Shown: one piece after another, positions 1 through 64,000 of the stretch
How the letters are laid out: the number at the start of each line of letters is the position of its first letter
How positions within the stretch are numbered: the stretch's first letter is position 1
NCBI GenBank assembly: GCA_020722565.1
Contig: DYKO01000010.1
Coordinates: 42,673-106,672 of the forward strand
Direction: 5' to 3'
DNA: 64,000 bases
DNA from: Rikenella microfusus
Lineage (GTDB): Bacteria; Bacteroidota; Bacteroidia; Bacteroidales; Tenuifilaceae
Position numbers and translations under genes: made by a program
Notes under the pieces: generated by a model
What the model was told of the DNA's origin: nothing
Databases searched by the model: none
The model's input: the letters and a program-made list of their open reading frames with translations, nothing else

Positions 1-35
1 CAAAAGGCCTTTTTTGCTATTACACATTTTGATGC

Positions 36-1328
36 CTACCAATCAGTGGTATAGCTATGGTTGTAAATTCTATAGGTTTTTAATTCACCGGTGGCAGAAT
101 TGCGGTAATGTATGTACCCTGAAAGAAGCGATAGAGTTTTTCCTGCAGATGATGTTTCGGCAAGTTTAAGCGACTGATCGCTATTTACCTTTAAGGTATG
201 ATTACCTTTTCCTTGGAACGATTGACCAATATTATCAATCACAACCGGAGGTAATCCTTTCCATTCCAGAACCACCTTTTCAACAACAAATGGGGCCTCG
301 TATTTGGACCGTATGGTTAGATCGGCTAAAATTCCATTCACCATCGATTCATCCTTTGATATGGCAGTTAAATGAATGGGATCGCTAAGAAAAATAGATG
401 CCTTATTTGCTGCCACATCAAAATAAAAAGACTTCTGGACGGTTACGCCACCAAACATGTACTTAACCAGGATATTGTTTTCTGGATCCTCATAACAATT
501 TTCATAGTTGTACTTAACAACCACATTGTCGGGGTTGTTAACTACTGAGGTAATACGGGCGCATTCCGATTTGGTTGTTGGCTTCTTGGCTGTTGAAATG
601 GCTTTCCCGTTAAGTCTAAGGTAATACTTAAGTTCGCCAAGGTCGCTTTCCATTTCAACCAGTTCAATGGAACTCAATAAAGACTTGTAACGGGTAATGC
701 CCAGGTTGCACTGGTCAACCCTTCCATCCATAAAGTAATCCTTAAGATTGCCTAGCTCTGCAATGTTTTTTTCGATTTGTTCAACCGATTCCACTTTATC
801 CACCTGCTCAAGCAGTTCTTCCATTTGGCGGGTAAGTTCGCGATCGCGCATCTTGTAATCAAGAACGAGCATCTTCAGCTCCGATTCGGGGAAAGGATAC
901 TTAATGTGATACATATAGTAAACCGATTTATCGGTGCGCTGCCGTTTTTCCCAATAAAAATCTGTGACCTTTGCAAGGGATATCCCCTGTAAAAATGGTA
1001 CTTTACCCGACTGGGTAGTTGTGGTTGTAGCAAACTTTTCAAGGAAAAGATTGACGTTGTTATTGTAGCTGGCCTCCTCCTTCCTCACCTCCGACGAAGC
1101 TTTAACATTCTCAGCTACTGACGATACAATCTGAGCTTTTACATTGGATAGAGCATTTTGCTGCGCATCCTGAGCTGTAGGGCCAGTCCCAACCACAATA
1201 ATGTAATCCTTTTCCAAACCATTCACCCATTTGGGTTGCTTACCGCTCTTTTCCAGTAATTTATCCTGGGCAGGAGTTATTCCAATTACACCTATTACGG
1301 TGAGAGCCAGAAGTAAATATCTTTTCAT
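36..1328 (-). CDS. Exported hypothetical protein: N-terminal LPP20-like domain, coiled-coil middle, beta-rich C-terminus
   Basis: 430-aa ORF with a Sec signal peptide. 'KQPKWVNGLEKDYIIVVGTGPTAQDAQQNALSNVKAQIVSSV' resembles the LPP20 P-x-W...G-x-G...A...A pattern. Last complete gene of the 6184->36 operon. Confidence 0.6.
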   Translation of the reverse strand: MKRYLLLALTVIGVIGITPAQDKLLEKSGKQPKWVNGLEKDYIIVVGTGPTAQDAQQNALSNVKAQIVSSVAENVKASSEVRKEEASYNNNVNLFLEKFATTTTTQSGKVPFLQGISLAKVTDFYWEKRQRTDKSVYYMYHIKYPFPESELKMLVLDYKMRDRELTRQMEELLEQVDKVESVEQIEKNIAELGNLKDYFMDGRVDQCNLGITRYKSLLSSIELVEMESDLGELKYYLRLNGKAISTAKKPTTKSECARITSVVNNPDNVVVKYNYENCYEDPENNILVKYMFGGVTVQKSFYFDVAANKASIFLSDPIHLTAISKDESMVNGILADLTIRSKYEAPFVVEKVVLEWKGLPPVVIDNIGQSFQGKGNHTLKVNSDQSLKLAETSSAGKTLSLLSGYIHYRNSATGELKTYRIYNHSYTTDW

Positions 1329-1387
1329 AATTAAATATTTTTTATCCCAAAGGGGATTGGTGAGTTATAAAACCAATGTTACAAAAA

Positions 1388-1410
1388 CAGCAACCCCAAG
1401 GGGGTTGCTG
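1388..1410 (-). terminator. Intrinsic terminator-like hairpin inside the operon
   Basis: Perfect 10-bp stem cagcaacccc-aag-ggggttgctg, followed on the minus strand by TTTTTGT, just after the stop of ORF 1430..2008. Confidence 0.7.
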
Positions 1411-1429
1411 CATGTTCTTTTAAGATCAA

Positions 1430-2008
1430 TTAAGGACGTTCCTTTTCTAACTTGTCCATTTCCTCATTGAATACCTGCTCGAATTTCATTTTGTCGTAAT
1501 CGAGCTGCAGCTTCTGATCCTTTGAAATACGATCCTTGATATTGTTAAGAACCTGATCCTTAGGAACCTGAAGTGCCTGAAAAACCTGATACTTGCCATC
1601 CTTCATCTGTAAAGTTTTGGAGCAAGCAACCTCTACATTGTTGAGTTCCTGGTTGATCACCTCACGGGTCATCTGCTCAAACTTCTGCTCAAACTCCGAA
1701 GCATCGCCCAATTGACGCTCATTAACGTAACGGTCAGCTACCGATTTCATAGTGGTGCTAATACTACGTGAAAGGTTGGTTTGAGCATCAATACGAGCTT
1801 TACTCTTAGCAGTGCTAAGATCGCTGCTTATACCATTCCCTGTTCCCCTAAAGTTTTTGCCATCGGTATGGAACTCATCATCGTTGCAGGGTACATTTAT
1901 TTCCTTGCCAAAAGAAGAATCTGCTGCCTTTTTGGAACCACCACAACTTGCCAGTGTAAAAGCAAATGCAAAAGCACTGGCTAACATAATCATACTTTTC
2001 ATCTTCAT
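1430..2008 (-). CDS. LPP20-family lipoprotein
   Basis: 192 aa with lipobox LASC. 'FRGTGNGISSDLSTAKSKARIDAQTNLSRSI' matches the LPP20 pattern. Confidence 0.7.
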   Translation of the reverse strand: MKMKSMIMLASAFAFAFTLASCGGSKKAADSSFGKEINVPCNDDEFHTDGKNFRGTGNGISSDLSTAKSKARIDAQTNLSRSISTTMKSVADRYVNERQLGDASEFEQKFEQMTREVINQELNNVEVACSKTLQMKDGKYQVFQALQVPKDQVLNNIKDRISKDQKLQLDYDKMKFEQVFNEEMDKLEKERP

Positions 2009-2061
2009 AATCGTTCAAATTTTAGGTTAAACTTCGATTTAAAAACATATTTGTTATTTGA

Positions 2062-3033
2062 TTATTTATTCTGATAAAGCCATCCCCAATCCCAGTTGAA
2101 ATGAGATGCTGCACCCCAATGTGCCCATGACATTGCAATTTCCTTGCCAGCCTGAATCATCAATTTATCTTTTTCTACGGAATCGTCGTACTGTTTCATT
2201 TTAAAGTTCCAAACATTGGCTCCGTCGGCAAGCATTTTCTGGGTAATTTCATCGGTTAAGCGAACAGCATCGGCATAGCATTCCATGTCGGGGGTAATTT
2301 TACCCAAAAATTCCGCTGCTTTGTCGGCATTCATATTGGCCCAAGCAGCCTTGGCTCCTGCCAGGTACTCAGTACACTTATAGTTGGCATACTGCTTGTA
2401 AATCTCAATGGATAGATCCATGCTTTTGTCAAAGCACTCGCGGCAAACATCGGGAACGGAGAGTAAAACAAACAGTGCCTCCTCGTACTTGCGTTGTCCA
2501 GCAAGTGCTTGAGCTCCTTTAAGTACAACATCGCACTGGGAGTTGTAATACTCAATAATCTTTTCTTTGCCCTTTTCAATAAAGCCCTTAAATTGCCCAG
2601 CCCTTACATTTATATTCTTAAGTGCCTGAATGTACGCCTTTTCATCGGTTTGCCCAACACCCTTAACGGAAATACTGGTTTGGCTGAAAATGTTTTGACT
2701 GGCTGCATCAACAATGTAAAATGTTACATCAAGATTGAGTGCCTGCATGGGAGGTGCAGTAGGTGTAACCTCCTTACTCATAACAGATACCAAGGGAACA
2801 ATGCAAAACCTTGGGTTTGCAGCGCTAGCACCTAAACCATTCTGAGTAGCAATCTGGCTCATTTTATTAACCAGCATTTGACGGGACTCAGCAGGAATAT
2901 TAGTTGCCTGGTCAGGGACAATAGCGGCAAGGGCAATCCTTCCTAAATCATCAGTTTTTCCCTGGCTATTCTGTGCATTAAGGTTCATTGCGATACCTAT
3001 AAGCACTATAATGGAAGCAATTATACGTTTCAT
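2062..3033 (-). CDS. Exported hypothetical protein (alpha/beta N-domain plus helical TPR-like C-domain)
   Basis: 323 aa with a signal peptide ending in AQ. The C-terminal half is amphipathic and helical ('KYEEALFVLLSVP', 'NADKAAEFLGKI'). Confidence 0.6.
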   Translation of the reverse strand: MKRIIASIIVLIGIAMNLNAQNSQGKTDDLGRIALAAIVPDQATNIPAESRQMLVNKMSQIATQNGLGASAANPRFCIVPLVSVMSKEVTPTAPPMQALNLDVTFYIVDAASQNIFSQTSISVKGVGQTDEKAYIQALKNINVRAGQFKGFIEKGKEKIIEYYNSQCDVVLKGAQALAGQRKYEEALFVLLSVPDVCRECFDKSMDLSIEIYKQYANYKCTEYLAGAKAAWANMNADKAAEFLGKITPDMECYADAVRLTDEITQKMLADGANVWNFKMKQYDDSVEKDKLMIQAGKEIAMSWAHWGAASHFNWDWGWLYQNK

Positions 3034-3045
3034 ACTCTACATGTA

Positions 3046-4005
3046 TTATTTTTCTCCAAGAATTAACCAGGCTTCACCTAATCCCCGCAGGTATAGCTTA
3101 GAAGGAATTCCCATTCCATTAAGGTATTTACGAAGACCGCTAACGAATGAACGTGTATCAACGGCACGTTGGCGTCCCTTTTCATCGGTTCTCATCATTG
3201 GAATGCGAACCTGTTCAAACTTCATGAAGTTTTCGGTAGCATCTGAGAGATTGAACCGGCCTTCTACGCAATTGTCAGCAAACCAATCCTCGATAATTGT
3301 GGAAAGTTCTGTTCCATCGCTGCCAAACTCTGATTCGAGGTTTTCGCCCCAGTTGCCCCAAACCTTAATCTGAACCTTAACCTCACGACCCTTGGCAAAC
3401 ATATCCTCAAAATGGCGCATCAAGCCAGCGTTAAAATTATCCATGTGACTGAGAACGGCTTCCTCCAGCAAGAGTTCAGGAGAGGCAGCGGTAGATGGGT
3501 TACCGGCTCCTGCTACGCCTGAAACCTGTTTAGCAGTGTACGCATCGAGACCTTTAAGGTTGAATACGATGTACTTTTGGGGACCCTGACGTTTCACATC
3601 AAAATCAAGGTCCATAATAATATCAGCCTTGGCAACACGTTTTAAGGCATCAATAGGGCTTTCGGCCATCTCCGAACCACTCGATGAACTTGTTAGCAAT
3701 GATGACTCGGCACGTTCCTGCTCCAAATTTTTGAGTTCCTGTTCCAGATCCTTGAGAGGGAACCCCCTATCAGCCATTATCTGACCCATTTTAGTAATTA
3801 CCAAACGCAAATCGGGATCGCTTTGAAGTGCTGTTTTGTAATCGGGCAGCACCTGCTTCATACCCTGATTTTGAAACTCCATTTTATACCCGCGACTAAT
3901 GCAATACTGGTCGCTGGGAACCACCATAATTATGGGTTTCTTTGCCTGCCCAAAGGCCAGAAAAGTCAGGGCTAGTAGCGCAGATGATAGTATATATTTT
4001 CTCAT
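3046..4005 (-). CDS. DUF6175-like exported protein (CsgG/TolB-N-like fold suspected)
   Basis: 319 aa with a signal peptide. 'QAKKPIIMVVPSD' and 'KADIIMDLDF...FNLKGLDAYTAKQV' were recognised from memory as DUF6175-type. Confidence 0.55.
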   Translation of the reverse strand: MRKYILSSALLALTFLAFGQAKKPIIMVVPSDQYCISRGYKMEFQNQGMKQVLPDYKTALQSDPDLRLVITKMGQIMADRGFPLKDLEQELKNLEQERAESSLLTSSSSGSEMAESPIDALKRVAKADIIMDLDFDVKRQGPQKYIVFNLKGLDAYTAKQVSGVAGAGNPSTAASPELLLEEAVLSHMDNFNAGLMRHFEDMFAKGREVKVQIKVWGNWGENLESEFGSDGTELSTIIEDWFADNCVEGRFNLSDATENFMKFEQVRIPMMRTDEKGRQRAVDTRSFVSGLRKYLNGMGIPSKLYLRGLGEAWLILGEK

Positions 4006-4017
4006 GGTAAATGTATT

Positions 4018-4539
4018 TTAAAATCCTGCATCTAGGCGGCGAGCAATGCCATCGGCTTCGAGTTGCTTACGAAGTGCATCGTACATCACCTGAACATAGA
4101 TGGCCACCTTGTAGCCCTTTTTCATTTTAATTCGATCCTCCCCTGCGGGATCGGCATCGTTTGTAACCGCAATGTACTGCAAAAATTTACCCCCTACCTG
4201 GAAAAAATTTTCAAAGTAATCGGCATGAATTTGCTCCGCATTGGGCTGGGAGCAAATGGGGGGAGTGGTAGCAGAACCGGCACCGCCGGGAAGCCCTTTA
4301 AATATACAAGCTGCAACTGCGGCTTCCTTGGCATTCATAACAGCCAAAGGGACACTCTTACCGTAACCCCATACCTTAAATACCTTGGTACCATCCTGGC
4401 CAACGCCAACGGGTTCAATTTCGTAGTTGTACTGGCTATTCCATAGAATCTTTCGTTCCTTGCGCGATTGAGCAGATGCGGGTAATACCACTGCCACGGC
4501 CAAAACTGCTAATGTAATCGATAGCAATACTCTTTTCAT
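4018..4539 (-). CDS. Exported hypothetical protein (LPP20/FlgT-N-like fold suspected)
   Basis: 173 aa with signal peptide ASA|Q. Contains 'KVWGYGKSVPLAVMNAKEAAV' and C-terminal 'YKVAIYVQVMYDALRKQL'. Confidence 0.55.
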   Translation of the reverse strand: MKRVLLSITLAVLAVAVVLPASAQSRKERKILWNSQYNYEIEPVGVGQDGTKVFKVWGYGKSVPLAVMNAKEAAVAACIFKGLPGGAGSATTPPICSQPNAEQIHADYFENFFQVGGKFLQYIAVTNDADPAGEDRIKMKKGYKVAIYVQVMYDALRKQLEADGIARRLDAGF

Positions 4540-4558
4540 AACTTATTGAATTATTTAG

Positions 4559-6184
4559 TTAGAACATCAATTTAATGCCAAACATGGTTGACATGCCCTT
4601 TCTATCGGTAAATATATCAGTCCATGTTAAACCGGTATCTCCATTGTCGTTTTCAGCATTACCAATAAACGAATATAACCCCAAGCCTCCCATGACTTGA
4701 ATGTAATGTCTCAAATTTAGTGCCAAATTTGCACCGGGTTTCAAATAAAGAACATTTAGAGCTCCATTGGTAAAATCGCTATGGCTAGCCTGTTCCTTAC
4801 CAAGGCCAATATATGTACGAAGTTCAACATTGCGTGTAAGCATGAATCCTTTAGCCAAACCTACTCCATAGTGTAAAAAAGTTACTCCATCCTGAATAGG
4901 ATAATCTTTTATCTGTGCACCACCCTCAACGTAAACGAATAAAGCTTTTATGTTAATATAACGTCCCATGCGGGCATCAAAACGGCCATACACTCCTCCT
5001 ACTTCACCAGTCTCGTAACCCAACAGCAGCTCAACCCCAAAATCGTTTTGCTGGCGCAGCAGGTAGCCCTCACGTAACTTTCTACCAGCAGTTTGGTAAA
5101 ACTCCGAGGTGGGCATATCACCCCTTGCCACCTGACGATTATCAACAATTTTGCTGGTTGCGCGAATAACCCCACGGAAGTGAGGCTCCACCTTATTTGC
5201 CTTTTCGTTGTAAACATACTCATATGCAAAGTAACGGTGGTCGCATTTTAAACCCTCCTTTAAACCAATTTTAGCCCTTATAGGACGAACCTGATGGATT
5301 GTAGTTTTAACCATAAATTCCTCTTGATTCATCTCGAGATAATAAAGGGTTTCATCATAGCCCTTTTGAACCAGCTCTTGAAAGAGCTGCTCCTCTGTTT
5401 TTTGCTTGATAAATTTACCTAATTGTGTATCCTCAGTTGGCTGCGATGCTGTAACATATACTGTTGTTTTAGTCACAAATTTGATGGGAATGCTTAACTC
5501 CTGAAACTTTTTATTTTTTTCAGCTTTTACCTCAGGGGAATCCTCGGGGTATATCCAACAATCATATAGGGCATTTTGTATCTCCTGATTAAAGTCAACC
5601 TTAAAGAGGTAGCCATTAACGGTGGCCTTCCAACCCTTCATTTTTTCAATCTTGGCCTCTTTCATATTCATTACATTCTGATAATCCAGAAGCAAAATAT
5701 AACTCTTCTCAATCAAACGGTTTCCGTAATCTTTTAGCATACTTTCGCCGCGTTTGGTAGCCTGCGCCTTAATGTACGCTGCATCGGTTGCATTAAACAT
5801 ACCACGGTCGAACACTAGTTCAAGATCCATGGCTCCATCTTCCTTTCGATTGTACCATTTGCTTACTATGGCATTTGCAACACCTTTACTAAGAAGGTAA
5901 CTTTCAATTACCTGTTCTGGTTTAACTGAAACATCACTGCGAGAGTAAGGAGATTCAATTACTAAGTTATCTAAATTGTTGTTGTAATACTTATCAGTAA
6001 AGGCGACCTTGTTAAAAAGGCCTTCTACCTCCGAAGCATGATTTTGAGTTGGAAATTTCAGATAAAATGTGGTTATTGAACTTCTGTCGTAGGTCGATGG
6101 GATCTTATTCCCTTTTTCAACATCCTGGGCAAAACCTGCAACACCCAGCAAAATAAAAGCAATTACTGACAACAGTTTTTTCAT
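4559..6184 (-). CDS. Outer-membrane protein: soluble N-region plus C-terminal small beta-barrel
   Basis: 541 aa with a signal peptide. The last ~160 aa are alternating amphipathic strands ending in 'MFGIKLMF', a terminal Phe typical of BAM substrates. Confidence 0.6.
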   Translation of the reverse strand: MKKLLSVIAFILLGVAGFAQDVEKGNKIPSTYDRSSITTFYLKFPTQNHASEVEGLFNKVAFTDKYYNNNLDNLVIESPYSRSDVSVKPEQVIESYLLSKGVANAIVSKWYNRKEDGAMDLELVFDRGMFNATDAAYIKAQATKRGESMLKDYGNRLIEKSYILLLDYQNVMNMKEAKIEKMKGWKATVNGYLFKVDFNQEIQNALYDCWIYPEDSPEVKAEKNKKFQELSIPIKFVTKTTVYVTASQPTEDTQLGKFIKQKTEEQLFQELVQKGYDETLYYLEMNQEEFMVKTTIHQVRPIRAKIGLKEGLKCDHRYFAYEYVYNEKANKVEPHFRGVIRATSKIVDNRQVARGDMPTSEFYQTAGRKLREGYLLRQQNDFGVELLLGYETGEVGGVYGRFDARMGRYINIKALFVYVEGGAQIKDYPIQDGVTFLHYGVGLAKGFMLTRNVELRTYIGLGKEQASHSDFTNGALNVLYLKPGANLALNLRHYIQVMGGLGLYSFIGNAENDNGDTGLTWTDIFTDRKGMSTMFGIKLMF

Positions 6185-6339
6185 ACGATTTAGGTTTTTA
6201 GGATTATTGAATAAAATTACAGCAATTTTTTGGAAATCAAGTATTAATTTTTTGATTTTGCTGTTATCTAATCATTAAAAATCAACTGTATATGATAGTA
6301 TTATTTCCTTTGATGGAGTAATAGCCACTATTAATCAAA

Positions 6340-6363
6340 AAAAGAGGGTAAAAACCCTCTTTT
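6340..6363 (-). terminator. Intrinsic terminator after alkaline phosphatase
   Basis: Stem aaaagagggt-aaaa-accctctttt with A/T tracts. Confidence 0.7.
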
Positions 6364-6384
6364 GAAAAAATTTTTAAAAAACTA

Positions 6385-7794
6385 TCATTTAAGCCCCGAT
6401 GCTTCTAAAAGTTTTTTGGGTATATCGGTATTATCGAGCATTGGGGCAAATAGTTCCTGTCCTACGCCAATTACGTAGACTGGTACGGGTTGTCCGGTAT
6501 GGGAGCCAGTAGTCCAGCCAAACCCGGCCTTTTGGTTGACAATTTGAATGGCATACTCCGAAATGGGATCGGTTTTGCTGTAGGTAGTTACTTCCTCTGC
6601 ATTATTGTTTGAACCATATACATTCAAGTATGCCTTTCGGAGCACCTCTTTTTCAGAATCGGTAAGTTGTATACTTCCTGATAAACCAGTATATTGATTC
6701 AGTAGGGAAAGCAAATCGTTGAAAGTTGCCCTTGGATTGCTGGTTCGGAATTCATGAACTATTTGATGAAGCTGTTCTTTTGATACTTTTTGGAACTGAA
6801 GCAGGGCGGGATGAACATCGTACTTATTTGACCTGTTACCAATTGAAAAACCTCCGGTTTCATGGTCAGCAGTAACCAATATAAGGGTCTGCGAAGGGTT
6901 TTTGCGATAGAATTCAACAGCAACGTCCACCGCTCTGGAAAAGGCAATGACATCGTGAATAACAGTAGCTGCGTCGTTATCATGGGCAGCCCAGTCAATC
7001 TTACCCCCCTCAACCATAATGAAAAAACCGTTGGGATTGTTTACTACCTCAATTGCCTTACGAGTAATATCAGCCAAACTCACTCCTTCGGTCGTACGAT
7101 CAATCTCATAGTTTAAGGAACTTCCGGGAGCAGGATTGGGTGAGGAGTAAACAATTGGCTTAGTTCCTAGTTTAACTAAAGAATCGACGCCGCTAAATGT
7201 TGATGTAAATTCATAACCATAGGCTTTACCCAAATCGAAAATTGAGGGTGATAAGGTATCCCCTTTTAACCCATAGGGTTGAAGTAATCCGCCTGAAGCA
7301 AAAAAATCGTATCCGGATTTTAGCATTTGACGGGCAATCTGGTAGTATTCATTTCGACTTTTCACATGAGCATAGAATGCAGCCGGCGTGGCATGATCGA
7401 TGCTCACACTGGTAAGGATGGCCACCTTTCTACCAGAGTCCTTAAACTTTTTTGCAATGCTATATAGGGTATCTGTTCTACTAGTATTTAGGCCAATGGT
7501 GTTAATTGATGTTTTGTACCCGGTTGAGAGTGCAGTTCCTGCAACTGCTGAACAGGTTATGAATCGGTTTGCAGCGTAAGTAGTTGAAGACGATACAACA
7601 GGAAATTTTGTAAAAGTGATTCCAGCGGTATCGTTTAGCACACTATCGGCATACAGTTGGGCGGCAGTTACATGCGATACACCCATGCCATCGCCAATAA
7701 ATAGAAAAACATACTTGGCCTGATGCTTAGTGGTTTCACACCCCACTAAAAGTAGGGCCAAAAGGTATAAAAAAATAGGATACTTAGTTCTCAT
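6385..7794 (-). CDS. phoA: Alkaline phosphatase (PhoA family), lipoprotein
   Basis: Motifs GDGMG, (T)CSA catalytic Ser, HATPAAFYAH, EGGKIDWAAHDND, TADHETGG and HTG; lipobox LVGC. Confidence 0.9.
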   Translation of the reverse strand: MRTKYPIFLYLLALLLVGCETTKHQAKYVFLFIGDGMGVSHVTAAQLYADSVLNDTAGITFTKFPVVSSSTTYAANRFITCSAVAGTALSTGYKTSINTIGLNTSRTDTLYSIAKKFKDSGRKVAILTSVSIDHATPAAFYAHVKSRNEYYQIARQMLKSGYDFFASGGLLQPYGLKGDTLSPSIFDLGKAYGYEFTSTFSGVDSLVKLGTKPIVYSSPNPAPGSSLNYEIDRTTEGVSLADITRKAIEVVNNPNGFFIMVEGGKIDWAAHDNDAATVIHDVIAFSRAVDVAVEFYRKNPSQTLILVTADHETGGFSIGNRSNKYDVHPALLQFQKVSKEQLHQIVHEFRTSNPRATFNDLLSLLNQYTGLSGSIQLTDSEKEVLRKAYLNVYGSNNNAEEVTTYSKTDPISEYAIQIVNQKAGFGWTTGSHTGQPVPVYVIGVGQELFAPMLDNTDIPKKLLEASGLK

Positions 7795-7960
7795 ATATAG
7801 TTAGATATTTGTTTTTACGTTATCAATATGTGCTGATTTTGAATACTATAAATATACATTATCTGAACTATTTAACTTTTAAGGGATTATTAAGTATCAA
7901 TTAATTCGAAAGCAGATACTAATAAAACAAAATAAACAATAAACTTTCAATAAAAGTTTA

Positions 7961-7988
7961 AAAAAAGCTGCCCTAAGGCAGCTTTTTT
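7961..7988 (-). terminator. Intrinsic terminator after the exbB-exbD operon
   Basis: aaaaaagctgcc-ctaa-ggcagctttttt, a perfect stem with tracts on both sides. Confidence 0.85.
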
Positions 7989-8007
7989 AAAAAATATGTA
8001 AAATTTG

Positions 8008-8475
8008 CTACTTGGCTGCTTTACGTGCAGCATAAACTATCTTCAAAGCACTGGCCTTACGGAGCTCCTGCTTCACATCGGTAACAACTCCCATTCGGGT
8101 GTCCTTATCGATTTTTAGCGAGGTGGTTAATAATGGTTTTTCTTCCTCCTTAAGAGCTTCGCGCTCAGAAGCTATAAAGTCGCGAATATCATCGAGACCC
8201 TTGAAGGAATCGTTGAGCTGAATCCTAGGCTCAGTTCCAAATAAAGTTTGGAACTGCTTTAAAGGAGGGCCAATATAAATATAGGATACCAACGATTTCT
8301 TTTCGAGTTTATTAACCTCAGTGGCCTCGGGCAATTTATTGCTAACCATCAAGGAAGTATCACGCATGCTGGTGCTCACCATGAAAAAGAACAACAGCAT
8401 GAAAACAATATCAGGTAATGAAGCAGTGGATATAGCCTGAAGCTCCTTTTTGTCTTTACGTTCAAACTTTGCCAT
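8008..8475 (-). CDS. exbD: ExbD/TolR family biopolymer transport protein
   Basis: 'STASLPDIVFMLLFFFMVST' transmembrane helix with the conserved Asp; C-terminal 'LKIDKDTRMGVVTDVKQELRKA'. Confidence 0.9.
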   Translation of the reverse strand: MAKFERKDKKELQAISTASLPDIVFMLLFFFMVSTSMRDTSLMVSNKLPEATEVNKLEKKSLVSYIYIGPPLKQFQTLFGTEPRIQLNDSFKGLDDIRDFIASEREALKEEEKPLLTTSLKIDKDTRMGVVTDVKQELRKASALKIVYAARKAAK

Positions 8476-8477
8476 GG

Positions 8478-9053
8478 TTACTTTCCTCCTACGTTTTTGG
8501 GTTCAGCTTCGGAAATTTTGAGGGGGATAGCCTTTGAGATAGCCTCCTGCTCCTTTTTGTCAAGCTTATTAAAAGGTCTTCCGAACATTGATGTAGAAAG
8601 TTCATTACGGAGATCATTGTAAGCAGCAACCAATTCGTTCTGAACTTTCATGTACATATCGTAGGAAGTGCCGCGGTCGTTCTGAAGTGAAACTACACCC
8701 TTCGAAACCCTGTATTTCCCAATTAGAGGTATATCCTTTTCCTCGAATTCGGATAGGTTGGGGTCGTTATTAGGATTAACAATAAACTCTTTGGTTTTCT
8801 CCTTGAGCATGCTAACCTCCATGGGCTCACCTCGAACTAAAAGCCTATCGCTTTTATTGATAAGCACGGTAAATATATTCCTGCGCTTAACCTCTATATC
8901 TTCCTGTTTTTGCTTGGGATCGGGCATGGGAGGGAGCATCCTCGTCAGACCGGTATCCACATTCATGGTTGAAGTCATCAGGAAGAAGATGAGCAAAAGG
9001 AAAGCTATGTCGGCAGTTGAACTGGCATTAACTTCTGGAATTTTTCTTGCCAT
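8478..9053 (-). CDS. exbD: ExbD/TolR family biopolymer transport protein
   Basis: 'NASSTADIAFLLLIFFLMTS' transmembrane helix with the conserved Asp; 'SLQNDRGTSYDMYMKVQNEL'. Confidence 0.9.
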   Translation of the reverse strand: MARKIPEVNASSTADIAFLLLIFFLMTSTMNVDTGLTRMLPPMPDPKQKQEDIEVKRRNIFTVLINKSDRLLVRGEPMEVSMLKEKTKEFIVNPNNDPNLSEFEEKDIPLIGKYRVSKGVVSLQNDRGTSYDMYMKVQNELVAAYNDLRNELSTSMFGRPFNKLDKKEQEAISKAIPLKISEAEPKNVGGK

Positions 9054-9070
9054 CTTTTCTTAATATTTAA

Positions 9071-9096
9071 AGGTTAGCCGGTAATCCGGCTAACCT
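9071..9096. other. Intercistronic 11-bp hairpin
   Basis: aggttagccgg-taat-ccggctaacct between the membrane-protein gene and the first exbD, with only a weak U-tract. Confidence 0.6.
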
Positions 9097-9100
9097 AAGA

Positions 9101-9535
9101 TTAATACTTGTTAAATATGCTACGTAAACCAGTATACAACAATAAAAGAAAAGCCAAACCAAATAACAAATATGTTGCGATTAATCCGGTATCACTAACA
9201 ACAAGTATTGTTGGATTAGAGAGATCTGGATTTTGAGTTGGAGAAGGCAGCGCAGTTGCATCGGAAGCAAGATAACCAATAAGGAAAACTAATGCAATAG
9301 CACCAAGTCCAATAAAAGACCTAACGGCATTCTTGGGGTTTCTAATAAAATTTATGATTGGAAATAGTAAAGCGGAAAGAACAGATATTCCAAAAAGAAA
9401 GTATGTCCAAACAATAAATGACTGAAGAGAGTCAACATTCTGATCGCTCAGGAAAAACAGAACGGTGATTATAATAGAAACACCCATTAATAGCCACGAT
9501 AAAACCTTAGTATAGGTTGATAATCTGCTATTCAT
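9101..9535 (-). CDS. Small integral membrane protein (about 4 TM) in the exbB-exbD operon
   Basis: 144 aa with four hydrophobic segments; 6-bp gap to exbB. Confidence 0.75.
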   Translation of the reverse strand: MNSRLSTYTKVLSWLLMGVSIIITVLFFLSDQNVDSLQSFIVWTYFLFGISVLSALLFPIINFIRNPKNAVRSFIGLGAIALVFLIGYLASDATALPSPTQNPDLSNPTILVVSDTGLIATYLLFGLAFLLLLYTGLRSIFNKY

Positions 9536-9541
9536 GGCTAA

Positions 9542-10360
9542 TTATTTTTTAAGATTAAATTTAACAAGAAGATCAAGAAGACTTACTGAAGCATCTTCCA
9601 TTTCGTTGGTAATGCTATCTATCTTTGAAAGAAGGTAGTTATAGAACAACTGAAGAATAATAGCAACAACAAGGCCGAATACTGTAGTAATAAGAGCCAC
9701 CTTGATACCACCAGCAACAAGTGACGGAGATATGTCACCAGCAGCCTGAATAGCATCGAAAGCTTGGATCATACCGATAACAGTACCCATAAACCCTAAC
9801 ATAGGAGCAACCGCAATGAAAAGTGAAATCCAAGTTAGACCCTTTTCAAGTTGGCCCATCATAACCGAACCATAGGTAACAATAGATTTCTCAACAACAT
9901 CAATACCTTCATGAGTGCGATCAAGTCCTTGATAGAAGATACTAGCAACTGGACCACGGGTATTTCGGCATACCTCTTTAGCTGCTTCAACCCCACCCTT
10001 TTGAAGAGCAACTTCAATGTTGGAAAGAAGCTTCTTGGTGTTAGTTGTTGAAAGATTTAAGTAAATGATACGTTCAATTACAATAGCCAAACCAAAAATC
10101 AATGTTAAAAGGATAGATGACATAAATCCAGGACCACCCTCAATGAACTTGGTCTTAATGGCTTTGTGTAGAGACTCTTCTTCAACAACTAGTGCAACTG
10201 CTTCGGTTTGGGCTGCAGAATCTTGTTGAACTGCAAGAGTATCTTGCTGTACTAGAGCAGTATCAGGAGCTGTATTATTACCCTCCTGAGCGCTTACAAA
10301 TGATGATGCTCCAAATGTGAGCATACCCAGAACTGCTGCTAATGTAAATAGCTTTTTCAT
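9542..10360 (-). CDS. exbB: MotA/TolQ/ExbB proton channel protein
   Basis: 'APMLGFMGTVIGMIQAF' and 'VAGGIKVALITTVFGLVVAI' motifs, with an N-terminal signal-like extension. Confidence 0.92.
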   Translation of the reverse strand: MKKLFTLAAVLGMLTFGASSFVSAQEGNNTAPDTALVQQDTLAVQQDSAAQTEAVALVVEEESLHKAIKTKFIEGGPGFMSSILLTLIFGLAIVIERIIYLNLSTTNTKKLLSNIEVALQKGGVEAAKEVCRNTRGPVASIFYQGLDRTHEGIDVVEKSIVTYGSVMMGQLEKGLTWISLFIAVAPMLGFMGTVIGMIQAFDAIQAAGDISPSLVAGGIKVALITTVFGLVVAIILQLFYNYLLSKIDSITNEMEDASVSLLDLLVKFNLKK

Positions 10361-10428
10361 GGTTTGTTTGTCGTTTAATTATTACTAATGGTTGTTAATT
10401 CATAAAATTATTTGTTTAACAAAATTTG

Positions 10429-10516
10429 CGGAGAGAGAGGGATTCGAACCCTCGATACGCTTTTGGCGTATACACGCTCTCCAGGCGTGCGCCTTAGACC
10501 ACTCGGCCATCTCTCC
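10429..10516 (-). tRNA. tRNA-Ser(GGA)
   Basis: Minus strand GGAGAGATGGCCGAGTGGTCTAAGGCGCACGCCTGGAGAGCGTG...GGTTCGAATCCCTCTCTCTCCG. Anticodon arm CACGC-CT-GGA-GA-GCGTG, long variable arm, CCA not encoded. Confidence 0.95.
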
Positions 10517-10590
10517 AAAGTTAAAAAACTAAAAAAAAGTAAGTTCAAACCGTGCGCAAATTACAAAAAAAATATTGAAAAAAACAATGA

Positions 10591-11628
10591 TTATTTAACA
10601 GTAATTTCGCCAGCAATTGATTTTGTTAATTCCTCAGCTAATTGCTTTCCGTAATATCCCTTTCCCATCAAAAACATAAGTTTAGCCACCGCTGCTTCAA
10701 ATGTGATATCGGAACCACTTACCACACCTAAACGTTTAAGCACCAAACCATTCTCATACTTATCCATATCAACTCTGCCTGCTTTGCACTGTGTAACGTT
10801 GAAAATAACCAAATTTTTATTTACTGCCTCTTGAATTAAATCCAAAAACCAACGTTGCGTAAGCGCATTTCCTGAGCCATAGGTCTCAAGTATAACTGCC
10901 TTAACATTTGGTGCTTTAAGTATACTGGAAACCACATTGGGTGTTATTCCGGGAAAAAGTTTTAGTACAGCAAGAGAAGTATCCATTTTGGTGTGGATAA
11001 CCAGCGGCTGTGGTTCAGTAGGATAATGAATAAACGGAAAATTGTACTTAATAAAAATTCCTGCCTCAGCTAAAAATGGATAATTATTGGATCGAAAGGC
11101 GTTAAAATGCTCAGAGTTGTGCTTAGTTGTTCTGTTTCCCCTGTATAGACGATTCTCAAAGAAAATACTAACCTCAGAAACCATTGCCTGCCCGTTATGT
11201 TGCGCAGCTGCAATTTCAATGGCACTAATCAGGTTTTCTTTCCCATCGGTGCGAAGCATTCCAATTGGGAGCTGCGATCCGGTTAGTACAACAGGCTTTG
11301 CTAAGCCCTCGAGCATAAAGCTCAATGCTGAAGCTGTAAACGACATGGTATCGGTCCCGTGCAGAATAACAAATCCATCAAACTTGTGATAGTTTTCGTA
11401 AATCAATTGGGCAAGGTTTGCCCAGAATTCTGGTGTTATATCCGATGAATCAATGGGCGGATCAAACGAATAGGTTTGTAACCTATAACCAAACTTTTTA
11501 AGTTCAGGAACCTCCTGCTCAATTTGCTCGAAGTTGAAGGGCATAAGTGCGCCGGTTTCGGGGTTCTGCTTCATTCCAATGGTTCCGCCAGTATATATGA
11601 TCAATATTGAAATACTCTCCGATTTCAT
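10591..11628 (-). CDS. ansA: Type I L-asparaginase
   Basis: 'IIYTGGTIGM' and 'ILHGTDTM' catalytic Thr motifs; 'LTGSQLP'. Confidence 0.92.
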   Translation of the reverse strand: MKSESISILIIYTGGTIGMKQNPETGALMPFNFEQIEQEVPELKKFGYRLQTYSFDPPIDSSDITPEFWANLAQLIYENYHKFDGFVILHGTDTMSFTASALSFMLEGLAKPVVLTGSQLPIGMLRTDGKENLISAIEIAAAQHNGQAMVSEVSIFFENRLYRGNRTTKHNSEHFNAFRSNNYPFLAEAGIFIKYNFPFIHYPTEPQPLVIHTKMDTSLAVLKLFPGITPNVVSSILKAPNVKAVILETYGSGNALTQRWFLDLIQEAVNKNLVIFNVTQCKAGRVDMDKYENGLVLKRLGVVSGSDITFEAAVAKLMFLMGKGYYGKQLAEELTKSIAGEITVK

Positions 11629-12401
11629 TCAACAGGTAATTTGAAAAGTTTAACAGCGTTTTTTGTAGTTTGTTGAGCCACTTCTAAAACCGATACGCCC
11701 AAAACCTCGGCAACCTTAATGGCAATGTAGGTCAGATTATAGCTTTCGTTTCGTCTGCCCCTCACGGGTACCGGAGAAAGGAAAGGCGAGTCGGTTTCCA
11801 AAAGGATATGTTCAGGATTGATATGCTGAAGAATAGTGCTTACCCCTCCATTTTTGTAGGTAACAATACCGCCAATACCCACATAAAAATGTTGGTAACC
11901 GGCAATATGTTTATAATCGTCTATGTTGCCGGTGAAACTATGAAAAACGCCAAAAAGCGTTGAGTCGATCTCTTGATCTAGTATCTCAAATATTTCATTA
12001 AACGAGTTGCGTGCATGAATCACTAAGGGGAGATGAAATTTTTTTGCCAGATTAAGTTGATACCTAAAGGCTTCCTGCTGTTGGTGTAGATATGTTTTAT
12101 CCCAGTACAAGTCGATTCCAATTTCTCCAATACCATAAAACTTATTAGTGGCCAGCATTTGCTCCACGTGGTCAATTTCGGATTCAAATCCAATTTTTAC
12201 AGAAGTTGGATGCAACCCCATTAATGGGAAACATTGGGGGAACTCCCTGCAAACGTCCATGAGCTTTTCAGTAGTACTTGAGTCGATATTTGGTAATACA
12301 TGATACCTAATTCCAGCCTCAAAAGCCCTGTTTAAAACCTGGGCACGATCAGTATCAAACTCCTCCGAAAATATATGTGAATGTGTGTCAATCAGCATCA
12401 C
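11625..12401 (-). CDS. tatD: TatD family DNase
   Basis: DTHSH, GEIG, IHAR, FHSF and LETDSP motifs. Confidence 0.92.
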   Translation of the reverse strand: MMLIDTHSHIFSEEFDTDRAQVLNRAFEAGIRYHVLPNIDSSTTEKLMDVCREFPQCFPLMGLHPTSVKIGFESEIDHVEQMLATNKFYGIGEIGIDLYWDKTYLHQQQEAFRYQLNLAKKFHLPLVIHARNSFNEIFEILDQEIDSTLFGVFHSFTGNIDDYKHIAGYQHFYVGIGGIVTYKNGGVSTILQHINPEHILLETDSPFLSPVPVRGRRNESYNLTYIAIKVAEVLGVSVLEVAQQTTKNAVKLFKLPVE

Positions 12402-12413
12402 TGGAAAAGTTTT

Positions 12414-13682
12414 CTACTTTTGACTGATAACAGCTCCGCCACTTGTAAATTGGAGATTATCCAACTCATTTTTATATTTTGATGCTAACTCTTTAAAAGC
12501 GTCGATATTTTCTGGCTTAATGGGTTCAACCGATGGGGCTTTAACCTTAAGGGGATCTACCGGATGGCCGTTCATCCAGAAGCGAAGATCAAGATGGGGG
12601 CCGGTAGCATAACCGGTGCTGCCCACATAACCAATAATATCGCCCTGCTTTACCCTAACCCCTTTGGCCAGTCCCTTGCCAAAGCGGGAAAAATGATTGT
12701 ATCCGGTTGTATAAACGCTATTGTGACGAATTTTAACATAGTTTCCTGCAGCATGATTGTAGCCCATATCAATAATAACACCATCGCCAAGAGCCATAAC
12801 GGGAGTTCCCGCAGGAGCAGCATAATCGACACCGGTATGGGGGCGGTAGATCTTTAAAACTGGGTGCAACCTACGGCCACTGAATCGGCTCGATATTCTC
12901 GAAAACCTTAATGGCGCCTTGAGGAACGATTTTCGCAATGAGTTGCCCTTCTCGTCAAAGTAGCTGTAAACCGAATCCTGACAGAAACGGAAAGCATAGA
13001 AGCGCTCTCCCCTATGCTCGAACCAGGCTGAGTAGATTGTGCCAATCCCAACTGAGGTGCTATCGACATGTAGCTCATCGTAAACCACCCTGAACCTATC
13101 TCCCTTAAATAAGCCAAAGAAATCGACTGACCATGCAAAAATATCGGAGAGATCGAGTGCCAGTACCGGATTAAGTCCTTTCTCTTTCATGGCAACCCAA
13201 AGCGATTGCTCAATGGTTGCCTCAGCAACCTTCCGAACGGGAACAATTTCCTTTTTATAGGTTGAAACGGTAAACGAATCGAGCAAGTTGAAAACATAGT
13301 ATTCGGTAGGAGAAAACTCGTAAACCAGGTATGCCGGAGTTTGCAGGGTATCCTTTGTATAAAAAATCTTATAGCGGGCTCCTGATTTAACCTTTCGAAC
13401 ATCGAAAACATTAGGTGATAAATTTTGGAAAAACTGGGCAATATTTCCAGGAACATTTAGTGAAAATAGTATCTTCCCCAAAGTCTGTCCCGACTTAATG
13501 AAATTTTCTTGTATATAAAATGAATCAACCGAAATACCGTACTCCAGAAGTGGTTTTGCTTCCTCAACAAACTCAGACTTGATCACTTTGATCTTAGTAA
13601 AATCTGTAACTCCAATAAAATAATCAACCGCAAAAACCGAAGCTACTGTTAATATGGCTATTGGAAGGACTTTCTTAATCAT
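12414..13682 (-). CDS. M23 family peptidoglycan endopeptidase (MepM-like)
   Basis: 'HTGVDYAAP' (HxxxD) and 'TGPHLD' (HxH-type) motifs with an N-terminal TM. Likely start ATG 13682 (MIKKVLP); the ORF track extends to 13796. Confidence 0.88.
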   Translation of the reverse strand: MIKKVLPIAILTVASVFAVDYFIGVTDFTKIKVIKSEFVEEAKPLLEYGISVDSFYIQENFIKSGQTLGKILFSLNVPGNIAQFFQNLSPNVFDVRKVKSGARYKIFYTKDTLQTPAYLVYEFSPTEYYVFNLLDSFTVSTYKKEIVPVRKVAEATIEQSLWVAMKEKGLNPVLALDLSDIFAWSVDFFGLFKGDRFRVVYDELHVDSTSVGIGTIYSAWFEHRGERFYAFRFCQDSVYSYFDEKGNSLRKSFLKAPLRFSRISSRFSGRRLHPVLKIYRPHTGVDYAAPAGTPVMALGDGVIIDMGYNHAAGNYVKIRHNSVYTTGYNHFSRFGKGLAKGVRVKQGDIIGYVGSTGYATGPHLDLRFWMNGHPVDPLKVKAPSVEPIKPENIDAFKELASKYKNELDNLQFTSGGAVISQK

Positions 13683-13781
13683 TTTAGTTAGAAATTTAGT
13701 TGCAAAGCTATCAAAAAAGAATGGAAAGCCATTAGCATTTTCCCAATTTAATGTAGGTTTGCAAAAAATTGATACAGGAGT

Positions 13782-14828
13782 ATGAGCAAGGAACAAAAAC
13801 GTACCGAACTATACGAGTTGGGCGAGTTCCGCTTAATTGAGCGCTTAATAGGAAGTTTTGATGCTTCACAAAAGGATACCATTAAGGGTGTAGGCGACGA
13901 TGCTGCGGTTATATCATGTGGAAATAGTGATTGTATGGTTGTTACAACCGATCTGCTGCTCGAGGGTATTCATTTCGATTTAACCTATTTCCCATTAAAA
14001 CACCTGGGTTACAAATCGGTGGTGGTTAATCTGAGCGATATATACGCCATGAATGCCAAACCCGGTCAGATTACTGTTTCCATAGGCGTTTCAAAACGCT
14101 TTAGCGTTGAGGAACTTGATGAGTTGTATGCAGGAATAAAACTGGCGTGCGAACGGTATGGGGTTGATTTGGTTGGTGGCGATACCTCATCATCGATGAC
14201 TGGGCTAACCATTAGCGTTACCGCTATTGGCAGAGCAAAAGCAGATGAGATTGTTTACCGAAGCGGAGCCAAAATAAACGATTTGATTTGCGTTACCGGT
14301 AATCTTGGCGCAGCCTACATGGGGCTTCAGCTATTGGAACGGGAAAAACGAATATTTCAGTCGAACAACGCAGCACAACCTAAGTTGGAAGGGTACGATT
14401 ACATACTGGAGCGCATACTTAAGCCCGAGGCCCGCGCCGGCGTTATTGACAAGATAAGGGAATTAGGGGTAAAACCCACCTCAATGATTGACATCTCCGA
14501 TGGTCTCTCATCGGAACTGCTTCACATCTGTAAAAACTCTAATGTGGGCTGCAGGATTTATATGGAAAAAATCCCTATTGATGAGCAAACAGCAAAGATG
14601 GCTTCAGAATTTAACATTGAACCTATTGTTGCAGCCCTAAATGGAGGAGAGGATTACGAACTGCTTTTTACCGTGCCTTTATCTGGTTTTCAAGCTATTG
14701 ATGGGTTGGATGGAGTTCATATAATTGGGCATGTAGTAGATGCCATGTTGGGAGCCTATTTGGTGCCGCCCACTGGCGAAGATATACAAATTACAGCACA
14801 GGGTTGGAATGCCCTAAGAAAAGAATGA
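13782..14828 (+). CDS. thiL: Thiamine-monophosphate kinase
   Basis: 'GVGDDAAV', 'NLSDIYAMNA', 'GGDTS', 'IDISDGL' and 'GGEDYELLF'. Confidence 0.95.
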   Translation: MSKEQKRTELYELGEFRLIERLIGSFDASQKDTIKGVGDDAAVISCGNSDCMVVTTDLLLEGIHFDLTYFPLKHLGYKSVVVNLSDIYAMNAKPGQITVSIGVSKRFSVEELDELYAGIKLACERYGVDLVGGDTSSSMTGLTISVTAIGRAKADEIVYRSGAKINDLICVTGNLGAAYMGLQLLEREKRIFQSNNAAQPKLEGYDYILERILKPEARAGVIDKIRELGVKPTSMIDISDGLSSELLHICKNSNVGCRIYMEKIPIDEQTAKMASEFNIEPIVAALNGGEDYELLFTVPLSGFQAIDGLDGVHIIGHVVDAMLGAYLVPPTGEDIQITAQGWNALRKE

Positions 14829-14836
14829 TACCTAGT

Positions 14837-14862
14837 AAAAACCCCGCTATCGCGGGGTTTTT
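14837..14862. terminator. Bidirectional terminator between thiL and gcvH
   Basis: aaaaaccccgc-tatc-gcggggttttt between convergent genes. Confidence 0.85.
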
Positions 14863-14865
14863 AAA

Positions 14866-15249
14866 TTACTCGTTGGTAATTTCTTTGTACTGATCGGCGC
14901 TGAGCAAATCGTTAAGTTCTGCGGGATTGGTCATTTTAACTTTAATCATCCAACCCTCACCATATGGATCCTTGTTAACAATATCAGGTTGCTCAGTAAC
15001 CTTGGGGTTTACCTCAATAACCTCGCCGCTAGCAGGCATAAACATATCCGATACGGTTTTTACAGCTTCGATGGTGCCAAAAACTTCCTCCTTGGCTAAG
15101 GTTTCACCCTGTGTTTCGATTTCAACAAATACGATATCGCCCAGTTGGCTTTGGGCAAAATCGGTAACGCCAACGGTAGCCATACCGTTTCCTTCATCCT
15201 TTATCCACTCGTGATCCTTGGTGTACTTTAGATTCGACGGAACATTCAT
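14866..15249 (-). CDS. gcvH: Glycine cleavage system H protein
   Basis: 'YTKDHEW', lipoyl-Lys motif 'EAVKTVS' and 'NKDPYGEGW'. Confidence 0.96.
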   Translation of the reverse strand: MNVPSNLKYTKDHEWIKDEGNGMATVGVTDFAQSQLGDIVFVEIETQGETLAKEEVFGTIEAVKTVSDMFMPASGEVIEVNPKVTEQPDIVNKDPYGEGWMIKVKMTNPAELNDLLSADQYKEITNE

Positions 15250-15366
15250 AATATTTTTGTTTAGTGTTAGTACATTGGTTTATTTAGTTTTCAAAAGTAG
15301 TGAATTTTAGAATAAGAAAATCATTAAAAATTTATTTTTTAAAAACCTTAAGATTTGTTGGGCAGG

Positions 15367-18300
15367 TTACTTAACCAACTCAAACCTCACGCTAAAACCA
15401 AAGTTGGAGTTGGTGGTTCTAAAGGTTCTGGAAACCTTGGGATTATTTAGAGTTCTGTCGAAGAATAATCTGATGGTAACCTGCTCGTTTATTCTGTAGT
15501 CGGCAGATGTTTTAATAGTGCTTATTAACTGACCGGCAATAACATCGTTGGAATCCTCAACTAATTTACGAAGCACTGTGGTGTTATCGCGCAGCGAAAA
15601 GTCGAGGGTAAGCCTTAAATCGCTTTTCATGGCTTTTTTCCCGCCATCCTCGGCTTGAAAAATTAGAGGTAGGTCTTCAAATCGATAACCAGCCCCAATA
15701 ATGTACTCACTGGTATAAATTTCGGTAAGCTGGTTATTGGCAAAACTCATGGCCAACGAACGGCTGTTCTTAAGTTCCAGTCGAGTGGTAAGATTGTTCT
15801 GCCACCCCATGTCAAGCCCTACCAGAGGAGTAAACATCTCATTAATGGCAACATTGGTAATTTCATTTTGCGGAATAAAATCGTTATTAATGTTGCGAAC
15901 GTAGCTGAAGCCATCATCCTCTGGCTGATAGGAAAGGTTTGTGATAAACGCCCCAATGGTGTAAACTGAGCGATATCCATGGTTAATGGTAATGGATTTG
16001 AACCAATGCTTGAATGGTTTCATCTTGGCTAATCCATCGTAGGTAAGCTGCCAGTTGGGCATGGGGACCAATGGGAAATCGCGAAGCGAAACTTTGTTGG
16101 GCGAGGTATTGGTGTAGGCAGCTAGAAACGATGCCTTCAGTACATCTTGCGATAGAGGACTGTACCCATCGGGAAATCCGGTTAGGGAATCAACTACTGA
16201 GGGATCGTAACCCTGTGATGGATTGGGTACCCGTAAATCGCGTAACCTATTGGCAATTATTAAACGATTTTGCTTCATTTGCTCAAAAGTTTTGGAGCTT
16301 CCCGAACGTTTTTTGCCTTCAAAAGTTGTACCTATGGTAATTACACTAATACTGAAGTTCCCTATGGTTAACGGGCTTAATATTCTATACGATCCCAACT
16401 GATCAGCCTTAAAAATTTTGCTGTTGCTCTTGCCAAAAGTGCGGGTTGCGGTAACATCGAAGCGGAAGCCCGGAAGCGGTTCAATTGAAGCGCGGAAGTT
16501 GAGATTTTCATTACGGGTAAATACGACTGGCGTATTAAAAGATGTATCACGGGTTAGCCAGCCATTTGTAGCCGCTTTCCATGCAAACTCTGGATCCTGC
16601 CATCCTGAAACAAATTCCCAACCCGGAGCCAATAGCCCATTAATATTTTCATTTCCAAAGTAATTTACGCCGGGTTTATATCCAGGGAGCAATGTGCCAT
16701 TTGTTTCGGTGTAGGAAACGCCAATACTTTTCAAACTCATTAAAAGACGAAGCGTTGTTTCCATTGCAAATTTGGCTGGGTTTATCTTATCGGGAACCTT
16801 ACCCTCAACCACTACCCTACAGCCTTTATAATCCTTATCCGATTTAATAGCGACCTTTGTATCGCCACGAATCTGAGTGGTTACCTTTATCTCTTTCCCC
16901 TCCTGATTATAAACCTTAACGGTAACCCTATCGGTTTTAAGTTTGTGGGTTATAATTTTGGTTGCATTTTCGCGTAGGTTAACTTTATCTTCCTTATACT
17001 TAACCGTACGGGTTTGAGGTGCCGCGCCTCGGGCTCGTTGGTCAAACTGCTGATTAACCCGTTTAAGGTAACCCACCTTATTAAATAAGGTGTTGATATT
17101 GATCTGTCCGTTTAGCTGAATGGTATTGGAATTCTGAATGGTATTACCAGGGTCGAATCGGGATGTATCGGCCAATATGGGGCCGGCCTGCCAAAGGTAT
17201 AAACCTGAATACCTTGTGGTAACATTTACCCAATTTAGGAGTGGTACTTTACTTAAAGGTAATGAGTAGGTTATGTTAAACTGATGATTGTACATGGTAT
17301 TACGGCCCCCCCTAAGTATGTTCTGCCATACGGAATCCTTCCATTGCTCATAACGATCCCTATCGCGGTATCGGTCAACCATTCCCTCAGGCTCATCAAT
17401 TCTGGCGGTTGAAGTGGCAGTAAAATCAAACTTAATAGACTGGGTGATGTCCCAGTTAAGGACATAATTCCTGTTCCACATAAAATCCTTAGAAAAGGTA
17501 GGTGAAAAAACCTGATTGGGATTGGCAATGTTACGGAACTGCTGCTCATAGTAATTCCTGTTCATGTCGGTACGAAACGATAGCTGCGTTGGGAAAAGGT
17601 TAAAATTGAAATCGCGTATAAGGCTTAGGTAGCTGGAACTCAAGAATTTTAGTTTCCCAAATGGGGTAATATACTTTGGCTGTCGGTTATAGTTATAGGT
17701 AAAAGCACCCCTTATGTTTCGTTGAATTCTATGGTCGAGCCTGATATTACGGGAGAAAACCTCGCTGTAGGCATAACTTATAGAAAAATTAGAAATATCC
17801 CACAACCTTGGCTTCGAGCCCATTTTATCAATTTTGACATTTGTAAAGTTTATACTGCGCCGTCGGGTGTAATCCTGTGCAATACGTTTGAGTGAATCGC
17901 GCTCGCGCGAAGTGGCATTCCGCAATGCATCAGCCATAAGAATATCAGGTTCGAGGGGATTGTATTGCGGATTGGACATGGTTTTACCAAAACCAATGAA
18001 CAAGGGTATCTTGATGTTCAACGATTTTGGGAAGAATTTTCCTAGTTCAAGTGTTGAATTTACATCGTACTGGTAAACCGTTTCCTTGCTGCGCTCATTC
18101 ACCTTTTTTTCAATGGAACCGAAACCCGGAGTAATAGTGGTACCGGCAACGGTAACCATACCCAAATCGGCCAATTTGGCCGACATACGGGCATTTGCTG
18201 CCCAACCGCTTTGATCGTTGAAGTTTGTTAAACGAAACTCGTTAAACCAAACCACCACCGACTTAGGCATCCGATCGTTAACAGGATTACGAATACCCAA

Positions 18301-21300
18301 CATTACAACCTTAACATTACTGAGATTGGGATTACCAGTTACCTTTATTTTTCGGTTGCCATCCATGGTTTCATAAATGGTGCTTAGGGTAATCAATGAG
18401 CCAGGTTTCTGCATGGCATTATTCCTGGCTACTTTAAGTTCAACCAGCTTCTCAAGATCGATATCAATAGCATTCTCCCTCGGCCAAACAATTTCCCTAT
18501 CTCGCTCTCGGTTGTTGTAGTAAAAACCATAAGGTGTGAGCTTTAGGGGAACCTCAAACTCATAGTAATTGGAGTTATAATCGGTACCCAAACGGATAAA
18601 GGCGGTAACCTCGTAATCGTTTAAGGGATAGCCCTCAATAGCCTCAGCATGGATATCCATTTTCAACCGTTTGTACTGACGAACATCGATATTGACATTC
18701 TTGAATGCTGCCCGGGCATCGCCATCGGCCAAATCAACATTTCTGTACTCCATGGACTGCTCATTCAGCTGTATTAGCTGGGGCTGGCTTGGGTCAACAA
18801 CACGGTCAACACCCGGGGGTAAAACATAGTTTACGGGGGTCCGCTTATCGTTTTCTTCGATATTAACAGTTGATATTGCAAGGCTACCCAACGGTAAATC
18901 GCTAACAGGCATACCCTCTTGTCCCTGAATTAACGAGTAGTTATACTTGCGCCATTCACTCCTAACCAGTTCAAGCGTTGCAAAACGCAAAATGACAGTA
19001 TCCTCAAATCCCCTTAAGAACATTCTAATAAAGCGAATGGATTTAAAATCCTCAATAGGTCCAACAACCCTTTCGTACTCAGAAATCGGAATCTTAAACT
19101 GGTACCACTTTACCTGTTTATTCTTGAGCTTGTCCTTTTCACCCAGAATAACATTGGTAATAAAGTTTCGGCCTACTACCATGTCCTGAGGTCGAAGCGC
19201 GATACGGTACTGATAGTATGCTTCATTTTCGTTCATGGTATTATCTGTACCCAGTTCCTCAACATCGGGGGTTGAGTAGCTCTGCTGCGAGGTTGTTTGA
19301 GTGGCGACCGGTGAGTTATTCTCGGTACCGTTAAAATACTTATACCTATCGAGAATAGAAGCCCGTTGCTGATCATAAAAACCATCGAGGTAATGCCTGA
19401 AGTTGTCGCCCGAAGGGTCACTCTCAAAGCCGGCCAAAATATTGTTGTCGGTAATTCTATTTCGCAGCTGATTGATGTATTCGGCAAAAAATGAAACCTC
19501 ATCGGGCAACCCGTCACCAACCAAATCGATTAATGATGATAAACCATCAAGCCCAACATCCTGAAAGGGGCGTTTACCGGGATCGTTATCGAACCCAACG
19601 GGTAGGTACTGCTTTGTAGGCACTCGCCCCCATGCGGTTGTATCGGTTTTGTCCAGGTCTTCAACCGAAGTGGGCAGCCCATTCTCAAACGATTTACGAC
19701 CATCCCTAAGTATATCCTCCGAAATGTTTCCAAGGTTGATATAGAAATCCCCTCCCGTGTGAGTAGAGTCGTAAACAAAGGGATCCATAAGCCAAAACTC
19801 GATGTACTCAATATTTGATGCTTCAAAATCGGTAGTACTGAGGTTTCGCATAATACCGCCCCAACTGTGTTGGGGATTAATTAGCTTACCATTGGCATCA
19901 ATATCGTTGAAGTTATAGTTGAATTGTCCGCGCTCGCGGGGATAGAAAGCCAAGTTAAGTACGGCAATATTTGTGGGCTGACCCTGTGGGGTATTTTTGT
20001 TTGGAAAGAGTTCGCGCTCAAAAATTTCCCTCACAAAATGGTTCCCCTGTAGCTCCTTGTTGTTACGAATGTACGATGGGGTAAGCGAAGTATTCCTAAG
20101 AAAAAGAGGATCGATATAATACCATGCCAAATGGGCACGATTATATCCAAACTGCAAATTGTTAGAAACCGAAGCCTCCGGGAAAAGGGCAGATTGCCCC
20201 TGAGGGGTACTAGCTAACTTCCAATCAATCCATGAGCGCAAATCGAGCCTGGTGCTGCTTCCCTCAAAATCGTCAAGGTAAACGGTTCCAGCCTTTCCAA
20301 TAGCTCGGGAATGCCCTGGGTATAGCTGAGCAAATTCGGCATCAATGGTTATTGTTGATTTCTCCTTGGTTTGAATAAATGGCAACCAATCAACCATTTT
20401 GGTAAGAAGCTTCGATTCGGTTTGATAGGATGTGTTTAAGCCCCAAATGGTATTCGATATGGCCTCGTTACCGAAGTTGACCTTCTGGGTTAGAGGCCTT
20501 TCGGTAAGATTGATAACAGTTGCTCCCACCTGAAAGTTATCGGAAAAGCGGTAATCGAAATGGGACCCCACAAGTGTTTTGGTTTGCATGCTGAAAAGAG
20601 CGTTGCTCTCCACCGCAACCCGAATTGGAGTCCCTGATTCCAGCAATCCCTGGTTGATAATTCGAACCGTCCCCAAATTGTAATCGACAATGAAATCAAC
20701 ATCCTCCTGTAACTTGGCGCCACCTGCTGTAACCACAACTGCCCCTTTGGGAATATTGGGGGCATTCAGGAAAATTTCGGAACCCCCAGTTGATTTGTAC
20801 GATCCTCCTATAATAAACTTATTCTTATCGGCAATTTGCCGGGCCTTGGTGAGAGTTGAGTCGTACAATTCCTGGAAAACATACTTTTGAGCAATAACAG
20901 GATCTCCAATCCTAGCTGCTAGGTCTCTTCCAAAGGGTTCAAGAAGAGGAAAAATGATTTTTCCATTGGCTGGATTAATGGTAGTTCCCTCTATAAAGTC
21001 GAAAACACCATCGGGAAAAGCATCGAGCTGATTATTCAGGTTATCTAAATTGAGAACCCTAATTAGTGGTATGTTAGCTAAATTTCCTTCATTCAAAAAG
21101 TTGATTGGGGTACCGGTAGCGTCATCCTGGTAAAAAATGTCAAGCCTAAAATCGTCCTTACTAATCTGGAAGGCGTTCATGGAATAAATATTCTTCATCA
21201 TCAACCGCCATGTGGGCATTTTAGGGCTAAGATTGGTGCCTTTTAACAACTTAAGGATTAGTGCATTAGGTGCTTCAACTCCATCGGTTGAGAATTCGCC

Positions 21301-22722
21301 AACCTTATAGGTTTGGCCATTATAAGTGTACTCAAACGCTACGGCTAGCACCTCATCGGCATTCAGTGCCGATAAAAGTGAAATATAGCCCAACGTGGGG
21401 TTAAGGGTAAACTCATTTGGTGAGAGCTTACGGGCGTATTCAATCTTTTCGAAGTCGCGACCGCCACTAAATCCAAGCAGTTCAAGGGGAGAAAGCACAT
21501 TGTTAACCTCGGCAATATCTCTAATTCCGGAATAGGTTGTAGTCATCAACTCATAAAGATTATTAAGTTGATTACTGGCAGGGCCTGAACCAGTTTGGGT
21601 AAAAATATTGGGGGCAAAAATGTTATTTTGGGCTTCGCCCAAATCGGCAAAAGCAATAATATTGCGAGAATTCTCAAAGTTGGCCTGCTTGTTGGTAACC
21701 CATATCTCTATTTTGGTAATGTTTATGCCGGAGTTGATTACCGGAAGGTTCATTAAAGCCCTATTATAATTTTCTCTGAAGAAGTGCGATAAAAAGAAAT
21801 GCCTATTGGCATCGTACTCGTCGGCTTTAATTTGAAAATCGCGGATTTGTGCACCTCCCTTTACTTCCATTACCTGAGTTTGTCCATTTTGTTTTGAAAC
21901 CACGCTAGTAACATTGAGCTTACCAAACTTCAGCTGGGTTTTAATACCAAAAAGACTCTGGCTACCGGTAATCAAAGTTCCGGGCAACGGTAGCGAAACG
22001 TTTCCCGCCTCAATACGCTGAATTATTTCATCCTCAAAACCGTTGTACTCAACCTTAACATTATTCTCAAAATCGAATGTTGCCTCAGTATTGTAGTTGA
22101 CCTCCATTTTTAATTTTTCGCCAATCTTCCCGGAAACATTCATTTGAATTTTCGATTGGAAATCGAAGGTTGTATTGCGTCTCTGATCCAATGGCAGCGC
22201 AGGATTATCGGTTTTGGCACTCGAAACTCCAAAAACCAGCTCGGCATTACCCTGGGGAATAATTTCAATGGTGTTGCTACCAAATACACGGTCAAAGGTT
22301 TCGCCCCCCACCTGCATCCTGGGCAGAATGCCATCGCCCTTCCCAGAAAACTCCCCTGTTTGCTTTTGTCGCCAGTACTCTCGCATCGATTTATCTATCC
22401 GATACGTACGATACTCATCGGCCGAGAGAACCCGTGGCGTTTCAATGTTAATATTACCTAGCTTCCGGTAAATTATGTATTGGTTTGTAGTGGCATCGTA
22501 AACCACCTCCTCCCTGATGTTAGACGGCTCAGAAAGGTAGAGCGGCGAATGGGGAGGCACAGGCGACCAAATTCCCGGTTGCTTGATGGGCAAAGGTAAA
22601 CGTGCTGTATCGGGTTGAGTAAATGGAAATGTTTGAGCAATAACTGCCTGGGCAAAAAGAATAAGCCCAACAATCATTAACCCGTATCTTATATGGAAAA
22701 ATGTTGCGTTCTCTTTTCCCAA
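15367..22722 (-). CDS. sprA: Type IX secretion system outer-membrane translocon SprA/Sov
   Basis: 2451 aa with 'GKIGEKLKMEVNYNTEATFDFEN', 'YLDDFEGS' and 'WFNEFRL'; ruvA-sprA-gcvH synteny; TTG start. Confidence 0.95.
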   Translation of the reverse strand: MGKENATFFHIRYGLMIVGLILFAQAVIAQTFPFTQPDTARLPLPIKQPGIWSPVPPHSPLYLSEPSNIREEVVYDATTNQYIIYRKLGNINIETPRVLSADEYRTYRIDKSMREYWRQKQTGEFSGKGDGILPRMQVGGETFDRVFGSNTIEIIPQGNAELVFGVSSAKTDNPALPLDQRRNTTFDFQSKIQMNVSGKIGEKLKMEVNYNTEATFDFENNVKVEYNGFEDEIIQRIEAGNVSLPLPGTLITGSQSLFGIKTQLKFGKLNVTSVVSKQNGQTQVMEVKGGAQIRDFQIKADEYDANRHFFLSHFFRENYNRALMNLPVINSGINITKIEIWVTNKQANFENSRNIIAFADLGEAQNNIFAPNIFTQTGSGPASNQLNNLYELMTTTYSGIRDIAEVNNVLSPLELLGFSGGRDFEKIEYARKLSPNEFTLNPTLGYISLLSALNADEVLAVAFEYTYNGQTYKVGEFSTDGVEAPNALILKLLKGTNLSPKMPTWRLMMKNIYSMNAFQISKDDFRLDIFYQDDATGTPINFLNEGNLANIPLIRVLNLDNLNNQLDAFPDGVFDFIEGTTINPANGKIIFPLLEPFGRDLAARIGDPVIAQKYVFQELYDSTLTKARQIADKNKFIIGGSYKSTGGSEIFLNAPNIPKGAVVVTAGGAKLQEDVDFIVDYNLGTVRIINQGLLESGTPIRVAVESNALFSMQTKTLVGSHFDYRFSDNFQVGATVINLTERPLTQKVNFGNEAISNTIWGLNTSYQTESKLLTKMVDWLPFIQTKEKSTITIDAEFAQLYPGHSRAIGKAGTVYLDDFEGSSTRLDLRSWIDWKLASTPQGQSALFPEASVSNNLQFGYNRAHLAWYYIDPLFLRNTSLTPSYIRNNKELQGNHFVREIFERELFPNKNTPQGQPTNIAVLNLAFYPRERGQFNYNFNDIDANGKLINPQHSWGGIMRNLSTTDFEASNIEYIEFWLMDPFVYDSTHTGGDFYINLGNISEDILRDGRKSFENGLPTSVEDLDKTDTTAWGRVPTKQYLPVGFDNDPGKRPFQDVGLDGLSSLIDLVGDGLPDEVSFFAEYINQLRNRITDNNILAGFESDPSGDNFRHYLDGFYDQQRASILDRYKYFNGTENNSPVATQTTSQQSYSTPDVEELGTDNTMNENEAYYQYRIALRPQDMVVGRNFITNVILGEKDKLKNKQVKWYQFKIPISEYERVVGPIEDFKSIRFIRMFLRGFEDTVILRFATLELVRSEWRKYNYSLIQGQEGMPVSDLPLGSLAISTVNIEENDKRTPVNYVLPPGVDRVVDPSQPQLIQLNEQSMEYRNVDLADGDARAAFKNVNIDVRQYKRLKMDIHAEAIEGYPLNDYEVTAFIRLGTDYNSNYYEFEVPLKLTPYGFYYNNRERDREIVWPRENAIDIDLEKLVELKVARNNAMQKPGSLITLSTIYETMDGNRKIKVTGNPNLSNVKVVMLGIRNPVNDRMPKSVVVWFNEFRLTNFNDQSGWAANARMSAKLADLGMVTVAGTTITPGFGSIEKKVNERSKETVYQYDVNSTLELGKFFPKSLNIKIPLFIGFGKTMSNPQYNPLEPDILMADALRNATSRERDSLKRIAQDYTRRRSINFTNVKIDKMGSKPRLWDISNFSISYAYSEVFSRNIRLDHRIQRNIRGAFTYNYNRQPKYITPFGKLKFLSSSYLSLIRDFNFNLFPTQLSFRTDMNRNYYEQQFRNIANPNQVFSPTFSKDFMWNRNYVLNWDITQSIKFDFTATSTARIDEPEGMVDRYRDRDRYEQWKDSVWQNILRGGRNTMYNHQFNITYSLPLSKVPLLNWVNVTTRYSGLYLWQAGPILADTSRFDPGNTIQNSNTIQLNGQININTLFNKVGYLKRVNQQFDQRARGAAPQTRTVKYKEDKVNLRENATKIITHKLKTDRVTVKVYNQEGKEIKVTTQIRGDTKVAIKSDKDYKGCRVVVEGKVPDKINPAKFAMETTLRLLMSLKSIGVSYTETNGTLLPGYKPGVNYFGNENINGLLAPGWEFVSGWQDPEFAWKAATNGWLTRDTSFNTPVVFTRNENLNFRASIEPLPGFRFDVTATRTFGKSNSKIFKADQLGSYRILSPLTIGNFSISVITIGTTFEGKKRSGSSKTFEQMKQNRLIIANRLRDLRVPNPSQGYDPSVVDSLTGFPDGYSPLSQDVLKASFLAAYTNTSPNKVSLRDFPLVPMPNWQLTYDGLAKMKPFKHWFKSITINHGYRSVYTIGAFITNLSYQPEDDGFSYVRNINNDFIPQNEITNVAINEMFTPLVGLDMGWQNNLTTRLELKNSRSLAMSFANNQLTEIYTSEYIIGAGYRFEDLPLIFQAEDGGKKAMKSDLRLTLDFSLRDNTTVLRKLVEDSNDVIAGQLISTIKTSADYRINEQVTIRLFFDRTLNNPKVSRTFRTTNSNFGFSVRFELVK

Positions 22723-22744
22723 GCTTCTGTTAAATTAATAATAA

Positions 22745-23329
22745 CTACAAACGCTTAAGTGCGTGTTTTATCAGCACCTCAACCGGGAGCTCACCAAATT
22801 CCTTCAGCACCTGATCAAGCACCTTTTCGGCTGCGGTACGGGCAAAGCCCAACATGACTAATGCTGATAACGCTTCGGACTTCAAAGTATTGCCCGATGT
22901 TGATAAAATTTGTTGTGTGGCTATGCCATTTACTGAAACCTTATCCTTTAAATCCACCACTATACGCTGAGCAGTTTTTAAACCGATGCCCTTTACCTGT
23001 TTTATTAGGTTGATGTTTTCAGCTGATATGGCAACCTGAAGCTCATCAACGCTTAGCGAAGATAGAATTAACCTTGCCGTGCTGGCCCCGACTCCCGAAA
23101 CGGAAATGAGCAACCTGAAAATTTCACGCTCGCGGACCTCGGCAAAACCAAAAAGGGAATGTGCATCCTCGCGAATTATCTGGTGCAGCCAAAGCTTCAC
23201 ATCGCTCTTACCCTCTAGGGCGGTGTAGGTTTGAAGCGATATGTTTATAAAGTAACCGATTCCAGCACACTCAACAACTACGTGGGTAGGTGTTAGGTCA
23301 ACCAGTTTACCAGAAATATACTCAAACAT
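22745..23329 (-). CDS. ruvA: Holliday junction branch migration protein RuvA
   Basis: 'LISVSGVGA', 'VKGIGLKTAQRIVVDLK' and C-terminal 'ALSALVMLGF'. Confidence 0.96.
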   Translation of the reverse strand: MFEYISGKLVDLTPTHVVVECAGIGYFINISLQTYTALEGKSDVKLWLHQIIREDAHSLFGFAEVREREIFRLLISVSGVGASTARLILSSLSVDELQVAISAENINLIKQVKGIGLKTAQRIVVDLKDKVSVNGIATQQILSTSGNTLKSEALSALVMLGFARTAAEKVLDQVLKEFGELPVEVLIKHALKRL

Positions 23330-23341
23330 ATTAACCGGAGT

Positions 23342-24388
23342 TTAAATGGCATCGGGATCAATCAATTTTAAAGGATTGGCCGTTAACTCCTTGTACTGCT
23401 TACGATTGCGAAATACATCGATAGCAATATACATGGCCTGCCGAAAAGAATTGGGATTGGCCAAATTATGCCCGGCTAAATCGTAAGCAGTTCCGTGATC
23501 GGGCGAAGTGCGCACAATTGGCAAGCCAGCTGTAAAGTTTACCCCGGTATCGAAGTTTATCACCTTAAAGGGCGCAAGTCCCTGATCGTGGTACATAGCC
23601 AAAATCGCATCGAAACGAGTGAACTTATCGGAGCCAAAAAAGCCATCGGACGGATAAGGTCCCATGGCAACAATGCCCTCATCATTGGCCTGTTTAAGTG
23701 CTGGGATAATAACCATCTCCTCTTCGTTTCCAATAACCCCCTGATCACCAGCATGGGGGTTCAATCCCAGAACTGCAATACGGGGCCTACGAATGGCAAA
23801 ATCCTGCACCAGCGATTGGTTAAGCAGCCGCAGTTTCGATAGTATGGCCTCCTTGGTTATCATCTGTGGCACCTGCGATATGGGAATATGACCCGTAACC
23901 ACACCTACCCTCATGCTATCGCTTACCATAAGCATAAGTACTTTATTAACACCAAATTCCTTAGAAAGAAACTCGGTATGACCGGGGAAAGCAAAGTCGG
24001 GGCTTTGTATATTTGCCTTGTTAATTGGAGCGGTTACCAGTACATCAATCTTACCCGCTTTTAAATCGGCAATGGCAGCCTTAAGCGCTTGCAGCGCCCC
24101 CAGTCCACCATACTCGGTTGATCTACCCAACTCCACCCTCACATTATCATCCATGCAGTTTATAATATTGGCCCGTTTAGGATTTGCCTCCGAGGCATCC
24201 TTAATTTGGTTAAAGCTGAAATTTTCAACGTTTAACGTCTTACGATGATAGGCTGCCACTTTGGGCGAGCCATAGACTATCGAGGTACACAACTCATCCA
24301 TCCGTGGATCCATCAGCGTTTTTATAATAACCTCGTAACCTATGCCATTTATATCGCCCTGAGTGATACCAACTTTAACCTTTTCCAT
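23342..24388 (-). CDS. pdxA: 4-hydroxythreonine-4-phosphate dehydrogenase
   Basis: 'GITQGDINGIG', 'FPGHTEFL', 'GLNPHAG', 'AMYHDQGL' and 'RTSPDHGTA'. Likely start MEKVK at 24388; the ORF track extends to 24445. Confidence 0.95.
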   Translation of the reverse strand: MEKVKVGITQGDINGIGYEVIIKTLMDPRMDELCTSIVYGSPKVAAYHRKTLNVENFSFNQIKDASEANPKRANIINCMDDNVRVELGRSTEYGGLGALQALKAAIADLKAGKIDVLVTAPINKANIQSPDFAFPGHTEFLSKEFGVNKVLMLMVSDSMRVGVVTGHIPISQVPQMITKEAILSKLRLLNQSLVQDFAIRRPRIAVLGLNPHAGDQGVIGNEEEMVIIPALKQANDEGIVAMGPYPSDGFFGSDKFTRFDAILAMYHDQGLAPFKVINFDTGVNFTAGLPIVRTSPDHGTAYDLAGHNLANPNSFRQAMYIAIDVFRNRKQYKELTANPLKLIDPDAI

Positions 24389-24839
24389 ACAGCAATACGA
24401 ATTATATTTTACGTGCAAATATGCAAAAGTAAATAAATGGTTCAATATTCCAATAATTAGTTGATGGTTGATAGACGTTGTTCGTTGCCTTGATAGTACT
24501 CTTTCTGGTTCTTAATAATATATTCCTATTTCCGTCCTGCCCTTTAGGCAGGTGTTTGTTCCATTTGTTTATCCTCAGGTTGTTGGCCCAATGGTTATTA
24601 TGATTTTAACTTTTCAAATTATTTTCAGAACGATCCATGTACTACATTGCTGGCCCGAAATTGTAGTCTGTAACAATTACCCTCTACAGTAAATATCCGG
24701 GTTATTACATGCGTCAAAAGAGGCGTAAACAGGAATTTTGTTTCTTGTACTTTCGATCAATAAACAACCAACAGTTACCAACGAACCGATCACGAAACTC
24801 GCACCCCACTTCAATCTCTAAAGTTCGGTTCCTTTTTAA

Positions 24840-24847
24840 TACCTTTG
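24840..24847 (+). promoter_or_regulatory. Bacteroidota -7 promoter element (TAnnTTTG) upstream of mqnC
   Basis: TACCTTTG 18 nt before the ATG at 24866; no clean -33 element was identified. Confidence 0.5.
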
Positions 24848-24865
24848 CGGTTAAACATGTAGCCG

Positions 24866-25999
24866 ATGAATGTAAATAAACTATTCGATAAAGCACTTAA
24901 GCTACAACCACTCTCCCAAGAGGAGGGTTTGATCCTTTACACAAAAGCATCAACATCAGATCTCATGTTTGCTGCGCACGAGCTCCGTAAACTTCATGTT
25001 CCCGGCAATAAGGTAACCTGGCAAATCGATCGAAATGTAAATATTACCAATGTGTGCATATCGGCTTGCAAGTTCTGTAACTTCCACTGTGGACTCCAAT
25101 CTGATAATGCATTCATCACCTCAATTGCAGAGTACAAATTAAAAATTGAAGAGTTGGAGAAATACGGAGGTAACCAGCTGCTACTGCAGGGGGGGCTTCA
25201 TCCAAAACTGGGCCTTGACTTTTACGAAAACCTGTTTCGAGAACTTAAATCGATGTACCCCAACATTAATTTGCATGCACTGGGGCCACCGGAGGTGGCC
25301 TTTATTGCCAGAAAAGAGGGCTTAACCTACCGACAGGTTTTGGAACGCATGGTTGACGCAGGGCTCGATAGCCTTCCGGGAGCGGGAGCCGAGATTCTGG
25401 TAGACCGGGTTCGAAAAAGCATATCGCCCGGGAAACCCGATACCAAGGCTTGGCTCAACGTAATGGCCGAAGCACACAAAATGAACCTGGTTACCTCTGC
25501 TACCATGATGATTGGACATATCGAAACCTTTGATGAGCGCATCGAGCATCTTATCAAACTCAGGGACCTCCAAAGCAGAAAACCAGAGGACACCCATGGA
25601 TTTCTGAACTTTATAGTTTGGACTTTTCAAGATGAGGGAACAAAGCTACAACGTGAGGGTATATCGGCCAATGTTTCTCCTGAAGAATACATCCGTACCA
25701 TAGCCATTTGTCGGATCATGCTAAACAATATTACAAACATTCAGGCATCGTGGCTAACCGTGGGGATCGACACAGCACAGTTGTGCTTACATTCCGGAGC
25801 AAACGACTTTGGCTCAATAATGATTGAAGAAAATGTGGTTTCCTCGGCTGGAGCAAGGTATAAAATGGATGCCTACGGCATACAAAAAGCCATTGTAGAG
25901 GCAGGATTTGAACCCCAGCTCCGTAACCAGCGCTACGAGTTTATTGCACTCCCCGATTGCGAGTACAGCCGTGTTTATAACGTTGATGAACTGAAGTAA
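24866..25999 (+). CDS. mqnC: Cyclic dehypoxanthinyl futalosine synthase (radical SAM, CofH/MqnC family)
   Basis: CxxxCxxC in 'CISACKFC', 'LLQGGLHP', 'PGAGAEIL', 'NIQASW' and 'GANDFGSIMIEENVV'. Confidence 0.85.
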   Translation: MNVNKLFDKALKLQPLSQEEGLILYTKASTSDLMFAAHELRKLHVPGNKVTWQIDRNVNITNVCISACKFCNFHCGLQSDNAFITSIAEYKLKIEELEKYGGNQLLLQGGLHPKLGLDFYENLFRELKSMYPNINLHALGPPEVAFIARKEGLTYRQVLERMVDAGLDSLPGAGAEILVDRVRKSISPGKPDTKAWLNVMAEAHKMNLVTSATMMIGHIETFDERIEHLIKLRDLQSRKPEDTHGFLNFIVWTFQDEGTKLQREGISANVSPEEYIRTIAICRIMLNNITNIQASWLTVGIDTAQLCLHSGANDFGSIMIEENVVSSAGARYKMDAYGIQKAIVEAGFEPQLRNQRYEFIALPDCEYSRVYNVDELK

Positions 26000-26015
26000 C
26001 GTAAAACTATCAATT

Positions 26016-26041
26016 AAAAAAAGGCCGGCTAAACGCCGGCC
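26016..26041 (-). terminator. Terminator between convergent mqnC and thioredoxin
   Basis: aaaaaaa-ggccggc-taaac-gccggcc. Confidence 0.7.
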
Positions 26042-26076
26042 ACCAATCAAATACAGTTATGACGGAAGGAACTGCT

Positions 26077-26586
26077 TTATTTGGATTTAAGTAACTCTTT
26101 TTCAATAATTTCCTTGAACATCTGCTTGGTTTCTTCAGGTGTACGGGCTATACCAGATGAGGCAAACGGTTTGCCATTCACTGGAAAGAATATAAAAGTG
26201 GGTATGCTTTGGATTCCTAGCTCTGCAGCAATTTGCTGCTCGGTTTGAGTATTTACCTTATACACATATATTCGACCATCATACTCCTTAGCAAGCTCCT
26301 CAAGAATAGGACTTGCAATCCGACAAGGTCCGCACCAACTTGCCCAAAAATCGACAATTGCAGGCTTATCGCCAAGGTAGCGCATGTTTTCCTGCCCTTT
26401 GGTATAATCCAGTATCTTTGTAAGAAACTGCTCACGTGTAATGCTAATGGCGTATTCCTTTTTGGTATCCTTTGCAGTGGTTACCGGTTCGCCTTCGGTT
26501 TGCTTTGCCGATGAGGATCCATTACAGGAACCTAGGGCTATTAAGGCAAGCATCATCACCGGAATAAAAGCAATTAGTTTTCTCAT
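26077..26586 (-). CDS. Thioredoxin-domain lipoprotein
   Basis: WCGPC active site in 'DFWASWCGPC'; lipobox LGSC. Confidence 0.88.
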   Translation of the reverse strand: MRKLIAFIPVMMLALIALGSCNGSSSAKQTEGEPVTTAKDTKKEYAISITREQFLTKILDYTKGQENMRYLGDKPAIVDFWASWCGPCRIASPILEELAKEYDGRIYVYKVNTQTEQQIAAELGIQSIPTFIFFPVNGKPFASSGIARTPEETKQMFKEIIEKELLKSK

Positions 26587-26646
26587 ATCGCTATTAATTT
26601 TTGTGTTTCCATTTTTAGGCAGAGGGTAGATTTTTCTACCCTTCTG

Positions 26647-26847
26647 CTATTCTTCCTGCCCTGCAAAGGTAAAAGCACCGTACCCACAAATTCTGATACA
26701 CAAACCACAATTTTTGCAGTTTCCCTTGTCAATCTCAGGAGCACTGTTCCAGCTTCGCTGTTTTATTGCTCCCGTTGGGCAATACATAACCACCGGACAG
26801 GGATGGTTTTGAGGGCATCGTTTTTCATCAACAATAATTTGCCTCAT
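26647..26847 (-). CDS. Small 4Fe-4S ferredoxin-like protein
   Basis: 'CPQNHPCPVVMYCPTGAI' and 'CKNCGLCIRICGYGA'. Likely start MRQII at 26847. Confidence 0.8.
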   Translation of the reverse strand: MRQIIVDEKRCPQNHPCPVVMYCPTGAIKQRSWNSAPEIDKGNCKNCGLCIRICGYGAFTFAGQEE

Positions 26848-27333
26848 ATGGTTCAAATTTAACATTGCAAAAATAATACATCTATACATATCTATATGTT
26901 AATTTATGTTGATATTTTGCATTTGAAATTTGTGAAACCATAAGCAGCCTGTTCGGCGAAACCGGATTAAATAAACATGTAAATAATGGAATCAAATACA
27001 TATGATTAAAAAAATCAGCAACAATTCGATTAAATTAAATTTTATGGGGCCGAGCCCCTAACTTTTTTTTACAAAAAAAACGGCCAAAGAAAATAATAGC
27101 TGAAAAATTTATCCCCGAGTATTACCCTTTAGTATTTTATATATGCTACACTACTCATATAGTATTACCGGAATTTGTATTACTCTACCGAAGCCCATCA
27201 GGGTTAACTTACCTATAAATTATTGATTAAGCATCCACATGCCATAAAACCCAGCCGTTTTTTTTGCAAAAACTTTTTGCAACAAGCAGGAAACATAATC
27301 ACCAATTTAACAGAACAAATTATTTAAGGGGAA

Positions 27334-27365
27334 AAAAGAAAGGAGGCGTGACCCTCCTTTCTTTT
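27334..27365 (-). terminator. Intrinsic terminator after the lipoprotein gene
   Basis: 13-bp stem aaaagaaaggagg-cgtgac-cctcctttctttt. Confidence 0.75.
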
Positions 27366-27386
27366 ATTAAAATATGAATGATTCTG

Positions 27387-28211
27387 TTACTTGCCACCCC
27401 TTAGCTTCACCTCATAGGATTTGCCGTTTACCGTAACAATTGCAATGTTATCGCATTCGCCATTACCATAATCCAACTCTGCTTGCCTATCGCCAACAGT
27501 AAATTTCATAGTACCACCAACAATCCAACGGCAGTTAAGCTTGAACATCAAAGCGCTTGTAATCTGATGGGTATAGGTTTCACCTATGCGATTTACCCCC
27601 GTTGCCGATCCCTCAAGGGTGTAAACATCGTCCCAAATGTATAGAGGAGTATCATATCCGTTAACCCAGGTACGAGTGCGCTCAACATTTCGGGTATAGG
27701 TGGTTCCATCAGTAAAGGTAATCTTTCCATTGGTTAGTGTGGTTTGATACTCATGCTCAGCGGTTTTGCGAATAACCTTGGTCCCCTCAATTAAATTACC
27801 ATTAATGGTAAAGTTGTTGAAGGTAACGGTTCGCTCAAATTCGGGTGCATTGTAACGACCACAGGTTCGAATTATAACTAAGCCGTTCTTTACCCGCTCG
27901 AAGCGAGCATTTGGATTAACATAATCGGTGTAGGTAATTGAATCGATCCGGCAATCGCCATCCCACGCTGTTTTGCGAACACGGGTTCCATTGTCATCAA
28001 GGGTTGCATACATCATCGCATCTTTAGAATCGCTCACCAAGGTTAACTCATCAACCTCGGTCATTACATCGTCGAAGTAGCTGTCAACATCAGCATCTTC
28101 GTTAGCTGATTGAACAATAGGATTTACTTCTTCGTCCTTCTGGCACGAAGTAAAACTGATTGCTGCCATCATCATGAGGCTTGCTGCAAAAAATAAACCT
28201 GTACGTTTCAT
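27387..28211 (-). CDS. Beta-rich hypothetical lipoprotein, likely surface exposed
   Basis: Lipobox FTSC followed by QKDEE; C-terminal 'DYGNGECDNIAIVTVNG'. Likely start MKRTG at 28211. Confidence 0.7.
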   Translation of the reverse strand: MKRTGLFFAASLMMMAAISFTSCQKDEEVNPIVQSANEDADVDSYFDDVMTEVDELTLVSDSKDAMMYATLDDNGTRVRKTAWDGDCRIDSITYTDYVNPNARFERVKNGLVIIRTCGRYNAPEFERTVTFNNFTINGNLIEGTKVIRKTAEHEYQTTLTNGKITFTDGTTYTRNVERTRTWVNGYDTPLYIWDDVYTLEGSATGVNRIGETYTHQITSALMFKLNCRWIVGGTMKFTVGDRQAELDYGNGECDNIAIVTVNGKSYEVKLRGGK

Positions 28212-28239
28212 AGCTAGTAAATTTAAGTTAAACATTGAG

Positions 28240-29121
28240 TTATTTATTTGAATTATTATTAGTTATTACAATTAATTGCCCATTATAGGTCCAATTGAGT
28301 TCAAGTGGCATACATACCAGATTCAGCGCATCTTCAATGTTGTCGGCCCTGAAAAGTCCTGAATACAATCTACCGGTATCGGTATCAAGGAATATGTCAA
28401 CATCAAATTGACGCTCCAACTCATCGATCACCTCTACAATTGGGGCTTTGGTGAAGTAAAACTCCTTTTCTATCCATTTAGGCATATCCTTTTTATCCGA
28501 AATGTAATTGGTCGTTACCTTTAGCTCATATCCCATAGTTTTAGCCTCCATTCCTTTAGTTAATACGGTTTGCTTTTGGCTCCCCTTTGCCATAACGCTT
28601 ACTTTTCCCTCAAAACAAGTAACCTTTACCAATCCTTTTCGTGAATAAACATTGAATACGGTGCCCAATACACGGGTAGTTGCTTTGGGGGTGGTTACAT
28701 AAAAACTACTACCTTTACGAACTTCAAAAAGCGCCTCTCCATTCAGGCTAACGCTTCTATCGGCAAACCAACGATTTCTATTATATTTAATGGAAGTTTC
28801 AGCATTAAGGGTTACCCGGCTGCTATCGGGAAGAATTGCTGTGAGGTGCTGTCCTCTACAAGTTGCAATTTCCACATTGCCCATACGGTATAAATAGATG
28901 TAGGCGGATAGCAGGGCAAAAACTGCAACCGAGGCTGCAATGGCCACCCAGGCAAAGGGTTTAAGATTGTGTTTTCTGTTGGCTTTTTCACTGGTTGTAC
29001 GTTCATTCAACTTTTCAAAGAACTCGTTCCAGGCAGTGTTTCGGTCTTTGCCTTCAGGTAACCGGTAGCTATCCAGCAACCTGTTCAAATCATTCCTGCT
29101 ATATTTCCCCTTCAATATCAT
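28240..29121 (-). CDS. FecR-family anti-sigma factor (second copy)
   Basis: One TM, then 'LPDSSRVTLNAET', 'LNGEALFEV', 'VLGTVFNV' and 'VTCFEGKV'. Confidence 0.88.
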   Translation of the reverse strand: MILKGKYSRNDLNRLLDSYRLPEGKDRNTAWNEFFEKLNERTTSEKANRKHNLKPFAWVAIAASVAVFALLSAYIYLYRMGNVEIATCRGQHLTAILPDSSRVTLNAETSIKYNRNRWFADRSVSLNGEALFEVRKGSSFYVTTPKATTRVLGTVFNVYSRKGLVKVTCFEGKVSVMAKGSQKQTVLTKGMEAKTMGYELKVTTNYISDKKDMPKWIEKEFYFTKAPIVEVIDELERQFDVDIFLDTDTGRLYSGLFRADNIEDALNLVCMPLELNWTYNGQLIVITNNNSNK

Positions 29122-29265
29122 TTCTGCCTGTTTTGCTATTAATACAACAGCTAATCAAAATACCCTACCAATATTTTTTATGTTTTTCTTTTATTTCTAC
29201 AGTATTGATTATCTATCACTTACATCAATTTCGGGTTTCTTTGAAAAACAATATCATACACTCGT

Positions 29266-30132
29266 TTGATTTATAAAAAATTTTCTACATTTGTCAAACA
29301 AATGTTTAATATGAATAGAAAGACCGTTTTCAGTGATAATCAGGTGATTGATTTTTGCGGGATTACTGCTGACGATAATCCCATTCACAATCCCAGCTAC
29401 ATGCATGCACAGAACAAGAGCGTAGTGGTACCAGGAATGCTTTTGTTTTCAACAATTATCAATTTATTGCATCAAAAGGCTACCGAATCCTTTAATTGCT
29501 ACCGGTTAATTTTTGGCAATGTGATCTGCACCAACGAAACCATAGATTTGGGTTTTGCTTCCACACAAGATAAAGCCGAACATAAGTACCTGTATGCCAT
29601 AAACGGACACGATATGTTTTCAGTAAAATCGGAACGATCTATCGCTTTTAAAAACGATTCCTTAACCCAACTCCCAATCAATGGAATAGACCGAAAGCTC
29701 CCATATAACCGCTATCAACTCAATACATTCAAACGCCTTACCCATAGCATAAACGATGCCCTTTCTGATTTTCTGTTCTGCATAGCCTATGCAAGTGCTG
29801 CACTTTTTAAAGCGATTAGGGAACCGCTAACCGAAGTGGAAAGAGAAATTTATCGCTTGCTTGACAAAACAATTAATCCCGATCAGGTGTCGCCTTTTTA
29901 CCAAAATCTTGAAATTAACCAAATTAACAACAATATACTTTTAAGCGACAAAGGCGAGATAAACTATAACATCAATTTTACAAGGGAGAAAGAGAATAGG
30001 GTTTACCTGGCTCAGGTTAGCTGTTATAGTGAGAATCAATTACTATACCAATCAATTTATCGATTAATAGCCATACCCGACAAAATCATAATGAGGATGG
30101 TTAAAGAACATGAAACATCCAACTATATTTAA
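29266..30132 (+). CDS. MaoC/hotdog-fold dehydratase-like protein
   Basis: 'FCGITADDNPIH...VVPGMLL' matches the MaoC D-x-NPIH hydratase motif; the length fits a double hotdog fold. The true start may be 29302 or 29311. Confidence 0.6.
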   Translation: MIYKKFSTFVKQMFNMNRKTVFSDNQVIDFCGITADDNPIHNPSYMHAQNKSVVVPGMLLFSTIINLLHQKATESFNCYRLIFGNVICTNETIDLGFASTQDKAEHKYLYAINGHDMFSVKSERSIAFKNDSLTQLPINGIDRKLPYNRYQLNTFKRLTHSINDALSDFLFCIAYASAALFKAIREPLTEVEREIYRLLDKTINPDQVSPFYQNLEINQINNNILLSDKGEINYNINFTREKENRVYLAQVSCYSENQLLYQSIYRLIAIPDKIIMRMVKEHETSNYI

Positions 30133-32774
30133 TACTTAAGATTGATGTAAAAAGTTGGAGTAAAGCCATATCCAAATATGTCGTGATAGGCAATTATTGA
30201 ATTTCCCTGAAAATAGTCTGAAACAGGGGTATCGGTTAGTGTATAGTATCGGGAAAGATTGTTGTTTCGATTGTATAAGTTGAAAATCTTAACCCCAATT
30301 TCAAGTTGGCTTCGTCCAATGTTTGCCAAATAGTTAATTCCCAAATCCATACGATGGTAAGGGGTTAATCGTGAGGAATTTTTTTCGTATTCGGACGAAA
30401 GGGTAAGGTTGGTGAGAAGTAATAATTCGTCATAGGGTTTTGGGGTACCGTATATCCACGATGCAACAGCTCTCCAATGTTTTAATTTATAAATCCCTAC
30501 AAGTTTAATCTCATGTAAATGGTCATCTAAGGCATAATACTCGTCGCCGCCATTAAGTTTGTCGGATTGGTTGAATACCCGACTCAATGAGTAGGAAATC
30601 CACCCCTCGGCATTTTGCCACGATTTGCGCAACAGCACATCTAATCCAATGGCACGTGAGTTAACCCATACAACTTTCGACTGGCTTGTAATGCTGTTTG
30701 CTCCCGTACGCCGAATTACATTTTGTACAAACGATAACCCATCGGTTAGCTTTATGTACCCCTCAACATCAACTACAAGTCCATTGGATGAGTAGTTTAC
30801 ACCTGAAATAAAATGCTTTGAAGCCACAACCGGATATGATGTACCATCGGAGGCAGTCCATACATAGCGCACAGTGCTACCGGTAAAGTATATCCTGTTA
30901 ACAAACTGATTGTAAAGACCCGCAGCAAACTTTAATTTAAACTTATTTACTGGCTCTAAAATTAGCTGAACTCTTGGCTCAAGGTAATACTTTGATGTTA
31001 AGTTATGATGACTCAACCTAAGTCCAAGCGAAAAATTATTAATGCCGCTCCCTTTTAAACTTGTTTGCAACCATCCCGTGGTTAGACGGTTATTAAAGGA
31101 GTACTGCCGCAGGGTATCGATAAGCGAACTGCCACTAACGCTATGCCTATATTTATCGGTAAAACCCACATCAACCCAATTGTCTTGCAAACCAAACTCA
31201 ATGTTTGCATTTGCATTAATATCGAGTTTCGATTGCAGATTTATGGTAATATCGTTCAATTCAGTTGATGCGCCAAAACTTCTGATGATAGTATCAAAAA
31301 CAAAAGAGCTATTTCTCCGTTTCAAAGTGCTATCGATGTAGTCAAAATTGCTATTAAACTCGGAAACTCCAATGGTAAAGTTGAGGTAGAATTTTGGACT
31401 CCACTGGCGTGCCCATCGAAAACCCGCACCACGGTTACCCCATTTGGCGCTATCGTTTACAAATGGAGAGATATCGGATTTAGTGACTTTTTGATAATCA
31501 GAGCCAATATAACCGGTTGCTGAAATTACATCGCGAGCCGAAGGTTTCAAACTAATCTTTGCGTTAGCATCGTAAAATAGGTAATCGGGGGCATTGGCGC
31601 TACTACCATAGATGCTAAACTTACTCCTTCCGAGCACAAGGTCAGAAGTTGCGCTCTCGTAAAGGTTGGTAAAAAGTGCCGACTGATAGAAGTCGGCATA
31701 AGAGCGACGGGCAGAAATAATAAACGAGGCATGTCGGCCAATAGGGCCCTCAAGGGTAATATCACCAGCAAGTTGGTCGGAACCGGCATCAACGCTAATA
31801 GCATTTTCATTACCTGTTTTTCCTGTTATTTCCACAACTGAAGATGCCCTTCCACCCCAGCGGCAATCGAACCCCCCGCGGTAAAGCCGAATATCCTTAA
31901 TAGCCTTGCTATTCAAACTTGAAAATGCACCAAGTAGATGGTCAATGTGGTAAATGGTAAAACCATCGTAGGCAATAAGATTTTTATCGGCCGGAGAATG
32001 ACGCACCAGCAGCCCCGATAAAGATTCAGTAGTGCCATCAACTCCGGGTAGAAACTGTAACGGTGCCAAAACATCAATCCCAGACAATCCGATAGGTAAA
32101 CTTGAGCTACGCGTATTAAGAATCAGTTCACCCAAATGATCGCCTGTTGCCACAAGGTTATTTACCGTTTTAACCACTTCCACATCGGCTAACTGAAATT
32201 GTGTAGGATTAAGTTCAATTAATACGGGACCTTCGGAAGTTTTAACATGGGCAATTTTCATTTGAATGGGCTCAAAGCCTAGTAGGCGTACCTCAACATC
32301 AATGGAATCGGTGTTGTTTAACGGAAGCGTAAAGAATCCATCAGGATTAGTTACCGTGCCCACATTGGACTCCAAAACTTTTATCGAAGCGTAGGGAAGC
32401 GATTCGCCTGTAATGCGATCGCGAACCAATCCCTGAAAAGGTTTGTTTTTTTCGGCCACAACCCGATCGGACTTCTTTATTACATAAACGTTATTTATTA
32501 CAACATATTCATACCCAGTATTCTTGAGCAAAGTAGCAATAACACGATTGGAACTCGAATTCTTAAACACTCCCGAAACCTTGACAGTACTTAGTGCAAT
32601 TGGATCGAATGCTACTTTTAAGTTGTACTTTGTGGATAAAAGCGTCAGTACTTCATTCAGTGGTTCATTGGTAAACTTTTCGGTAATTGTTATTTTTTGT
32701 GGAAAAGCGATATGAGTAACAAGCAAAAACATGCTTATTAGAAACAAAAATTTATTTCGATGTAAGAAAGTCAT
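30129..32774 (-). CDS. TonB-dependent transducer (STN + carboxypeptidase-regulatory-like + plug + barrel)
   Basis: STN-like 'EPLNEVLTLLSTKYNLKVAF', 'GESLPYASIKV...GTVTNPDGFFTL', plug 'LQFLPGVD...NLIAYDGFTIY' and aromatic C-terminus. Likely start 32774; the ORF track gives 32807. Confidence 0.88.
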   Translation of the reverse strand: MTFLHRNKFLFLISMFLLVTHIAFPQKITITEKFTNEPLNEVLTLLSTKYNLKVAFDPIALSTVKVSGVFKNSSSNRVIATLLKNTGYEYVVINNVYVIKKSDRVVAEKNKPFQGLVRDRITGESLPYASIKVLESNVGTVTNPDGFFTLPLNNTDSIDVEVRLLGFEPIQMKIAHVKTSEGPVLIELNPTQFQLADVEVVKTVNNLVATGDHLGELILNTRSSSLPIGLSGIDVLAPLQFLPGVDGTTESLSGLLVRHSPADKNLIAYDGFTIYHIDHLLGAFSSLNSKAIKDIRLYRGGFDCRWGGRASSVVEITGKTGNENAISVDAGSDQLAGDITLEGPIGRHASFIISARRSYADFYQSALFTNLYESATSDLVLGRSKFSIYGSSANAPDYLFYDANAKISLKPSARDVISATGYIGSDYQKVTKSDISPFVNDSAKWGNRGAGFRWARQWSPKFYLNFTIGVSEFNSNFDYIDSTLKRRNSSFVFDTIIRSFGASTELNDITINLQSKLDINANANIEFGLQDNWVDVGFTDKYRHSVSGSSLIDTLRQYSFNNRLTTGWLQTSLKGSGINNFSLGLRLSHHNLTSKYYLEPRVQLILEPVNKFKLKFAAGLYNQFVNRIYFTGSTVRYVWTASDGTSYPVVASKHFISGVNYSSNGLVVDVEGYIKLTDGLSFVQNVIRRTGANSITSQSKVVWVNSRAIGLDVLLRKSWQNAEGWISYSLSRVFNQSDKLNGGDEYYALDDHLHEIKLVGIYKLKHWRAVASWIYGTPKPYDELLLLTNLTLSSEYEKNSSRLTPYHRMDLGINYLANIGRSQLEIGVKIFNLYNRNNNLSRYYTLTDTPVSDYFQGNSIIAYHDIFGYGFTPTFYINLKY

Positions 32775-32819
32775 ACTACATAGGTTGCTAAACATAATAC
32801 AACCCAATAAAATTTTTCA

Positions 32820-33698
32820 CTACCTAAAAGTTATTGATGAAGAATCGGGGGCAATAGTAAATGTAAGCCCCAGTGATGCCGAAAGAATGTTTGCAGCCGC
32901 TTCGTAGCTGCCAACCGGTAGTGTTCCGCTAAAGGTTCGGGAATTGGGGTCAAATCCATCGGCATTAAATTGTATGCCATAAAAAGTAGAGAGCTCATCG
33001 AAAACAACCGATAAGCTATTGTTACTAAACGTAAACTCGCCCTTTACCCATGCTGGCTTACTTTGAAAGTCGGAATTAATAATTTGTCGGTTAATAGTCC
33101 CCGATTTTACAGAAATTGCCTCGCCCTTTTCAATTTTAAATAATTCACGCTGGGTTATCCTTACCTCAACCTTACCTTCAAAGCAATGCACTGCGAAGTA
33201 ATTGGATCGACTAATAACATTAAACTCGGTTCCGGGTACCAAAACCTGATGATTAAACCTATCGGTAACCCTAAAAGTTCCCCTATGCTTTGCAACCTGG
33301 AAAAATATCTCGCCCTTCATAAAAACATTCCGGTTGAGTAAACCAAACGAACGCCTATAAGAAAGCGCTGCCCCATTATTAAGAGTGGCACGTGAACCAT
33401 CGGGAAGTACAATACTAAACGTTGATGCTATGGGTGATTCAATGGTAGTTTTTTGATTTAGAAACAAATAGCTGCTCAGCAAAACTAACACCGTAAAACC
33501 AGCGGCAATAGCCCAGGTGATAAGAGGCTTCAGAATAATGCGTTTGGGCTTTTCAATCTTTTCATCAATGGCATTAATAAGTTTTGCCCATGCCTCCTCC
33601 TTCCCTACTTTTGAAGGGGGTACTAAAAGCCCTTGAAACATTTCCCGTAATGTTTTTTCATCCATTTCTGGGCTGATACTATTTTTATTCTCATTCAT
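32820..33698 (-). CDS. FecR-family anti-sigma factor
   Basis: TM, then 'LPDGSRATLN', 'MKGEIFFQV', 'VPGTEFNV' and 'VHCFEGKV'; overlaps the sigma stop by 4 nt. Confidence 0.88.
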   Translation of the reverse strand: MNENKNSISPEMDEKTLREMFQGLLVPPSKVGKEEAWAKLINAIDEKIEKPKRIILKPLITWAIAAGFTVLVLLSSYLFLNQKTTIESPIASTFSIVLPDGSRATLNNGAALSYRRSFGLLNRNVFMKGEIFFQVAKHRGTFRVTDRFNHQVLVPGTEFNVISRSNYFAVHCFEGKVEVRITQRELFKIEKGEAISVKSGTINRQIINSDFQSKPAWVKGEFTFSNNSLSVVFDELSTFYGIQFNADGFDPNSRTFSGTLPVGSYEAAANILSASLGLTFTIAPDSSSITFR

Positions 33699-34222
33699 AA
33701 GCTATAGCCAAACTTTTTGCGTAAAACAGCAAGTGCCTCACTCATACGTTTTTCGATAGCTTTAACGCTAAGCCCTAAACGCGCTGCTATCTCGGCATAG
33801 GTAAGGCCATCGATACGGTTCATAAGAAAAACCTCTCGGGGGCCATCGGGAATGGATGCTAATGCATCCTGAAGCTGTCGGTTAAGCTGCTCCATACGAA
33901 TTGCCTCATCGGCACTACTATTTTCTGGATTAATATCAGTTTCCCTACTTTGCTGAAAATTATAAACTACCTGTTGGTGCTTAAAATGATTTTTGATGAT
34001 GTTCCCGGCAATTGTATAAAGAAGTGTCTTAACAGTATCGTCACGTACTGATGCCCGTATGTCCCAAAGTTTTAAAAAGGTTTCCTGAACCACATCGTCG
34101 GCCATGTCAACATCTCCGATCTTAAAGTAGGCAAAATGCCTAATGCTCTCGTAGTATTTATCAAAGAGTTCTCGAAACCATTTGAGTTCATCAGAAGAGT
34201 AATTGCCCTTGGGAAGAGTCAT
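33695..34222 (-). CDS. ECF RNA polymerase sigma-70 factor
   Basis: 'ADDVVQETFLKLW' (region 2) and 'REVFLMNRIDGLTYAEIAARLGLSVKAIEKRM' (region 4). Likely start 34222. Confidence 0.93.
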   Translation of the reverse strand: MTLPKGNYSSDELKWFRELFDKYYESIRHFAYFKIGDVDMADDVVQETFLKLWDIRASVRDDTVKTLLYTIAGNIIKNHFKHQQVVYNFQQSRETDINPENSSADEAIRMEQLNRQLQDALASIPDGPREVFLMNRIDGLTYAEIAARLGLSVKAIEKRMSEALAVLRKKFGYSL

Positions 34223-34382
34223 ACGAGTAAATAAGTTACTATAATGCAAATTTAGAATTTAATATTGATTGATACCTTCTTTTGTCAATAAAAGAGAAAA
34301 ACTTTAGGAAATCGATTCTTCCCCTCTGAGTAATAAAAATGAAGGTACCTAAAATATACTCCCTCTTCGAAACATCATTTCA

Positions 34383-35155
34383 TCAAATCTTTTTCTCAAT
34401 ATAATAGATATCCCCGCAAAACTCTTTGTACTTATAGTAGCGCTGAGCCTCACGGCGCCCATTAGCCACTAATTCTTTTGCCATCCTGTTCCCTGCATAC
34501 GTTGATAGGCATTTCTCCTGAGCAGCGGCATGAGGGGCATAGAAATGCTCAGTCCAGCACTCCTCGGGAGGTGTAAACATTGCGACAGGAATATACCCTG
34601 CCTTTTCCATAATGGCAACCTTTCTGGAAATAGTATCAATTTCGGGATAAGCCTCCATCCAAAACCTTTCTATTTCCTCCGGTCGGTTCAATATAAACCA
34701 CGATGCTTCGGTAACTGCTACATACCCTCCTTTTTTAAGAAACTTTTTCCACTCGTTTAACCCGCGTTCAAAGCCAATGTTATAAATGGCACCCTCGGAC
34801 CATATTAAATCCAGCTCCTCGTCATGAAAGGGCAGGTTATCCATTGAGCCAACTATTGCATTGACCCTGTGGTGCAGCTCCTGAGCTTAGGCATTCGAAT
34901 TTAAAATGTCAACAAATTTCTGAAAAAGATCGATTCCAATAATACTCCCATTGGCATGCTGAGCCAGTACCATGGTCTGACCACCGGTTCCGCAAGCAAT
35001 ATCAGCTATACGTGAACACTCTGAAAGATTATCAATAAAACATAGTGCTTTTATTGTAGCCTCAGTGCTTCCAGGACCCTGACGATGTAAATATGAAAAG
35101 TATTCACAAATTAGGGTGAAGTTAAATCATGTATTGAATTGCTTTCTTTACTCAT
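34383..35155 (-). pseudogene. Class I SAM-dependent methyltransferase pseudogene
   Basis: Reconstructed MSKESNSIHD / FNFTLICEYF...RIADIACGTGGQT...NA*AQEL...GSMDNLP. One-base frameshift at ~35124-35126 and an in-frame TAA at 34887-34889. Confidence 0.85.
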
Positions 35156-35514
35156 GATGCTTAAGTTTAATTGTAAAACCATCGATTCTTAGCTTGTATA
35201 ATTAGATATAACTCCGACAAGAACTTGCCGGGTAGCATTAAATGATAGCCCTGGATTTATTCCAGGCCTATTTATCGCACATGCTCCGAATTAAACTTAA
35301 ACATCCAACAGTATTAGTTTTACAGAGTTAGTGATTGTGTTCTATTATCCCAGATTAAGCATTAGGAATGTAATGAACTAATAATTAACTTGTTGATTGC
35401 ACAATGGGTATCTGGATTAATTCCGACAAATCATTGATTTAGTCGGCCTTTAGGCAAAATGGCGTTAGTTAATGATTAATTTTTATCCAATTGTACTTTT
35501 TTGAAGATATACAT

Positions 35515-35546
35515 AAAAAAGAGGGTTACCAATGGGTAACCCTCTT
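35515..35546 (-). terminator. Intrinsic terminator after infB
   Basis: aaaaaa-gagggttacc-aatg-ggtaaccctc. Confidence 0.8.
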
Positions 35547-35568
35547 CTATACTAAACTAATGGAGCTC

Positions 35569-38484
35569 TTACAACTTGCGTTTTACCTCAACCTGCTGGA
35601 AACCCTCAATAATGTCGCCCGTTTTAATATCGTTGAAGTTAGTGATATTCAAACCACACTCGAATCCGGAAGAGACCTCCTTTGCATCGTCCTTAAAGCG
35701 TTTAAGCGAACCCAATTCGCCGGTATAGATAACAATACCGTCGCGGATAAGGCGAATTTTATTATTACGAACAATTTTGCCTTCGCGAACAATACATCCT
35801 GCAACGGTACCAACCTTTGATATTTTGAAGGTTTCGAGGATCTCGGCAGTGCCGGTAATTTCCTCCTTGATTTCAGGGGCAAGCATACCCTCCATGGCGT
35901 CCTTAATCTCATTAATGGCATCGTATATGATGGAGTAGAGACGAATGTCAATTTCTTCCTTCTCAGCCAACTTACGAGCACCAGCCGATGGGCGAACCTG
36001 GAATCCAATAACAATAGCGTTTGAAGCAGCAGCTAGCAAGATATCCGACTCGGATATTTGGCCAACAGCCTTGTGAATAACATTAACCTGAATTTGAGGT
36101 GTAGAAAGTTTAATCAAGCTATCGGAAAGAGCCTCAACCGAGCCGTCAACATCACCCTTAACCACCAGGTTGAGTTCCCTAAAGTTTCCAATGGCAATTC
36201 TGCGGCCGATTTCGTCGAGGGTGATGTGCTTTTTGGTCTTCATGCTCTGCATGCGAACCAGCTGCTCACGCTTATTGGCAATTTCGCGGGCCTCGCGATC
36301 GGAATCAAGTATATTAAAGTAATCGCCAGCCTGAGGGGCGCCGTTAAGTCCAATAACCTGAACGGGTGTTGCTGGTCCTGCTTGATTTATACGCTGACCA
36401 CGCTCGTTGAACATTGCCTTAACGTGTCCGTAGTAAATACCTGCTAGCATAATATCGCCCTGGTGAAGGGTTCCGTTTTGAACCAATACGGTGGCCAAAT
36501 AACCCCTTCCCTTATCTAAAGCCGACTCAATAACAGTACCCGATGCTCGTTTGTTTGGGTTAGCCTTAAGATCGAGCAATTCGGCTTCGAGCAACACTTT
36601 TTCTAGTAGTTTATCAACATTAACCCCTTGTTTTGCTGAAATTTCCTGACTCTGATACTTGCCACCCCAATCCTCAACCAAATAGTTCATATTGGCCAGT
36701 TCGTTTTTAATTTTCTCAGGATCGGCAGTAGGTTTATCTATTTTATTAATTGCAAACACAATTGGTACACCCGCTGCACTAGCGTGGTTAATAGCTTCAA
36801 TGGTCTGGGGCATAACAGCATCATCTGCAGCCACCACAATAATAGCCACATCGGTTAACTTTGCACCACGAGCACGCATAGCTGTAAATGCTTCGTGTCC
36901 AGGGGTATCAAGAAATGTGATCCTTTTACCATTATCAAGTTCCACGCTATAGGCTCCGATGTGCTGGGTTATTCCACCTGCCTCTCCGGCAATAACGTTT
37001 GAATGACGGATATAGTCCAGTAACGATGTTTTACCGTGGTCAACGTGCCCCATTACGGTAACAATGGGTGGACGGGGTTTCAAATTCTCTGGAGAATCTT
37101 CCTCTTCTTCCTTAATAACCTCCTGTAGGTCAACAGTAACAAATTCAACCCTGTAGTCAAACTCATCCGCAACCAGAGCCATAGTTTCAGCATCAAGCCT
37201 TTGATTAATAGATACCATCAGGCCAAGATTCATGCACACATCAATTACATCGGTAACCGAGACATTCATCATAGCGGCTAATTCATTAGCCGATACAAAC
37301 TCTGTTACCTTAAGTATTTGCTTTTCCTGCTCCTGACGTTCTAGTTCCTCCTGTTGGCGGGCACTTATAAGATCACGTTTTTCACGACGATATTTCGAAC
37401 CCTTAGTCTTTCCCTTTGCGATAAGGCGAGCAAGGGTTTCCTTAATCTGGCGCTGAACTTCTTCCTCGTCAACCTCCTGCCTAATAACCTTTTTCTTCTT
37501 TAACTTTTTGGGCTGAATCTCGGGTTTGCGTTGTTGTACCTGCTGTTGTTGTTTATCCTTACTCTCCGATTCGCCAACGGCTATACGACCATCCTTTTTA
37601 ATGCGCTTGCGCTTCTTTTTCTTACCGTTAGTTTTGTCAAAATCCGAAGATGAAGCCACTGGCTTCTTTTTGGTTTCAAACTGGCTTAAATCAATTTTCC
37701 CCTTAATAGTGGGTCCGGAGAGACGCTCAACCTCTGCACGATAAATCACTTCGGTTAATGGTTGTATTTCACTAGGTTGCTCAGCTGCGGAGGTGTTCAT
37801 TTGGGTCTCACCTATAACAGGTTGTTCTTCCTCCTTTGTTTCTTCAGGCAGTACTGGTTTAACCTGTTCCTTTTTCTTTAGAGTTTTTCTTTTTGATTCA
37901 ATATCAATTTTACCAATAACCTTGGGTTCTTTTATTTTTACCTTTGGTTTTATAACCTCTTCTTCCTTAAATTGCTTTTCATTTTGGGGCGAAACCTTTT
38001 GCTCCTTCTTTTCGGGAAGTTTTGGTACCTCTTCCTTATTTTCTATTTTAGGCTCTTCGGATTTAGGCTTGGGTACCAAAGCATCCAAATCGATTTTCCC
38101 CTTAACCTTAAGATCGATTTTTGGCTTTTCAATTTCTATTGTAGGCTTATCCGAATCAATGGTGGTAGTTTTGATAAATACATCATCGTCGGTTGGTTCG
38201 TCCAAACTATCATCGGGGTGTTTATGAATGTCCTCAATAGAAATGCTTTCCTTCTTATCCCTAAGAGCCTTGAGATTTTCCTTCTGTTGCTCGGACCTTT
38301 TCTTTAAGTCAAGCTCCACACCAAATTCTTTCTCCAGAAGGGTGACAACGCTCTGCTCAACCTTAGCATTGGGATCGTTGCTAACATTGTGTCCCTTCTT
38401 GTGCAGGAATTCAACCAACGTACCCACGCCAACATTGAACTCTTTGGCTAACTTACTGAGCCTTATCATTTTATCGCTAGTCAT
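35569..38484 (-). CDS. infB: Translation initiation factor IF-2
   Basis: G-motifs 'MGHVDHGKT', 'DTPGHEAF' and 'NKID'; long K/E-rich N-terminus. Confidence 0.98.
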
Positions 38485-38543
38485 AAAGGCTTCTTCCCCT
38501 TATTTTAATATGTTTACAATGCAAAACTAAGCTAAAGGCTTAA

Positions 38544-39782
38544 CTATTCAAACTCTGCCTTTAAAATTTTAATTATTTCCTTCACAGTTTCCTCCTCCAA
38601 ATCGGTTCGTTTAACGAGTTCTTTGAAAGGGATTTCCAAAACGCTTTTAGCAGTATCGCAACCAATCCCCTTGAGGGTATCAATAATCCAACCATCTATT
38701 TCGTCGGCAAATTCATCGAGATTAACATCCTCTTCGTCTTCCACTTCAGCCTCACGATAAACATCAATTTCGTAGCCGGTTAGCTGGCTAGCTAACTTAA
38801 TATTGTATCCCCCCTTACCTATGGCAAGTGAAACCTCAGAAGGTTTTAGGTACACCTCGGCACGTTTGTTTGTCTCATCAATTTTAATTGATGTAATTTT
38901 GGCAGGACTGAGGGCACGCTGTATGAAAAGTTGAGTATTATTGGTATAATTAATAACATCGATGCTCTCGTTTCTCAGCTCACGAACAATGCCGTGAATT
39001 CGGCTTCCCTTCATTCCTACACAGGCACCAACCGGGTCAACACGTTCATCGTACGATTCCACCGCAACCTTTGCGCGTTCACCGGGTATGCGAACAATTT
39101 TCTTAATGGTAATAAGACCGTCGAAAATTTCGGGAACTTCAAGTTCAAAGAGTCGCTCCAGAAAAGCATTGGCTGTACGAGAAAGAATTATAAGCGGGGT
39201 GTTATTCTTCATTTCCACCTTATAAACAACTGCACGGATGCTGTCGCCCTTGCGGTAGAAATCAGTAGGTATTTGTTCGGTTTTGGGCAGAAGCAACTCG
39301 TTCCCTTCGTCGTCGAGTACCAGTATTTCCTTCTTCCATACTTGGTAAACCTCACCGGTAATAATTTCGCCAATTCTATCCTTATACTTGCTGTAAAGAT
39401 TATTGCGTTCCAACTCCATTATACGGGAAGTCAGGTTCTGACGCAAGGCCAATATTGCTCTACGGCCAAACTCCGAAAGTTGAACCTCAGAGGTTACCTC
39501 CTCGCCCACCTCATAATCCTCATCTATTTTACGAGCATCGGAAAGCGATATCTGGCGGTTGGAATCTTCCACAGCACCATTTTCAACAACCTCACGATTT
39601 CGGTAAATCACAAAATCGCCCTTGTCTATATTAATGATGATATCAAAATTATCGTCGGAACCATAAAGCTTAACCAACATGCTGCGAAAAACATCCTCCA
39701 GCACGCTCATCATGGTTGGCCTGTCAATGTTTTTAAGTTCCTTAAACTCCAGAAACGAATCAATCAAATTTAAGTTTTCCAT
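38544..39782 (-). CDS. nusA: Transcription termination/antitermination factor NusA
   Basis: S1 and KH domains; 'RIPGERAKVAV', 'DPVGACVG' and 'AIGKGGYNIKLA'. Confidence 0.97.
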   Translation of the reverse strand: MENLNLIDSFLEFKELKNIDRPTMMSVLEDVFRSMLVKLYGSDDNFDIIINIDKGDFVIYRNREVVENGAVEDSNRQISLSDARKIDEDYEVGEEVTSEVQLSEFGRRAILALRQNLTSRIMELERNNLYSKYKDRIGEIITGEVYQVWKKEILVLDDEGNELLLPKTEQIPTDFYRKGDSIRAVVYKVEMKNNTPLIILSRTANAFLERLFELEVPEIFDGLITIKKIVRIPGERAKVAVESYDERVDPVGACVGMKGSRIHGIVRELRNESIDVINYTNNTQLFIQRALSPAKITSIKIDETNKRAEVYLKPSEVSLAIGKGGYNIKLASQLTGYEIDVYREAEVEDEEDVNLDEFADEIDGWIIDTLKGIGCDTAKSVLEIPFKELVKRTDLEEETVKEIIKILKAEFE

Positions 39783-39809
39783 TGCTATGCAGTTTTTCCC
39801 TATTAAACC

Positions 39810-40277
39810 CTACCTAAATTTTATAATTGCTCTTGCCTGCTTAATGCTGTCAAAAGTGAGTTCAATTAGTTCGGTAACCACCTGTTTTTTCTTTTTCCCC
39901 TCAACATCCATCTTTTTGGAATATTCCATTTGAATTCCGTTTTCATCAGCAGAGCGGAGTATCCCTTGTAGCTTTTGTCCATTGGATAGCAAAACTTCAA
40001 AATCCTTATCGATATACTTACCATACTGACGAGGATTCTTAAGCGGCTGCCCCAAACCTGCAGAGGTTACCTCAAGTTCAAAATCTTCCTTCTCCCTATC
40101 CAGCGAAGCCTCAATGGCTCGGGTAATTACCACGCATGAGTCTATAGCCACATCTTTATCGCCATCAACGGTAACAACAATTTTATTGTTTGATGTTACC
40201 TCAATATCCACAAGGAAAAGGTTTTCCCGTTCCAACACGGGTTCAACAATTTGTTTTACCTGAACAGCACTTACCAT
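39810..40277 (-). CDS. rimP: Ribosome maturation factor RimP
   Basis: 'LEVTSAGLGQPL' and its position upstream of nusA. Likely start 40277; the ORF track gives 40295. Confidence 0.92.
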   Translation of the reverse strand: MVSAVQVKQIVEPVLERENLFLVDIEVTSNNKIVVTVDGDKDVAIDSCVVITRAIEASLDREKEDFELEVTSAGLGQPLKNPRQYGKYIDKDFEVLLSNGQKLQGILRSADENGIQMEYSKKMDVEGKKKKQVVTELIELTFDSIKQARAIIKFR

Positions 40278-40337
40278 AAGCAATCTTTCTAACAAAACAG
40301 GGGACTACGTCCCCTGCCTCTCTCAGCAAAACTTTTG

Positions 40338-40369
40338 CAAATATAGCTACATTTTACTTCAAAACCAAA
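40338..40369 (-). promoter_or_regulatory. Bacteroidota housekeeping promoter for rimP-nusA-infB
   Basis: Minus strand TTTG (40369-40366), 20-nt spacer, TATATTTG (40345-40338). Confidence 0.7.
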
Positions 40370-40480
40370 TTATTTATTTGAAAACCAAACCAATTAGTTC
40401 CGATAGGCTGAAAATAGCATCAATTTGTATTGCGAAAATTAAAAAAAATGATGTAATTAGCCTCATAAAACATAGCGATT

Positions 40481-41605
40481 TTGAAAATAGCAGTAAATAC
40501 CAGGTTACTCCTAAAGGGGAAACTCGAAGGGATTGGATGGTTCACCTTTGAAACGCTTAAACGAATTACAGCAAAACATCCAGAACATCAGTTTATTTTC
40601 ATTTTCGACAGGCCGTATGGCTCTGAGTTTATCTTTGGTTCCAATGTTACTCCCGTGGTTATTGGGCCACAGTCGCGACACCCACTTCTTTGGTACTACT
40701 GGTTTGAGCATTCAATCCCTCGCGTGTTAAAGGAAACAAAAGCCGATATTTTTGTTTCGCCTGATGGATACCTATCGCTAAAAACCACTATACCTCAACT
40801 TTCGGTAATTCACGATATTAACTTTTACCACCAGCCCAAAGGATTACCTTGGCTTACATCACGGTACCTTAACCATTACTTTCCTAAATTTGCTAAAAAG
40901 GCAAAACGTATTGTTACAGTAAGCCAATATTCTAAGACAGATATTTCCAATCATTTTTTTGTAGATCCCAAAAACATTGATGTGGTATATAATGGCGCCA
41001 GCGAGCAATTCATTCCACTAGCTCCTGAAAAAATAGCATTGGTTAGAGCAGATCTAACAAACGGAAAACCCTATTTTGTTTTTGTGGGGGCATTTAACCC
41101 CCGAAAAAACTTAGCTCGTTTAATTGAGGCTTATGGTATTTTCCGACGCTCCACAAGTTCCGATGTCAAACTTGTTCTGGTTGGTGAGCCCATGTTTAAA
41201 ACATCGGATATTCAACGTGCATATAAAAAAAGTTCCTACAAAAACGATATAATTTTTATTGGTCGCAAAGGGATTGATGAGTTAACGTGCATTATTGGTG
41301 CAGCACTTGCCATGGTTTACCCGTCAACATTCGAAGGCTTTGGAATCCCGGTTCTGGAAGCCATGAAATGCGGCATTCCCATTGCAGCATCAAAGGCCAC
41401 TGCCATCCCCGAAGTGGCAGGGAATGCAGCAATATATTTCGATCCCTACAGCATCGAAGAAATGGCAAAAGCCATGTTGAGTATCTTTATCGACGCAGAG
41501 CTTCGCAACATGCTTACAAACAGGGCGATTAACAGGGAAAAAGAATTTAGCTGGGATAAAACCACCGAATTGCTGTACAGTAGTATTGAAAAATGTTTTG
41601 TGTGA
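40481..41605 (+). CDS. GT4-family glycosyltransferase
   Basis: 'FVGAFNPRKN' and 'YPSTFEGFGIPVLEAMKCG' (EX7E); TTG start. Confidence 0.9.
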   Translation: MKIAVNTRLLLKGKLEGIGWFTFETLKRITAKHPEHQFIFIFDRPYGSEFIFGSNVTPVVIGPQSRHPLLWYYWFEHSIPRVLKETKADIFVSPDGYLSLKTTIPQLSVIHDINFYHQPKGLPWLTSRYLNHYFPKFAKKAKRIVTVSQYSKTDISNHFFVDPKNIDVVYNGASEQFIPLAPEKIALVRADLTNGKPYFVFVGAFNPRKNLARLIEAYGIFRRSTSSDVKLVLVGEPMFKTSDIQRAYKKSSYKNDIIFIGRKGIDELTCIIGAALAMVYPSTFEGFGIPVLEAMKCGIPIAASKATAIPEVAGNAAIYFDPYSIEEMAKAMLSIFIDAELRNMLTNRAINREKEFSWDKTTELLYSSIEKCFV

Positions 41606-41606
41606 A

Positions 41607-42185
41607 ATGCTTTTACCCTTTCATACTCAGGGATTAATAGAGGCCGGTTGCGACGAAGCCGGAAGGGGCTGTCTGGCTGGACCTGTATTTGCGGCAGCCG
41701 TTATTCTCCCACCTAATTTTAGTCATCCTTTCATAACCGATTCCAAACAGCTAAGTCCCAGGCAGCGACTTGAATATAGAAAAACCATTGAACAAGTGGC
41801 TATTGATTGGGCGGTTGCCAGTGTATCGAATGAAGAAATTGACCGCATCAATATACTAAATGCAGCCATTAAAGCAATGCACCTAGCAATTGGCCAACTT
41901 AAAAAGGTGCAACCCCAGCATTTAATTATTGATGGGAATCGATTCAAAACCTACCCTGGCATTCCCCATACATGTATAGTAAAAGGCGACTCCAAGTATC
42001 TTTCCATTGCGGCTGCATCCATTTTGGCAAAAACCTATCGCGATGAGTTCATGGAAAAAATTAGTAGGGAATACCCTGATTACGGTTGGGAAGTTAATAA
42101 AGGCTATCCCACTAGTAAACATCGGCAGAGCATTGCGCACCTAGGTGTTACACCCTATCACAGACAAAGTTTCCGGTTGCTCTAA
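41607..42185 (+). CDS. rnhB: Ribonuclease HII
   Basis: 'GCDEAGRG', 'DSKQLS', 'IIDGN' and 'KGDSKYLSIAAASILAK'. Likely start 41607. Confidence 0.95.
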   Translation: MLLPFHTQGLIEAGCDEAGRGCLAGPVFAAAVILPPNFSHPFITDSKQLSPRQRLEYRKTIEQVAIDWAVASVSNEEIDRINILNAAIKAMHLAIGQLKKVQPQHLIIDGNRFKTYPGIPHTCIVKGDSKYLSIAAASILAKTYRDEFMEKISREYPDYGWEVNKGYPTSKHRQSIAHLGVTPYHRQSFRLL

Positions 42186-42260
42186 ATACTCTACTTTCTA
42201 ATCACACTTAAACCAAAAGCCATTAAATTTGTCAAAAATCACAAACCAAATAATCGAAAT

Positions 42261-44411
42261 ATGAAAAACCGTTTAATTACATTACTCTTAGGAATTCTGT
42301 TCCTGATAAGTTCGGCGCTGCACGCCGACGAAGGGATGTGGCTACTTCCTCTTTTGAAGAAGTACAACATTGACCTGATGCAACAGAAAGGACTCAAACT
42401 CACTGCCGATGACATCTATAACATTAACCAGGCCAGTATTAAGGATGCCATCATCATTTTTGGCCGAGGCTGTACTGGTGAGGTAGTATCGGAACAGGGA
42501 CTTGTTCTAACCAATCACCATTGTGGATATGATGCCATACAGCAGCACAGCACTCCAGAGCACGACTACCTAACCGATGGTTTTTGGGCAAAATCGTTTG
42601 AAGAAGAATTACCTACCCCGGGACTCACCGCTACCTTCCTAATTCGCTTGGAAGATGTTACCAACCAGGTAATGGCAGCTGTAAAGCCCGAAATGACCGA
42701 TGCTGAACGCGACAAGACAATTATGGAAATCAGTCGCAAAATAGCCCAGGAAGCCAAGCAGGGAACCCACTATACAACCAGCGTAAGGAGTTTTTTTGGG
42801 GGAAATCAGTTCTTCCTTCTGGTTTATGAAGTTTTCAACGATGTGAGGCTGGTAGGTGCTCCGCCTTCATCAATTGGAAAGTTCGGTCATGATACTGACA
42901 ATTGGATGTGGCCCCGCCACACCGGCGATTTCTCAGTTTTCCGCATATATGCCAATAAGGATAATCAACCCGCCGAATACTCTCCCAGCAATGTTCCCTA
43001 CAAGCCCAAATACTTCCTTCCAATATCCCTAAAGGGGGTTCAAAATGGAGATTTCACCATGATTATTGGTTACCCAGGAAGAACGCAGCGCTACATGACC
43101 TCCTTTGAGGTTGATGAGCGCATTAAGATTGATAACGCAAACCGAATCTTCATTAGGGGTGTAAAGCAGGATATCTGGCTGAAGGATATGCGGGCCGACA
43201 AAACTGTTAATATTAAGTACGCATCAAAATATGCAGGGTCTAGCAACTACTGGAAAAATTCCATTGGCATGAATAAGGCGCTTAAGCGCCTTAAGGTTTA
43301 CGACTACAAAAAGCAAGAGGAAGAAGAATTTACCAAGTGGATTCAGGCTAACCCTGAGCGACAGAAAAAATATGGCGAAGCTATTGCCCTTATAAGCGAG
43401 GGCGTTTCGGGACGCAAGGAGTACTATCATGCTAGTCAGTATATCAACGAGGCTCTTTTCAGCGGAACCGAAATCGTAGGTTTTGCCACCATGGCCACTC
43501 AACTAGCCAAAGCTCTGCAAAAGAATAATGATGAAGAAATCAATAAAATCTCCAGCTTACTCAAAACCCGTTCAGTCCGATTCTACAAAAATTACAATGC
43601 CTCAACCGACCAAAAATCGGCTAAAGCCATGTTCCGCATTTTCATGGAGAACGTCCCCGTAGCCTATCAGCCCGATATTTTCAACACCATTCGCATAAAG
43701 TATAAGGGAAACATCGATAAGTTTATTGATGCAATGTTTAATAAAACCATGTTTACGGATTCCACTAAATTTTATGCATTCCTGGCAAAACCAAATTTAA
43801 AGATTCTTGAAAAGGATCCGGTTTACATGGTTGCTAAGTCGGTTCTAGCAAAGGCCGAAGAAATTGGCAAGTTAATGGCACCCTTTAACGAGAAACTTCA
43901 AAGGGGACAAAGGCTCTATATAGCAGGTGTACTCGAAATGAATGAAAACAAACCCATGTACCCCGATGCCAATTTTACCATGCGCCTTACCTACGGCGAG
44001 GTTAAGGATTACTATCCCATGGATGCAGTACACTACAATTACTTTACCACCCTTGATGGAGTAATGGAGAAGGAAGATCCGGATAACTGGGAATTTGTGG
44101 TATCGGATAAACTCAAGGAACTTTACAATTCAAAAGATTATGGCCGATACGGGGAAAACGGGAAAATGCCTGTGGCATTTATCTCCACCAACGATATAAC
44201 CGGAGGAAACTCAGGCAGTCCAGTTATGAATGGAAATGGCGAACTAATTGGTATTGCCTTCGACGGCAACTGGGAAGCCATGAGCGGCGATATCGTTTTT
44301 GAGAAAAACTTGCAACGAACCATTTCGGTGGATATCCGTTACGTTTTATTTGTAATTGACAAATTTGCCGGGGCAACCCGCTTAATTGATGAAATGAAGA
44401 TTGTTGAGTAA
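42261..44411 (+). CDS. dpp7: S46 dipeptidyl-peptidase, DPP7-type
   Basis: 'DEGMW', 'TNHHC', 'TGGNSGSPV', and 'FDGNWE' with Gly at the S1 position (DPP7-like; DPP11 has Arg). Confidence 0.85.
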   Translation: MKNRLITLLLGILFLISSALHADEGMWLLPLLKKYNIDLMQQKGLKLTADDIYNINQASIKDAIIIFGRGCTGEVVSEQGLVLTNHHCGYDAIQQHSTPEHDYLTDGFWAKSFEEELPTPGLTATFLIRLEDVTNQVMAAVKPEMTDAERDKTIMEISRKIAQEAKQGTHYTTSVRSFFGGNQFFLLVYEVFNDVRLVGAPPSSIGKFGHDTDNWMWPRHTGDFSVFRIYANKDNQPAEYSPSNVPYKPKYFLPISLKGVQNGDFTMIIGYPGRTQRYMTSFEVDERIKIDNANRIFIRGVKQDIWLKDMRADKTVNIKYASKYAGSSNYWKNSIGMNKALKRLKVYDYKKQEEEEFTKWIQANPERQKKYGEAIALISEGVSGRKEYYHASQYINEALFSGTEIVGFATMATQLAKALQKNNDEEINKISSLLKTRSVRFYKNYNASTDQKSAKAMFRIFMENVPVAYQPDIFNTIRIKYKGNIDKFIDAMFNKTMFTDSTKFYAFLAKPNLKILEKDPVYMVAKSVLAKAEEIGKLMAPFNEKLQRGQRLYIAGVLEMNENKPMYPDANFTMRLTYGEVKDYYPMDAVHYNYFTTLDGVMEKEDPDNWEFVVSDKLKELYNSKDYGRYGENGKMPVAFISTNDITGGNSGSPVMNGNGELIGIAFDGNWEAMSGDIVFEKNLQRTISVDIRYVLFVIDKFAGATRLIDEMKIVE

Positions 44412-44435
44412 AAAGTCTTCAACTTATTATTATTT

Positions 44436-44460
44436 AAAAAGCCGGGTATTACCCGGCTTT
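44436..44460 (+). terminator. Intrinsic terminator after dpp7
   Basis: aaaaa-gccgggta-t-tacccggc-ttt. Confidence 0.75.
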
Positions 44461-44642
44461 CCTTTAATAACCTATTGTCCCCATCCCCCATAAAAATAAC
44501 ATTGAAAAACTTAACCGCCTATCTCATTAAAATAAGGAAAGTTTTTATCGTATAAAAATTTTTTTTTATCACATCTAATAGTATACTTCGTCAAAATATT
44601 TTACCTTTAGTAGAAAAATTTGAGAACTTTTGTGTTATATAA

Positions 44643-45197
44643 ATGAATATAACTAATTTAGCATCCAACTCAAATAATCCAGTGGAAAAAGAAGTGTTGA
44701 TTGATCATTACGGGCCCCTATCGTATGAGGAAATAGGATTCCTGCTCAACAAGATGACCTCTTTGTTGGTACGATACAATTTTGGCATTACTATCCGAAA
44801 AAAGGTATATGCTGCCATGGTGGAAAGCCTTGAGAATATTTACAAGCATCAGGACATAATCCACGACAACAGCAACTACCAACCTAAGTTCACCTTGATA
44901 CTACTCCCGAATCAAATTGACCTTACCTGTTCAAACTCGGTACTAAAAATTAAAACCACTACACTTAGGGAACGATTGAACAAGGTAAACCAACTCGATA
45001 AAAAGGGTCTTAAGGAGTTCTACAAAGAGGTAATTCTTAACGGCAATGTTACCCAGAAAGGTGGAGCTGGATTAGGAATCATTAACATTGCAAAGGTTAC
45101 GGAAAATAAATTGGAATTTTTGTTCGAAGATATCGATGACAAGTTTACCTATTTCACCCTAAAGGTTAAAGTTTCAGTACAATCTCAGCAAAATTAA
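44643..45197 (+). CDS. SiaB-family (GHKL-like) protein kinase
   Basis: 'MVESLENIYKH' N-box and 'KGGAGLGII' G-box; directly upstream of two SiaC genes. Confidence 0.8.
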   Translation: MNITNLASNSNNPVEKEVLIDHYGPLSYEEIGFLLNKMTSLLVRYNFGITIRKKVYAAMVESLENIYKHQDIIHDNSNYQPKFTLILLPNQIDLTCSNSVLKIKTTTLRERLNKVNQLDKKGLKEFYKEVILNGNVTQKGGAGLGIINIAKVTENKLEFLFEDIDDKFTYFTLKVKVSVQSQQN

Positions 45198-45201
45198 TAC
45201 T

Positions 45202-45612
45202 ATGGAACCATTGTACATAGAACCCAGCGAGTTTACACCTAGGGTGTTTTTTGACCCTGCTAATTCCGTTTTCGAAATATCTGGATTTTCAAGACCTGAA
45301 AATACTGTTGGTTTCTATAAACCCCTCATTAAATGGCTTGAAGATTACGAAGATTCCGTCCTCTCAAAGAACACTCAATTTAATAAAAGTAATCTCGTTT
45401 TTAACTTTAAACTCACCTACTTTAACTCTGCCTCCTCCAAATTTTTGCTCGATATCCTTATGTTGTTCATGAAATTTCATTCCAAGGGAAATAATGTTGA
45501 GATTAACTGGTACTACGACGAAGACGACGATGAAATATTTGAATCAGGTGAAGAAATATCCGAAATGGTCAACTTCCCTTTCAATTTTATAGCAATTACA
45601 CCAAATACCTAG
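45202..45612 (+). CDS. SiaC/DUF1987 family regulatory phosphoprotein
   Basis: 'TPRVFFD...SGFSRPEN...FYKP', 'YFNSASSK' and 'INWYYDEDD'. Confidence 0.85.
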   Translation: MEPLYIEPSEFTPRVFFDPANSVFEISGFSRPENTVGFYKPLIKWLEDYEDSVLSKNTQFNKSNLVFNFKLTYFNSASSKFLLDILMLFMKFHSKGNNVEINWYYDEDDDEIFESGEEISEMVNFPFNFIAITPNT

Positions 45613-45624
45613 GAATATCACGCT

Positions 45625-46026
45625 ATGGATCCACTTATCATAAATCCAACAAATACAACTCCTTTTATAAATTTTGATCCAGAAAAAGGAACTATGGAAA
45701 TTTCGGGATATTCACGCCCCGAGAATGTTAGAATTTTCTATGAACCAGTTCTGAACTGGCTTGAAACCCTTAAAAGCAACTTGCTTGATAAAATAAAGTC
45801 CGAGGAAAGAATCGATCCCATAAATTTCAATTTTAAACTAATTTACTTTAATTCATCCTCTGCTAAATTCCTTTACGATGTTGTTATCATCTTGAACGAA
45901 ATACAACACTTTGATATTCCCTTAAGCATCAACTGGTACTACGATAAAGAAGACTCAGAGCTCCGCGAAGCAGGAGAAGATTTATCGGAACTGGCGCAGG
46001 GTAAATTTAACTTTATTGCACAATAG
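45625..46026 (+). CDS. SiaC/DUF1987 family regulatory phosphoprotein
   Basis: 'TPFINFD...SGYSRPEN...FYEP', 'YFNSSSAK' and 'INWYYDKED'. Confidence 0.85.
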   Translation: MDPLIINPTNTTPFINFDPEKGTMEISGYSRPENVRIFYEPVLNWLETLKSNLLDKIKSEERIDPINFNFKLIYFNSSSAKFLYDVVIILNEIQHFDIPLSINWYYDKEDSELREAGEDLSELAQGKFNFIAQ

Positions 46027-46112
46027 CCTAACCCTTTAGGAAAATTAGATTGGAACAAGCACTTGCTCCACTTAACTATTTTCTATATTTGATAAGTTAA
46101 TAAGCCCAACAT

Positions 46113-46622
46113 ATGCTTGATATTAAATTACATCTTGCAGGATCAAAACCAGAAATATATAGACTGATTAGGATCAACAATTCCCTGAACCTACAGCTTA
46201 TTCATGAAGTAATTCAAGCAGCCTTTAGTTGGAATAACATGCATACCCATTTATTCCGAACTCCCGATAATGCAATTATTAAAAATGAGGAAGAGATGAG
46301 CATTATCGAAGCTTTTAGAAAATGGGAAAGATTGATTTACATCTATGATCTTGCCGATTACTGGACTGTAGAAATAACCCTCCAAAATAAAAGTTCTGAA
46401 TTCTCCAAGAAGAAACCAGTTTGCCTTGAAGGCCAGGGGAAATCGCCACCCGAGGATTCCGGGGGCATTATTAATTACTGCGAGGTTATTGAGCTGTATT
46501 CGAATCATAAAACTGGCAAGCGCCAGTACCCACTTATAGCCGAGTGGCTCGGCGATGATTTTGATCCCCTCAATTTTGATTGCAATGAGGTAAACCAAAA
46601 CCTTAAAAACTTAGTTATTTAA
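46113..46622 (+). CDS. Plasmid pRiA4b ORF-3 family protein
   Basis: 'LIHEVIQAAFSWNNMHTHLF', 'YIYDLADYW' and 'CLEGQGKSPPEDSGG'. Confidence 0.8.
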   Translation: MLDIKLHLAGSKPEIYRLIRINNSLNLQLIHEVIQAAFSWNNMHTHLFRTPDNAIIKNEEEMSIIEAFRKWERLIYIYDLADYWTVEITLQNKSSEFSKKKPVCLEGQGKSPPEDSGGIINYCEVIELYSNHKTGKRQYPLIAEWLGDDFDPLNFDCNEVNQNLKNLVI

Positions 46623-46626
46623 GACC

Positions 46627-47130
46627 ATGAGCTACCGTGGCGATCCATTGGTTTACGAAACACTTAACAAGCTTTCCATCCCTTTTGAATACCATGAGCA
46701 TCCTGAGGCGCCTACAGTTGAAGTTGCTTCAAGGTATTGGAAAGACATTGCCTCAACGCATTGTAAAAACCTTTTTTTCAGGAACCATAAAGGAAACAAA
46801 CACTATCTTGTAATTTTAGAGTACAGAAAGATGCTCGACATCCATCAGTTGGAAAAATTGTTGAAGCAGGGGAAGCTGACCCTTGCCTCACCCGAGCGAA
46901 TGAAACGATTTTTGGGGCTAAAACCTGGTTCTGTATCTCCTTTCGGGTTGCTTTACGATTCCCAACACCATGTTCATCTATTTATCGATAGCGAACTCAA
47001 ATCCACTCAACGCCTAAGTTTTCATCCTAATCTGAATACCGCCTCACTGGTAATACCAACCAGTGAATTTTTCAGGTTTCTGGATTGGGTGGGTAACCCC
47101 TACGATTTCATCGACTACTTTGACAGCTAA
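46627..47130 (+). CDS. YbaK/ProX (PrdX) prolyl-tRNA editing domain protein
   Basis: 'EHPEAPTVE', 'CKNLFFR', 'GSVSPFGL' and 'FHPNLNTAS'. Confidence 0.85.
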   Translation: MSYRGDPLVYETLNKLSIPFEYHEHPEAPTVEVASRYWKDIASTHCKNLFFRNHKGNKHYLVILEYRKMLDIHQLEKLLKQGKLTLASPERMKRFLGLKPGSVSPFGLLYDSQHHVHLFIDSELKSTQRLSFHPNLNTASLVIPTSEFFRFLDWVGNPYDFIDYFDS

Positions 47131-47145
47131 CATCACGTATAACTT

Positions 47146-47175
47146 AAAAAGCCATCCTTTGGGATGGCTTTTTTT
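47146..47175. terminator. Bidirectional terminator between the editing-domain gene and nrdJ
   Basis: aaaaagccatcc-tttg-ggatggcttttt. Confidence 0.85.
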
Positions 47176-47192
47176 ATTTTGGCGAACAACCA

Positions 47193-49757
47193 TTATCCAC
47201 ACTTGGAATAACCGCAATTCTTGCAGGTTAAACACCCCTCCTGGTAAACCAATGATTCCGAGCCACACTCCGGGCATTTTTTCCCGGGCTTTGCCTTAGT
47301 TCCATCGGGGATATATCTACGCAATGAGCGTTCTACTCCGGCAATCCATGAATTAATGCTTTCGTTATCGAGCCTTAACGATGAAACCAGATTCACTACA
47401 TCGGGAATGGGCATTCCATTGCGGAGCACTCCAGAAATCAACTTGGCATAGTTCCAGAACTCTTTGTTAAACATATGTGATAATCCGCCAAGTGTATTGG
47501 TGTAACCATACTTATCTACGTATTGAAAGTCGTACCGACTTCCATTTTCGTCCTTAATCTTGATAATTTTACCCATGGTAACAGATTTAGGAATGGGTAG
47601 CACATCATCCTCTGTTCTTCCGGTAAATATTTCATACGGACGCCCCTCGTATAAACCTACAAATGCAACCCAATCCTCAGAGTTATTCTTAAAACGAATT
47701 ACATCGCAATCCAGCACTGGTGGGCGCTTACTTGGGAAAGTTGAGCTACTAGTTTGTTCCTTCTCTTTCTTACCGGATACCAGCACTCCCTCACGTGAGC
47801 CCTCGCGGTAAACAGTACAACCCTTACAGCCATACTCCCAGGCAGTTTGGTAAACCTTTGCCACCATCTCTTCGGTTATATTCTCGGGTAGGTTAACGGT
47901 TACGCTTATGGAATGGTCAACCCATTTCTGAATCATGCCCTGCATGCGCACCTTGCTCACCCAATCCACATCGTTGGATGTTGCCCTATAGTAAGGCGAT
48001 TTTTTCACCAACTCCTGAATTTGCTCCTCATCATAGTTCTTAACCTCTTCGGGGTTGTATCCGTTTACCTCCATCCAAGTCAAAAACTTATGGTGGAAAA
48101 CATTGTACTCCTCCCATGAGTCGCCTACCTTATCAACAAAAGTTACCTTAACGTTTTTATCGTTAGGATTAACCTTGCGGCGGCGCTTGTAGTAGGGCAT
48201 GAACACTGGCTCAATACCCGATGTGGTTTGGGTCATTAGGCTGGTTGTGCCTGTGGGGGCAATGGTAAGCAGTGCAATGTTCCTACGGCCATACTCGGTC
48301 ATTTCTTTGTAAAGCTCTTCATCCTCAGCTTTAATTCGATTGATGAACGGATTATCCTTTTCGCGTTGGGCGCTATAAATGGGAAAAGCACCACGTTCCT
48401 TAGCCGTATAAACCGATGAACGGTAGGCCTCAAGGGCAAGGGTTTTGTGCACCTCAACAGCAAAGTCGGTTGCGTTATCGGATCCATAGCGTAGGTTAAG
48501 AGCTGCTAGCATATCGCCTTCGGCGGTGATACCAATACCGGTACGGCGGCCCTCAATGGTCTTGCGACGAATTTTCAACCAAAGATTTCGCTCTACCGAT
48601 TTAATCTCATCGTCCTCGGGATCGTTGGCAATTTTATCCAGAATAGCATCTATCTTTTCCAATTCCAGATCGATTATGTCGTCCATCAATCGCTGTGCAG
48701 CATGTACATGCTTTTTAAAGAGGGCGAAGTTGAAGTGGGCCTGTGGAGTGAACGGCTCCTCAACATATCCGTAAAGGTTGAGTGCCATCAGGCGGCAGCT
48801 ATCGTATGGACAGAGGGGTATTTCGCCACAGGGATTGGTTGCAACGGTTTTGTAACCCAAATCGGCATAGCAATCGGGTACCGATTCCCTTATAATTGTG
48901 TCCCAGAAGAGTATGCCCGGCTCTGCCGATTTCCATGCATTGTGTATAATCTTTTCCCAGAGATCGCTGGCATTAATCTCCTGACGGAATTTAGGATTGG
49001 TAGAATCGACAGGGTACTGCTGAACGTATGTTCTGCCCTCAATGGCGGCACGCATAAACTCATCGTCAATCTTAACCGACACGTTGGCTCCAGTAACCTT
49101 GCCTGCCTCCATTTTGGCATCAACAAACTTTTCGGAATCGGGGTGCTTAATGGAAATGGTGAGCATAAGAGCACCCCTGCGACCATCCTGTGCAACCTCG
49201 CGGGTGGAGTTGGAGTAACGCTCCATAAAGGGAACCACTCCGGTAGAGGTTAGGGCGCTATTCAGTACTGGACTACCCTTAGGGCGAATGTGCGATAAAT
49301 CGTGACCTACGCCCCCTCGGCGTTTCATGAGCTGAACCTGTTCCTCATCAACCTTCATAATTCCGCCATAGGAGTCGGCATTGTTGTTACCTATTACAAA
49401 GCAGTTGGAGAGCGAAGCAATTTGATATTTATTGCCGATACCGGTCATTGGCCCCCCCTGCGGCACAATATACCTGAAATCCTTAAGTAGGAGATATATC
49501 TCCTCTTCGGATAATGGATTGGGGAACTTTCGCTCAATACGTGCCAGCTCCCGGGCCAGGCGCCAATGCATATCGTCGGGAGTGAGCTCGTAAATAGTAC
49601 CAAACGAATCCTTAAGTGCATACTTGCTGACCCACACTTTTGCGGCCATCTCGTCGCCCTTAAAATACTTAACACTTGCTTCGTAGGCCTCGTCGAAGGT
49701 GTACGATTTTACTTTTTGCTTTACTGCTTGATCCATTAGGGTATATTTTTCACTCAT
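47193..49757 (-). CDS. nrdJ: Class II (adenosylcobalamin-dependent) ribonucleotide reductase
   Basis: 'SLSNCFV', 'TNPCGEIPL', 'IAPTGTTS', 'DHSISVT' and a C-terminal Zn-ribbon 'CPECG...CKNCG'; no beta subunit nearby. Likely start MSEKY at 49757. Confidence 0.92.
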   Translation of the reverse strand: MSEKYTLMDQAVKQKVKSYTFDEAYEASVKYFKGDEMAAKVWVSKYALKDSFGTIYELTPDDMHWRLARELARIERKFPNPLSEEEIYLLLKDFRYIVPQGGPMTGIGNKYQIASLSNCFVIGNNNADSYGGIMKVDEEQVQLMKRRGGVGHDLSHIRPKGSPVLNSALTSTGVVPFMERYSNSTREVAQDGRRGALMLTISIKHPDSEKFVDAKMEAGKVTGANVSVKIDDEFMRAAIEGRTYVQQYPVDSTNPKFRQEINASDLWEKIIHNAWKSAEPGILFWDTIIRESVPDCYADLGYKTVATNPCGEIPLCPYDSCRLMALNLYGYVEEPFTPQAHFNFALFKKHVHAAQRLMDDIIDLELEKIDAILDKIANDPEDDEIKSVERNLWLKIRRKTIEGRRTGIGITAEGDMLAALNLRYGSDNATDFAVEVHKTLALEAYRSSVYTAKERGAFPIYSAQREKDNPFINRIKAEDEELYKEMTEYGRRNIALLTIAPTGTTSLMTQTTSGIEPVFMPYYKRRRKVNPNDKNVKVTFVDKVGDSWEEYNVFHHKFLTWMEVNGYNPEEVKNYDEEQIQELVKKSPYYRATSNDVDWVSKVRMQGMIQKWVDHSISVTVNLPENITEEMVAKVYQTAWEYGCKGCTVYREGSREGVLVSGKKEKEQTSSSTFPSKRPPVLDCDVIRFKNNSEDWVAFVGLYEGRPYEIFTGRTEDDVLPIPKSVTMGKIIKIKDENGSRYDFQYVDKYGYTNTLGGLSHMFNKEFWNYAKLISGVLRNGMPIPDVVNLVSSLRLDNESINSWIAGVERSLRRYIPDGTKAKPGKKCPECGSESLVYQEGCLTCKNCGYSKCG

Positions 49758-50011
49758 TGTTGGTTGTATTTTTTTAATTTTTTTGACAACACCTAAACAT
49801 CCCACAACTTTGGCTATGAGCCATTTTCTTGATTTTTCTGTTTGAAAATGTATTTACGAATTTATTGAAGATTACCACCCAAACCAAAAAATTGCCCTCG
49901 TAAATATTAACATTCGCATACAGTTATTAACAAGATAACAAACTGAAAACCTGATTATTATTGAGTAATTTGATATTGAGATACTTGAGGCTAATGCCCC
50001 ACTATAACAGG

Positions 50012-50044
50012 AAAAAGAAAAGGGCGAAGCATTGCTTCGCCCCT
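50012..50044 (-). terminator. Intrinsic terminator after the TBDR-lipoprotein pair
   Basis: gggcgaagc-att-gcttcgccc with an A-tract on the plus strand (U-tract on the minus strand). Confidence 0.75.
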
Positions 50045-50068
50045 AAAAGTTATAAAATAGCGTGGTGC

Positions 50069-51994
50069 TTACCTGTTCCAGCCCACCTCTTGCTCGGTTA
50101 ACTTACCTTGAGCAACCATCTCATCCTCAATGTTGGTCATACGCTCAAAGTATGGATGGGTATCTTTAGTTTTCTGAAAGATTCCTACATAATTGTAATT
50201 ATTTGAATCATTTTCATAAGTTTTGAAGTAAACCCAGTAGTAAATTGGGAATCCGGAAACCTCAGATACTGCATCAGGGTACTTCTCTGAGAGTAGAATG
50301 GAAAGCCCCTCTTCAACACGCTGCCAAGTAAGTGCAATTTGAGCCTCCTCAGAGAGCCCATCAAACCCGGGAATGCTGTACTGCGTGCGTTTAAATAAAC
50401 GGAGATCGAAGTTGCTAAAGAAAGCACTTGCACCATAGTAGAACTCATCGTTGCTATGCTCGCTCCCATAGCTGCGACTTAAATTGGTGTAAACCCAATT
50501 AACCAGTAGCTGGTAGTCGGAAGATGCAAGTGTTAAATTAACTGTAGGGTCAAAAAACCATTTTGTGCCATCGTTGAAGAACTGCTCGGTTTTGGTGTCT
50601 ATGAAATCATTAACGGACCACTCCCCGCTGGCCTTTTTGAATTGAAGAACAGTTGCCGACGATGCATCATTTTCACTATTCCTAAAAGCAATGCTTTTAA
50701 CTGCACCATCAAATTCGTAGGGGAAATGCACCTTGAGGTAGATGGGCAGGTAGAGCTTGGCATCATCAGTGGAGATGTAGCTGCCCTCCAAACCCATTTC
50801 CTGATAGTCTGCATTATTCAGCACAACGATATCAGAGGCAGGCTTCCAGCCGTTACTTTTTTTGGTATAGGCAGTATACACTGTTTCTGTGTTACTAACT
50901 TCTAAAACAGTTGCATCATTTGTAATAGCTACATCATCAATCTGATAGGTGGTTGTTGCAGAGTTATCGATGCCATTGCCTATATAGCGGAAGGCAATAT
51001 AAATGGTTTTACCTTTATAGTCAGACAGATCATAAGCTCCAGCATCAACAAATGATCCGTAACCACTTGCTGGCCCTTGGGGTATGGTAAAGTTCGAGGT
51101 AATATCGGTCCAGGTTGCAGTTCCAATATTAGCTTCGTTCCCATCAAAGTTTTCAGAAATCAGTATATCCAAGCAATCCGCATTATAATACGCAACTTTA
51201 ACCTTAAATATAAGTTTGGGATTATCAATGGTATCGAGATGATCAAATGCATGAATTAACCATGAATCATTTTGTTCCCCTGAGTTATAAGAGGACATTT
51301 GGGCATAAATTCCACCATATGATTTGTAAAGCCATTGCTTTGTACCTGTTAGATCTTTATTTATCCAACCATTAGCAACGGGTTGGTCTACAACGCCCTC
51401 ATTAAAATCGAAATTCACTAATCTAACTAAACCACCAGTTGTGTCTGCATCTACGGAGGAGTAGTTATAAGCAATAAGCCTATATTTTTCAATAGGGTCA
51501 TTGGAAAAATTTTCTCCCAGTAGGAGAGGTATTTTGGCCGCTGGGTTAACAGTAGGGGTTAATGCCTCAACAAATAGGGTATTGCTGCCCCAAAGCATCT
51601 TGTAATCGTCGGTGGTAAGAGTATATATCGATGTTAGATCGGCAAAGAAAGATGGAAGATCGGTGAATTCATTATAGGTTATATTTCCAGAAGAGCCCTT
51701 GCTCAACGCAGGGAAGTTTGTTGAAAGAATTACAGGTATGTAATCCTTTCCGTTGAAGCGGCTGTTAAAAGCCAGGTTTGATTTGATTGATTTAGCCAAA
51801 GAGCTATCTTCATAGTTTTGAGCATCTGCAAGAGCAGCATTACCAGCCGTAACATAATCGGCTTCTACTAGTGTGTATTTAATTGATTCCTTGTAGGGTT
51901 CTTGTGAATCATCGAGCTGCTTATAGGTATCCTCAAGAGGGTTGCACGACCAAAGCAGTGTTGCTCCGAATAGTATTACTAGTATCTTTTTCAT
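50069..51994 (-). CDS. Surface lipoprotein, DUF5017/choice-of-anchor-J-like, TBDR partner
   Basis: Lipobox LWSC. Central beta-sandwich 'YAQMSSY...DSWLI...IYIAFRYIG...TYQIDDVAI' flanked by repeated TL-x3-DY modules. Confidence 0.65.
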   Translation of the reverse strand: MKKILVILFGATLLWSCNPLEDTYKQLDDSQEPYKESIKYTLVEADYVTAGNAALADAQNYEDSSLAKSIKSNLAFNSRFNGKDYIPVILSTNFPALSKGSSGNITYNEFTDLPSFFADLTSIYTLTTDDYKMLWGSNTLFVEALTPTVNPAAKIPLLLGENFSNDPIEKYRLIAYNYSSVDADTTGGLVRLVNFDFNEGVVDQPVANGWINKDLTGTKQWLYKSYGGIYAQMSSYNSGEQNDSWLIHAFDHLDTIDNPKLIFKVKVAYYNADCLDILISENFDGNEANIGTATWTDITSNFTIPQGPASGYGSFVDAGAYDLSDYKGKTIYIAFRYIGNGIDNSATTTYQIDDVAITNDATVLEVSNTETVYTAYTKKSNGWKPASDIVVLNNADYQEMGLEGSYISTDDAKLYLPIYLKVHFPYEFDGAVKSIAFRNSENDASSATVLQFKKASGEWSVNDFIDTKTEQFFNDGTKWFFDPTVNLTLASSDYQLLVNWVYTNLSRSYGSEHSNDEFYYGASAFFSNFDLRLFKRTQYSIPGFDGLSEEAQIALTWQRVEEGLSILLSEKYPDAVSEVSGFPIYYWVYFKTYENDSNNYNYVGIFQKTKDTHPYFERMTNIEDEMVAQGKLTEQEVGWNR

Positions 51995-52013
51995 AATCGT
52001 ATCTCCTTAATGA

Positions 52014-54560
52014 TTAAAAGTTAATTCTTAAACCGGTTGACCATGTTCTACCAAAACCGAAGAATACATAAGATGTATAAGAGTCATGAAGGGTACCATC
52101 GGTAGCATCGGCAATGTATTCTGTGTTCAAGAGGTTGTTAACATTAGCGTAAAGAGTAGAGTTCAAATTTCCAATCTTAAATTTGTAGTTGGCATCCAAA
52201 TCAATAATGTAGTAGTTAGGCATGCGCCATGAGTCCACCTTGCTGTCGGGCGATGTGCGCCTTGTTGGATCAAAATCGGCATAGTTTTTAGCATACCAGT
52301 TTACATCGGCGCCAATTTTAAGTTTTGGTAGCACCTCGTAGTTTAATGATAGGGCAGCTGTAACCTGTGCAGAATTACCCACATGAACATTCTTAATGTA
52401 TGCGTTATACGTGCCAATTGGCTGCTGATTTTGGTCAAATAATGTGAAGTTAACATCATCGGACCAGATATAATCGCCCCAAGAGAACATGGCCCTGATG
52501 TCGAGTTTCGAAATTGGCTTAACCACCCCCTCAACTTCAACACCCTGGTGCAATGCATTAATACCAGTAATGTTTGCAGTTTGTCCGGAAAGGCTTTTTA
52601 CTAAACCCCTATCGTTCCACTGGGTTCTGAAGAGGTTAACCTTTACATTGAATATTTTTGCGGTGTAGTTGTATCCCAACTCGGTGGTGATTATACTTTC
52701 ATATTTTACATCGCTATTAAAATCGTTAGTATAGTTAGGGAATGCATTGTTGAAGGTAGGAGCACGTTTAATATAACCACCGTTTATAAACACACTATGC
52801 TTTCCATAAACCTTGTAGTTGAATCCGGCCTTAACATTCCAGGGGAGGAAATCATACCATGGAGTGGTTCTGTTTCCGGGTTCGTACTGGAAGTAATCCA
52901 CCCGTCGGAACATGTTATCGGCAATTGCCATTGACAGGAAGCCCGAGTACTGATCGGTAACATATTCGCCTTGAGCAAACAGGCCCAACCACAGAACTTG
53001 TCCCAAATTATGATAGTTAATATAATCGCCTTTGTGAAGGGGTTGGTTAGCAGGACGATTAATGTCTTTTGCATCCAAAAAATATTTTCCACCAAGCAGG
53101 TCATCAATCTTAAAGGCATGAACACCATTGTAGAATCGGCCGTCGAAACCTGCAGTTATTTTAAGATCATCGATATTCTTTGTGTAGGTTGATAGGGCAC
53201 CATACCACTGATGGTCGTTAATTGCATTGGCAATGATGGCTGTTGAACCATTTAACGATGAATCATTCTGCTGCATTACCCAATCGTAATCGTAGTATCC
53301 TTCAAGGGTTAAAGAAGTATTGTCATAGGGTGCTCCTGATGGGAATTGTCTGGTGAGCCATTTTGAGTCTGCTCCATAAACCCTGCGTCCGCCTCCAGAA
53401 GCTATTGAAGCATAGAGATTGGTAACCAGCATTGAGGTCTCGTCTATTTTCCAGTAATGGTTGAGCGACATTTGAGGCTTGTGATAAAAGTTGTAGGCAT
53501 AGGCCGATGTATAGATTTCACCATTCCTATAGCCAAAGTCGGAGTTCCACCTAATACCATTTGGATTATCCCTATACTCTTGAATTAGGTGTTTGTTAGT
53601 ACGTTGGTTATGCCATTGAGGTGCACCAAAAGCATTAAATGTAAGGGTATGTTTCTTGTTAATCTTTTTTGAAACATTAACAAAGTATGAATAACCCTCA
53701 AAGTTAGTGGCTTGAACATATCCATCACCTTTGGTGTACCCACCCGATACGGTTACCGCCCAACCATTATCGAGCAAACCTGTTGAAACGGTAAAGTTTT
53801 GTTTGATATACCCATCGTTACCCATGCCGTAGTAAACCGAGCCGCCCATTTTAGCATCGGTTGATCGTGTAATAATATTAATAGTACCACCAACCGAGGA
53901 GAGGGCGAGTTTGGAAGCACCTAGACCTCGCTGTACCTGTTGATTAGAGGTTACATCAGAAAGTCCAGCCCAATTACTCCAGTAAACCTTACCGCTTTCC
54001 ATATCGTTAACAGGAATACCATTTATGAGAACCCCAATGTTGTTGGAGTCAAATCCGCGAAGGTAAATTCGTGAGTCGCCGAACCCCCCACCCTGTCGAG
54101 TTGCATAAACCGAAGGGGTAATTCTTAAAATTTCGGGGAATTCCTTGTTGCTGAGCTTCTCGACAATTATTTTAGGTTCGACGGTCGATACTGCAACAGG
54201 GGTTGTACGGTCACGTACAAATGATGCAGTAACAAGAACTTCATCGATATCTATAGAACTCGGTGCTAATTTAATTGTACCTAAATCTACTTCGCCTGTC
54301 CCTTCAATTGGCATTTCTTGGTCTATATAACCTACATAGGTGATTTTCAGGGTATGTTTGCCCGATGATACCTTTAGCATAAACGAGCCATCAACACTGG
54401 TTGATGTGCCTAATGTTGTGCCTTCAATCACAACCGTTGCTCCTATTAAGGGTGTACCGCTGTTTGAGTCAACAACTACTCCCTTTAGTACACCTTGTCC
54501 TATCGCCCAAAAAGGTGCAAAGAAAAGGATTAATGATAAAACCCAACTTTGTTTTCTCAT
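52014..54560 (-). CDS. TonB-dependent receptor
   Basis: Signal peptide, carboxypeptidase-regulatory-like domain 'PLIGATVVIEGT', plug 'IYLRGFDSNNIGVLINGIPVND' and C-terminal 'GRTWSTGLRINF'. Confidence 0.92.
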   Translation of the reverse strand: MRKQSWVLSLILFFAPFWAIGQGVLKGVVVDSNSGTPLIGATVVIEGTTLGTSTSVDGSFMLKVSSGKHTLKITYVGYIDQEMPIEGTGEVDLGTIKLAPSSIDIDEVLVTASFVRDRTTPVAVSTVEPKIIVEKLSNKEFPEILRITPSVYATRQGGGFGDSRIYLRGFDSNNIGVLINGIPVNDMESGKVYWSNWAGLSDVTSNQQVQRGLGASKLALSSVGGTINIITRSTDAKMGGSVYYGMGNDGYIKQNFTVSTGLLDNGWAVTVSGGYTKGDGYVQATNFEGYSYFVNVSKKINKKHTLTFNAFGAPQWHNQRTNKHLIQEYRDNPNGIRWNSDFGYRNGEIYTSAYAYNFYHKPQMSLNHYWKIDETSMLVTNLYASIASGGGRRVYGADSKWLTRQFPSGAPYDNTSLTLEGYYDYDWVMQQNDSSLNGSTAIIANAINDHQWYGALSTYTKNIDDLKITAGFDGRFYNGVHAFKIDDLLGGKYFLDAKDINRPANQPLHKGDYINYHNLGQVLWLGLFAQGEYVTDQYSGFLSMAIADNMFRRVDYFQYEPGNRTTPWYDFLPWNVKAGFNYKVYGKHSVFINGGYIKRAPTFNNAFPNYTNDFNSDVKYESIITTELGYNYTAKIFNVKVNLFRTQWNDRGLVKSLSGQTANITGINALHQGVEVEGVVKPISKLDIRAMFSWGDYIWSDDVNFTLFDQNQQPIGTYNAYIKNVHVGNSAQVTAALSLNYEVLPKLKIGADVNWYAKNYADFDPTRRTSPDSKVDSWRMPNYYIIDLDANYKFKIGNLNSTLYANVNNLLNTEYIADATDGTLHDSYTSYVFFGFGRTWSTGLRINF

Positions 54561-54670
54561 AAAACTTTATTTTTTTAGGTTAGTATATATTTAAAATTAG
54601 CATAACTTCAAATCCTTTCAAAAGTAGAATTGAAAAATATAAATATGTGAAAGAATCTGTTAATAAAAAG

Positions 54671-55951
54671 CTAAACTTCCGAAAACATTTTTGGGAAACG
54701 TTCTCTTGCCTTTTTTAATATTATGGCTACAACTTTTTGGGTTGCGCCAATTCCCAAATTTACTAATTCTTCTGCATGTTTTGCAATAAGTTGGTAGGAA
54801 TTTTTATCGGTTAGAAGTAAATTTAGTAAATTTTTGGTCTCATCATAGGAACTAATAGAAAATCCTCCTTTATTTGCTATTAAATCATTGGCCTCCTGGA
54901 ATTTGTGATAATTAGGCCCAAATATTACAGGGATACCGTATGCGGCGGCTTCCAGGGTATTGTGTATTCCGGTGCCAAATCCTCCGCCAATATAGGCAAC
55001 TGTTGCATATTGGTATATAGATGAAAGTAGGCCGATGGTATCTACTATTAGAATTTTAGCTTCGGTAGTTTTTGAAAAATCGGGTTTACTGAAACGAATG
55101 GGAGGAATTGGGGATTTACGAATTATCTCTTGAATGTGCAATTCATCAATTTCGTGTGGAACGATTATAATTTTAAGTTCAGGAAACTCATTGGCAAGTG
55201 GTAAGATAATGTCCTCATCTTTAGGCCATGTACTACCTGCAACAAGCACCTGATGGTTGGCTACAAAATCCCTTACCAACGGTATTTCTTTTGCTTCCGA
55301 TGCAATTTTTGCAACCCTATCGAAGCGGGTATCTCCAGTAACTATAACATTGCTATAACCAATGCTTTGGAGTAGATTTTTTGAGTCGTTATTTTGAACA
55401 AAAAAGGTTGTAAACGCATTTAGAAACTTCCTATACCAGCCTCCATAGGGTTTAAAGAAAATCTGGTTTGCTCTAAAAACGCCTGATACCAGGTATGTGG
55501 GAATGTTTCTATTTTTAAGTTCATTAAGGTAGTGGTACCAAAATTCATACTTAACAAATATGGCCATTTGAGGGTTGATCAGACGAATAAACCGTTTTGC
55601 ATTCCTTTTAGTGTCAAGGGGAAGGTAAAAAATATAATCGGCTAAAGGGTAGTTTTTCCGAATTTCATAACCCGAAGGAGAAAAGAAGGTAAGAAAAATC
55701 CTTAAGTTGGGGTCGTGTTGCTTAATTGCTTCAATAACCGGGCGGCCTTGTTCAAATTCGCCCAGCGATGAGCAGTGCACCCAGATAGTTTGGCATGAGG
55801 GGTCAACCTGTTTGGCCATTCGCTCCCAAATTCCTTTCCGACCTTCAATGAAGAACTTTGCCTTAGCGTTAAAATGTGAAGCAATAAAGACAATTAGCAG
55901 ATAGAGCTTTATTGACAGGTTGTATAGAAACACCATTGTTAACCTCAGCAA
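54671..55951 (-). CDS. waaA: 3-deoxy-D-manno-octulosonic acid transferase
   Basis: 'WVHCSSLGE', 'GDTRFD', 'AGSTW', 'IVPHE' and 'GGGFGTGIHNTLEAA'. Confidence 0.94.
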   Translation of the reverse strand: MLRLTMVFLYNLSIKLYLLIVFIASHFNAKAKFFIEGRKGIWERMAKQVDPSCQTIWVHCSSLGEFEQGRPVIEAIKQHDPNLRIFLTFFSPSGYEIRKNYPLADYIFYLPLDTKRNAKRFIRLINPQMAIFVKYEFWYHYLNELKNRNIPTYLVSGVFRANQIFFKPYGGWYRKFLNAFTTFFVQNNDSKNLLQSIGYSNVIVTGDTRFDRVAKIASEAKEIPLVRDFVANHQVLVAGSTWPKDEDIILPLANEFPELKIIIVPHEIDELHIQEIIRKSPIPPIRFSKPDFSKTTEAKILIVDTIGLLSSIYQYATVAYIGGGFGTGIHNTLEAAAYGIPVIFGPNYHKFQEANDLIANKGGFSISSYDETKNLLNLLLTDKNSYQLIAKHAEELVNLGIGATQKVVAIILKKARERFPKMFSEV

Positions 55952-55993
55952 TGTTTATTATTTTTCAAATATACAAAACGATTTAATCGATAC

Positions 55994-56016
55994 AAAAAAA
56001 GCCGGCATAAGCCGGC
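55994..56016 (-). terminator. Intrinsic terminator after lpxA
   Basis: Minus strand GCCGGC-TTAT-GCCGGC-TTTTTTT. Confidence 0.65.
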
Positions 56017-56026
56017 ATAAAAAAAT

Positions 56027-56836
56027 TTATAATTCAACCCCCTCATCAGGGTCAGAACCTGTGTATTCGCGAACTATACCGCGCTTGGAGCTCTTAATAA
56101 AACCAAGAACCAGTTCTCTTTCGGCAGAAACCTCCATGTTTTCCTCAATAAAGGCTATAGCCTGGCTAACATTCATACCTTTATTATAAAGGTTTCGATA
56201 AATCTCCTGAATGGTACCAATCTGCTGGGGTGTAAATCCGCGACGGCGCAACCCAACCAGATTAATACCTGCAAAAGTTAGGGGTTCACGGGCCGCAATA
56301 ATAAATGGAGGAATATCCTTATTAACCTTAGAACCACCCTGTACCATTACGTGTGCACCAATCTTTTCAAATTGATGAACTAACACATGGGCGCTAAGAA
56401 TTGCATGATCGTCAATTTCCACCTCGCCTGCAATTTGGGTCCCATTACCAATGATGATGTTGTTTTTAAGAATACAGTCATGGGCAATATGTGAGTAGGC
56501 CATAAGGAGGCAGTTGTTTCCCACAACAGTTTTGCCCCGCGAAGCGGTTCCACGGTTTACGGTAGCACATTCCCTAATGGTTGTATTGTCGCCAATTTCA
56601 GCAGCGGTCTCTTCGCCTTTAAACTTTAGATCCTGAGGAATAGCTGAAATGACAGCACCGGGGAAAATTCGGCAATTCTTGCCGATTCGTGCACCATCCA
56701 TAATGGTAACATTAGGGCCAATCCAGGTACCATCGCCAATTACCACATTACCCGCAATATAGCTAAATGGTCCAATGGTTACATCCCTGCCAATTTGGGC
56801 ATCGGGATGAATGAATGCATTAGTATGCTGGGTCAT
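56027..56836 (-). CDS. lpxA: UDP-N-acetylglucosamine acyltransferase
   Basis: Hexapeptide repeats; 'PQDLKFKGE', 'TVNRGT' and 'HIAHDC'. Confidence 0.96.
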   Translation of the reverse strand: MTQHTNAFIHPDAQIGRDVTIGPFSYIAGNVVIGDGTWIGPNVTIMDGARIGKNCRIFPGAVISAIPQDLKFKGEETAAEIGDNTTIRECATVNRGTASRGKTVVGNNCLLMAYSHIAHDCILKNNIIIGNGTQIAGEVEIDDHAILSAHVLVHQFEKIGAHVMVQGGSKVNKDIPPFIIAAREPLTFAGINLVGLRRRGFTPQQIGTIQEIYRNLYNKGMNVSQAIAFIEENMEVSAERELVLGFIKSSKRGIVREYTGSDPDEGVEL

Positions 56837-58233
56837 TACTCTTTTACTTTAGTTATCTGTGCCATTAAAATTCCTTCCATAACTAGTTGATCGCCAACGA
56901 ATGCCTGTCCGGTCATGTTTGCAATTCCCCTGCGAATAGGCTCGTTAAGAAAACATTTGAAAATAATCGTATCGCCGGGAACCACTTTTCGCTTAAAGCG
57001 AACCTGATCGATTTTTAAGAAATAGGTGAGGTAGTTTTCGGGGTCGGGAACCGTGTTTAGCACTAGGATACCACCGGTTTGAGCCATGGCTTCAACCTGA
57101 AGAACACCGGGCATTACGGGTTCACCAGGAAAATGCCCAACAAAAAAGGCCTCATTCATGGTTACATTTTTCATACCTACTACTGTGGTTCCATCGAGAT
57201 AAATGATTTTATCGATTAGAAGGAAAGGTGGACGATGCGGTAAAATGTTCATTATTTGGTTGACGTCCATCAAAGGCGGTTTATTGGGGTTGTATTCGGG
57301 GGCGGCAGGTTTTAAGCGTTCCTGTTTGTAGTGCTTACGAAGAATTTTAGCGAATTCAGTGTTAGCTTTGTGGCCCGGGCGCATGGCCATTACTTTTCCC
57401 TTTATCCTAACCCCAACCAATGAGAAGTCGCCAATAATATCGAGAAGTTTATGACGAGCAGGCTCATTGTCAAAATTCAAATCAATGTTGTTTAGTATGC
57501 CCTCGGGTTTAACCCTAATATGAGGCTTATTGAAAAGATCGGCTATACGATCGAGCTCCTCCTGAGGTGCCTCATGCTCCATTATAACAATGGCATTCTC
57601 CAAATCGCCGCCCTTTATAAGGTTGTGCTTCAGAAGTGCTTCGAGCTCATGAAAGAAGACAAAGGTACGGCAGGGCGCTATTTGCTCGGGGAACTCTTCT
57701 ATCGAATTCATCTTAGCATACTGATGGCCAAGCACTTTTGAGTTGTAATCGACCATTACATCTATACTGAACTTTTCGTCGGGGTAAACTACCAGTTCAA
57801 TGTTATTCTTCTCATCGGTGTAAACCATCTTTTCCTTAATGATCAGGTAGTTCCGTTGTGCGCCCTGTTCAATAGTTCCCACTTTGGCTATGGCCTCAAC
57901 AAAGTAGCGTGAGCTGCCATCCATGATGGGCATTTCGGGACCATCAACTTGAACTAATGCGTTATCGATTCCCATACCCATAAGGGCAGCCATCATGTGC
58001 TCTATAGTACTAACCTTTACGTTTTTCAGAGCAATAGTAGTTCCGCGAGAAGTATCAACAACGTTATCAGCAATGGCCTCAATCTTGGGTTGTCCTTCCA
58101 TATCGGTGCGTTGAAAAACAATGCCCGTATTAACATCAGCCGGACAAATAGAAACCTCTACATCGGCCCCAGTGTGAAGCCCCTTGCCCCTGAGGGAAAC
58201 CGTTTGACTAATTGTGCGCTGTTTATCTACCAT
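56836..58233 (-). CDS. lpxC: Bifunctional LpxC / FabZ
   Basis: LpxC 'TIEHMMAA', 'HKLLDIIGD'; FabZ 'LPHRPPFLLID', 'HFPGEPVMPGVLQVEAMAQ'. Likely start 58233. Confidence 0.95.
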   Translation of the reverse strand: MVDKQRTISQTVSLRGKGLHTGADVEVSICPADVNTGIVFQRTDMEGQPKIEAIADNVVDTSRGTTIALKNVKVSTIEHMMAALMGMGIDNALVQVDGPEMPIMDGSSRYFVEAIAKVGTIEQGAQRNYLIIKEKMVYTDEKNNIELVVYPDEKFSIDVMVDYNSKVLGHQYAKMNSIEEFPEQIAPCRTFVFFHELEALLKHNLIKGGDLENAIVIMEHEAPQEELDRIADLFNKPHIRVKPEGILNNIDLNFDNEPARHKLLDIIGDFSLVGVRIKGKVMAMRPGHKANTEFAKILRKHYKQERLKPAAPEYNPNKPPLMDVNQIMNILPHRPPFLLIDKIIYLDGTTVVGMKNVTMNEAFFVGHFPGEPVMPGVLQVEAMAQTGGILVLNTVPDPENYLTYFLKIDQVRFKRKVVPGDTIIFKCFLNEPIRRGIANMTGQAFVGDQLVMEGILMAQITKVKE

Positions 58234-58290
58234 AATTCTTTGTATTTTACGAACAAAAGGCGCAAAATAAAGCGCCTTTTGCAAAATATA

Positions 58291-59337
58291 TTATTCCTTA
58301 ATTTTTGACCACAATTCTTCTAATTCCTTTTCGAGTTCGTTTACCTTATTCATCAATTCTGGTAAGTTCTTATAAACAGCCATGGAACGCCGCTGCTTCC
58401 CGATTTCGTTAGCTGGGCTTCCAAGTACTATTACTCCAGGCTTTCGAATATCGCCTGATATTCCAGCTTGTGCACCGGCCTTAACACCATCGGCAATTTT
58501 CACATGGGGACTAACCCCAACCTGACCGCCAAACATGCAGTTCTTGCCAATTTTGGTAGAGCCAGCTATCCCGCACTGAGCTGCCATTACAGTATTTTCA
58601 CCAACCTCAACGTTATGGGCAATATGAACATGATCATCAATTTTTACACCTTTTTTCAAAATTGTTGAGCCCATGGTTGCCCTGTCAACGGTAGCATTGG
58701 CGCCAATCTCAACATAATCATCCAGAATAACATTGCCTATCTGTGGTATTTTTTTGTAATTGGTATCCTCGCCCGAGGCAAATCCAAAACCATCGGCTCC
58801 AATAATAGTTCCACTGTGAATTATACAATTAGCTCCAATTACACACTCCTCGTATATAACTACACCTGGATAAATAACAGTATTATCGCCAATCGTGACC
58901 TTTGTGCCTATGTAAACCTGTGGGTAAATCTTTACATTATTGCCAATAGTAACATCTTCTGCAATATAGGAAAATGCTCCAATGTAGGGATCCTTTCCAA
59001 TTTGTGCAGAGGAATGAATAAAACAGGGTTGCTCTATCCCAATTTTTTGTTTTTTCGATTGCGCATAAAGGTTGAGCAACGAAGCAAAAGCTTCGTATGA
59101 GTTCTTCACCCTGATTAGTGTAGCCTCAACCGGCTGATCGGGAATAAAATCCTCGTTTATCAAAACAATTGAAGCTTTAGTAGTATAAATGTATGGAATG
59201 TATTTAGGATTAGCCAAAAAGGCCAATGAACCAGGAAAACCTTCTTCGATTTTGGAAACGGTGTGAACCTTTACATTGGGATCACCCTCAACTTTCCCGC
59301 CTAAGTATTCTGCAATAATTTGTGCTGTGAACTCCAT
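58291..59337 (-). CDS. lpxD: UDP-3-O-acylglucosamine N-acyltransferase
   Basis: 'LAFLANPKY', 'IGADGFG', 'PQIGNV', 'VDRATMG' and 'IAHNV'. Likely start 59337. Confidence 0.96.
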
Positions 59338-59378
59338 ATTAAGTTGTTGTAAACAAATTGCAAAACTAAACAATTAAT

Positions 59379-60635
59379 CTAAAAACCCCTTAGCTCTTTG
59401 GGGTAACAAAGGAAAAATTTTTTAGTTTCGTTCGATAATGCTCTTGCATTAAGCATATCTGATGCTTCGGCTATATCGGTAAGAATGTTGGAATGGGAAA
59501 CAATTTTAATTGATTCATTACCTGGCTGATAAGCATTAATGCTTACCGCATCGGTAAAAACAAAGTACTCGGAGTAGCCAGCAAGTTCAATAAATTTCTT
59601 TTTAAATTCAACGGTAAGCCTATTTAAAACATCATCGTCAAAAGGTAGGCTTCTGAGTTCAATTGCGGGTAAATTCCGTTGGACAACCATTTTTGATAAA
59701 TTAGATAAAACGGGATCGGAATGGGTCATCCACTGCTTGGCTGCCACCATAATATCAGAGTCATCCAGTAAAGCGAAATGGGTGAGCGCCAATGGAATAC
59801 TGTTACCACCCTGTGGGTTTAAATCATTGGGGCTTAGATTGTTAGATAAAAGGAAGTGTAGTGACTCACCACAGGGGATGTTGCTTCCATTTAAGGCCAA
59901 CAGTCGGGCACGTTCCAATAGTTTTATCAGAACCTGCTCGGCTGCAACAACGGTTTTATGCAGATAAACCTGCCAGTACATCAACCTACGGGCGATCAGG
60001 AATTTTTCAATTGAGTAGATGCCCTTTGACTCCACCACCAGATTATCGTTCACCACGTCGAGCATCTTAATTATGCGCTCGGTTCCTATGATTCCCTCAA
60101 TAACCCCGGTAAAAAAACTGTCGCGCTTAAGGTAATCCATACGATCCATGTCGAGTTGCCCCGAAATAAGTTGATGCAAAAAATGGCGGGGATATCGATC
60201 TTCAAAAATCTCAATTGCCCATAATAGCTTTCCGTTGAACTCTGTATTAAGTTGTTCCATAAAGCATCGGCTGAGGAACTCATGGCTTATACCATTGGCA
60301 ATAATATGTTCCAGCGCATGGGAGAATGGTCCATGACCAATATCGTGCAAAAGAATGGCAACTGTGGCAGCTTCTGCTTCCTTTTCGGTAATGATATGCC
60401 CCTTGCTCCTAAGTGTTTCGATTGCCAATTCGAGTAGGTGCATGGCTCCGATTGCATGCTGAAAACGAGAGTGTGTAGCCCCCGGGTAAACCAGATAGCT
60501 GAGCCCCAGTTGCTTGATATTGCGAAGCCTCTGAAAATAAGGATGTTCAATTAAATCGAATATAAGAGGATGGCTAATGCTGATAAAGCCATGAACCGGA
60601 TCGTTAACTATTTTCTTCTTATTTGTCCCACTCAT
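59379..60635 (-). CDS. HD-domain phosphohydrolase (dNTP triphosphohydrolase-like)
   Basis: 'RLRNIKQLG', 'HSRFQHAIG', 'LLHDIGHGPFSH' and 'DMDRMDYL'. Confidence 0.88.
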   Translation of the reverse strand: MSGTNKKKIVNDPVHGFISISHPLIFDLIEHPYFQRLRNIKQLGLSYLVYPGATHSRFQHAIGAMHLLELAIETLRSKGHIITEKEAEAATVAILLHDIGHGPFSHALEHIIANGISHEFLSRCFMEQLNTEFNGKLLWAIEIFEDRYPRHFLHQLISGQLDMDRMDYLKRDSFFTGVIEGIIGTERIIKMLDVVNDNLVVESKGIYSIEKFLIARRLMYWQVYLHKTVVAAEQVLIKLLERARLLALNGSNIPCGESLHFLLSNNLSPNDLNPQGGNSIPLALTHFALLDDSDIMVAAKQWMTHSDPVLSNLSKMVVQRNLPAIELRSLPFDDDVLNRLTVEFKKKFIELAGYSEYFVFTDAVSINAYQPGNESIKIVSHSNILTDIAEASDMLNARALSNETKKFFLCYPKELRGF

Positions 60636-60667
60636 AAAAAACCGTCACCCCCATTAAAAAGGGTGAC
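60636..60667 (-). terminator. Terminator-like hairpin abutting the HD gene start codon
   Basis: Minus strand GTCACCC-TTTTTAATGG-GGGTGAC-GG-TTTTTT-ATG. Confidence 0.6.
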
Positions 60668-60699
60668 TGCCATGCAATTTAGTTTTAGGGTTGCAAAAT

Positions 60700-61089
60700 C
60701 TATTTTGCCTTTATTTCCACAAGATTGAAGTCAACCTTATTAATTAAAGCCTTATAATCGTTCCCAGCAAAGTAAATATCCTCGTCGTCCTCCTCATAGT
60801 ACCAATTTATAGTAACCTTTTTACCCGTATCAATAGCCAACTTCTCAAACTTTTTCATGATATCGAAAATACGTTTCGAAGAACTAGTATTGAAGTACTC
60901 AAACCTCAAGTGTAGTATGGTTTCGGGTAAAGGACTTGCAGCATACTCATCAATCCAACGTAGAATGGGTTGGTAAAAATCAATAACATTTTCGGGAATA
61001 GAACGGCCTTCCATTTGGATTATTCCAGTATCGGGATCAAAGTTTATATATGGTGTAGTTGCCGTTTCTTTCAACTCATACTTTTGCAT
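60700..61089 (-). CDS. SiaC/DUF1987 family regulatory phosphoprotein
   Basis: 'TPYINFD...EGRSIPEN...FYQP', 'YFNTSSSK' and 'INWYYEEDDED'. Likely start 61089; the ORF track gives 61110. Confidence 0.87.
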   Translation of the reverse strand: MQKYELKETATTPYINFDPDTGIIQMEGRSIPENVIDFYQPILRWIDEYAASPLPETILHLRFEYFNTSSSKRIFDIMKKFEKLAIDTGKKVTINWYYEEDDEDIYFAGNDYKALINKVDFNLVEIKAK

Positions 61090-61134
61090 GACCACAAATA
61101 TTATGTACAAACAAATATGCTAAAAAAATTAATC

Positions 61135-61644
61135 CTATAAAAACTCTTGCAAAACCAAATACTCATCGCCATGTCCGTTTCGAACAATGGCATCCCAATA
61201 TCTATATGAAATAACAGCCTCCGCTCCGGTTTTTTTGCTCCGTATTTTTACCTTATGGGATTTTTCTTTCTCTACATCCTGCTCAATAAATTGAAAGGGA
61301 AGATTGAATATCGACTCAAAATCACTGCCAAGTTGATATACAGTTTCATCACCCTGCTCATAGTTCCATATTACATTAACCTGTGTTTTTTCCCCATGGA
61401 CCTCTTCAAGTTGGCGAAGTATTTCGCTGATATACTTGTTAGAACTGCTATTTGAGTATTCCAGAAAAATATTTAGTTGAGTAGATTTAGCTGGCTCTAT
61501 GCAATACTGCTCCAACCATTCCAGTATTGGTTGCCAAAAAGTAAAGGGATCTTCAGTAATTGAACGCCCAATTATTTCCAGTACGCCATTTTCTGAAAAA
61601 TTAATATACGGACAATCCTGCGTTCTTTCCTTTAAAATTCCCAT
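61135..61644 (-). CDS. SiaC/DUF1987 family protein with C-terminal extension
   Basis: 'PYINFS...GRSITED...FWQP', 'YSNSSSNK' and 'VIWNYEQGD', plus ~45 extra C-terminal residues. Confidence 0.8.
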   Translation of the reverse strand: MGILKERTQDCPYINFSENGVLEIIGRSITEDPFTFWQPILEWLEQYCIEPAKSTQLNIFLEYSNSSSNKYISEILRQLEEVHGEKTQVNVIWNYEQGDETVYQLGSDFESIFNLPFQFIEQDVEKEKSHKVKIRSKKTGAEAVISYRYWDAIVRNGHGDEYLVLQEFL

Positions 61645-61756
61645 TTATTTTGATAGAGTTAATATATATCTAACAACTTTCCCAAATGTATTAAAAAAAA
61701 TAGTGTAAAACAAATACTTTTTGATAAGGTACTAAAATTAGCTTACCTATCTACTA

Positions 61757-63199
61757 CTAATTTTGTTTAATAAATCGCAAAATGGTTTCAGTAGTAACCA
61801 AGCGAATGCCAAATACCAATACTACCGATATCAACAAAGCCGTTACAAATCCTTTTATAGTTGCTCCCAAAAATAAAGGTAATAGTAAAATTATGGTTAG
61901 TTGCGAAATGGCAAAAAATGTTAGTTTTACTAACTGTTTTATAACCAAGTTTATCCTGAGAATTTTAAACATGAAAAAGCCCTGAAGTGTAGCAGCTAAT
62001 AGGTTTGCAATTAGATTACAAACTGCTGCTCCTGTAATTCCAAATCGTGGTATTACATATAGCTGACCTAAAAAATTGACCACAACCACTGCGGCCGACA
62101 CCTTGCAAAGTAGCCAAATATTACCATGAGCCGTGAGAGATGTGCCAAAAAGGTACCCCAACGATACAAAAAAGAACGATCCCATTAATATCATTAATAT
62201 ATTTTGAGTTTCCTGAAGATGCTCCCTGTAAAGGAGCTCCACAATTGGCTTTGCAAATAAAACAGAAGATATGGATATTACTAAAACCGGAACCATCATT
62301 AGATGAAGCGAAAAATTGAAGAAATCGCTCAGATTCTCCTTTTTTCGCATCATACGCGAGTATATGGGTAACATCAATGAGGCAAATAGGTAGGGATACA
62401 TGTTGAATGCATCAAAGAGGCGGAATGCCTGAGCATAAATTCCTGCTGATACCGATCGTTCGGGCGTCAACCTTTCTATTAATACAGTATCGAGGCGACT
62501 GTAAAGTGTCATCAACAGTACCAAAATAGCAAAAGGCAATCCCCTTTTAAATAAGGTTAAAGCAATAAGTTTATCAAATTTGATGCTAAACCTTCCATTA
62601 TAATTTTTAATCAGTATTATAACCGCAACCAAAAGGGTTGCAGCATAAGCCGCTGTTTGACAAAATGCAAATACCTCTACAGTGAAATTGATGGGCAGGG
62701 ATCCCCAAAGAATAAAGTATAAAAAAATTATCAGTAACGCTTTATCGAGAATACTCAGAATACTATCGGCACGAAATAGGTGAAGACCGTTTAGATTTGA
62801 ACGAACAAACATCAAAAAAGTTGCAATAATCTGATTTACTACAAGCATCAGTAGAAGCTTCATGCTTCTGCTATCAAAATTCAGCACAAAAGCTAAACTA
62901 AAAGTAAATGCAAGATAAAAAAAGGTAAGAACTAATTTTATAATGGCGATATTAATAAATTGGCGCGATACCATTACGGGATGATAGCTAATCTCACGAT
63001 TATTAAAATTGGTAATACCCATATCGAGTATAAAATTTAGGAATAATGAGAAGTTGAACATGGTAAAAAAGATACCATACTCTCTTGCCCCTAATGCTAT
63101 TTGAACATTCCTGTCGATGCCAAAAATCCATAAGGGTTTCACAACGGCATTAATCAACAGAAGGAAAATAAGATTAGTAGCAAATAGCCTTTTCATCAA
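61757..63199 (-). CDS. Wzx/MOP-family polysaccharide flippase
   Basis: 480 aa with ~12-14 TM; 'LGAREYG', 'DMGITNFNNRE', 'RLDTVLI' and 'GIYAQAFRL'. Confidence 0.85.
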   Translation of the reverse strand: MMKRLFATNLIFLLLINAVVKPLWIFGIDRNVQIALGAREYGIFFTMFNFSLFLNFILDMGITNFNNREISYHPVMVSRQFINIAIIKLVLTFFYLAFTFSLAFVLNFDSRSMKLLLMLVVNQIIATFLMFVRSNLNGLHLFRADSILSILDKALLIIFLYFILWGSLPINFTVEVFAFCQTAAYAATLLVAVIILIKNYNGRFSIKFDKLIALTLFKRGLPFAILVLLMTLYSRLDTVLIERLTPERSVSAGIYAQAFRLFDAFNMYPYLFASLMLPIYSRMMRKKENLSDFFNFSLHLMMVPVLVISISSVLFAKPIVELLYREHLQETQNILMILMGSFFFVSLGYLFGTSLTAHGNIWLLCKVSAAVVVVNFLGQLYVIPRFGITGAAVCNLIANLLAATLQGFFMFKILRINLVIKQLVKLTFFAISQLTIILLLPLFLGATIKGFVTALLISVVLVFGIRLVTTETILRFIKQN

Positions 63200-63297
63200 A
63201 ACTCACTAGTAATTTTATTGCAATTTATAGGAAATTAAACTATACTAGGTTGTTTAAGTGCTAAAATCTCGATATTTGTTAAAATATTTTAATTATA

Positions 63298-63329
63298 TTT
63301 GCTGAAATGCATAATAGATATTATTTTTG
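63298..63329 (+). promoter_or_regulatory. Bacteroidota housekeeping promoter for tRNA-fMet
   Basis: TTTG (63298-63301), 20-nt spacer, TATTTTTG (63322-63329). Confidence 0.7.
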
Positions 63330-63345
63330 CACACGAAAACAGAAT

Positions 63346-63418
<73 letters not shown>

Positions 63419-63426
63419 CTAAATAT

Positions 63427-63457
63427 CCCCGCTACACGGCGGGGTTTTTGTTTTTTT
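63427..63457 (+). terminator. Intrinsic terminator after tRNA-fMet (duplicated at 63795-63827)
   Basis: ccccgc-tacacg-gcgggg-tttttg-T7; the second copy is identical but has T9. Confidence 0.75.
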
Positions 63458-63460
63458 GCC

Positions 63461-63709
63461 ATGTTTGCCGTTTACGCCATTTACTCCGACAAATACGATA
63501 AAATTTACATCCGCGCCTCCGCTAACCTTCAGGCTAGAATTGCTGCACATAACCACCCAAACAATAAGGGCTGGACCAAGCGTTTTCAGCCATGGAGGCT
63601 CGTTTACTCCGAATCATTCCCCACCAAAACCCAGGCGCTTGCGCGCGAAAAACAGCTCAAGCAGCACTGCGGCAAAGATTTTATTCGTTCCATTATACCC
63701 AATCCCTGA
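63461..63709 (+). CDS. Small stand-alone GIY-YIG nuclease family protein (YIG altered to YIR)
   Basis: 'VYAIYS...KIYIR...ARIAAHN...KGWTKRFQPWRLVYSE...ALAREKQLK' has the GIY-YIG layout with the Arg and Glu catalytic positions retained. Confidence 0.85.
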   Translation: MFAVYAIYSDKYDKIYIRASANLQARIAAHNHPNNKGWTKRFQPWRLVYSESFPTKTQALAREKQLKQHCGKDFIRSIIPNP

Positions 63710-63786
63710 GCTCCTTGGGCTCTTATCCGGCTTCGCCGGACGCAGGTTCGAGTTCCGGCTTCGCCGGACGGGCTCTGCCCCCGCTA
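63709..63786 (+). pseudogene. Degenerate tRNA-fMet fragment interrupted by palindromes
   Basis: 63709-63725 matches tRNA 63366-63382 at 15/17; 63741-63753 equals tRNA 63393-63405; 63775 onward equals the tRNA 3' end. Confidence 0.85.
63726..63770. repeat. Two identical 17-bp REP-like palindromes tccggcttcgccggacg
   Basis: Copies at 63726-63742 and 63754-63770; stem tccggc/gccgga with a TTC loop. Confidence 0.9.
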
Positions 63787-63830
63787 CTAAATATCCCCGC
63801 TACACGGCGGGGTTTTTGTTTTTTTTTGCC

Positions 63831-63995
63831 ATGTTTGCCGTTTACGCCATTTACTCCGACAAATACGATAAAATTTACATCGGCGTCTCCGCTATGCATT
63901 CTTCCACAAAAAAATTTCTTTCCGAATTACTAAATCATCTGCTTTATCTATTTTACAAACATCAGGAACTCACTAAACTTCAAATATCAAATTAA
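63831..63995 (+). pseudogene. Truncated second GIY-YIG copy
   Basis: MFAVYAIYSDKYDKIYIGVSA with intact YIG, then unrelated AT-rich sequence after 63894; stop at 63995. Confidence 0.8.
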
Positions 63996-64000
63996 TATCA

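Follow-up and report, generated by a model that had tools for sequence, protein, structure and literature searches.

A conserved six-gene cassette of exported proteins in Bacteroidota: candidate subunits of an outer-membrane-anchored periplasmic scaffold

What might be built at the cell envelope by six adjoining genes, all for exported products that resemble no enzyme, is the question raised by a locus of Rikenella microfusus (assembly GCA_020722565.1, contig DYKO01000010.1, positions 42,673-106,672 of the forward strand; this whole stretch of 64,000 nt is called the window below). In the ORF list of the window, the minus strand carries six co-directional ORFs of 541, 173, 319, 323, 192 and 430 aa (A541, B173, C319, D323, E192 and F430, or A to F). 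The intergenic gaps calculated from the ORF coordinates are 19, 12, 12, 53 and 101 bp from A to F, which confirms the co-directional arrangement and the spacing reported in a first-pass annotation of this DNA. That annotation had noticed no enzymatic motif in any of the products, and indeed none of the six has an enzyme or defence match in Pfam, NCBIfam or PADLOC. It had also proposed that the set forms an undescribed complex at the outer membrane; the conserved gene order and the domain fusions described below fit this proposal, and the cassette family is not mentioned in the literature searched. We see an even chance that their products are subunits of a single outer-membrane-anchored periplasmic scaffold, not a pore.

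Layout and borders of the operon

The predicted 5′ border of the operon is a terminator-like hairpin at 6340..6363 on the minus strand, consisting of a 10-bp stem and a following T-run. It lies downstream of the upstream alkaline-phosphatase gene and is separated from the start of A541 by an AT-rich leader of 155 bp. A second, conserved hairpin is found on the same strand at 1387..1411, between E192 and F430, and is made up of GCAGCAACCCC-CTT-GGGGTTGCTG followed by a T-run. Its motif occurs only once in the genome and has no match in Rfam; over 18 loci, pairing holds in 91% of cells, and both sides have changed in 6 pairs. Its probable role is to set F430 apart from A-E, as an intrinsic terminator, an attenuator or a hairpin that stabilises the mRNA. 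Within the operon and beside it, no gene encodes an inner-membrane protein, an ATPase, a cargo-like repeat or a large barrel, so that nothing there hints at secretion, and no peptidoglycan-binding domain was found among the cassette products.

Export signals and predicted folds of the products

All six products start with a basic and then hydrophobic N-terminus, that is, a predicted signal peptide, and E192 (1430..2008, minus strand) bears the lipobox LASC, whose C22 is invariant in its family; the earlier reading of a signal peptide on every product and of a single lipoprotein is thus upheld. In the other five families, the predicted signal peptidase I site is directly followed by an invariant Gln (A Q20, B Q24, C Q20, D Q21 and F Q21), in agreement with the Bacteroidetes Q-rule (PMC5837995). 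Accordingly, F430 (36..1328, minus strand) and B173 (4018..4539, minus strand) have signal peptidase I signals with this Gln and not a lipobox, and the signal of C319 (3046..4005, minus strand) ends in FGQ-A without Cys. From its lipid Cys onwards, E192 reads CGGSKKAAD; since it lacks K-(D/E)2 after this Cys, which is defined as a signal for surface export (PMC5080379), the lipoprotein probably faces the periplasm. Invariant Cys pairs in the D, E and F families also fit extracytoplasmic folding.

A541 (4559..6184, minus strand) is predicted to combine a FlgT-like periplasmic part with a small C-terminal barrel. In Foldseek, its AF2 model (pLDDT 84.6) matches FlgT 3w1e over 384 columns (E 4.5e-5, prob 1.00) and FlgT 8z5n (E 9e-4), and residues ~36-378 are modelled as a FlgT-like three-domain periplasmic part. 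The first-pass annotation had recognised a FlgT-C-like segment and a β-barrel end in this protein; both are borne out, and the likeness to FlgT extends over the full periplasmic part. The whole-chain TM with FlgT is low (0.17-0.23), so that the domain arrangement may differ, and none of the 33 A-family members matches the Pfam FlgT models at E<=1. Residues 384-540 form about eight long strands in the model and match Ail, OmpX, OmpA and OprF-N with E 7e-6 to 1e-3; the matches to these four and to NspA have prob 1.0 and TM up to 0.75 on target. In the A family, the C-terminal residue F541 is invariant, and 18/33 orthologues touch Pfam OMP_b-brl below its threshold. The model makes residues ~384-541 an 8-stranded outer-membrane barrel of the OmpX/OmpA type with a terminal aromatic residue. 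Being OmpX-sized, this barrel would be too small for a channel.

C319 matches Pfam PF19672 (DUF6175) over model positions 1-293 of 293 with 377.1 bits (E 6.7e-113; curated cut-off 23 bits), and is the single copy of DUF6175 in this genome. Since PF19672 is a family without described function, membership in it explains nothing. At E<=1, DUF6175 is the only Pfam match, and CsgG (PF03783) gives none. The top Foldseek matches of the AF2 model (pLDDT 80) are chains of CsgG 4uv2, with E 4e-4 to 1e-3, prob 0.98-0.99 and a TM of just 0.22-0.33; a CsgG/TolB-N-like character had been proposed before, and the best of these matches (E 4e-4, prob 0.99) agrees with it. GNA1162, PelC, LpoB, FlgT and HpaA come after CsgG in the list, and FlgO is not among the structural matches. 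The best superpositions are those on PelC and GNA1162 (TM 0.5-0.6 on target), and the match to the LpoB C-terminal domain 4q6l (E 0.018, TM 0.43 on target) is weaker than those to CsgG and PelC. The model points to a fold of the CsgG/PelC/LpoB type; for the Foldseek matches overall, the whole-chain TM on the query is low (0.17-0.28), and the sequence links are remote throughout. Judging from its secondary structure, the C-terminal half of C319 looks like a second α/β domain.

The remaining products are linked to known families less directly. The curated cut-off of LPP20/FlgP PF02169 is 25.9 bits; F430 falls short of this with 15.6 bits, and E192 itself gives no match to the model at E<=1. PF02169 is touched by 21/26 E192 orthologues (best E 9.4e-6) and by 14/29 F430 orthologues (best E 5e-4), and some cassette relatives pass its cut-off with 36-43 bits. 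Aligned to these Pfam-positive relatives by hhalign, E192 reaches 96% and the F430 N-domain 88%, and PDB 4kzs ('LPP20 lipofamily protein') turns up below threshold among the sequence matches of the E192 profile. E192 and the F430 N-terminus (~32-150) are predicted to be remote LPP20/FlgP-like domains. The C-terminal half of F430 is, at a guess, a helical linker and a β-rich part; C256 and C278 are invariant in its family, and the 231 relatives found are all named hypothetical.

B173 is a small, highly conserved core member of the cassette without a Pfam family, and its own family comprises 1176 clusters at 50% identity. Of the three products in which the first-pass annotation saw an LPP20-like module, F430 and E192 kept it and B173 did so suggestively at most, as its hhalign comparisons with LPP20-like domains reach 6-52% probability, the alignments of 25-52% being colinear. 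Possibly, the protein is a diverged LPP20-like domain. D323 (2062..3033, minus strand) has an N-terminal α/β domain (~25-160), a TPR-like helical domain and an aromatic tail. A TPR/ARM_TT21 match was obtained for 18/30 D orthologues, C167, C200, C220 and C252 are invariant in the family, and fusion proteins of other lineages have the N-terminal domain downstream of an LPP20 domain (hhalign 96%).

Conservation, domain fusions and distribution

The gene order is conserved in other genomes. Of 41 related loci, 28 show the full set of six genes in the identical order, 7 are truncated by the end of a contig and are colinear up to that point, and the other 6 are variants with E moved or undetected; identity across these loci drops to 55% (C) and 26% (A). 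Phylum-wide, the recurring core consists of the FlgT-like protein, B, the DUF6175 protein and D, usually with an LPP20 protein, and is conserved beyond the class as well. Some lineages dispense with E and F or encode them elsewhere, F430 being a lineage-restricted accessory member. B-F are more strongly conserved than the adjoining alkaline phosphatase of the same genomes (at locus L001, C is 92% identical vs 70% for the phosphatase).

Two kinds of domain fusion occur in the cassette families. B and C are joined in ORFs of 442 aa and 411 aa (L053 and L059), which hold both domains; all 7 tested B-family representatives of 459-520 aa contain the full DUF6175 domain (222-391 bits), and one of 275 aa contains its first third. 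An LPP20 domain (39-43 bits, above the cut-off) is joined to the D N-domain in proteins of 440-471 aa. Moreover, a simple regular expression often flags B or the B-C fusion of other lineages as lipobox-like (e.g. L046 and L048-L051), and where A is without the barrel (L044, L045 and L060), one or more B copies bear the same flag. By these sequence signals, the membrane anchors appear to shift from subunit to subunit in a compensating way. The fusions, the gene order, the anchor shifts and the tight spacing from A to D (12-19 bp) together count for a single assembly, and the fusions and anchor swaps predict which subunits touch.

The cassette is present in 26/401 genomes of the phylum and, among the same-order genomes listed, in 1/7 others. 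Its occurrences are in environmental Bacteroidota and on one human-faecal virome contig that looks bacterial; at 90% identity, the clusters of DUF6175 itself number at least 7402. At two distant loci, a Cache-HAMP-cyclase sensor is encoded inside or beside the cassette. In line with the earlier remark that Bacteroidales lack flagella, this genome, which is 99.7% complete and in which the positive controls were detected, has no FlgI. FlgI is found in just 7/25 cassette-bearing genomes, on other contigs or ~220 kb off, and the cassette is independent of flagella.

The proposed assembly and known envelope systems

If the six products form one scaffold, it would hang from the outer membrane on the periplasmic side. 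A541 would be held in the membrane by its barrel and would offer its FlgT-like three-domain module to the periplasm, and E192, held by its lipid, would present the LPP20/FlgP-like domain. B173 would partner C319, and D323 an LPP20 domain, either E192 or F430; F430 itself would be an accessory subunit behind the conserved hairpin, with separate or lower expression. The Vibrio H-ring, PelC and CsgG suggest by analogy that the subunits would probably oligomerise to a ring or lattice. Its role would be to brace the outer membrane, to organise it or to carry another structure, and not to act as a pore. The patchy distribution (26/401) argues against a general housekeeping role in bracing and fits a niche-specific function, possibly with an unlinked substrate. 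Such a ring or lattice would be a new structural element in the envelope of a major phylum, and would bear on how flagellar motors gained outer disks. More tentatively, Bacteroidota could possess a flagellum-independent counterpart of the H-ring or basal disk, a multi-ring or lattice of FlgT-like, FlgP/LPP20-like and CsgG/LpoB-fold subunits. Were this true, the ring builders would be an old free-standing envelope module recruited later by flagellar motors, and the phylum would have an unseen periplasmic structure that cryo-tomography could show.

Since its best structural matches are CsgG, PelC and GNA1162, C319 could also be the ring-forming adaptor at the outer-membrane end of a machine that exports or anchors a polymer or fibre, like CsgG-CsgE-CsgF, PelB-PelC or HfaB, with F430, B173 or a product encoded elsewhere as cargo. 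The TPR-like domain of D323, as in PelB, a protein of some variant cassettes that lies just above the Pfam CsgG cut-off (21.0 vs 20.8 bits), the sensor at two distant loci, and a patchy, accessory-like distribution, which fits a matrix or adhesion trait, point the same way. However, C319 has neither a lipobox nor a Pfam CsgG match, the sole barrel is OmpX-sized, neither the operon nor its conserved flanks contain a glycosyltransferase, inner-membrane or amyloid-repeat gene, and B173 is conserved far too strongly, and joined to C too frequently, for a secreted fibre subunit; we regard an export machine as rather unlikely. It is improbable that the genes are co-transcribed for products acting separately in the periplasm or outer membrane, because the two independent kinds of fusion (B-C and LPP20-D), the core order kept across classes despite 26-55% identity and the compensating anchor shifts speak against it, although the dispensable or relocated E and F and the hairpin that sets F apart would agree with it. 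Least probable is a regulator of cell-wall synthesis or remodelling at the outer membrane, as LpoB activates PBP1b, which would stand in for the Lpo-type activators that are, to our knowledge, undescribed in Bacteroidota: 4q6l is among the fold matches of C319, a variant-cassette protein comes just under the Pfam LpoB cut-off (21.8 vs 22.3 bits) and the products would be outer-membrane-anchored and periplasm-facing, but the LpoB match is weaker than those of CsgG and PelC, no PBP or division genes adjoin the cassette here, and a function at the core of growth would not be expected to be so patchily distributed, also among the same-order genomes listed.

The scaffold that we favour shares parts with several known systems. 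CsgG (PF03783; 4uv2, 4uv3), a nonameric channel whose transmembrane hairpins form 36 strands, gives the best Foldseek E-values for the C319 model with low TM; in contrast to CsgG, C319 is not a lipoprotein and has no CsgG HMM match, and Pfam and NCBIfam detect no csgA, csgB, csgE or csgF-like genes and no Csg family in the operon. The best on-target superpositions of C319 are with PelB-PelC (5t0z, 5t11, 9h80) and with GNA1162/DUF799 of Neisseria (4hrv), and the ring protein PelC with its TPR-containing partner PelB resembles C319 with D323. PelC and GNA1162 are lipoproteins of ~140-170 aa, whereas C319 has 319 aa, apparently in two domains, and no lipobox; neither a PelB-type large porin nor pel biosynthesis genes are found near the cassette. 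The Lpp20 operon of Helicobacter pylori (HP1454, HP1456, HP1457) resembles the cassette in encoding several exported LPP20-type proteins, but the FlgT-like, DUF6175 and barrel components are missing there, and the LPP20-like copies of the window stay under the Pfam cut-off of the PF02169 family.

With the Vibrio H-ring (FlgT, FlgP, FlgO; 3w1e, 8z5n), the cassette shares a parts list at the fold level (A541, E192, C319). FlgO presumably belongs, like C319, to the CsgG/LpoB/PelC fold group, and the D323 N-domain perhaps does as well. Unlike the H-ring, the cassette has no Pfam FlgT match, flagellum or MotX/MotY context, A541 is predicted to be anchored by its own barrel, the B, D and F families are without H-ring counterparts, and the cassette also occurs in flagellated relatives, unlinked to flgI. 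The H-ring is a pore-less, lipoprotein-anchored ring set (bioRxiv 10.64898/2025.12.02.691832). It is attached to the inner side of the outer membrane, where the proposed assembly would likewise sit, without a pore.

Operon layout and export signals

The operon consists of six genes on the minus strand of the window, named here by family letter and product length in aa: A541 (4559-6184), B173 (4018-4539), C319 (3046-4005), D323 (2062-3033), E192 (1430-2008) and F430 (36-1328). Together with its recurring versions in Bacteroidota, this gene set is called the cassette. From A541 to F430, the intergenic gaps are 19, 12, 12, 53 and 101 bp. All six products have export-signal-like N-termini, as assessed by eye and by conservation. 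Thus, the first-pass annotation, which described six co-directional genes with short gaps and signal peptides on every product including one lipoprotein, is borne out. In the A, B, C, D and F families, an invariant Gln directly follows the predicted cleavage site, in agreement with the Bacteroidetes Q-rule (PMC5837995). E192 carries a lipobox, LASC, whose Cys is invariant; since this lipid-bearing Cys is followed by GGSKKAAD and not by K-(D/E)2, the signal for surface export (PMC5080379), E192 would face the periplasm.

A terminator-like hairpin lies upstream of the operon, 3′ of an alkaline-phosphatase gene (6340-6363, minus strand), and the gene past F430 runs convergent to the operon, indicating that the operon is bounded at both ends. 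The phosphatase gene (6385-7794, minus strand), putative from the earlier label and its sequence, adjoins the operon in 15/41 related loci, those of the closer relatives, and its position probably reflects local synteny, not a functional link. Just outside the window and convergent with F430 (L043, a fetched locus, 7610-7990), a 126-aa gene with a SiaC-like Y-x-N-T-x-S-S-K motif lies immediately beyond F430, a position that it retains in 15 related loci. Judged from the motif only, it would make a fifth SiaC-like paralogue beside four candidates in the window. Approximately 9 kb upstream of the operon is a very long ORF (2451 aa; 15367-22722, minus strand).

Approximately 20 nt past the stop codon of E192, between this gene and F430, lies a hairpin (1387-1411, minus strand) whose core, CAGCA...TGCTG, is invariant. 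It occurs only once in the 2.84-Mb genome, yet is kept in 18 related loci; changes in its 5′ arm are compatible with G-U pairing, and those in the outer stem are compensatory. A known RNA at this site is rejected, as no Rfam family matched. Conservation at the sequence level is unusual for a terminator, and the conserved hairpin sequence may mark a protein-binding or processing site.

Folds of the six products

DUF6175 (PF19672), to which C319 belongs, is the sole above-threshold family among the six products in Pfam and NCBIfam. Pfam, NCBIfam and PADLOC gave no enzyme or defence domain in any of them; the lack of enzymatic motifs noticed earlier therefore holds, and identity as a defence system is rejected, PADLOC being without a match. 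Sequence searches of the PDB with single proteins, with profiles of all six families and with a 108-member alignment of the B family returned nothing significant, the sole relevant match, 4kzs (an LPP20-family protein), being sub-threshold. Paralogy among the six products was also rejected because hhalign joined their signal peptides only, save for weak E-F and B-F links.

The AF2 model of C319 (pLDDT 80.2) has CsgG as its best PDB match (4uv2; E 4e-4, prob 0.99), and further matches are GNA1162 (4hrv), PelC (5t11; TM 0.5-0.6 on target), LpoB, FlgT and HpaA; TM over the whole query is low (0.2-0.28). In our reading of the model's secondary structure, the C-terminal half would contain a second α/β domain. 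The A541 model (pLDDT 84.6) consists of an α/β region (36-290), a β region (293-378) and a barrel (384-541). It matches FlgT (3w1e, E 4.5e-5, prob 1.0, 384 columns; also 8z5n) and the 8-stranded barrels Ail, OmpX, OmpA, OprF-N and NspA (prob 1.0, TM ≤0.75 on target). The regions before the barrel parallel the boundaries of the N, M and C domains of Vibrio cholerae FlgT, which are 24-109, 121-287 and 292-377 (bioRxiv 10.64898/2025.12.02.691832). In some relatives, the A protein has only 404-470 aa and ends where the barrel would start.

These models agree with the proposals that the DUF6175 protein is CsgG-like and that the 541-aa protein combines a FlgT-like segment with a terminal barrel. The further proposal of LPP20-like modules stood for two products: E192 and F430 carry remote LPP20 domains, given that individual orthologues of both families touch the Pfam LPP20 model and that both align to cassette relatives above the LPP20 cut-off. 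For B173, which has no Pfam family, the 108-member alignment is colinear with LPP20-like domains at a probability of only 25-52%. D323 has TPR-like helices and four invariant Cys residues. A Pfam scan of distant B-like and D-like proteins found no family.

Conservation and distribution

A search with C319, limited to one genome per species, gave 41 loci, mostly from Bacteroidales MAGs. Perlabentimonas gracilis is among them, as are MAGs placed in Mariniphaga, Draconibacterium and Paludibacter; MAGs of Draconibacterium orientale and Paludibacter propionicigenes carry the cassette. Reading their gene order by tblastn with all six proteins, a synteny check suggested at first pass, we found the full order A-B-C-D-E-F whole in 28/41 loci. 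Seven of the 41 are cut by contig ends and colinear over their extent; E is shifted upstream on the opposite strand in three and undetectable by tblastn in three. B to F are conserved above the neighbouring alkaline phosphatase in genomes keeping both (C 92% vs phosphatase 70% identity in the related locus L001; 73% vs 46% in L017). As F430 has only 231 relatives, of which every named one is "hypothetical," F is regarded as a lineage-restricted addition.

Across the phylum, DUF6175 was present in 26/401 sampled genomes (20/179 genera) and in none of 14 control genomes. Sixteen DUF6175 loci were fetched for gene content; a core of B, C and D plus an A-like protein recurs in them, usually accompanied by an LPP20 protein. 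Same-class variant cassettes encode an extra 259-281-aa protein (L046:9387-10214, L047:10950-11795, L048:5105-5884), which in L046 reaches 21.0 bits against the Pfam CsgG cut-off of 20.8 and falls just short of that for LpoB. L047 and L048 have an uncharacterised 520-570-aa protein where the FlgT-like one would be; neither was detected in L046. A gene trio in or beside two distant cassette loci (L054:2848-6619, L049:827-4558) encodes a PEGA/CarboxypepD_reg protein, a Cache-HAMP adenylate/guanylate cyclase and a 419-aa protein without assigned family; this hints that some lineages use second-messenger control.

A mobile element is rejected: a plasmid search had no match, and the lone "phage" match is a 9-kb virome scaffold from human faeces, recorded as "UNVERIFIED: Bacteriophage sp." (MT836698.1; L060), that has a cassette variant. 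It carries A without barrel, B, a 192-aa ORF, B, DUF6175 and D, with no phage genes recognised, and looks like a bacterial contig within a virome data set.

The cassette is neither a flagellar part nor a flagellar relic, because the flagellar marker FlgI is missing from this genome, as the earlier remark on absent flagella anticipated, and is unlinked elsewhere. It is present in 7/25 cassette-bearing genomes, presumably of Ignavibacteria-like lineages, with flgI on another contig or approximately 220 kb off the cassette.

A candidate periplasmic scaffold

We favour, with roughly even confidence, the cassette as an outer-membrane-anchored periplasmic scaffold, in which a barrel would hold A541 in the outer membrane and a lipid would hold E192; C would be the partner of B, and either E or F that of D. 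An unlikely alternative is an exporter or anchor for a surface polymer: a scaffold is preferred over a channel because the only barrel is OmpX-sized, C319 has neither a lipid anchor nor the CsgG sequence signature, and the set comes without inner-membrane, energy or cargo genes.

That the products are independent proteins without a common assembly is more doubtful still. B is fused to DUF6175 in the loci L053 and L059; a scan of ten long B-family representatives found a full DUF6175 domain in each of the seven measuring 459-520 aa, its first third in one of 275 aa, and none of it in the other two. An LPP20 domain, a β-rich linker and the D N-domain are joined in L055, L056 and L059. Lipobox-like motifs, flagged by a simple regex, occur on B or the B-C fusion in many lineages, and one or more B copies carry this flag where the barrel is missing from A. 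The fusions and the moving anchor would fit subunits of one membrane-tethered complex. Lpo-like regulators of wall synthesis, despite the LpoB match of C319, are very improbable.

The patchy distribution suggests an accessory, niche-dependent role for the scaffold, and is the chief weakness of a pure "bracing" function. No mention of DUF6175 or PF19672 was found in the literature searched; the DUF6175 and B families are large, and the folds in the cassette are of known kinds. Its subunits would probably oligomerise, like FlgT, FlgP and FlgO of the flagellar H-ring, PelC and CsgG.

Follow-up and report, generated by a model that had tools for sequence, protein, structure and literature searches.

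A hairpin-bearing partial tRNA copy at the end of a tRNA-nested GIY-YIG cassette unit in Rikenella microfusus

We consider it rather likely that the 78-bp tRNA relic at positions 63709-63786 of the window, by which we mean the whole 64,000-nucleotide stretch of Rikenella microfusus DNA analysed here, is the tRNA-derived end-piece of a tRNA-nested GIY-YIG mini-cassette, a judgement that covers the explanation as a whole, including the mechanism that we infer for it. The descriptive part is well supported: a hairpin-bearing partial tRNA closes one unit of the cassette. Each unit consists of an intact tRNA, a terminator, a gene for a GIY-YIG protein of ~80 aa and a partial copy of the same tRNA that carries a hairpin substitution, of which there are two here. 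Units can repeat head to tail, and the terminus of an array is a 5' gene stub. In Bacteroidota, the cassette recurs widely behind tRNA genes, often in tandem arrays, and its repeat unit, in which a terminator and the gene stub follow the hairpin-bearing tRNA copy, was overlooked in an earlier note on this DNA.

Anatomy of the tRNA-Met locus

The locus begins with an intact tRNA-Met and comprises the following features, the coordinates of which were verified by script.

63346..63419, + strand: intact tRNA-Met(CAT) (ARAGORN; Rfam tRNA 68 bits, 1:72 pair flagged as non-standard)
63427..63457, + strand: intrinsic terminator 1, CCCCGCTACACGGCGGGG followed by a T-run (terminator scan)
63461..63709, + strand: gene for an 82-aa single-domain GIY-YIG nuclease (ORF list; Pfam PF01541)
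63709..63725, + strand: start of the partial tRNA, with the D-stem 3' strand, the anticodon-stem 5' strand and a loop in which CAT has become CTT (alignment A3)
63726..63740, no strand: hairpin 1, TCCGGCTTCGCCGGA, substituted for tRNA positions ~38-47 (ACCCAAAGGT) (alignment A3)
63741..63753, + strand: retained T-stem 5' strand and T-loop, CGCAGGTTCGAGT, between hairpins 1 and 2 (alignment A3)
63754..63774, no strand: hairpin 2 (the 15-mer TCCGGCTTCGCCGGA again, 63754-63768) and a CGGGCT linker (alignment A3)
63775..63786, + strand: remnant of the T-stem 3' strand and the acceptor 3' strand, CTGCCCCCGCTA (alignment A3)
63795..63828, + strand: intrinsic terminator 2, which repeats terminator 1 but has two more T (alignment, terminator scan)
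63831..63893, + strand: 5' stub of a second GIY-YIG copy, 21 codons (MFAVYAIYSDKYDKIYIGVSA), with Gly18 kept (tblastn)

The order of modules is tRNA, terminator, 82-aa GIY-YIG gene, hairpin-bearing partial tRNA, terminator and 21-codon gene stub. In a narrower delimitation, the two terminators are placed at 63427-63444 and 63795-63812. The insert at the tRNA-Met measures ~436 bp, which amounts to 1.3 units, and its sole ORF is the GIY-YIG gene. The intact tRNA-Met at 63346-63419 is probably of the initiator type, as suggested by GGG/CCC at the bottom of its anticodon stem and by its unpaired 1:72 position, an assignment that leans partly on textbook identity rules. Two other CAT tRNAs are encoded elsewhere in the genome.

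Pairwise alignment with this tRNA places the start of homology in the relic at AGCTC, within the D-stem 3' strand. The anticodon loop reads CTCTTAT in the relic as compared to CTCATAA in the intact tRNA-Met. The earlier note had described 63709-63786 as the relic of a tRNA whose arms are replaced or interrupted, precisely and in two places, by a hairpin, and the alignment confirms this description in its details: the anticodon is CTT for CAT, ACCCAAAGGT is swapped for a palindrome, and an identical second palindrome follows the T-loop. Hairpin 2 and CGGGCT are inserted after the T-loop with the loss of one C of the tRNA. The repeat extends beyond the end of the tRNA to 63893 and includes the terminator and the first 21 gene codons; over this portion, the two copies are distinguished by only 2 substitutions and the length difference of 2 T. 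The right junction of the insert falls between 63893 and 63894 and has the sequence ATGCATTC. The region folds below shuffled sequences, with z=-3.3 when treated as DNA and z=-2.6 when treated as RNA. At 63709-63786, neither ARAGORN nor an Rfam scan at E<=10 returned a credible tRNA or Rfam cloverleaf (best Rfam score 21.9 bits vs a threshold of 55).

The 82-aa protein matches Pfam PF01541 over residues 2-70 (E=1.7e-14) and contains no other domain; a C-terminal DNA-binding module is absent, and the protein stops at residue 82. Among solved structures, the nearest are the UPF0213 proteins 1zg2 and 1ywl (E=1.5e-6 and 2.2e-5) and SLX1, which the protein also resembles in its GW-T...PW motif. These comparisons suggest UPF0213/SLX1 as its nearest solved relatives, and the protein does not demonstrably belong to the cd10448 Ssn clade. 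Residue 18 is Arg in the full-length copy at a near-invariant Gly of the YIG motif, which is Gly in 10/10 aligned relatives (alignment A1). The cassette copy in the window is probably decaying, because of this G18R change in the YIG motif, the reduction of the second gene to a stub and the mutated anticodon of the relic. For the window, the practical message is that the relic belongs to a probably decaying cassette copy and is no functional tRNA.

We also determined how often the hairpin occurs in this genome. The 15-mer TCCGGCTTCGCCGGA is present twice in the window, where 0.05 matches with <=2 mismatches are expected, in agreement with the earlier note, in which the palindrome was noticed nowhere else in this stretch. 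The whole 2.84-Mb genome holds no exact copy of TCCGGCTTCGCCGGA beyond the two at this locus. A looser genome-wide pattern revealed a one-base variant, TCCGGCTGCGCCGGA, on another contig (C16), where it takes the place of the inner anticodon stem-loop within a partial tRNA-Gly(GCC) copy. A tRNA-Gly/tRNA-Leu pair is located upstream of this copy, and no nuclease gene accompanies it. GIY-YIG genes of this kind number one full-length copy in the genome, plus the stub at 63831-63893. The hairpin in this genome is not dispersed and is confined to partial tRNA copies.

The sequence of the locus was recovered by a second assembler, probably from the same data. In the Logan assembly of run X1, which is probably the source biofilm sample, a single 398-nt contig spans 63482-63881 at a depth of 27, as compared to ~36 for the flanks, and the feature is therefore no scaffolding artefact. 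A scaffold gap of 100 N lies at 64003-64102, 217 bases downstream of the relic. This gap is bridged by a 9.3-kb Logan contig that starts from 63852 and reveals it to be a 20-nt overlap with nothing missing.

Recurrence of the cassette and its hairpin

We examined the same locus in sister species of the same genus, and all of the relatives' loci compared are bounded by the same flanking genes. In one of these relatives (G001), the tRNA and terminator are followed by ATGCATTC, which equals the right junction of the window at 63894, and we therefore regard G001 as the empty site and the window as carrying an insert of ~436 bp. Presence of the cassette is polymorphic: the site is empty in G001, holds 1.3 units in the window (G000) and 2.3 units in G004, and is occupied by gene-less units in G002, G003, G006 and G007. 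In G004, an in-frame stop interrupts one gene copy; the sequence of hairpin 1 is TCAGGCCAAGCCTGA or TCAGGCTAAGCCTGA and that of hairpin 2 is TCCGGCCTAGCCGGA. The four gene-less genomes and two metagenome contigs contain one to six tandem units of 146-150 bp, in which the order is CGCAGGTTCGAGT, TCCCGC-loop-GCGGGA, CTGGCT, CTGCCCCCGCTA and a terminator. In these units, hairpin 2 occupies the T-loop site as it does in the window and has a stem that is different yet complementary, and the greatest degeneracy is found in the unit farthest from the tRNA. Three of the genomes (G002, G003 and G006) encode related nucleases at tRNA-Val loci, together with hairpin-bearing copies of tRNA-Val. The 70-nt spacers of the gene-less units were searched for remnants of the GIY-YIG gene, as internal deletion might leave, and local alignments gave scores no better than those of shuffles.

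Across the phylum, a nuclease profile (A1) applied at E<=1e-8 finds matches in 258 of 401 Bacteroidota genomes. Tandem nuclease copies with a period of 320-382 bp are present in many genomes, for example five copies in G101, eight in G175 and five in G398. The tRNA-Met module also occurs in records of Paludibacteraceae, Prolixibacteraceae, Lentimicrobiaceae, Chitinophagales, Cytophagales and Bacteroidales. The records of these six lineages contain a tRNA-Met, a terminator, a nuclease gene and a second tRNA copy, in which positions ~38-47 are exchanged for CCGTCAGCTGACGG, CCGCCGGCTGGCGG, CCGCCAGCTGGCGG or CCGCCGGAGGCGG. A Saccharibacteria record carries TCCGCCAGCTGGCGGA directly upstream of its nuclease gene. 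The 20 arrays that were fetched start at an intact tRNA-Met, Asn, Phe, Ser or Val, and the site of the hairpin depends on the tRNA type: the D-arm in Phe, the anticodon 5' strand in Asn, the anticodon 3' strand and variable loop in Met, and the T-loop in Val and another Asn lineage. The tRNA segment replaced by the hairpin is ~10-11 nt in most tRNA types. Both hairpins of the window have counterparts in G175, which carries TCCGCCCGAGGCGGA at the site of hairpin 2.

The ends of arrays are 5' gene stubs that break off at about codon 24-28 (L036), ~34 (L022), ~30 (G004) or 21 (window), and one locus (G034) is reduced to the tRNA, the terminator and a stub of 33 codons. The tRNA copies themselves vary: those of L021 and L039 span the full length, and ARAGORN calls them tRNA-like. 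In several lineages of tRNA-Met copies, the middle anticodon base is altered, to CTT in the window, L044 and L052 and to CCT in L037.

The earlier note had linked the hairpin to the GIY-YIG gene next to it, and this coupling holds in related loci. We counted perfect TC...GA hairpins, with stems of 6 bp or longer, in the interval 16-80 nt beyond the protein match, and found a hairpin of the TCCGSC-N2-4-GSCGGA type downstream of 52 of the 63 gene copies for which downstream sequence was available. The same count gave 1/63 for equal windows inside the ORF and 0/63 for shuffled windows. We also assembled a flank-anchored set, in which tRNA-Met copies were picked by their tRNA flanks alone and pairing was not used. 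All 18 distinct TC-initial inserts of 14-16 nt in this set are palindromic, 16 of them perfectly and 2 with one mismatch, and their stems contain CCGGC, CAGGC, CCGCC or CCGTC. Hairpin 1 of the window shares its position and architecture with 18 distinct tRNA-Met copies of other genomes.

The hairpin stems vary by paired substitutions. Among 33 distinct hairpins (A2), double changes occur at 5 of 6 stem pairs, in rows that were preselected as perfect hairpins; the pairing of 98% in this alignment is partly circular, because the rows were chosen for perfect stems. We base our reading on the flank-anchored set and the positional association with the gene in preference to these pair counts. In several hairpins, the palindrome runs unbroken through the centre (CAGCTG, CCGCGG), and many more would reach this state by a single change. 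The centre-symmetric hairpins fit a symmetry of DNA better than an RNA loop. No motif is common to the hairpin flanks of different tRNA types, in contrast to the oriented NTS that accompanies hairpins in the Ssn system described below.

To place the nuclease, we built a tree from 43 homologues and 79 columns, in which sampling is biased to Met-type matches and resolution is poor because the alignment offers only 79 columns. Within it, relatedness of the nucleases tracks tRNA type and not host: 6 label changes are required (minimum 5), the mean after shuffling is 17, and 0 of 200 shuffles gave a number as low. Met-type nucleases of different classes cluster together. The tRNA-Val nucleases of the same genus fall far from the Met clade, alongside hairpin-flanked homologues that have no nearby tRNA.

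Proposed mechanism and competing explanations

Under the cassette explanation, the hairpin would be the recognition handle of the nuclease, folded in single-stranded or cruciform DNA, by comparison with the pairs of Ssn nuclease and SRM. Cuts beside the hairpin would be repaired by recombination with adjacent or incoming homologous tRNA sequence, and this repair would copy and amplify the unit while one intact tRNA would always be left to the host. The conserved tRNA would also give homology for spread between genomes. Several observations speak against this explanation. The hairpin is confined to two tRNA loci here, and the sole full-length gene is altered at an invariant residue of its motif. 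Host recombination between direct repeats could build tandem arrays without the nuclease. Furthermore, the published SRM motif matches none of the hairpins, no flank motif is shared across tRNA types, the nearest solved relatives of the protein are UPF0213 and SLX1, and the 70-nt spacers of the gene-less arrays are without detectable similarity to the gene.

A wider proposal, which we put forward tentatively and regard as doubtful when taken whole, is that the cassette represents a kind of mobile or amplifying element, so far undescribed, that relies on a nuclease alone, with the recognition handle as above and with the copying, bracketing and trans-acting steps that follow. In such an element, the bare GIY-YIG domain would derive its specificity from the folded ssDNA hairpin together with the tRNA-derived flanks, and break-induced copying would duplicate part of the target tRNA with no disruption of it. 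In the two-hairpin form seen in the window and G175, the hairpins may bracket a 13-nt T-loop segment, GGTTCGAGT, that would serve as a single-stranded site of cutting or pairing. The gene-less arrays of 146-150 bp may be non-autonomous units that are kept in trans by related nucleases at other tRNA loci.

The hairpin-bearing tRNA copy could instead be co-transcribed with the nuclease mRNA and act as a structured RNA, either as a 3' processing or stabilising element or as a decoy, which we judge unlikely. Such a role would be consistent with the paired substitutions that keep the hairpins, with the location of the element on the sense strand of the tRNA and the GIY-YIG gene between ORF and terminator, with the RNA fold below shuffles (z=-2.6) and with the full-length, tRNA-like copies of L021 and L039. 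However, the element matches no Rfam family, a different part of the tRNA is replaced in each tRNA type, and the tRNA remnants are cut back to varying extents. The centre-perfect palindromes (CAGCTG, CCGCGG) point to DNA symmetry, and the gene-less arrays retain the hairpin even though the ORF is absent. In a search of RNA runs, none contained the locus of this organism, the sole metatranscriptome match was to the conserved tRNA, and the array of a complete genome gave tRNA-level matches only.

Each hairpin destroys a stem of the cloverleaf, and in several tRNA-Met lineages the middle anticodon base is changed as well, as might be expected if the hairpin were a passive patch that inactivates the duplicate tRNA or breaks homology, with no interaction with the nuclease. 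We find this similarly improbable. Inactivation needs no conserved TCCGSC...GSCGGA family, but such a family extends across tRNA types, orders and the Saccharibacteria record, and a passive patch leaves unexplained both the presence of two hairpins in one relic and the hairpins in gene-less arrays.

Direct repeats of the 3' part of a tRNA are a classic signature of integrase islands, and the repeat described here does start within the tRNA and reach its 3' end. An attR-type duplicate, as would remain where an integrase island or a phage had attached at the tRNA 3' end, is nevertheless very unlikely, as the ~436-bp insert contains no integrase or recombinase gene and has the GIY-YIG gene as its only ORF. 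The repeat continues for 120 bp past the tRNA into the terminator and gene, the units are tandem with periods of 146-382 bp, and the hairpins have no counterpart in att sites.

We place equally little credence in a dispersed palindromic element of the REP/RAYT type in the strict sense. A hairpin does lie beside a nuclease gene, and G274 and some other genomes hold many TCCGCC...GGCGGA copies away from tRNAs. Some of the pattern matches off tRNAs in G004 and G274 are clustered or presumably fall in rRNA, judging by their sequence, and were excluded from the cassette count. Against this reading, the present genome holds two exact copies and one variant, all within partial tRNA copies, and the enzyme is a GIY-YIG protein and not an HUH Y1 transposase. 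The analogy drawn in the earlier note, if taken strictly, fails on these same two points, the absence of an HUH transposase and a genome-wide tally of two copies and one variant. That note had also proposed a genome-wide count of the palindrome, with uniqueness to this site as an outcome that would speak against it; the count found exact copies of the palindrome only here, so the dispersed version falls.

The probability of an assembly or scaffolding artefact near the contig end, which the 100-N gap 217 bases downstream might suggest, is negligible, since one Logan contig runs through the gene, the two palindromes and the stub at matching depth, a second one bridges the gap, and homologous architecture is found in dozens of other genomes.

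Relation to described systems

Of the unannotated genes for a 'nuclease family protein' in Bacteroidota, small stand-alone GIY-YIG genes count among the most common. If these represent selfish cassettes of tRNA operons, they would account for many odd pseudo-tRNAs, for tandem repeats close to tRNAs and for breaks in assemblies at tRNA loci. They would also extend the hairpin/nuclease concept introduced with Ssn in 2025 to a tRNA-targeted form, provide a cellular counterpart of the tRNA amplification driven by phage SegB, and offer natural hairpin/nuclease pairs with varied stems for the development of ssDNA tools. Our literature search, in which coverage of subscription journals was poor, yielded no account of GIY-YIG/hairpin arrays nested at tRNAs. 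Of the systems on record, the Ssn nuclease/hairpin pairs and phage SegB come nearest, and the cassette differs from both.

Among other systems, att duplications of islands and prophages share with the cassette the direct repeat of the tRNA 3' part and the preservation of an intact tRNA, whereas the cassette has no integrase, a tandem unit of less than a kilobase, a repeat that continues beyond the tRNA, and hairpin substitutions. As in REP/BIME elements with their RAYT, a nuclease gene lies next to the hairpin palindrome with which it is paired, and hairpin units without a gene have been amplified; unlike that HUH Y1 system, the cassette employs a GIY-YIG enzyme, lacks genome-wide dispersal and nests its hairpins in tRNA copies. 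The minimal domain is shared with stand-alone GIY-YIG proteins of the UPF0213/Slx1-like group (PDB 1zg2, 1ywl), for which a survey reported no tRNA linkage or hairpins (Dunin-Horkawicz et al. 2006, PMC1564403). Those proteins have neither an assigned function nor a described genomic context, in contrast to the cassette gene, which is tRNA-linked and hairpin-bearing.

SegB is a free-standing GIY-YIG homing endonuclease of the tRNA clusters of T4-like phages that cuts within tRNA genes, at a motif, RAWTSGAAC, that is the T-loop sequence on the other strand, and that drives recombination-dependent tandem amplification of a unit made of tRNA and truncated segB (PMC13096335). The cassette resembles it in that a GIY-YIG gene lies among tRNA genes, units consist of part of a tRNA and the gene, and the last gene copy of an array is truncated. 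With Seg-type homing genes in general, the cassette shares the GIY-YIG catalytic domain and presence/absence polymorphism at one locus in close relatives. However, SegB is phage-borne, larger and equipped with DNA-binding modules, whereas the cassette is chromosomal and encodes a bare domain of 82 aa. SegB also has no hairpin and the tRNA that it amplifies is intact, whereas the tRNA copies of the cassette are disabled by a conserved hairpin.

Ssn proteins are single-domain GIY-YIG enzymes that cut ssDNA, and not dsDNA or RNA, beside NTS/SRM hairpins that flank genes, and their likeness to insertion sequences was remarked upon by the authors (Chenal et al., Nat Commun 2025, PMC11893778); the word tRNA has zero occurrences in that paper. 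Several differences set the cassette apart. Its hairpins lie within partial tRNA copies, its units are tandem, the hairpin is not dispersed in this genome, and there is no conserved oriented flank. The SRM motif HGTCWYN(0-2)YYVSBRHN(0-5)WNVSBRGN(0-2)RNCYNB is absent from the window and from 139 kb of related loci and has a single match in the whole genome. Because it matches no cassette hairpin, the hairpins are not SRMs as defined.

The cassette is like Ssn in other respects. Both have a bare GIY-YIG domain of ~80-95 aa with no DNA-binding domain, and in both the gene is accompanied by GC-rich hairpins of 14-30 nt. The stem sequences vary by lineage, which suggests co-evolution of enzyme and hairpin. 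Two distant homologues, L031 and L033, display the classic hairpin-gene-hairpin layout known from Ssn, and the hairpin-flanked, tRNA-free homologues L029-L035 form a clade apart from the Met-type proteins.

GIY-YIG gene copies of the window and the adjoining scaffold gap

The two GIY-YIG gene copies in the window differ at a near-invariant glycine of the YIG motif, as follows.

Window 63512-63514: codon 18 of the full-length copy, Arg at the near-invariant Gly (KIYIRASA)
Window 63882-63884: the same residue in the 21-codon stub of the second copy, Gly retained (KIYIGVSA)

The full-length copy encodes arginine in place of this glycine, so that the only complete GIY-YIG gene in the window may be inactive. 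We also found that the 100-N scaffold gap near the cassette (64003-64102 in window numbering) is spurious, because the 20-base sequence AATATCAAATTAATATCAAA is present at either side of it and because a 9.3-kb contig from the independent Logan assembly bridges both sides without interruption, skipping 120 positions.

Hairpin-bearing tRNA copies

A second tRNA relic lies outside the window on another contig of the same genome (C16:48840-48930; about 540-625 of the fetched locus L070). This partial copy of tRNA-Gly(GCC), in which the inner anticodon stem-loop is replaced by TCCGGCTGCGCCGGA, a sequence that differs from the palindrome of the window by one base, is positioned downstream of the tRNA-Gly/tRNA-Leu(TAA) pair and carries 21 nt of 3'-flanking sequence from tRNA-Gly. 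No GIY-YIG gene was found near the tRNA-Gly relic.

Several lineages have an altered middle anticodon base in their hairpin-bearing copies of tRNA-Met. The anticodon reads CTT instead of CAT in the copies of the window (63720-63725) and of loci L044 and L052, and CCT in that of locus L037; most other such copies retain CAT. Within the same genus, two tRNA-Val(TAC) loci (L078 and L080) harbor a GIY-YIG cassette from a different clade, in which TCCCGCC-loop-GGCGGGA replaces the entire anticodon stem-loop and hairpin-bearing tRNA-Val fragments are located at either side of the intact tRNA-Val.

Gene-less arrays and other repeats

In sister species, tandem arrays that lack the gene stand behind the same tRNA-fMet as in the window, at the following loci.

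L008 (genome G003)
L009 (genome G002)
L005 (genome G007)
L007 (genome G006)
L076
L077

Each unit of 146-150 bp comprises a fragment of the T-loop, a hairpin of the form TCCCGC-loop-GCGGGA, the 3' strand of the acceptor, a terminator and a spacer of 70 nt. Degeneracy is always greatest in the unit most distant from the tRNA, a pattern suggesting that the tRNA-proximal end is where units are newly formed or homogenised.

Other repeats were observed in two further genomes. In G181 (L074 and L075), tandem 145-bp repeats are built around an extended palindrome, GGACAAGGCAA-TCCGCCTGTGGCGGA-TTGTCC, and the sequence retrieved at either locus gave no match to a tRNA or to GIY-YIG. In G274, a repeat of more than 140 nt that contains TCCGCCGGCTGGCGGA occurs seven times (L056, L058 and L063-L067), in no case beside a tRNA or a GIY-YIG gene. 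Locus L060 of G274 features four gene-less 160-bp units upstream, rather than downstream, of an intact tRNA-Gly(TCC), each consisting of a 5' tRNA copy with TCCGCCGTTTGGCGGA and a second insertion in the T-loop.
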